The notes under the pieces: generated by a model
Seen by the model: only the letters and a program-made list of their open reading frames with translations
Told to the model about the DNA's origin: nothing
Databases searched by the model: none
Shown: in pieces, positions 1-29,986 of the stretch
Position numbering within the stretch: the first letter of the stretch is position 1
How the letters are laid out: the number at the start of each line of letters is the position of its first letter
Assembly (NCBI GenBank): GCA_019721075.1
Contig: JAHEAD010000011.1
Span: forward strand, 62,001 to 91,986
Direction of reading: 5' to 3'
Origin: Candidatus Sysuiplasma jiujiangense
Lineage (GTDB): Archaea > Thermoplasmatota > Thermoplasmata > Sysuiplasmatales > Sysuiplasmataceae
DNA: 29,986 nt
Made by a program: the position numbers and the translations under genes

Positions 1-59
1 AGGTGCGAACCTATGAAGCCTTTGTGGCCTGTTATCAATACCTTCAAACTATCGATCAC
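1..59 (-). CDS. NAD-dependent epimerase/dehydratase, N-terminus only (runs off the window); start GTG 59 or TTG 47
   Basis: Not in the ORF track. The minus strand reads (M)IDSLKVLITGHKGFIGSH, the extended-SDR TGxxGxxG Rossmann motif. The sugar-nucleotide gene context fits. Confidence 0.8.
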   Translation of the reverse strand, partial: MIDSLKVLITGHKGFIGSH

Positions 60-252
60 TTGCAATTCAAGCCCTCTAAAATAACTTTGCACCGCATCTG
101 CGTTTCGTCTGAATCCAAGGAGCCGCCGAAAATGAGTTTGGGTTCACCTCTGCTGACTCGACCTGTAGCCTCGTTGAATCGTCTTCGCCTGAATCTCGCT
201 TTGAAAGGCAATCGATACCAATATAGCAAATGTGTGAATTGCCTGATCTCCG

Positions 253-1113
253 TTGGCGGAAGAAGAAAACGCAAATACCGGGCGCAAAATGACGATCGGC
301 GTAGACATAGCAGTGCTGAATGATCCGAAGCTCTTTGACACGTTGAACTCAATGCGTGAACAGTCGTTGAAACCTGAACTCGTTCTGATTGCTGACGGAG
401 GCTCTCCCTCAGAATATATCGAAAAGATAAGAAATGATTTTTCCGATCTTCCATTGAACATTGCAATACTTCCCGGTTCGCACATAACGACCAAGAACGC
501 CTCCATCGATCACATTACAACAGACATTGTTGCGTTCCTTGATTCGGACGAGGTTGCTCCGCGGGAATGGCTAGCAACAATCTCAAAGCCGATCGTTGAG
601 GGAAAGGCAGACTTTACCGGCGGACCGACCAGACCTCCAGGGGAACCCAGGAACAGCATAGAACGCTATTACAATGAACTCGAGAGAAGGATATACGAAG
701 GAGACGTTGAACAGGACGTTGTCTACATGCCGCTTGGAAATACGGCATGGAAAACTTCTCTCCTGAAACACCTCAGGTTTGACCGGCGGATTGTTTTCAG
801 GGGAGGTGCGCCGGACTATGACCTGGAAATGCGGGCGGTTGATGCAGGATACAGGGGATTATTCGTCAGAGATGCATGGGTATATCACAACAAGGGCACC
901 GTGAAGGGTTACCGAGCACTCGTGAAGCACAGGTACAGGTATCTGGTGGGAGCAGCCGTTGTGATGATCAAGAACGGGAGGTTGAGGAAGAGGGCGGGTG
1001 AAAAGCGAACAATGATAAAGATGCCTTTCGCCTATGTGGAGGAACTGATGAAACCGATTGCACTTGTTCATGCGTTTATTTACTGGGAATTTGTTGTGAA
1101 GAGGAAGGAATAG
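253..1113 (+). CDS. Glycosyltransferase family 2
   Basis: LIADGGS, AFLDSD (DxD) and DYDL..R...AGY motifs of the GT-A fold. ATG 289 is an alternative start. Confidence 0.9.
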   Translation: MAEEENANTGRKMTIGVDIAVLNDPKLFDTLNSMREQSLKPELVLIADGGSPSEYIEKIRNDFSDLPLNIAILPGSHITTKNASIDHITTDIVAFLDSDEVAPREWLATISKPIVEGKADFTGGPTRPPGEPRNSIERYYNELERRIYEGDVEQDVVYMPLGNTAWKTSLLKHLRFDRRIVFRGGAPDYDLEMRAVDAGYRGLFVRDAWVYHNKGTVKGYRALVKHRYRYLVGAAVVMIKNGRLRKRAGEKRTMIKMPFAYVEELMKPIALVHAFIYWEFVVKRKE

Positions 1114-1177
1114 AATGTGAAGGAGCCACAGAGTGTTTTATTGCGATGTGGAATATCACCTTCAGACCAAGCAACAA

Positions 1178-1185
1178 TTTATAAA
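1178..1185 (+). promoter_or_regulatory. TATA box for rpl41e (possibly also tRNA-Trp)
   Basis: TTTATAAA about 40 nt upstream of ATG 1226. Confidence 0.6.
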
Positions 1186-1225
1186 CATTGAGAGTTTCGT
1201 CAGCAACCACACTCAGGGTTACTGC

Positions 1226-1333
1226 ATGAAGAGAAGTTCACGCGTATGGAAGAAGCGAGGCAAGATGCGCTGGAAGTGGCGAAAGAAGAGGATGAGGAGA
1301 AGGAAGAGAGCCCAGAAGATGAGGAAACGATAA
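1226..1333 (+). CDS. rpl41e: Ribosomal protein L41e (eL41/eS32), 35 aa
   Basis: MKRSSRVWKKRGKMRWKWRKKRMRRRKRAQKMRKR contains the MRxKWRKKRMRR L41e signature. Confidence 0.92.
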   Translation: MKRSSRVWKKRGKMRWKWRKKRMRRRKRAQKMRKR

Positions 1334-1358
1334 ACACCTTAGTTCAATTTCATTACCA

Positions 1359-1533
1359 GGGGGTTTGGGGTAGTCCGGTATCCTTGCGGGCTCCAGTGAA
1401 GTCAAACACCTGATACCTCCTGGCAGCGGATGAATTGTTCCTTTAACTGACGGAAGGATGATGAAATACTGGAGCGATGAGCTGCCTGAAGTGGAGGTAC
1501 CCGCTGATGTGGGTTCAAATCCCACAACCCCCA
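1359..1533 (+). tRNA. trnW: tRNA-Trp(CCA) with a 102-nt intron at 37/38 (intron 1397-1498)
   Basis: Acceptor stem GGGGGTT/AACCCCC, anticodon stem GCGGG(1386-90)/CCCGC(1500-04), anticodon CCA 1393-95, T arm GTGGG-TTCAAAT-CCCAC. Splice helix CTCC(1391-94)/GGAG(1493-96) with a GTA bulge. Confidence 0.96.
1422..1486 (+). ncRNA. Intron-encoded box C/D methylation guide sRNA
   Basis: Terminal stem GGCAGC/GCTGCC, box C-like GGATGA 1428-33, D' CTGA 1447-50, C' ATGATGA 1458-64, D-like ATGA 1477-80. The D guide ACTGGAGC (1468-75) pairs with GCTCCAGT (1390-97), placing the +5 position on C34. Confidence 0.88.
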
Positions 1534-1606
1534 TGCAGAAAGAAGTATCTACCCTTCATCATATAATCTGCCGCATTCTGGAAATAGAAACCATTGCAGG
1601 AATAAA

Positions 1607-2250
1607 ATGAAGATCGAATGGAAACTTAATGAACTTCAAATGCTTAAAAAAGCCGGAATATGCCATTCGTTCTTCATGGACGCACTTTCCAGAACATATA
1701 GAAAGAACAAATACCGAGAATGGAATGCTCTGGGTATCCGGGAAGCGGAAATACTCGGAATCATGTTCTGCGACGAAACGCCTCCGCAGTCTCTCTTCGA
1801 AATTTTTTTTGTGGCGATATGCGGCTACGAAGATTTTTTACCCGATTAAGGGCGATGTCGTTCTAGATATCGGTGCGGGTTAGGGCGATTCCGCGCTCTG
1901 GTGGTGGAAGAAATTTGGTGCCGCGATCTATTTTTTGAAGCTCTCCCCCTTATTTATAAGATACTCTCTGAAAATACAAAATTGAACAATGCCAGTGTTG
2001 ATGCGTTCAACCTATCCATAGGCGAAGAGAATCTTGCAAGCGGCCATATGCCCGCTTCAGGAAATATACTTCAGATGGCGTATTCGTCTCAGGGAGAAAA
2101 CAATATTTTGACGACAAAAGTTGATTCTTTGAATTTTCCCGGGCCTGAAATTATCAAAATCGACGTGGAATGATTTGAACTCAAAGTATCATGTGGTGCG
2201 GAGAGGACATTAGAAACTCACATGCCGAAAATAATCATTGAAACACTCAA
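1607..2250 (+). pseudogene. FkbM-family SAM-dependent methyltransferase, degraded
   Basis: Motifs GDVVLDIGAG*GDSAL, FFEALP, IKIDVE*FE and PKIIIE are spread over several frames. Frameshifts near 1847 and in the T run 1931-36; stops TAG 1881-83 and TGA 2171-73. Confidence 0.88.
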
Positions 2251-2252
2251 TC

Positions 2253-2933
2253 TTAGACAACAAGAACACTGCCACCATCGGTCCAACCAATAGCCTCGAC
2301 AATGCCCTCTTCCACGTGACGGAGTATTTCAAAGGCCTTTGACCTTTTGGTGTCATAGATGAAGCTGTGCATATCGGTATTGCTGTTGATCTGGATTGCT
2401 GTGAGACGGACACCGCTCTTATCCCATAAAGGGTAAGACCATACCACGCCTTCCTCAAGCGGTCTCTTTTCTTTTCCGTTCCTGATGTTCCTTATAACAA
2501 GATCAAAGTCCTTGTTTGAGCGGCCGTTGTCGCAGTATGCCATCAGATTTCCCTGCGGATGTATCGAGCCTTTGTTGAGTTCGTGCCTCACCGATTCGTC
2601 GGAAGTAATGGGAACGGGTTCCCCTCCGGAGCTTGCTATGCTGTAGAGCTGGAACTGTTCATTTCCATCTCTGTCGGCCATAAAATATATCAGTTTCCCG
2701 TCAGGCGAAGCGGCAAATTCCCTGACTGTTCTGTCGTGGAATGCGGTGAGCATCCTCTGATAGCCCGGAACAGCATTTCCGGAATATGACTGTGCCCAGA
2801 TGTTGAACTGCCCGTTTATGTCTGCGGTGTAAACAACGGAATTATCCCCAACCACATCCACGGCGCCATAGCGGAAATATTGGGTGAAACGGTCATATGA
2901 TAGATGGGGGACAGGCTTCTTTCTCTTTGTCAT
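2253..2933 (-). pseudogene. S9 (prolyl oligopeptidase/acylaminoacyl peptidase) family, N-terminal beta-propeller only
   Basis: SPDGKLIYFMADRDGNEQFQLY is a TolB-like propeller motif typical of S9 N-termini. The ORF stops after about 226 aa with no GxSxG hydrolase domain. Confidence 0.72.
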
Positions 2934-3033
2934 AGCGACAAAAAGCAGGGAAGGCATTAAGTAATTTTCGAGCTGTCCCGAATTGGCGATTCCGGAGGGG
3001 ACGGTCGACGTTTCCCGGCCCGCTGCGCCGAAA

Positions 3034-4557
3034 TCATAGAGCCATTATCAGTTTGCGGATCCTTCTGAATCTGCCTGGAACAAAGGAGGACAGGAATTTC
3101 CTGTCCTCTTCGGAAAGAGCCGAAGTCAAGTGCAGTAGGGCAATGAATGACAGTATTCCCGCAATAATATAAACAGGCAGGAACAGGAGGCGGAAGTGCA
3201 GCAGCAGTTCGATACCGTAGACAATCAGTGCCATTGACACAGCAGAGAACCAAAGTCTCGGCAGAAATCTTCTGTCGAGCCTGACAAGGCGCGCGTTTCT
3301 TGCAAAAACAAGTATTACGAGCGTACTGAAAACGGTAGTCGATGAATATGCGATTGCCGCGCCTACAAGTGACAGGGAAGGTATAAGAGTGAATGAGAGG
3401 ACAATGTTGGAGAGCAGTGCGACAGCGGTTGCCAGGATGAAGACAAAGGTTCTTCGCGTTCCCTGCATCGCATTGCCAAGCGGGCCGCCGAAAACAAATA
3501 ATGCGTTGACTACAAGTATGATTGACAGGGGAAAGGCACCTGCGAGATAACCCGTGCCGGCAAACAGCGTTATCACGGGAACAGATATTGCGGCCATGCC
3601 GAGCGCCGCAGGTACATAGAGGATGGAGGCGGCGTTCGTGGCAATCCTCACCCCTTCCCTGATCATCTCGCTATCCCTCTTTGCATGAAATTCAGAAAAT
3701 TTCGAGAATATCACGCTGCCTATCGGGGAGCTTAATATCGATGTACCAGAAGATATCAGCAGCGCGAGATTGTACACGCCAATGGAGCTGAGGTCCTTCA
3801 GCAGTGCAACAGTGAGCCTGTCGAAATAGACCGCGCCGTAGCTCAGGATGCCGGTAACGTACAGCGGCAGGGAATAGGTTATGACGGGTTTCATCCCTTC
3901 CTCCGGCACGGCTGCAGAAACGGATTCAGTTCTTATCCTGCGTCTCAAATCGAAGTAGTACAGAAGCGCCCCAACGAAATAGCCTACACCCCATCCGATC
4001 GGTATCGAGTATACCAGGTGAGTAGCATCGAGAACAGCGATAGAGGTTCCGTAGACCGTCATAACGTAAGTCATGCCGATTATGCCTGCCATTCTGAAAT
4101 TCTGCAGTCCGAGCATTATGCTGTTCAGAAATGAAATCATGATTGAGGATGGTATGTCCAGAGCCAAAAGATAAACAAGTGGAAGATAGGAATACGAGTG
4201 GAAGAAGAGGAAGGTGATTGGCCTCGCCAGTATGAATAACGCCAGCACCGACAGGGCTGAAAGTAAGAGTCCAGCCCTGACAGCCCTGCGGAATAGTGTC
4301 CTGATATTGCTCATGGTGCCGGAGCCAATCTCATATGAAGTGAAGTGCTGCCAGCCGTACTGAAGGCCGAACGAAAATAACATCGGGAACAGGGAGAGGA
4401 TTGCTATGAGGAGAGCAACTGAACCGACGATGCTCGAAGGGAAAACATGTATCACATAAATGTAGAATGCGGCACCGGCCAGCGTCAGTGTTGCAAAGTA
4501 TGCATACTGATAAAGTATGCCTCTGCTCAACGGCTCGATATCCCTGATCTCGGTCAC
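3034..4557 (-). CDS. Oligosaccharide flippase / polysaccharide biosynthesis protein (MOP/Wzx-like)
   Basis: About 13-14 hydrophobic helices and a YSLPL...FDRL.V.....SSIGVYNLA motif. Likely GTG start at 4557 (the ORF track extends it to 4755). Confidence 0.88.
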   Translation of the reverse strand: MTEIRDIEPLSRGILYQYAYFATLTLAGAAFYIYVIHVFPSSIVGSVALLIAILSLFPMLFSFGLQYGWQHFTSYEIGSGTMSNIRTLFRRAVRAGLLLSALSVLALFILARPITFLFFHSYSYLPLVYLLALDIPSSIMISFLNSIMLGLQNFRMAGIIGMTYVMTVYGTSIAVLDATHLVYSIPIGWGVGYFVGALLYYFDLRRRIRTESVSAAVPEEGMKPVITYSLPLYVTGILSYGAVYFDRLTVALLKDLSSIGVYNLALLISSGTSILSSPIGSVIFSKFSEFHAKRDSEMIREGVRIATNAASILYVPAALGMAAISVPVITLFAGTGYLAGAFPLSIILVVNALFVFGGPLGNAMQGTRRTFVFILATAVALLSNIVLSFTLIPSLSLVGAAIAYSSTTVFSTLVILVFARNARLVRLDRRFLPRLWFSAVSMALIVYGIELLLHFRLLFLPVYIIAGILSFIALLHLTSALSEEDRKFLSSFVPGRFRRIRKLIMAL

Positions 4558-4803
4558 TGAACCAACTTCGCCGCTGTTAATGAATTGCCATTCGGAACAT
4601 ATCGACGAAACACAGAACCTGTGCCTTCTGACAAATCGCAACTTCCCATATGATTGCCTTTCCCGGATTAGGAAGATTGTGAAGGTACTTAATTTAATTG
4701 CGAAACCCTGTGGCTGTACAGCGCAAAAGCGATTTACCACCTGTGTTTCAAACATTGCCTTTTACCATCAATGCTAAAATAACAGCGTCGCACATATGCG
4801 GTC

Positions 4804-5454
4804 ATGGGCAAAAAGACAGCCGTGATCTTCGGCTTCGAACCGTTTGACGTTTACAGGGAAAACCCCTCAAAGACGATCGCGATGAAACTGGATGGCCTGA
4901 CGATAGGAGGAGCAAAAGTGAGTGGCCATGTCCTTCCCGTGGACCATGCCATGGTGGAAGACGAGATAATTGCAGAGTTCGACAGGCACAGCCCCTCGCT
5001 TGCCCTGGGTCTCGGTCTGGCGGCCGGCAGGTCAAAATTGAGCGTTGAGAAGGTGGCCATCAACTACATGCCTGTCAGGTCCGGAGGCAGAAACAGAAAA
5101 TTGAATGGTGCGGCAAGAATAGATGACGGAGCGCCGGACGGTATATTTGCAAACATAAATCCGGAGAGGATAGTCGAAGTACTCAACGGAAGAGGCATAC
5201 CTGCGTCTCTAAGTCTCTCGGCAGGTTCATTTTTGTGTAATCATGCAATGTTCATCATCGTCAGGGAGGCGGTAAAGAGAGGGATGGCCGGCGGTTTCAT
5301 ACATCTTCCCTGCGACGAATCGCTTGCTACGGCACTTAAGACAGACAATTGCCCCTCTATGAGCATCAGCACAATGGAGAGGGGCATAAGAATATCAGTG
5401 GAGTGCGTGCTTAAGGACTGGCACAAGGCAGAGTCTGAGGCATTTGCCCAATAG
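4804..5454 (+). CDS. pcp: Pyroglutamyl-peptidase I (peptidase C15)
   Basis: GFEPF..NPS, VEKVAIN (Glu), SAGSFLCN (Cys) and GFIHLP (His) form the triad. AT-rich TAAAATAA about 25 nt upstream. Confidence 0.95.
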   Translation: MGKKTAVIFGFEPFDVYRENPSKTIAMKLDGLTIGGAKVSGHVLPVDHAMVEDEIIAEFDRHSPSLALGLGLAAGRSKLSVEKVAINYMPVRSGGRNRKLNGAARIDDGAPDGIFANINPERIVEVLNGRGIPASLSLSAGSFLCNHAMFIIVREAVKRGMAGGFIHLPCDESLATALKTDNCPSMSISTMERGIRISVECVLKDWHKAESEAFAQ

Positions 5455-5494
5455 AGTGCCGAAGAACGCATCCCTGCAGTCCAAAAAAACGATC

Positions 5495-5501
5495 TTTATA
5501 T
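5495..5501 (+). promoter_or_regulatory. TATA box, probably for a leaderless transcript starting near 5524
   Basis: TTTATAT 23-29 nt upstream of the ATG, preceded by an A-rich BRE-like stretch. Confidence 0.55.
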
Positions 5502-5523
5502 CAAATGTGACAGATGTAGCGTT

Positions 5524-6141
5524 ATGGCAAAGGTTGTCTGCCCGAACTGCGGGTACAAAAACAAAAGCGGGACGACAGTCTGCTACAAATGCGGCTACTA
5601 TCTTGCCGACAACCAGTTCACAACACAGAAGAGCCCGGTATATACGGCACCCCCGACCGCGCAAATGCCGGCCATGAGCCAGATGCCGGCACAGAACAGC
5701 TACAATACAGGCAGCGGAACATCCAGGGTCATTGTAATACACACAAGGCACGGTATGGTCCAGTGGCTGCCAAGCATAGTTTCATTCATACCGCTGGTCA
5801 TATTCATCGTTCTGGGCTTCCTGATTGTGCTACCCACATATTCATACATTATTTTCATAGCCGCAATACTTGTTCTTTCGCCCCTAACAAGAAGGCTGAC
5901 AGGCAGCATACAGTTCTATTCGCGGAGTTTCAGGGTTACGGACAACGGCAAGTTCGAAGTATTCAACTACAGCGACATTGAAGGGGTGAAGGTCGATCTC
6001 AAAAATCCGGCTTCACGCACCTTAACGTTGCTCTTCAGGAACGGCCAGAACCCGGTCACCATGGATTTCGATTCCAACAACACCTTCAGGATGACGCTCG
6101 TTCAGCTCAACAGAAGAAGAATTCCGCTGAGCCAGAACTGA
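5524..6141 (+). CDS. Zinc-ribbon membrane protein (CPNCG..CYKCG, Q/P/T linker, two TM helices, beta-rich C-terminal domain)
   Basis: Two CxxC motifs at the N-terminus, a hydrophobic hairpin and a PH-like C-terminal pattern. Confidence 0.8.
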   Translation: MAKVVCPNCGYKNKSGTTVCYKCGYYLADNQFTTQKSPVYTAPPTAQMPAMSQMPAQNSYNTGSGTSRVIVIHTRHGMVQWLPSIVSFIPLVIFIVLGFLIVLPTYSYIIFIAAILVLSPLTRRLTGSIQFYSRSFRVTDNGKFEVFNYSDIEGVKVDLKNPASRTLTLLFRNGQNPVTMDFDSNNTFRMTLVQLNRRRIPLSQN

Positions 6142-6218
6142 TCGCGCTGCACATAGTGACCTAAAACATCGGTTGCAGGCTTTATTGCTTCATTACCGGC
6201 ACTGCATGCAGTGCAGAC

Positions 6219-6665
6219 TCACCGTTCCAGACCCGCGTCCTTTTCAAACTCCTTCAGATGGCCCTCGAGATCTTCCCTGAATCCCCTTTCAATTCTGCCT
6301 CGTACAAACGGCAGGGAAAATATCAGTTTCCATATACCAACCGGTGAAAGATCTGTCTCGGAGACTGCCTCGACAAATTCAGTGTTCTGAGTGAATGTGT
6401 ATACACCGTGTGTCTTCCATATCCTGCTCTCGCCTCTGAATTCTATGACGGAAGGTGGTTTGAGCGTGACGGCAATCCTGTCGACAAATTTCAGAGGCTT
6501 TGAAAAATAATCCTCCATCAGAATGGCCGAACCGTCACGTGAAATGATCTTCCTGGTCACTGAGGCGAAACCGCCTTCGTCTACAATGCCATCCGTGTAA
6601 TCCGACCACCATCTGAACAGTTCCGATACGCTTCCTCTTGCCCTCGCGTTCGCAGTCACATGCAC
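6219..6665 (-). CDS. SRPBCC/START-like protein
   Basis: 148 aa with a helix-grip pattern (LFRWWSDY near the N-terminus, beta strands, long C-terminal helix). Confidence 0.65.
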   Translation of the reverse strand: MHVTANARARGSVSELFRWWSDYTDGIVDEGGFASVTRKIISRDGSAILMEDYFSKPLKFVDRIAVTLKPPSVIEFRGESRIWKTHGVYTFTQNTEFVEAVSETDLSPVGIWKLIFSLPFVRGRIERGFREDLEGHLKEFEKDAGLER

Positions 6666-6781
6666 ACACGGAAAAACGATGCTGTGGTATAAATTACGGT
6701 GCCTTGAAGAGACGGCCGTAACACCGGATATGAAATCGTTTCATGCCTGTGAGGACAAAGTGCAGCCTCCGAGGCAGTAAG

Positions 6782-7219
6782 TCAAATACTGGCTTGCCTT
6801 CCTGACAGAAGGCAGTCCATGACGGTCCTGACAAACTTACCGATTGCATCGTCAACTGCATCACCGGCTATTGCGGCGGCAAGACCCTTGATGTCAGCAT
6901 CCCCCCGATACTCAACCAATGTGGAGGATCCGGCCTGCGACAGCACCGCGGTTATGCTTCCTGATGCAGTGCCGAGGGTGCCGTTCATTTTGAAGAACAG
7001 GATGATTGTATTTCCCGCGGCTTCCATACGCGCATCGACTTCAAATGTTCCCTTCACCATCCCTTCCTTTATCCTGATCCTGCACATCAGCCTGTCTTGC
7101 GACACCGCATGGACCTTCACAACTCCGGCGAGGCATGGCAATATGCTTCTCATGTCAGCAATCGCTGCCATCAAAGCGCCAGGATCGGCAGCGGCCTCCA
7201 GTGAGCCCTGAATTCTCAA
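6782..7219 (-). CDS. CoxG-like SRPBCC protein
   Basis: MRIQGS...D...ILPCLAG...G.VKGTF...TLVEYRGDADIKG pattern. Start overlaps the upstream stop (TTGA). Confidence 0.8.
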   Translation of the reverse strand: MRIQGSLEAAADPGALMAAIADMRSILPCLAGVVKVHAVSQDRLMCRIRIKEGMVKGTFEVDARMEAAGNTIILFFKMNGTLGTASGSITAVLSQAGSSTLVEYRGDADIKGLAAAIAGDAVDDAIGKFVRTVMDCLLSGRQASI

Positions 7220-8403
7220 GGGAACGCGCTCCCTGACTCGAATCGTGAAATCGAGTAGGCGGAAGCGTCGATGCTGCGAGATCGTCCGTCGACTACAAAC
7301 TCGGACATAATTTTTCCTACCATGGGTGAAAGCTTGAAGCCATGTCCGCTGGAGCCGCAGCCTATAAACAGGTTATCATAACCGGAAGACGCGGCGCTGT
7401 CCAGAATGGGTTCCCAGTCGGGAGTGATGTCGATATAGGGCATAAAGTCCCGGCACACAACGGCATTCTTCATAGCCGGAAAACGGGATAGAATGCCTGA
7501 CGCATATGCCGATGCAATATCAAAACCCACACGTGCGGTGAAGTCCGGATCGCATCTTGACCAGTGCATGCTTTCCGGAAGCGAGAATGCCGAGGCATCA
7601 CCGTAACTCATCTCCGAATGCATTGCGCCGAGCAGTATCTGGTCACTGCCTTCCGGCCTGGAATAAAAGTTGTTGACACCGTCAAAAATCACCCTCCTGG
7701 AGGATTTGAATCCCTTGGGCCTGATGAAATAACAGACAGGGAAGGAGAGCATGTAGACAGGAAGCCTGAGACCTGCCATGGATGCGAGCCTCGGCGTGTT
7801 GGTTCCTGCGACAATGACCAGTTTCCGAGTTTCGAAAACACCGCTGGTCGTGGTCACCGACCAGCCGCCAGCATTACGCCTGATTTCATTCACATTCAGA
7901 CCCTGAAATATGCTGACGCCGTTCAGTTCAGCGGCACGTGCGAACCCCGTTGTGACGGCGGCCGGATTCGCAAATCCTGCCCCGGGCTCATAGGCTATCG
8001 TCTCATCCTCACCGATAAACATGCCTGGTTCGAGGCGAAGCGCTTCGTCCCTGTCTATCACGCTGCACCGGATATGCTCTCTTCCGAGAACACCGACTGT
8101 CCTGCCAATCTCATCCTTATCATCCGATATTACAAGCATTCCGGTTCTGGTAAAAAAGGGATCACTGCCCGTATGTTTCCTGAAGTTTTTGAAAAAACGC
8201 AGACTGAGCCTTGCAAGTCTCGCCGTTGACGCATTGGCATAAAACTGCCTGATTATAGCGCTCGTGTGACCGCTCTGGCCGTACGGAATATAACCCCTTT
8301 CAATGATGGCTATCTTCCCGCCTTCGTCCGGGTTTCTGGAAAGATGGAATGCTGTACTGCAGCCCCAGGCCCCTCCGCCTATTATCACTGTGTCGTATTT
8401 CAA
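7216..8403 (-). CDS. FAD-dependent oxidoreductase, DAO/sarcosine oxidase beta-subunit family
   Basis: YDTVIIGGGAWG, DITPDWEPILD and GSSGHGFKLSP motifs. Likely TTG start at 8403. Confidence 0.9.
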   Translation of the reverse strand: MKYDTVIIGGGAWGCSTAFHLSRNPDEGGKIAIIERGYIPYGQSGHTSAIIRQFYANASTARLARLSLRFFKNFRKHTGSDPFFTRTGMLVISDDKDEIGRTVGVLGREHIRCSVIDRDEALRLEPGMFIGEDETIAYEPGAGFANPAAVTTGFARAAELNGVSIFQGLNVNEIRRNAGGWSVTTTSGVFETRKLVIVAGTNTPRLASMAGLRLPVYMLSFPVCYFIRPKGFKSSRRVIFDGVNNFYSRPEGSDQILLGAMHSEMSYGDASAFSLPESMHWSRCDPDFTARVGFDIASAYASGILSRFPAMKNAVVCRDFMPYIDITPDWEPILDSAASSGYDNLFIGCGSSGHGFKLSPMVGKIMSEFVVDGRSRSIDASAYSISRFESGSAFP

Positions 8404-8594
8404 CGGAACACCACTAAAGTGAAAGCAGAGCGGTAAAGGATTCTGCCAATATATACTGCTGCACAAATCAGGGCAGTCTTGCGTCCGATTTTGCAGGAAA
8501 GGAAATACATTCCCAATCCAAAATTGCTGTGGCACTGCCCGAAATGCCGTACAGCGTCGGCAGACGGCACCTGTGCACGGCTACCCCGCGATTC

Positions 8595-9176
8595 CTAACT
8601 TGTCTTCAGGATGCTGAGCATCTTGTTGTACTGCTCTTCTGTAATTTCACCGCGGACAAATCTCATCTTCAGCTCAGCCACAGGATCAGAAACGGGCGCG
8701 GCGGCCACAGCCTGTCCCCTGTTCCGCGACTCGTCTATATTTTTCTGCGCCAGCTGAATTGCCTGGATGGTCAGCGGTCTAAGTTTCTTCCAGAAGGTCC
8801 AGTTCTCCACTGCCGACATGCCGTTGATGATGACATGGTCATCTATGACGCCCTGCTGCAACTCGACCGAATTCAGCTGATCCCATGTGAATGTCCTGCT
8901 CTCGAAAGACATCAGCCCTGTCGATGCGAGCATAAGTCTCCTGTTCGTGACAAGAAACCAGGGATGGCCTACCTGATCGCCTTCGTCTCCCCTGGCGGGA
9001 TTCCTGAATCCGCCGGCTACGTTTCCTCCCTGCACATGCGATGCGCCTATGCCTCTCAGGGAGAATTCTATCATTTCTCCGGGCTGCAGAACCTGCTGCA
9101 CCTTCTTCTGTACCTTCTCCGGCATAACCGTAAATTTTGAAAATTCCGGATCACTCTGGAAATTGCCTGATGTCAT
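8595..9176 (-). CDS. PH-domain plus C-terminal SHOCT-domain protein
   Basis: LQPGE.I...FLVTNRRL (bacterial PH) and LKMRFVRGEITEEQY (SHOCT). TTTAAA box about 25 nt upstream. Confidence 0.8.
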   Translation of the reverse strand: MTSGNFQSDPEFSKFTVMPEKVQKKVQQVLQPGEMIEFSLRGIGASHVQGGNVAGGFRNPARGDEGDQVGHPWFLVTNRRLMLASTGLMSFESRTFTWDQLNSVELQQGVIDDHVIINGMSAVENWTFWKKLRPLTIQAIQLAQKNIDESRNRGQAVAAAPVSDPVAELKMRFVRGEITEEQYNKMLSILKTS

Positions 9177-9397
9177 AGTATTCTGTATTTTCGACCCATT
9201 TAAAAAAGCTTACTCAACATTCCGGTCTTTGATTTTGAAGCCAGAAATGGGACTGCCGCAAACGCCCTGATATGCGAACATCCGCAGACATTCGCTCAGT
9301 AATTTTGCAGCCAGAATAACTTCCGGATTTCCATAACGCGGTTATAATCGAAACTGCCGACGGAAAACCGCCGGACCGTGCTGTCTGCACTGCTCGC

Positions 9398-10000
9398 TCA
9401 AACACACTCACTGTAGCGGAAACAGCTCCTCAGATGATCGTTGACCATGCCCGTGGCCTGCATGTGGGCATAGCAAACAGTGGGTCCGACAAACCTGAAT
9501 CCCCTTCTGTATAGGTCTGAGCTCAAGGCCTCCGATTCGACTGAATAAGAGGGCACTTCCGAAAGTTTGCGCCATCCGTTGCGTTTCTGTCTTCCGCCGA
9601 CAAATGACCAAATATAGCGGTCAAAACTGCCGAACTCCCTCTGTATGCGCAAAAATGCTGATGCGTTTCCAACCGCGGCGGCTATCTTGCTCCGATTTCT
9701 CACGATGCCGCTGTCATTCATCAGCCTGCTGACGTCCCTTTCCCGGTACCTGCTCACTGTCCCAGGATCAAAGTGGTGGAATGCCCTCCTGAAATTCTCC
9801 CTCTTCCTGAGTATGGTAAGCCAGCTGAGGCCTGCCTGGAAGCCTTCGAGCGTCAAAAACTCAAACTGCTTTCTGTCGTCATGCAGCTGCACGCCCCATT
9901 CCGTGTCATGGTACAGCATATAGAGAGGGTCTGCAAGACACCAGTCGCATCTTTGCACCGGCTGACTTGCCTTCAGGGCATCCTGCATGTTTTCAGACAT
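9398..10000 (-). CDS. tag: DNA-3-methyladenine glycosylase I
   Basis: RCDW..YHDTEWG, LEGFQAGLSWLTILRKR, FVGPT and NDHLRSC motifs. Confidence 0.96.
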   Translation of the reverse strand: MSENMQDALKASQPVQRCDWCLADPLYMLYHDTEWGVQLHDDRKQFEFLTLEGFQAGLSWLTILRKRENFRRAFHHFDPGTVSRYRERDVSRLMNDSGIVRNRSKIAAAVGNASAFLRIQREFGSFDRYIWSFVGGRQKRNGWRKLSEVPSYSVESEALSSDLYRRGFRFVGPTVCYAHMQATGMVNDHLRSCFRYSECV

Positions 10001-10083
10001 CTCCTTTGCATCCGGTTCTCCGGCATCATACGAGACGTACGGAACTGCTGCCAGGGCATTTCCTTCCTCCCGCCTGAAAGGAG

Positions 10084-11340
10084 CTACCTCCTGCGATGAT
10101 TTGGGTCGGCATAGTAGTTGAGCTGGTCTTTCACAATGTCGCCGAGGCTGTGCTTTGTTTCAAATCCGAGATCCTTTGCCCTTGTTGTGTCGGCCAGCAG
10201 TATGGGAACATCCGTCGGGCGATATCTTTCCGCGTCAAAAACAGCATTGTAACTGCCCCTGGAGGTATTGACGGTTATTCCCTTGTCTTCGATTCTGAAA
10301 GAGAGCTTGCCGTTCAGGATGCGATTATCGACCTCGAGCCCCTGCCATGTCTTTCCGAACATCGACAGTCTGACCGGTGCCGCAGGATCCTTTACCCTGA
10401 TGCGCCTGTTCATTGTCTCGATGCTGTCGATGCTCGCACCCGAAGCGACGAATGTTTGCAGCATATATGACAGTACGGAATTGGTGCGTCCTGAACCGAT
10501 ATTGTATGCCTGCCCTTTCTCTCCCTTTTCAGCCAGGAGGCGGTAACCGCTGACCATGTCATTGACATGCGACCAGTCCCTGAATGCCTCGACATTGCCT
10601 ATAGAGAGATATTTGGCCTCCTTGACCATCACGGACGAAACCTGTTTCGCTATGGACGCTGTAACAAAGTATGAACCGCGCCTTGCACCTTCATGGTTAA
10701 AGCCACGGGAAACAACATTTCTCAGGCCATAACTCTGCGCGTATTCTATTGTCATGTATTCGCCAAAAACTTTTGTAACGGCATAAGGCGAAATCGGTCT
10801 GAGGGGGTTCGTTTCCCGTATCGGGAGTTCAGGATAGTTTACCACAGGTGGAAAAATCCTGCCGTTCTTCTTTTCGAATTGCTCAACCTGTTTTCTGGAC
10901 AGTGCGACAAAACCGTATTCTTCGCTGGAGCCGGCAAAAACGAGCCTTGCTCTGTTTCCGCCTTTGAGCCTCATAGCCTCAAGCACGTTTGCAGTGCCCA
11001 GCGCGTTAGAATTGACTGCCTCAAGCGGATTGATGAAGGACCGCTGTACAAAGCTCTGTGCAGCAAGATGGAAGACGATGTCCGGGTCCGCCCTGTCGAA
11101 CGCCATCAGGAGGGATGTGAGGTCCTCTACGTTTCCTTCGACCTTCTTCACCTCATTCTGTATTCCCACCTCTGACAGTCCGCGGTTAAGGTCTCCGTCC
11201 GCACGTCGCCTGACCAGACCGAAGACCTCGTCCCCTTCATCGAGATATGACTTTGCGAGATGCGGTCCGACAAATCCGGATATGCCCGTTATCAGAACCC
11301 TTCTGCTCACTTGCGCCACCACATAATCCCCGGAAGACAC
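10084..11340 (-). CDS. gmd: GDP-mannose 4,6-dehydratase (long form)
   Basis: ITGISGFVG, HLAAQSFV, SSEEYG, SPYAVTK, FNHEG.RRG..FVT, RDWSHV and RPTDVP motifs. Confidence 0.88.
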   Translation of the reverse strand: MSSGDYVVAQVSRRVLITGISGFVGPHLAKSYLDEGDEVFGLVRRRADGDLNRGLSEVGIQNEVKKVEGNVEDLTSLLMAFDRADPDIVFHLAAQSFVQRSFINPLEAVNSNALGTANVLEAMRLKGGNRARLVFAGSSEEYGFVALSRKQVEQFEKKNGRIFPPVVNYPELPIRETNPLRPISPYAVTKVFGEYMTIEYAQSYGLRNVVSRGFNHEGARRGSYFVTASIAKQVSSVMVKEAKYLSIGNVEAFRDWSHVNDMVSGYRLLAEKGEKGQAYNIGSGRTNSVLSYMLQTFVASGASIDSIETMNRRIRVKDPAAPVRLSMFGKTWQGLEVDNRILNGKLSFRIEDKGITVNTSRGSYNAVFDAERYRPTDVPILLADTTRAKDLGFETKHSLGDIVKDQLNYYADPNHRRR

Positions 11341-11409
11341 ATCTCATTTGAAATAACTTGCCTTCGGAAAAAGTGTTCAGTTTGATTCCTTGCCTGTCCA
11401 GAACCTGCG

Positions 11410-12402
11410 TCAAACGAACGAATACGCATCCCCGAGTGGTTTCCACCACCAGCTGTTACCCACATACCACTTCACTGTTTCTGAGAGGGCCTGATCGAAG
11501 GTAAGCGAGGGTTTCCATCCCAGCTCCTTTCTGAGTTTGGTGTCGTCGAGCGCATAACGCCTGTCGTGTCCGGGCCTGTCGCGGATGTACTCTATCCTGT
11601 CTTCGCCGTATCCCATAATCGAAAGCAGCTTCCTCGTGAGTTCTATATTCGAAAGTTCATTCCTCCCGGAGACCAGATAAGTCCCGCCTTCCTTTCCCTT
11701 CCTGACAATTGCGTCAATGGCAGAACAGTGGTCGCTGACATGTATCCAGTCCCGGACATTCAGGCCGTCTCCGTAAACCGGCACTTTTTTGCCGGCGAGA
11801 AGCATCGTTATGAAACGCGGAATTATCTTCTCCGGGTGCTGGAAAGGACCGAAGTTGTTTCCGCAATTTGAAATGGTTGCCTTCAGGCCGAATGTCTCGG
11901 CGTATGCCCTGACCAGATGGTCTGAGGATGCTTTGCTTGCGGCGTAGGGACTCCGCGGGTTGTAGCAGGTCTTCTCGGTGAATTTGGTTGCTGAGTTGAG
12001 CGGCAGCGAGCCGAACACCTCATCTGTGGAAACGTGATGGAATCTGCCGACGTCAAATTTCCTCGCCGCTTCCAGCATGGTGAGCGTCCCGTTTACGTTT
12101 GTCCTGATGAAATCGTCCGGGGCGTCAATTGACCTGTCCACGTGCGATTCCGCTGCCAGATGGATGACCGCATCGGCATCCTTCAGCGCAGCAGCCACGT
12201 CCTCCCTGCTGCATATATCACCCTTCCGGAATTCCACCTTTCCCTGATCAATCAGCGGCCTGATGGATTCAATGTGGCCGGCATATGTGAGCTTGTCAAG
12301 GCACACTATGTTGTCCCCGGGATACTTCAGGCTCCAGTAGTGCAGGAGGTTTGAGCCGATGAAGCCTGCACCTCCTGTAACAAGCAGCTTCATCGGAGGC
12401 AC
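11410..12402 (-). CDS. rfbB: dTDP-glucose 4,6-dehydratase
   Basis: VTGGAGFIGS, LAAESHVDRSI, STDEVFG, SPYAASK and DRPGHDRRY motifs. Confidence 0.97.
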   Translation of the reverse strand: MPPMKLLVTGGAGFIGSNLLHYWSLKYPGDNIVCLDKLTYAGHIESIRPLIDQGKVEFRKGDICSREDVAAALKDADAVIHLAAESHVDRSIDAPDDFIRTNVNGTLTMLEAARKFDVGRFHHVSTDEVFGSLPLNSATKFTEKTCYNPRSPYAASKASSDHLVRAYAETFGLKATISNCGNNFGPFQHPEKIIPRFITMLLAGKKVPVYGDGLNVRDWIHVSDHCSAIDAIVRKGKEGGTYLVSGRNELSNIELTRKLLSIMGYGEDRIEYIRDRPGHDRRYALDDTKLRKELGWKPSLTFDQALSETVKWYVGNSWWWKPLGDAYSFV

Positions 12403-12481
12403 CTATCTACTAAGTGATATTTATCAGGGATTGATTATCCTGTCCACAGGAGAAGGCAGTTTCAAATATGTGCCGTGAAGG

Positions 12482-13009
12482 ATGCGTGATGCCGTGTTAG
12501 ATGGTATTGAAGTCATAGACCTGAGGAAAAACGCTGATGAAAGAGGCTCATTTACCGAAATAATGAGGGAAGACTGGAACGACTTTCTGCATGGTGAAAG
12601 ACCTGTCCAGTCGAACCTGTCCATTTCCTATCCTGGAATGATCAGGGCATGGCACAGGCATACGAGAGGGCAGTATGACATTTTCGTTGTGCTGAAGGGA
12701 GCGCTCAAAATATGCGCCTACAACGACGTTGAGGAAAAGAATATGGGAGAGCTCGTGGAAATAGTGGCGAGCGGCGAAAGACTCCAGGCAGTGAAGATAA
12801 ACGGAAAGTACTGGCACGGAACGAAATGCGTAAGCCCTGTTCCGGCGGAGACCGTCTATTACGTTACGAGGCTCTACGACAGGGAAAGGCCCGATGAGCT
12901 CCGCAGGGCATGGAATGACCCTGCAATATTGCCGAAATCGATTAACGGAAATGTGCATGACCCGCGTGCCGGCAGGACCTGGGACTGGAACTCTCCCCCA
13001 CATAAGTGA
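12482..13009 (+). CDS. rfbC: dTDP-4-dehydrorhamnose 3,5-epimerase
   Basis: DERGSFTE, Q.N.S.SYPG.IRAWH.H and WHG cupin motifs; rml cluster context. Confidence 0.92.
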   Translation: MRDAVLDGIEVIDLRKNADERGSFTEIMREDWNDFLHGERPVQSNLSISYPGMIRAWHRHTRGQYDIFVVLKGALKICAYNDVEEKNMGELVEIVASGERLQAVKINGKYWHGTKCVSPVPAETVYYVTRLYDRERPDELRRAWNDPAILPKSINGNVHDPRAGRTWDWNSPPHK

Positions 13010-13015
13010 AAAAGC

Positions 13016-13882
13016 ATGTCTTCGGACTACCTGGTCCTCGGGGGAAGCGGATTTGTCGGCAGCGAACTGGTCGGTCATTTTTCCTGTCCGGGCACGAGTT
13101 TTTCAGGCAGAGAAGGATTTATCAGATGCGACGCAACAGACACGAAGGACATCAGGAAGGTGCTCGATGACCTCCGGCCGGGTTTTATAATCAACTCGGT
13201 CGGACTGGCCGATGTCGACATGGCAGAAACGAATCCCGGCCTGGCAGCCCTGCTCAACGAGGAAACCGTAAAGAACATCATGGCACTGAAAAAAACATTC
13301 AAATTCAAATTTTTGCACATCTCGACGGACTACGTCTTCGACGGCACAAAGGGAAATTACAGCGAGAATGACAGAACGAATCCAGTCAATGTCTACGGCA
13401 TTACAAAACTCGCCGGCGAGCAGAGGGCGCTGGAAGACAGCGATTCTATCATCGCCAGAATTTCAACCCCGTTCGGCAGGGGGCAGGGCAGCACAAAGAA
13501 ACAGTTTTTCCGTTTCGTCTATGAACGGCTGAAGGAGGGTAAAGAAGTAAATGCCGTCAACGATCAGTTTGTTACTTCCACTTACCTGCCTGATCTCGCA
13601 AATGCGGCTGATAGATTATTTGAAAGAGATGCCAGCGGCATATTCCATATCGGCGGCCCTGACCGTCTGAGCAGGTACGAATTTGCGCGCGAGGTGGCAG
13701 AAACAGCAGGTTTCGACGGCGATCTGGTGAAACCCATTTCGTCTGAAGAGATGAAGCAATGGAAGGCGAGGAGACCGCGCGATACCTCTCTTTCCCTGGA
13801 AAAATCTCTTGCCTTCGGCCTGAAATACACACGGACTGCTGATGCTCTGAAGGAACTCATTTCGCCGGGTGGCCGCCGGTAA
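13016..13882 (+). CDS. rfbD: dTDP-4-dehydrorhamnose reductase
   Basis: GGSGFVG, HISTDYVFDG, P.N.YG.TKLAGE and ARRP motifs. Confidence 0.95.
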   Translation: MSSDYLVLGGSGFVGSELVGHFSCPGTSFSGREGFIRCDATDTKDIRKVLDDLRPGFIINSVGLADVDMAETNPGLAALLNEETVKNIMALKKTFKFKFLHISTDYVFDGTKGNYSENDRTNPVNVYGITKLAGEQRALEDSDSIIARISTPFGRGQGSTKKQFFRFVYERLKEGKEVNAVNDQFVTSTYLPDLANAADRLFERDASGIFHIGGPDRLSRYEFAREVAETAGFDGDLVKPISSEEMKQWKARRPRDTSLSLEKSLAFGLKYTRTADALKELISPGGRR

Positions 13883-13938
13883 ATATGGAAATGACGGACC
13901 TAGAAGTGTTTTTTTAGAACATTGGTGTTCCTCGGTCG

Positions 13939-15006
13939 ATGAAAGGCGTTCTTCTGCATGGCGGAAGCGGAACCCGTCTCAGGCCAATTACGCACACCGA
14001 GGTCAAGCAGTTGCTGCCGGTCGCAGGAAAACCTGTGAGCCAGTATGCGCTTGAAGACATGGTTGCGGCCGGAATAAGCGAGATAAACATAATAGTGGGG
14101 AGCGTTGGCGCGGATGCCGTGAAGCGCCATTACGGTGACGGCTCACAGTGGAACATCTCCATCACATACACATATCAGCCGGAACCGCTGGGCATTGCGC
14201 ATGCAGTCGGCCTGACAGAGCGTTTCGTCGGGAACGAGCCGTTCGTCGTGTATCTTGGCGATAACATACTGCACAGCGGAATCGCGAAGCTGAGGGAATC
14301 GTTCGACGGCGGGCATTTTGATGCGCTTGTCGCCCTGTGCCGTGTCGCGAGGCCGGAGAGCTATGGAGTTGCTGAAATCGAAAATGGAAGAATTGCCAGA
14401 CTTGTTGAGAAACCAAAAAATCCGAAATCGGATCTGGCGCTAGTCGGGGTCTATTTTTTCAGAAAGTCCATATTCGACATGATACGGACATTGAAACCTT
14501 CGAAGAGAGGAGAGCTGGAAATTACCGAGGCGCTGCAGGCTCTTATAGACGGCGGGCATCCCGTCGGGTATCATGAAATAAAGGGGTGGTGGAAGGATAC
14601 GGGAACAATGGAGGAGATACTTGACGCGAACCGGCTGGTCCTCGACGACATACAGAGACAGGTAGACAGTGATACACACGCGCAGAACCTCATCGGCCGC
14701 GTCAGAATTATGAAAGGCTCATCGGTTGACGATAAATCTGTTGTCAAGGGTCCCTGCCATATCGGCGCCAACACGAGGATAGTCTCTTCGATAATCGGAC
14801 CCAATACAAGCATTGGAAACAACTGCATTATCGAAGGCGTTGAGATAGAGGACTCCATCGTCATGGACGATTGCAGGATCGATGGCAAGGACAGCGTTCG
14901 CCTCTACGAGAGCATAATCGGCGCGTCCTGCACTATAACAAGGAACGACGGCATCAAGAAGGCTTCCAGGATGATTGTCGGAAGAGATTCAAACATAATG
15001 CTGTGA
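13939..15006 (+). CDS. rfbA: Glucose-1-phosphate thymidylyltransferase (long form with C-terminal beta-helix)
   Basis: GGSGTRLRPITHT..KQL.PVA.KP, YLGDN, EKP, RGELEIT and WWKDTG motifs. Confidence 0.95.
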   Translation: MKGVLLHGGSGTRLRPITHTEVKQLLPVAGKPVSQYALEDMVAAGISEINIIVGSVGADAVKRHYGDGSQWNISITYTYQPEPLGIAHAVGLTERFVGNEPFVVYLGDNILHSGIAKLRESFDGGHFDALVALCRVARPESYGVAEIENGRIARLVEKPKNPKSDLALVGVYFFRKSIFDMIRTLKPSKRGELEITEALQALIDGGHPVGYHEIKGWWKDTGTMEEILDANRLVLDDIQRQVDSDTHAQNLIGRVRIMKGSSVDDKSVVKGPCHIGANTRIVSSIIGPNTSIGNNCIIEGVEIEDSIVMDDCRIDGKDSVRLYESIIGASCTITRNDGIKKASRMIVGRDSNIML

Positions 15007-15099
15007 ACGGGAGCGTAAGCACTTCAGAAGTGCAATACTGAGAGAAGGTACAGGCAGACAGAAACAGCTGCGGAGTGCACCTGCGGCCCGTCTTCCCCG

Positions 15100-16314
15100 T
15101 CATCCCTGTCTCCTGAAAAAGAAGTAATAGAGCACAGGATCGAAGATTGATATCAGCCCGGCGGATGCAAAAGCAAGCGCGGAAATGCCTATTGCGAAAA
15201 GAACGCCGCTGAGACTCGCTGCGATGCCGAACGGTATCCGGCGTGCAATGCCTGTGATTCCTGCGCCTCTCGCCCTCTCCGAAGGATGAAAAAGCTGCAT
15301 CGAAAAGCTCTGCCTGAGCGGTATGGTCATGCTGTAGAGACCTGTACGCACAACAAACAGTGCCGCGGCTGCCGCAATCGAGCCGGAAAACGGTATGGCA
15401 ATGAGCAGAACGGAACTCAGTCCGCGGAAAAACGTTATGCCCCTTATTCTTCCGACAGAGCCCTCCACGCGCGTCGCAAGGAGAACCGCGAGAGCCGTGC
15501 CAAGATAGGAGAGCGAGTAGATGACAGATATCTGCCCGTCGGTGGCATGCATTATGTCGCTGAACCATATCGGGATGAAAGGCATTATCAGTCCCAGCCC
15601 TACACTTCCAAACAGACCGGACAGTGCGATGCGCCCTATGCCATGAGCAGATTTAACAGGAACAACAGCCGATCCCTTCTCTGCCGGTTTATCGCTGAAC
15701 TTCATAAGAAAAATGAACAGGAAGCTTGTTATAGAGAAGACGAGACCGGTAAGAAAGAGTATTCTGAAGTACTCCTGGCGGAATGTAAATGCGGAGACCG
15801 CCGTTGAGAACAACGATCCCGCAAGCGCCGCAAACACGGCACCGGACATGAGAAGGCCAAAGGATCGTGTCCTGCTTTCATCGGTTGTGAGATCCGCAAG
15901 AAGTGATGTCTGGAGCGGTGCAATGGGACCGCCGCCCGAACCGCCGCCTATCCCGCCTGTAAAACTGACTCCAAGGAGTGAAGTTATGAAAATATCCGGT
16001 ATGCTGCGCAGCGTGAGCAGCAGTAGCATCATTGCAGGGAAGAGCAGGGACAGCAGTATGAGCATCCTCCGTCTTCCGTAGAAGTCCCCGAGGAAACCGC
16101 TCACTGTGGACAGCGCTGCGCTGGCAATAGTCGCAACGAGAGCGTAAATGCCGATGTCGATGTATGACATTCCGATGAAGCGCAGATAAAGCGGAAGGAC
16201 GAAACTCACATAACCGAATGCGAAACTCCTGGATATCCTGTAGCCCAGAAGCATTCTTATGAAATGGGTATTGCTGCCTGCACCGGCATTGTCAAAATGC
16301 AATGCGCTTTCCAT
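15100..16314 (-). CDS. MFS transporter
   Basis: GFLGDFYGRRR (motif A) and about 12 TM helices. Confidence 0.92.
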   Translation of the reverse strand: MESALHFDNAGAGSNTHFIRMLLGYRISRSFAFGYVSFVLPLYLRFIGMSYIDIGIYALVATIASAALSTVSGFLGDFYGRRRMLILLSLLFPAMMLLLLTLRSIPDIFITSLLGVSFTGGIGGGSGGGPIAPLQTSLLADLTTDESRTRSFGLLMSGAVFAALAGSLFSTAVSAFTFRQEYFRILFLTGLVFSITSFLFIFLMKFSDKPAEKGSAVVPVKSAHGIGRIALSGLFGSVGLGLIMPFIPIWFSDIMHATDGQISVIYSLSYLGTALAVLLATRVEGSVGRIRGITFFRGLSSVLLIAIPFSGSIAAAAALFVVRTGLYSMTIPLRQSFSMQLFHPSERARGAGITGIARRIPFGIAASLSGVLFAIGISALAFASAGLISIFDPVLYYFFFRRQG

Positions 16315-17017
16315 TTAAATCACTTCAGTACTGGTCCTGTTTTAATGCGCGGCGGACAATTCCAAGACCGCTCTTTGTTTTAATAGTTTGAGATCCGCAT
16401 TGAATTTATTTGGAAACATGGAAATGTGGATTGAAGCCGCCGGGCTGAGCAATGATTTAATCTCCCTCCGGCCGAAGACAGGATGAAAAATCCAGAGCAA
16501 CGATCATTTGCTCGAACGGATATCCGCCGGATATCAGGCACAGCATGTCTCAAATGCAACGAGAAAAGTCAGCAGAAGAATCGATTATTGATCGGGAGAC
16601 AGTTTGTTTTGCCTGACTGCTGCCGGATCAAATCCATGGCAGATATCGGTATGCGTTAATTTCGGACAGGGCAGCTTCGGCGGGTCTTTTCAAGTGGGGA
16701 AGATTGAAAGAGAGTTGCGCAACTAATCCCTGGAAGGGCAGTCAATATTGTTCGCAAATATCCATTCTTCGTCCAGTTTGCCGGCATTCATTACGCATCA
16801 TGCATAACAGGTCGCTTGGGTTGAAGGCCAGATGCTGTGGATGCCATCAGATCTGAACAATACGGCAGAATATAACGGTCCACTGTGGTTTTAACTGTTC
16901 TGTGGCACAGAAATAACGATGGATACTGGTAGCAGCATAATTGCTTCGTTCCGTAATACAAACTCGGCTTAAAAATGAATTAAATACTTCCTTTGAGATG
17001 TACGGTCGGGGAAAATA

Positions 17018-18265
17018 ATGGGTCGTAAATTGATCTCTGCACTTACAGTGCTGATTTTTGTAATGATGGCTGCAATACCGCTGGTTGCAACCCAGCAGAA
17101 CACCGCAATGAACGGAGAAACCATAATGCACACATTCATAACAGGTGTTTCCTCGGGAAACGGAAAAGGACCGAGTGGCGGTCCGGGCGGCCCAGGGTCT
17201 TCCGGGCCTTCATCATATCCTGCATATACACCAGGACAGATATTCTTCGCCTACAACTACAGTGCAAAATACCGCGGGAACAGAGAGACGATTGCGATTA
17301 TAGATGCATATGGGAGCCCGTCCATACAGAACGATGTGAATGTATTCGATTCCCAGTTTAGCCTTCCATCCATCAGCCTCACAATCCTTACACCATTCGG
17401 CAAGGTAGGAAGAAACTCAGGATGGGCACTCGAGACATCACTCGATGTGGAATGGTCGCATGCGATGGCGCCAAACGCAAGCATTCTGCTGATAGAGACA
17501 CCTTCCGCATCATCAACCTACCTCATAACCGATTCCGTCAACTACGTAGTGAACCATACAAGCGCCAATGTCGTTTCTATGTCATGGGGAACAGCCGAGA
17601 GCGGTCTAACAGCCTCAGAACTGGCGCAGTACTCGTCCACATTTGCCTATGCCGAAAATCATGGGCTCATACTTGTCGCTGCATCCGGAGACAGCGGTGC
17701 GAATGACGGCACCTCTTCTCCGACGGTAAACTATCCGGCTTCCGATCCGAGCGTTGTCGGGGCGGGCGGAACCACTCTGAATCTTACAGATATAACTTCC
17801 ACAAGCGCAACGTACTCATACGAATATGCGTGGAATTCCTCCGGCGGCGGCGTTAGCTCCTACTTCCCTCTGCCGTCATACCAATCAGCTGCTGGGATAA
17901 AGGCTTCCGGAAGGGGCGTTCCTGATGTATCTTACGATGCCAATCCGAACACAGGCTTCTGGATATACGACAGCACTACCTATGAAGGACTGAAAGGATG
18001 GATACAGGTTGGAGGGACAAGCGCTTCTTCGCCGCAATGGGCTGCAATCTTTGCAGAAGCGCAGCAAGCACTGGGAACCACATCCTTCAATGGCGCATAT
18101 GTCCATCAGGATCTCTATTCTGTTTACAGCAGCTCAACTGAATATGCGGCTGCATTCCATGACATAACCATTGGGTACAACGGATATTACTATGCCGGAC
18201 AGGGATATGATGAAGTAACGGGAATAGGGTCTCCAAATGTCGGTGCACTCATAGAATATCTGTAA
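17018..18265 (+). CDS. Secreted S53 (sedolisin/kumamolisin-like) serine-carboxyl peptidase
   Basis: Signal peptide, ETSLD (ExxxD), SGDSG, RGVPDVS, GGTSASSP and a Ca-site GYDEVTGIGSP. TTAAATA box at about 16980. Confidence 0.93.
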   Translation: MGRKLISALTVLIFVMMAAIPLVATQQNTAMNGETIMHTFITGVSSGNGKGPSGGPGGPGSSGPSSYPAYTPGQIFFAYNYSAKYRGNRETIAIIDAYGSPSIQNDVNVFDSQFSLPSISLTILTPFGKVGRNSGWALETSLDVEWSHAMAPNASILLIETPSASSTYLITDSVNYVVNHTSANVVSMSWGTAESGLTASELAQYSSTFAYAENHGLILVAASGDSGANDGTSSPTVNYPASDPSVVGAGGTTLNLTDITSTSATYSYEYAWNSSGGGVSSYFPLPSYQSAAGIKASGRGVPDVSYDANPNTGFWIYDSTTYEGLKGWIQVGGTSASSPQWAAIFAEAQQALGTTSFNGAYVHQDLYSVYSSSTEYAAAFHDITIGYNGYYYAGQGYDEVTGIGSPNVGALIEYL

Positions 18266-18618
18266 GCTGACTTGAAACTGAATTTCCTGATAAACCATTT
18301 CCGCCATATTTTTCATTTCGCACTACGGCAATTAGCCTAACAATTATCCTAAAGATCTAAACGTTTCTTCAGTGCAGTTGCATCTTCAAATTCCAGGTCA
18401 ACAGTTAAGATTTGAACCGGCAAAAACAGCTTCCGCTCAACCGCCCCAAAGACAGAACGGACAGAACGCAACGTGACGGTGTCGGAAAACACTTTCAGTG
18501 TAGACACGCGTTCCGGGCACCTTTGTTCCCTTATCCACATCCGTCACATCACAAGTGAATTCGCAATTTTGACTCACAGGAATCAAATAACTCTAAATTC
18601 GAATACATACTGACGGTA

Positions 18619-19014
18619 ATGAGTGAAAAGATGGTTAGCAGAGGAGTCGAAATCGGGATTCACCTTGCACCGGGCCTTGCAGATGAAGCGTTCGTGGCCC
18701 TCGCGCTTGGAAACTTGGCCGCCTACAAGCTCGCTTCGGAGCGAAAGGAAAGGCTGCAGTGGCAGGTGCTAAGGGTTACGGGAGGAGATGCGCACCATTT
18801 CAGGCTTGTCGTAAGACATCCCGACAGAATGATGGATCCGGGATTGCGCAAGAGACTGGAGGAACACATGATGGATATGTCATCAATGTCAGAAGCGAAG
18901 CTGAAGGCAGCCTTCGACGAGGCGGAGAAGAACGGGCTGAAACCGTTGCCGCTGCGAACCGTTGCCGAAGATCTGGACTTATGGAGCGATAACTTCTGGA
19001 ACTGGCTTGGATAA
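18619..19014 (+). CDS. Hypothetical protein (131 aa) with a Trp-rich C-terminus
   Basis: Protein-like composition, an AT-rich promoter-like stretch upstream and an inverted repeat downstream. Confidence 0.75.
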   Translation: MSEKMVSRGVEIGIHLAPGLADEAFVALALGNLAAYKLASERKERLQWQVLRVTGGDAHHFRLVVRHPDRMMDPGLRKRLEEHMMDMSSMSEAKLKAAFDEAEKNGLKPLPLRTVAEDLDLWSDNFWNWLG

Positions 19015-19024
19015 ACGGACAAAA

Positions 19025-19065
19025 CGTGAAGAAATGTGTGATTTGAAATTCTGTCGTTCTTCACG
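19025..19065 (+). terminator. Stem-loop downstream of the 131-aa gene (terminator or stabiliser candidate)
   Basis: Perfect 9-bp inverted repeat CGTGAAGAA / TTCTTCACG. Confidence 0.4.
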
Positions 19066-19439
19066 ACCTTCGATCGGCGAATGTTAAAAATATCTCCACT
19101 AATCAGAGTTGTTCTGAGGCCGTTGAAAACACACGCCGAATAAGGGAAATGACCGCTTCATAGCACTGTGCAGCAAACTGCAGATGCTTAGGTGGCTCGT
19201 TGATACAGTAATGCCCATGGTTATCAGAAGGAAGGGCTGACGAGCTAAGGCTGCTGGAACCAGTTTGGCAGGCTCTATGGATCGACTGCAGTAGCGCATA
19301 CAGACTGCAATCTCAAGCCGTGCCTTCAAGCATTTCGGCATATCGCTCGACTTCCTCTATTATAACCCTTCAAACTTTTCCAGATACATATAGTCGCTTG
19401 ATGACATAGACAACTTAATACCACAGAGGGGAAAGCAAA

Positions 19440-19709
19440 GGACTGCGGAAGGGACCTGCGTCTCATGTGCATCTCGCGCCTGTGCAGCAGAGATCTTAGC
19501 ATACCGCCGCTCCACATGTCATATCCAGGCAACGCCCTCATGCACACAGTCGTCCTGAGGTGGGCATTGTTCAGGCGTTTCCTTCTCTTCGTCGTCTGTA
19601 TGCCTGCAGCATCCTCATTTATGAATTCCGCAGTCTACTTTGAGAAGAACTGCATGCTGACTGCAAGTAGTTCCCCGACGGCGCCGATGGGTGTGCCTTC
19701 ACCCCTCAT
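19440..19709 (-). mobile_element. Remnant of an IS630-like (or IS481-like) transposase N-terminal HTH region
   Basis: Reads MRGEGTPIGAVGELLAVSMQFFSK*TAEFINEDAAGIQTTKRRKR...PGYDMWSGGMLRSLLHRR. This fits the HTH plus winged-helix pattern with the conserved W mutated to TAG; there is no DDE domain. Confidence 0.6.
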
Positions 19710-19942
19710 AGTTAATCACGAGCACAAGTCTGTTTTCGCGCTTGCGTGTTCAATCGTCCATAAATGCAGACGTGACGTATTCTGATTGCATGAAAGCTGG
19801 ATTCCCGGCTCTGGAGCCGTAATCATACCCATATCAAGGAAGGTTAACTTTTACTTGACTTCCCCCTTACTATAAGAAACTGTGATGAAAACTTTCGACT
19901 CCCTACGATAATCATCGGAGTAAAGTATGAAACCTACCTGTC

Positions 19943-21151
19943 TTACTCAAACATGCATATCGGAAGACAAGCCCAAGATTGCGGTTTCGCACCGAGACCC
20001 TGTCCTGTTATAGAGTTGAAATACTCACTGTAGTCACTTGCTGTCATTGCATTCAACGACTTTTCTGCCAATTCGTCTGCAAGATTGCTTCTTCCAGATC
20101 TTACAGCAGCCACCCAGAACAGGTAGTTCAATTGCGGCCATCCTGCACCTCTCCAATAACCGCCCGGCTCGAAGAATGGCTCTGACTTGTCAGTTCCAGC
20201 CACACCAAACCTAGATTCAAGCCGTCCACCGATTTCGATATCTCTAAACGCTTTACTTACAGCGCCCCTATTTCTCGAAACCATGACCGGAAGCAGTCCT
20301 TCAGCCGTCCTAGCCGATGAAGAATGTTTCCTCACAGAAGTCACGTCTTTCCAAGTGCCAAGCTCCTCATCCCACGACTTATCAAGTGCGTCGATTATCG
20401 ATCCCGCCTGCTCAAGAAGTCTCTCGTTTCCAGTAACATGATATAGCTCAATCATATTGAAAGCGGTTAACGCGTTGAATGCCGCCGACTCAACAATGAA
20501 CTGTGAACTTGAGATCGACGATCCAGTGGAAGAGCATTTAAGCGAACGCACAAACTCCGACTTTCGTTCCTTCCAGGCGATAGCGTCAAACTTCCCATTT
20601 GACCAGGAATCCCAGCGGGGAGAGCTCCCGCAGCCTGCCTCCGAAGGGTGGAGTATGAACAACAAGCCATCCGGCGCTCTTCTGTGAGTCATAAGAAAAT
20701 TAAAGGCGTTCGCAGCCTTCTCTGCTAGACCAGTGACATCAATGCCAGATTCGTGCAGCAACCTTATTGAGTGACCGAACATCGGCGGCTGTGTTATGTC
20801 TGAATGACCCGGCTGCCTCCAGTCAGAAGTCGCAGCACTTGGATTGAATTGAAAACCCATGTGCGGGACAAAGCCATCCTTTAGCTGCCACCTGAAAACA
20901 GACGATAACTCGGTGATGGCTTTAGATTCATCTCCAATGGTCAACCAGATTATCGAATGAAAGCAGGAATCCCATAGCCAGCAGGCTGGGTATGACACGA
21001 TATTTGGAGCAGTATATCCAAACTCGTTCCTCCAATTATGAAGCATGATTGCACGTGCTCTTTCCCGTATCTCGGAAGCATTGTTTATCCGATGAATGTT
21101 TCTTCTTTCTTCTACAGCATCTGCAATATCAGCTTTTCTCTCCTGGTTCAT
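19943..21151 (-). CDS. GH63-like (MGH1-type) (alpha/alpha)6 glycoside hydrolase-family protein with a divergent active site
   Basis: YP..WLWDSCF, GFVPH, ITQPP, SPRWD, YWRG..WPQLNY, EYFN..TG.GLG and QSW motifs. Confidence 0.85.
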   Translation of the reverse strand: MNQERKADIADAVEERRNIHRINNASEIRERARAIMLHNWRNEFGYTAPNIVSYPACWLWDSCFHSIIWLTIGDESKAITELSSVFRWQLKDGFVPHMGFQFNPSAATSDWRQPGHSDITQPPMFGHSIRLLHESGIDVTGLAEKAANAFNFLMTHRRAPDGLLFILHPSEAGCGSSPRWDSWSNGKFDAIAWKERKSEFVRSLKCSSTGSSISSSQFIVESAAFNALTAFNMIELYHVTGNERLLEQAGSIIDALDKSWDEELGTWKDVTSVRKHSSSARTAEGLLPVMVSRNRGAVSKAFRDIEIGGRLESRFGVAGTDKSEPFFEPGGYWRGAGWPQLNYLFWVAAVRSGRSNLADELAEKSLNAMTASDYSEYFNSITGQGLGAKPQSWACLPICMFE

Positions 21152-21568
21152 GTCTCGGCAGAGTCATTCTAACTATAATACATGTAATTATCATTCGTCA
21201 TTCGACGCGTTCAGAGCACCGAAGTCAGTGGGCAACACTATCACACCCCGGAACTCTGAGGATTCATTACCTTGACTTCAACTGCTAAAAATATGAGGAG
21301 AGTTTACTTTTTCCAGGCTTTTCTCCAGAGACTAATGCGAGCAAATCTGTACACAGGAATACACAACACTTTGTTGACTTGTAGGTTTATTGATGGCTTT
21401 ACTAATCTGTTACAAATCAAAGTCTAAGTGAGTGTTTCATAATTTAAAAACTAAAACGTCTCCTCAATTTCGAACACAGCACCATCCATCCTGATCATTT
21501 TGTTCTCAATTTCCCACGTTCGTTACAGTCAATTTCGTTGTATCGTAAACTAAGTCCTGAATAGTGAT

Positions 21569-22010
21569 GTTGAGGCTAAGGACTGGTAAGGGGCATTGCG
21601 ACTGGACAGTGGCCACTTCAAAGCGTATCGTAAACAGCCGATGCGAACAAACGCTGCTCATCTTCGGCCGGCTTGAGTGACTCAGTAAGATCCAGGTAAG
21701 CCATAAACTCAACGAAGTTTTACCGCACTCCGCTGTATAGCGTATTCGACGGCATATGGCTTGGGGCGGCTTATGCCCTCGACAATCCTTAGGCGGAATG
21801 ATGTTTTGCCGAGTGCGGGAAACGCCGTTCTGATATATGGCATATGGTCAGAAAGGTGCTAGACCTCGACTTTCTTCAGGAAAAACCTGGTGAAAGCGGA
21901 ATGTACGGACGTCGTTCTGAGGCTTAAGTGTCCTCGTAATTTAGCGAGCATACTCCAACCAGCGTGTGAGCCGTGAATCGGGTCGTAATCTGACACGCCA
22001 GCGTCTCCCT
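21569..22010 (+). ncRNA. Candidate structured non-coding RNA region upstream of IS110 (bridge-RNA-like)
   Basis: Consecutive and nested hairpins with G-U pairs favouring the + strand, internal 87-88 nt periodic blocks, and a position 5' of an IS110 transposase. Confidence 0.45.
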
Positions 22011-22081
22011 GTATCAATTACCAGTCTACGGCCTACAGGCAACCGGAAACCCCTTTATCCAAAATAAAAGAGAATGATGAA

Positions 22082-23241
22082 ATGAAGCGCAACAATAAAA
22101 ACTAAGTGCTGAATGCCGAGGAAGTACGACAACAACAGCATAGGCATGGAGCAGATGTAGAAAGAGACACGGTCGGTGGCCGAGAGGATAGAGCTGCCGA
22201 TTGTCCATGCCATGGAGGTCACTGGCATATATCATGTAGACGTGCTGGCATTTCTGAATGAAAAACATGCAGCAGCATATTGCATAAATTCACTGCAGCC
22301 GAGAGGAAAACGACATGGAAAGTTGAGAAAGACAAATGATGCCGACTGCTAAATCATATCAGCTTAAGCAATGAAGAACCTTATGTGTCGAACGACCTGA
22401 GTGGTTGAAGGACACCCAAGACTCAAGGAAATAGCACGTTTGAGGCAGCGTGTCTTACAGAGCTCCTCCAGAACTGTAACGCAAATCAGAAGAGACTTGG
22501 ATTTACTTTGTCGTGGTCTGTCGTAGATAACGTATGAAGCGGACTCCCCTTTCAGCATGGGCAGCTGAAGCATTTCTGCCTCCACTCCAGGCCCTTCGCC
22601 AGGATCGCACACGATATTGAAAAAGTGATTTCGTCTTTCCATGAAGCGAACAAGAAGGCGAAGGAAAGGACAGCGGGACTTGCATTATTTTGCAGGAAGT
22701 AATTCGGTGGAGGGGATGGAGGATGCACTTGTTCACGAGGTGCGTTACCTGATTAGGAAACTGGAGCTGATAGGTGAGTGTATGGAGCATCATGAGAAGA
22801 AAATCAGAAAGGAGATGGATGAGAGGGGAAGCCTCGTCGTCACTGTTCCGACATATGACAGGTAATATCGGCAACCGTGGAGAGCTGGTAGGGAATCCAG
22901 CCAAGTTCAGTGATGAGAATGCAATAAGGGTGTTAGCCGGCCGCGATCCCGAAATGGAAGATGCCGGCCAATACCATTCCGTCGGACTGCATATATCGAA
23001 GTGGGGAATCGAATTGCTGAGGACAGCACTCTACGACAGCTCGCTCCCTGCCATCAGATGCAATTCTGCCTGTTCAGATCCGTACAAATGGTTCAAAGAA
23101 AGAGGAAAGCACGGCAGTCTGTGGCGCGTTGGAGTTGCCGTCAAGCTTCTTTGGCAGGCAACTGCCGTCGCGACAAAGGGAGAACCATTCAAAATCCCTG
23201 AGAGATATTTGAATTCCGCAACAGACAATCAGACGGCATGA
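22082..23241 (+). pseudogene. IS110-family transposase/recombinase, degraded
   Basis: KYDNNSIG, AMEVTGIYH (22212), RKTNDAD, LKEIARLR, AGRDPEMEDAG, HISKWG.ELLRTALY and RGKH...VGVAVKL motifs. Many stops and frameshifts; the N-terminal GID motif is missing. A TTGA motif lies about 12 nt after the stop. Confidence 0.92.
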
Positions 23242-23598
23242 GTGAAAAGCGGTTGATTTTTTCAATGAATCCACAGGCGGGAAAAAAGGATATATACATT
23301 CAGACCCTGCTTGGAGAAATGCATCATTTCAGCTCACGTCTTGACCAGACAAATGGAAAATTGATGTCCCAGTTCCAGTCAGTGTAATGTGTGTAGCTAA
23401 TTTTTGCCAAGAATGCCGACGAATAATTTACAGGATCGCAGGCTAATTCTTTACACCTGCAACCACTACGGTGAGTAGCAGGGTGCAGGAATTTGCTGGT
23501 AGAACAGGAATGGAACATTTTTAGTAAATGAACGGGCAATAATACGGTGTAAGTTCAGCCACCACTGGCGTCAGATATTGACAATTATGCACACTTTG

Positions 23599-25044
23599 TT
23601 ATTCATCGACTAGCTTTTCAGGCACATTAAGGAAACCCTCAACCCTGCCACCAATGTCCTTTGCCAAAGCAATATCTTTTAGCACCAGGCTGCTTTGTCT
23701 TCGCTGAAGCTGGCATGTCTTGCTATTGAATGATGAAAGGCCGAATTTCATGGTAAAACCGTCAGCCCATTCGTAATTGTCGACCAAGGTCCAGTGAAGA
23801 TAACCTCTAATATCCACCCCTTCCTCCAATGACTTCAAGACTTGGGCAAGATGGGAAACGATGAAATAAGATCTCAGGTTGTCCTTTTCGTCTGCGACAC
23901 CATTTTCTGAAACCCAAAGAGGCAGAGAGTATCTATTCCAGAACGATTTCAAAACTTCCGACAGCCCTTCAGGATAAATTTCCCAACCGAAGTCCGAAGT
24001 GGGTAGACCAGCCTTGCTCTTTGAGTTTTTTGTGCATCTCCTCCCATAGCCATCCGATTCAGAGAAGCCTGTGTTAGTCTTGTGAACAACGCACCTGGTG
24101 TAATAGTTCAGTCCGATCCAGTCAAGCCTTCCCTTCAGGTCACTTCTGAAGATACTACCCTTCCGGCCGAATTTGACTGCATCGAAGAATGGCCATCTTC
24201 GCTCTTCACAAGCCTGTTGTGCCGCTGTTTGATCCTCTGGCTTCTCCGGCACATAGGACGGTGCTCCGGATATTATACCCACCGGCTTTTCAGAAACTGA
24301 CTTGATCGCATCATATGCCCTCGCATGTGCCTCTATAAGGTTTGCCTCTACCCTTCTCGAAATGTCACCACCAAAGTAACCTGGCGGGAACTTTGGATAA
24401 AGCACGTTCGGTTCATTCATAGTGGAGTATGAAAGGACGAAATCGTCAAATTTGCTTGCTGCATATGCGGCGTAGAGTGCAAATTGCCCTGCAATATCCT
24501 TTGAAAGCCAGCCTGAAGGCGTCGCCTCGGGGCCAATATCCCTTACCTTGAGCGGATCGTGGAGCCATATCGGTAAGCTCCAGTGATAAAGGTTGAGTAT
24601 CAGAGATATGTCATGCGAACGGAGATCACGGAAAATCTCTGTGTACCTGCGCAATGCGTTCTTGTCAACAAACATGTCGAGCTTCTGTAATTGTTCTTTC
24701 TCTATCTCAATAGATAATATATTATCTCCATCCGTCCTGCAAACAGGTTTAGGTAAAGGTCCTGTAGGAAAAAGTCTTGACCACTCAATGGAAAGCCTTG
24801 CTATATCTAGACCGAGAAATGCCGCTTCCCTGTGGAAATCCTTGAAATGCTCTAGATACCCCGGTCCATCCTCAGGGAAATCCCCGCTGACTCGTCCAGC
24901 CACTATATTACTACTGTCATGCACCCATTTGTACCAATCTGTGTTTGAGTCTACGTTCAGCCTGTTCCCCATCTCCGACTGAAATGCAGATTGTGACCAG
25001 CCGAATCTGAACCCTTTAGGAAATCCATTCATTTGAATCGTCAA
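23599..25044 (-). CDS. GH1 beta-glycosidase (archaeal LacS/BgaS/CelB type)
   Basis: FPKGFRFGWSQSAFQSEMG, LNLYHW.LP.W, TMNEPN (acid/base), SENG (nucleophile) and DNYEWADGF motifs. Confidence 0.96.
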   Translation of the reverse strand: MTIQMNGFPKGFRFGWSQSAFQSEMGNRLNVDSNTDWYKWVHDSSNIVAGRVSGDFPEDGPGYLEHFKDFHREAAFLGLDIARLSIEWSRLFPTGPLPKPVCRTDGDNILSIEIEKEQLQKLDMFVDKNALRRYTEIFRDLRSHDISLILNLYHWSLPIWLHDPLKVRDIGPEATPSGWLSKDIAGQFALYAAYAASKFDDFVLSYSTMNEPNVLYPKFPPGYFGGDISRRVEANLIEAHARAYDAIKSVSEKPVGIISGAPSYVPEKPEDQTAAQQACEERRWPFFDAVKFGRKGSIFRSDLKGRLDWIGLNYYTRCVVHKTNTGFSESDGYGRRCTKNSKSKAGLPTSDFGWEIYPEGLSEVLKSFWNRYSLPLWVSENGVADEKDNLRSYFIVSHLAQVLKSLEEGVDIRGYLHWTLVDNYEWADGFTMKFGLSSFNSKTCQLQRRQSSLVLKDIALAKDIGGRVEGFLNVPEKLVDE

Positions 25045-25083
25045 ATCCCCTGAACATAAAAATACCTCGGCATACTTGTCGGA

Positions 25084-26292
25084 TTATGTGGATGCATAAA
25101 TCCGCCTTCTCTCGTCATTAGAGCTGCCCTGTTTCCCCAAACTCATAGAGTAGTTCAGCATTGAATTGCCATTTGAGTCAAACAGCTTCAGGTCATCCCT
25201 CTTTGCATAAAGCGAAATTCTGCTGTCCGTATCGATTGACACATCGCTGCTTACCGCTATATCATCATCCAATCCGTCCAGCCTTATAAGCACCCTGAAT
25301 ATTCCAGCGGAATAACTGCATATTTTTACAAAACCGTTACCGATCAATACCCAATAATCCGAACCCTTCAGTGAGGTATTATTCTCCTCCAGTACTTCAA
25401 GCGATTCCGGCCTGAAACCGACTCTTACCTCTGTATTGTTCTCCGGAACTATGGCAATCAGCTCATCTCTCCTGAAGCCCAGTTTACATCTATCACCCAA
25501 CTTTACTTCAACATCTTTGCCGGAACCCTGCGTCATTAAACCCTGTATGACACTCATCTCACCTATGGATCTTGCAACAGTTAAGTTACTGGGCTTGTGG
25601 TACAGGTCCGAAGTCCTGCCCATCTGGGCATTCCTGCCGTCTGTTATCGCAAGCGTGTCACTGGCGAGCGAAAATATGTCTGCAGGGTCGTGGGAAACTA
25701 TGATAGCAGTGATGCTCAGCTCCTTCTGAACAGTGCGGATGAGAGATCTAGCATTATCCTTGATGGTTGCATCAAGATTGCTAAAGGGCTCGTCAAGCAG
25801 CAGAAGAGAAGGGCTCTTGGAAAGAGCCCTTGCAACGGCCACTCTTTGCTGCTGCCCGCCGCTGATCCTGCCAGGCTTCCTGACTAGAATTTCAGTTATT
25901 CCCAGCATTTTCGCCAGATGCAGGACAGTCGACTCAATATCATTTTCATCCATCTTCTTCGCTCTGAGCGGAAAAGCTATGTTATCATAACTTGTGAGAT
26001 GAGGATAGAGAGCCCAAGTCTGGAATACCATGCCTATGTTCCTTTCCTCTATTGGCACTCTGATCTTTCCTTCCTCGGCGACGACCGTATTGTCGAACTT
26101 GACCTTTCCATGAGACGGTCCCTCCAGACCTGCAATTATCCGGAGGAGTGTCGTCTTTCCTGCTCCGCTCTGTCCAATTATGCCGAAGAAATTGCCATCT
26201 GCGACTTCGAAGCTGATATCATCTAGCACTTTGTTCTCAAGTTTCTTCTTCGTAAATATCTTAGTGACATTTTCAAGACCGATTTTGACCAT
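25084..26292 (-). CDS. Sugar ABC transporter ATP-binding protein (GlcV/MalK-like)
   Basis: GQSGAGKTT, VFQTWALYP, ISGGQQQRVA, LLLDEPFSNLD and VSHDPAD motifs. Confidence 0.95.
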   Translation of the reverse strand: MVKIGLENVTKIFTKKKLENKVLDDISFEVADGNFFGIIGQSGAGKTTLLRIIAGLEGPSHGKVKFDNTVVAEEGKIRVPIEERNIGMVFQTWALYPHLTSYDNIAFPLRAKKMDENDIESTVLHLAKMLGITEILVRKPGRISGGQQQRVAVARALSKSPSLLLLDEPFSNLDATIKDNARSLIRTVQKELSITAIIVSHDPADIFSLASDTLAITDGRNAQMGRTSDLYHKPSNLTVARSIGEMSVIQGLMTQGSGKDVEVKLGDRCKLGFRRDELIAIVPENNTEVRVGFRPESLEVLEENNTSLKGSDYWVLIGNGFVKICSYSAGIFRVLIRLDGLDDDIAVSSDVSIDTDSRISLYAKRDDLKLFDSNGNSMLNYSMSLGKQGSSNDERRRIYAST

Positions 26293-26298
26293 TCCAAA

Positions 26299-27132
26299 TC
26301 ACCCTTTCGAGCCGCTCCCGAGAGCAAGGAAACCACGCATAAAATATCTTCCGAGGAGTACAAATACAAGCAGAGGTATGAGCGATGCTACTAGAGCAGC
26401 TGCGAAACTGTCGTTGTAGAGTGTCCCGTAGCCTCCAGTGTATGAGAGCAGTGAGATTGAGGCAGTGTACATGTTGGGTGTTGAAGTCAGAACGAGCGGT
26501 ATGAAGAAGTTGTTCCATACCTCCACGAACGTGAGTATGAAGGTTGAGACCGCTCCTGCCAGTGTGAGAGGGAATGCCACTTTGCTGAATACAATCCAGT
26601 CACTCGCACCGTCAGCCCTGGCAGACTCAACTATGCTCTTCGGTAAATTACTCATGAATATCGTCATAAGCAATGCCCCGCCAGGCAGATGGAATATGAC
26701 GAAGGTGAATATCAGGCCAGGGTAGGTGTTGAACAGACCCAGTGTTGATAATATTTCAGTTATAGGGACGAGCGTTATCTGATATGGTATAAACGTGGCT
26801 ATCGCGATTATGACAAAGACAGTGTTGTTTGTCCAGGATCTGCCCTTGTAGAAGTAAAATGCAGCCAGTGCACCGATAAATGTAGAAATCGTTGCGGTCG
26901 CTATCGCAAGGATGAGGCTGTTAACAATTGGCAGTTCCAGCGCACTCGAAACTGTTATAAGAGGAGTGAAAGAGAGACCAGTAGGCTGCAGTATGGGTGT
27001 CGTCAGGACGCCTCCTGCCGATTTCATTCCGTCAATAAGCATGGTGTATACTGGTATTAGCCACAGGGCTGCAAGTATGATCAAAATGGCATGATGAATC
27101 GTTTTCTTCGCTATCTTCAGCGGCCTAATCAC
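26299..27132 (-). CDS. Sugar ABC transporter permease (GlcU/MalG-like)
   Basis: ESARADGA (EAA loop), WNNFFIPL and six TM helices. Confidence 0.95.
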   Translation of the reverse strand: MIRPLKIAKKTIHHAILIILAALWLIPVYTMLIDGMKSAGGVLTTPILQPTGLSFTPLITVSSALELPIVNSLILAIATATISTFIGALAAFYFYKGRSWTNNTVFVIIAIATFIPYQITLVPITEILSTLGLFNTYPGLIFTFVIFHLPGGALLMTIFMSNLPKSIVESARADGASDWIVFSKVAFPLTLAGAVSTFILTFVEVWNNFFIPLVLTSTPNMYTASISLLSYTGGYGTLYNDSFAAALVASLIPLLVFVLLGRYFMRGFLALGSGSKG

Positions 27133-28009
27133 CGGATATCCACCTCTTTACTCCAAACAGAGCATACGGGACGATGACGGCCGACGCTATTATGACAACA
27201 ATGATGCTAACTACAGATGCTTTTGAAAAAAACTCTGTTGTGAAATAATTGAACATCTGCTCGGCGAGCGTAATTGTGAAGGGGTCTAAACCAGTCGCCA
27301 CATAGGGCAGGCTGAACATTCTGAGAACGAAAAGGAATATGGTCACAGTGGCGACTATGAATGCATTTTTTGCCTCCGGCAGAAGTATTTTAAAGACAAT
27401 GGTGTGAGCCTTGGCTGCATCAGCTCTTGCTGACTCTATCACCTGGGAGGGAACACCCTGGAATGAGGAGTAATAGAATATCGCTGACAGGCCCGAATAT
27501 ATCCATATTGAGACAATTATCAGGCTCAGCTCAGAAGTTGATGGACTAGACAGACCGGAAAAGGTTGGTAAGTGCAACGCTACAAATATCGAATTGATAC
27601 CCTCCTGCGGATTGTAAAGCCAAGTCCAAATTACAGCCGAAGCAGCCAGTGAAATCGATATCGGGTACAGGAAAAGGGAATTATATACTGACTTCAGTTT
27701 CCCATTTTCGAGAAAAAATATCAGTGAAGCTATAAGGATTCCCAGCGCATTTGTAACCGCGAGGCACACTACCACCCAAAGCATTGTTCTACCAAAAGCA
27801 GTAACGAACAACGGGTCTCCCAGTACGGACGAGTAGGTGCCGAAACCAACAAATGGCGGATTGTGGGCATGAAGTATCGAGTAATCAAGAAATGAATAGT
27901 AAAGATTCCAGATTATGAAATATAAAAGGAATGCTGCAAAAAATAAGGTAGGGACCACGAACAGAAATGTCATCTTGCGCCTTCCAGAGGCGTGCCTTTC
28001 ACTGTTCAT
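27125..28009 (-). CDS. Sugar ABC transporter permease (GlcT/MalF-like)
   Basis: FVGFGTY, W.WLYNPQEGIN and IESARADAA motifs; overlaps the next gene by 8 nt. Confidence 0.95.
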   Translation of the reverse strand: MNSERHASGRRKMTFLFVVPTLFFAAFLLYFIIWNLYYSFLDYSILHAHNPPFVGFGTYSSVLGDPLFVTAFGRTMLWVVVCLAVTNALGILIASLIFFLENGKLKSVYNSLFLYPISISLAASAVIWTWLYNPQEGINSIFVALHLPTFSGLSSPSTSELSLIIVSIWIYSGLSAIFYYSSFQGVPSQVIESARADAAKAHTIVFKILLPEAKNAFIVATVTIFLFVLRMFSLPYVATGLDPFTITLAEQMFNYFTTEFFSKASVVSIIVVIIASAVIVPYALFGVKRWISGD

Positions 28010-28029
28010 GGTTCTCAGTTTGGAGTTTC

Positions 28030-28051
28030 CCAGCTGGTTTCTGCCAGCTGG
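28030..28051. repeat. Intra-operon stem-loop CCAGCTGG-TTTCTG-CCAGCTGG
   Basis: A self-complementary 8-mer occurs twice with a 6-nt spacer, just after the binding-protein stop codon. Confidence 0.6.
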
Positions 28052-28058
28052 TCATAGC

Positions 28059-29753
28059 TCAATCAAATGCCTGTTTAAGCGACGGGGTAGACACTTCGGC
28101 CTTCAGAAGCGAAGTGCCTGTCATCAGGTTGTCCGACGAGCTGAAGGCCAATGCCGGGGTCAAAACGCTTGGAGCCTGGCGACCTGTCATAGGAGTTACG
28201 CTGTGCACAACGCTGCTGCCTGCAGTCGTCTGATGGACTGTCGAAGCTGTTGCATTTACCCACGGTGGCAGGTAACCGCCAAGCGGGTTAGACAACGTTC
28301 CCCAGAAACCAAGACCCATCTGGTTGGCCGACAGCCACTGCGATTTCTCACTCGCCATTTGTGAAGCGAATGTTGTGTTCCATGTGGACAGGTATGACGC
28401 ACCGCCCTGAGTCAGTCCAGTGAAAGCTGTGTCTATCGAACTGAATACGCTCGGGAACAGTCCGCCTGGGAAACTCATTACGAAGTCATTGCTTGGAGTG
28501 GATAACAGTGCCTGATAGTCGTACCATTGAGCTGGATCGTTGTAGTAATCATTTGTTACATTGTTGTAAAATGTAACAGCCTTCCACTTTGTGAATATCT
28601 GCTGACCTGCATATGAACTGAAGTACTTGGCGAACAAAAGTCCTGATTTAGCAGATGGGCCAGTGGGCACCGCAACTGAGTCAATTACAAGATTGTAGTA
28701 ATTTGCCGTTCCCGGGAATGGCATTTCCATCAGTGATACATTTGTCCAGTTTGTGTACGGTGCTATTGCGGGGTATGTTGTTGTGTTAAGATAATCGTAG
28801 GCGTAATTAACATAGAAATTGCCGTTTACCTGAAATGCAGCCTGACCACTGACAACATGGCTTATCGCTTCAGACCAAGTCAGCGTCGAAGCACCTAAGT
28901 AATTGTCTGATGTGAACTGCAGCAGGATCTGGTTAGTTTCGTAAATATAATTCTGTACTGTGGGGCTTGACAGATTAATTGTTCCGTAGGGTATCTGATC
29001 GTACAGCTTTGGTCCGGCTATTGAGAGGAAAATACTCTCCCAGAGATTCAGCTGATCCCACCCATTATCGTTCCCAGGGACCATCCAGGGGGTCAAGCCG
29101 TCTGCCTTGAGGGTAGCTGTTTCATTGAGTAACTGTGTGAGGTTCGTCGGTATAGATAAGTTGTGGGCTCGCAGAACCTGAGGGTTGAAATAGAGCAAGC
29201 TTGCCCTGTGCGTATCAACAGGCAGCGAAAGCATTGTGCCATTGTACATACCTGCTGCGATGACAGACGGCACGGCATTGGTCATTAGCCCCATCGACTG
29301 AGCAACCGGCGTCATGTTTACGAACGAGTTTAATCCATGTGGCGCTGCTTCAACATAGCTTATCATATCTGAACCGAAGTTCGCCTGAAAGGTGTTTGGA
29401 GCATGCCCCGACTGTATCAGGTCCAATATTGCAAGTCGAGCCGCTATGCCTCCGGCTCCCGGCTTGAGGGTTGAAACTTCCTGGTAATGTGGATACTTCG
29501 AATGGAATCCAGCAACAGTCTTAGTCAGCGCGATCTTTCCATCTGTTGCCCACCAGTTGTAGAAGTATATATCTGTTATTTTGTTCTGGTTGTTGTTATA
29601 AACAGTGTAGGCGACCACCGAGCCTATCAAAGCCACAACGACGACCACGGCGACGACTGCCCACATCAATCTTCCTTTCTTTTTCTTTGCAAAAGATCCG
29701 CTTCCAGTAGCTGCCAAAAAAATCACCAGTGCCTGATTAATAGCCGCACTCAT
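28059..29753 (-). CDS. Sugar ABC transporter substrate-binding protein (GlcS-like)
   Basis: N-terminal basic cluster plus TM helix, FYNWWATDGK.AL, P.TFQ and LPVDTHR motifs, and a Ser/Thr-rich tail. Confidence 0.92.
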   Translation of the reverse strand: MSAAINQALVIFLAATGSGSFAKKKKGRLMWAVVAVVVVVALIGSVVAYTVYNNNQNKITDIYFYNWWATDGKIALTKTVAGFHSKYPHYQEVSTLKPGAGGIAARLAILDLIQSGHAPNTFQANFGSDMISYVEAAPHGLNSFVNMTPVAQSMGLMTNAVPSVIAAGMYNGTMLSLPVDTHRASLLYFNPQVLRAHNLSIPTNLTQLLNETATLKADGLTPWMVPGNDNGWDQLNLWESIFLSIAGPKLYDQIPYGTINLSSPTVQNYIYETNQILLQFTSDNYLGASTLTWSEAISHVVSGQAAFQVNGNFYVNYAYDYLNTTTYPAIAPYTNWTNVSLMEMPFPGTANYYNLVIDSVAVPTGPSAKSGLLFAKYFSSYAGQQIFTKWKAVTFYNNVTNDYYNDPAQWYDYQALLSTPSNDFVMSFPGGLFPSVFSSIDTAFTGLTQGGASYLSTWNTTFASQMASEKSQWLSANQMGLGFWGTLSNPLGGYLPPWVNATASTVHQTTAGSSVVHSVTPMTGRQAPSVLTPALAFSSSDNLMTGTSLLKAEVSTPSLKQAFD

Positions 29754-29788
29754 ACAAATTCGAGTATATATAGCATTCCTCGAAAGTC

Positions 29789-29986
29789 GCTTTGGGACAA
29801 AATTACTGTTCGGTCCCTTTCAGCATTTCCGGATGTGTGTACGTGAGGTAGCAGCACTGCCTCACATTGTGCACATCCGCCTTCAGAAACTCTTCCGTCT
29901 TCTTTCTCTCCGGCAGCTTCTTCCTTATCTTTGCCGGGAGTCTCCTCTTCAGCATGGACATTACAGTTTCCGCATTGGATCGCATG
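29789..29986 (-). mobile_element. 3' end of an IS5/IS4-superfamily DDE transposase (CDS 29803 to >29985) with a terminal-repeat-like end
   Basis: RSNAETVMSMLKRR...IR...E...KA..HN contains the R..ET....K signature carrying the catalytic Glu. The stop is followed directly by TTTTGTCCCAAAGC (29802-29789). Confidence 0.82.

Follow-up and report, generated by a model that had tools for sequence, protein, structure and literature searches.

The intron of euryarchaeal pre-tRNA-Trp carries a box C/D RNA, and in the cases described for Haloferax volcanii and Pyrococcus (sR50) its canonical targets are positions 34 and 39 of the host tRNA (PMC7994747, PMC4090602, PMC2584109), an arrangement reported for at least 29 archaea (PMC2584109). 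Because the H. volcanii intron is described as dispensable (PMC4090602), selection on the guides of tRNA-Trp introns may be weak. In Pyrobaculum, sRNAs that target tRNAs are reported to carry a second guide that has no target (Lui et al. 2018, summarised in section 6 of PMC7994747). As for rRNA, 43 of 195 predicted 16S positions are given as common to two or more of seven species (PMC4644070), and helix 27 is named as a hotspot (PMC7994747). A literature search, outside whose scope lay subscription papers, bioRxiv supplements and the 29-intron alignment of PMC2584109, returned no tRNA-Trp intron that lacks the position 39 guide or is aimed at rRNA, and no work on the RNAs of the lineage studied here was found.

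A tRNA-Trp gene with a 102-nt intron

The window analysed here is a stretch of 29,986 nucleotides from the genome (G000; 2.29 Mb, 97% complete) of an acid-mine archaeon, which has a single 16S and a single 23S rRNA gene. Its plus strand holds a tRNA-Trp(CCA) gene at 1359-1533. The 5′ exon (1359-1396) carries the anticodon CCA at 1393-1395, with C34 at 1393, and the 3′ exon (1499-1533), with C39 at 1500, has no encoded CCA end; the exons are nearly identical in relatives of the family, and the 3′ exon is invariant in all eight family-type sequences. Between them, after position 37, lies a 102-nt intron (1397-1498). At its 3′ end (1493-1498), bases 1493-1496 pair with tRNA positions 32-35 as the central helix of a bulge-helix-bulge splice motif, with four of four pairs in the four genomes of the genus and three of four in the other four family-type sequences. 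The gene thus has the 37/38 intron of tRNA-Trp(CCA) with a bulge-helix-bulge type motif, as in the sR50 type. Within the intron, 1414-1420 competes with tRNA 32-35 for the strand 1493-1499, and the protein-free fold favours the intron-internal pairing.

The locus was missed in the window by ARAGORN and by Rfam at the gathering score, and ARAGORN with the intron option gave the right span under a wrong name (tRNA-Leu). The genome encodes the splicing endonuclease as well as fibrillarin, Nop5 and L7Ae-family proteins, the core proteins that a box C/D RNA requires. On one side the tRNA gene is flanked by a family 2 glycosyltransferase gene (253-1113). On the other side, at 1607-2173 of the plus strand, three short overlapping open reading frames resemble a frameshifted gene for what is presumably a SAM-dependent methyltransferase, with a DIGAG-like motif followed by a stop. 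Two pieces of this region were tested and gave no Pfam match; the gene is probably a broken methyltransferase gene.

The intron was found in seven of the ten genomes of the family, which are also the ten of the order: four belong to the genus of the source organism and three to a sister genus. A record of Candidatus Sysuiplasma superficiale has an intron of the genus type. It was not found in G004, G007 and G009, which are 80, 99 and 69% complete. A metagenome scan gave five stretches, namely two family-type stretches with the same intron, one other tRNA-Trp-like locus and two chance matches. That other locus (L046) carries a guide of the C34 type and a long insertion in the region of the 3′ exon, but lacks a clear D′ box. 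Viral contigs gave no match to the intron, and four DNA read runs yielded no new allele and only one contig, of the G001 type. In G005 the tRNA-Trp locus is present as overlapping copies on two contig ends (L009 and L029), which is probably an assembly break and not a duplication.

Anatomy of the intron box C/D RNA

All elements of the RNA lie on the plus strand. A 6-bp terminal stem in the fold, whose 5′ strand (1422-1427) pairs with 1481-1486 and whose sequence differs between genera, supports box C (ATGAATT, 1430-1436), the D′ guide or spacer GTTCCTTTAA (1437-1446), box D′ (CTGA, 1447-1450), a linker (1451-1457), box C′ (ATGATGA, 1458-1464), the D guide for C34 of the pre-tRNA (1465-1476) and box D (ATGA, 1477-1480). 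The archaeal box C/D sRNA layout is therefore present, with C, D′, C′ and D in order, the G-A pairs of the k-turn, and spacers of 10-12 nt. The linker consists of a C-G pair closing a GNRA tetraloop of which N is the sole variable base, and this cap and boxes C′ and D′ are conserved in all eight family-type sequences, as is the TGAA of box C; within the D′ spacer, 1442-1444 vary between lineages. The conservation of C′, D′ and the cap may in any case reflect the needs of RNP assembly. The intron of G001 (L006) has ATAA as box D, a box C that is shorter by one base and a weaker form of the internal stem described below, with C′, D′ and the D′ guide unchanged.

We place box C at 1430-1436 because this register gives the k-turn pairing with the ATGA of box D, and because box C of the class relatives ends in U opposite the same ATGA. 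It follows that the D′ guide is the 10 nt of 1437-1446; the 13-nt guide (1434-1446) put forward in the earlier note has to be shortened, its first three bases belonging to box C. Rfam gave only sub-threshold C/D matches to the intron RNA (snoPyro_CD, 15 bits against a threshold of 45). Judged by its sequence, the intron is a standard intron-encoded box C/D RNA of the euryarchaeal tRNA-Trp type. It shares with those of Haloferax and Pyrococcus, as far as these are described, the tRNA-Trp(CCA) host, the 37/38 intron of about 100 nt and the C-D′-C′-D boxes. The module lies inside a mid-intron stem, unlike that of most class relatives, where it stands at the intron start.

The C34 guide is kept and the C39 guide is lost

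The D guide pairs with pre-tRNA 1390-1398 through eight Watson-Crick pairs and one G-U pair (-15.9 kcal/mol), and its +5 nucleotide, G1472, falls on C34. As described for sR50, this guide also pairs with the first bases of the intron, which it tracks in the relatives. The D′ guide has no counterpart of this kind, and the longest run that the source intron offers around position 39 is 2 bp. Both results agree with the earlier note, which had claimed 8 bp between the D guide and the pre-tRNA's own anticodon loop and no complement of the D′ guide near position 39. Since the +5 nucleotide of the D′ guide is not on position 39, the RNA is a homologous variant of the sR50 type and not a canonical member. 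It differs from sR50 further in having a D′ spacer of 10 nt that is complementary to the D guide, and a candidate rRNA target. Methylation of C34 by the intron RNA would be expected from homology.

Sixty-three loci were examined and gave 39 distinct complete introns, the remainder being duplicates, truncated or not tRNA. A C39 guide with a run of 5-10 bp was present in all 31 introns outside the family, which are Thermoplasmata introns from a limited set of families and so not independent, and in none of the eight family-type introns, where no run exceeded 3 bp. Loss of the C39 guide is thus, on this comparison, a family-wide trait, and it is the firmest result of the analysis. Comparison of the introns shows that in the family ancestor the D′ guide lost its match to position 39; what remained is a spacer of 10 nt, with its 5′ half paired to the D guide and with C′ and D′ intact. 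A group of tRNA-Trp-like introns (G153, G223, G289 and G329; family f10) starts with a GC-rich hairpin and has unusual boxes, and the GGGT core for position 39 is seemingly kept in them.

Predicted pairing between the two guides

The earlier note had overlooked a pairing within the RNA, in which the half of the D′ guide that the family conserves pairs with the D guide of the same molecule. It joins 1434-1441 to 1471-1478 and carries the C/D motif on into the D guide, with probabilities of 0.93-0.99 in protein-free folds and an energy of -8.0 kcal/mol. Across the eight sequences the pairing is kept in 78 of 79 cells, with a C-to-U change in one place that still allows a G-U pair, and the stem register covers the spacer positions conserved in the family (-10 to -6 and -2), including the G at -10. 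Two-sided compensatory changes were not found in any pair across the eight sequences, and covariation is not expected here, since the tRNA leaves the D guide no room to vary. The stem is plausible and not proven, its structure having been derived from the same eight sequences that were used to assess it.

One explanation, to which we give considerable though minority weight, is that the intron would be a single-guide RNA making only Cm34; the D′ spacer would then be an orphan structural element, and the match of the genus to 16S rRNA described below a coincidence of three free bases. In this case the pairing between spacer and D guide may prevent the D guide, ahead of splicing, from binding the anticodon arm in cis. 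The near-complete retention of the internal pairing, with every family-conserved spacer position in register, speaks for it. So does a shuffling experiment in the four sequences of the genus, where the predicted cis pairing on C34 rose from 0.01-0.20 to means of 0.40-0.62 when the spacer was shuffled. However, shuffling had little or no effect in the remaining four family-type sequences (means 0.00-0.23), and the absence of two-sided compensatory changes also counts against it. There is a precedent in that second guides without a target are described as the rule for the tRNA-targeting sRNAs of Pyrobaculum (PMC7994747), which likewise have one guide on the tRNA wobble base and a second without a tRNA target. 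Those sRNAs differ in that their second guide is reported as targetless and no intron location is described for them, whereas the present RNA has a full-length 16S match in one genus.

Match of the D′ spacer to 16S rRNA

In the source genome all 10 nt of the spacer pair with 16S rRNA 850-859, through nine Watson-Crick pairs and one G-U pair, and the +5 nucleotide T1442 falls on A854, which we take to be A915 in E. coli numbering. By contiguous run this is the top match among 16S, 23S and 5S rRNA, RNase P RNA, SRP RNA and the tRNAs (about 9-10 kb of stable RNA), and an 11-13 nt complement of the 13-mer 1434-1446 occurs nowhere in the genome except at the locus itself. The earlier note had proposed a 10-nt pairing with one G-U and an A under the +5 nucleotide, with A915 as the target, and had made this depend on the 16S motif being present and on no other RNA offering a longer complement; the pairing is as it described, A915 is the best candidate target, the 16S motif is there, and the stable RNAs of this genome contain no longer complement, with contiguous pairing as the measure. 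If the +5 rule is set aside and duplex energy is the sole measure, several sites in 23S rRNA, tRNAs and 16S rRNA do better than 16S 850-859 for the 13-mer.

The match on its own is not beyond chance: 75 of 500 shuffled 13-mers and 18 of 300 shuffled 10-mers matched equally well. With the structural bases held fixed, a complete match over 10 nt somewhere in the stable RNAs of the genome results from 2 of the 64 triplets possible at -5 to -3, and 12 of the 64 match something when the usually unpaired -1 base is ignored. The G at -10 of the spacer forms a wobble with 16S rRNA and a Watson-Crick pair in the internal stem, a stem that competes with the 16S duplex. As to quality, the duplex has nine consecutive Watson-Crick pairs spanning the +5 position, the minimum used for rRNA targets by Dennis et al. 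2015 (PMC4644070), and guide duplexes of 8-10 bp are reported to work well (PMC7089733). Its energy of -9.1 kcal/mol falls among the values for the 31 C39 guides, which run from -7.9 to -12.3 with a median of -10.3.

Within the duplex lie 16S bases 855-857, which are able to pair with bases close to the 5′ end of the 16S rRNA of the source genome and which we take to be the 3′ strand of the central pseudoknot. The spacer might accordingly pair with pre-16S rRNA without efficient methylation and hold that strand until the 5′ strand is ready, and chaperone roles have been proposed for archaeal sRNAs. We consider such a role improbable here, as the Watson-Crick pair at +5 and the intact C′/D′ boxes would lead one to expect methylation wherever the pairing occurs, and a weak duplex limited to one genus is unlikely to be essential.

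Guides predicted for the same site in other archaea

Guides for this position have been predicted elsewhere. The D′ guide of M. kandleri sR70 and the D guide of I. hospitalis sR9 are predicted to act on 16S A897, as numbered by Dennis et al. 2015 (PMC4644070). Aligned by eye, this is the same A as A854, and the core TTCCTTTA of sR70 and sR9, as given there, stands in the same +5 register. The adjacent A896 is predicted for S. acidocaldarius sR105, P. calidifontis sR57 and I. hospitalis sR409 (PMC4644070), and the 'A915' given there for N. equitans sR17 follows that paper's own numbering and is a different site. In the hyperthermophiles, sR70 and sR9 are double rRNA guides with a second 16S target nearby, and their sites are predictions; in the present RNA, by contrast, the other guide is for a tRNA, and the molecule is an intron rather than free-standing. 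No experimental map of the 16S position was found, including by a term search of two supplements of PMC11551388.

No convincing free-standing guide for the 16S site was found in the 251 genomes of the class and 201 of the phylum that were searched. In the class, five genomes matched the pattern; four matches were the same intron, and that of G049 had no C/D layout. In the phylum, 17 genomes fitted a less strict pattern; among the 27 matches listed, 20 loci were inspected, and 19 of these lay in stop-free frames of at least 162 aa. Within the source genome, none of 12 canonical C/D layouts, found with a strict pattern that misses divergent ones, had another match of nine Watson-Crick pairs or a double match of eight, and a half-module scan for other sRNAs showed no enrichment (127 of 4392, against 41 of 1526 in a reversed control). 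One short element outside the window (G000:C12:2902-2923, plus strand) has a box C′-like heptamer, an 11-nt spacer and CTGA and ends one base before a tRNA-Asp gene. Its spacer has a match of nine Watson-Crick pairs to the D-arm region of a tRNA at C1:33749, apparently tRNA-Cys; it is possibly a tRNA-linked C/D sRNA, matches of nine Watson-Crick pairs arising in about 3% of cases by chance.

Conservation of the spacer among relatives

The 3′ end of the spacer is TTTAA in the four genomes of the genus, CAAAA in the three of the sister genus and TGAAA in the metagenomic sequences L045 and L048. Against the 16S site, the spacer of the three sister-genus introns forms 7 of 10 pairs with mismatches from -3 to -5, the +5 nucleotide included, and the metagenomic spacers have mismatches at -3 and -4 (L048 forms 8 of 10 pairs). 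The site itself is identical in G000, G006, G009 and G004, so that no change in the target compensates for the broken guides; in this comparison the 16S fragments of G001 and G002 start past the site, and G003 is without a 16S sequence. Because the sister genus and L048 mismatch at an unchanged site, the 16S target is not family-wide. The earlier note had named conservation of the guide in relatives as a check on its proposal, and the outcome is mixed: the guide is kept in all four genomes of the genus and is broken in all three sister-genus introns and in the metagenomic relative.

Within the genus, the introns are identical at 82-100 of 102 positions, and in the flanking protein G000 shares about 70% identity with the other three genomes. 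Across these four genomes, which represent about three independent lineages, the triplet 1442-1444 is unchanged, in G001 too, although its boxes C and D have changed and so has its internal stem. Ten of 28 presumed free intron positions are invariant in the genus, which gives the invariance of the triplet a probability of about 0.05, or 0.125 without the 5′ extension. The sister-genus triplet is likewise invariant, but 21 of the 28 free positions are invariant there, and this invariance says little. The sister-genus spacer matches tRNA-Pro(UGG) over 9 bp, its +5 nucleotide facing the middle base of the anticodon (the tRNA set of G000 serving as proxy), which looks like chance; its triplet being one of the 12 matching triplets among the 64, it gives a useful picture of the chance level.

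These results bear on the view of the spacer as an orphan in both directions. The 16S match is absent outside the genus, and chance gives a match in 2-12 of 64 cases per lineage, with three lineages sampled; yet this view leaves to luck both the invariance of 1442-1444 (0.05-0.125) and a match on the very site that is predicted in other archaea. Another account of the conserved bases is that they aim at a different RNA, such as 23S rRNA near 1058, which pairs with -6 to -12 in every lineage, or at lineage-specific targets, such as tRNA-Pro in the sister genus. The 23S site at 1056-1058 gives 7-8 Watson-Crick pairs with the conserved half in G000, G005 and G006, and true C39 guides span only 5-10 bp. 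But two of the pairs use bases of box C, and the +5 position forms a wobble pair in the genus; in the sister genus it falls at the end of the duplex. A joint scan of the aligned rRNAs of G000 and G006 gave no shared 16S target and only one poor 23S site (273) with a Watson-Crick pair at +5 and a run of at least 5 in both, so that no position in it was convincing as a family-wide rRNA target with covariation. We regard this account as very unlikely indeed.

A possible genus-limited 16S guide and its implications

The explanation that we prefer is a 16S guide limited to the genus. From established biology, the splicing endonuclease would excise the intron, the RNA would bind L7Ae, Nop5 and fibrillarin, and C34 of pre-tRNA-Trp would be methylated in trans through the D guide. 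In the genus, the three free bases would have become UUU, completing the 10-nt complement to 16S 850-859, and the intact C′/D′ half would direct 2′-O-methylation of A854 on pre-16S rRNA, which would be kept by selection. The internal stem would have to open for either target to bind, and the rRNA role would be recent.

By our own estimate, which is not a computed value, the chance that the RNA acts on A854 in this way is about even, because the prior for a new rRNA guide in such an organism is low and is set against three supports, each of them modest: the invariance of the triplet within the genus, the recurrence of the site in the predictions for other archaea, and the conservation of C′, D′ and the cap. 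Weighing against such a guide are the mismatches in the sister genus and the metagenomic relatives, the competing internal stem, the chance rate, the targetless second guides of Pyrobaculum, the lack of any other well-matched sRNA among the 12 layouts of the genome, and that of a convincing free-standing guide for the site in the class and phylum genomes searched. A fuller version, which we would put a little short of an even chance, is that a freed second guide, held by the first, gained methylation of 16S A915 beside the central pseudoknot in one genus, converging on a site predicted for separate sRNAs of hyperthermophiles. Since each guide pairs with the other, the rRNA guide could be unmasked when pre-tRNA-Trp binds. 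The coupling of tRNA splicing to rRNA maturation that the earlier note suggested would have a candidate mechanism in this mutual pairing.

The loss of the position 39 guide in a whole family is a small, solid addition to the textbook picture of the archaeal intron-encoded guide. If the 16S target is not real, the case shows how frequently guide matches of 9-10 nt arise by chance. If it is real, a single intron RNA would work for a tRNA as well as for the ribosome, and comparing the genus with its sister genus would test directly whether new methylation guides originate from orphan spacers, the sister genus being a natural control without the guide and the guide itself being caught as it is born. 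Should the unmasking also be true, tRNA supply would be linked to the maturation of the small subunit.
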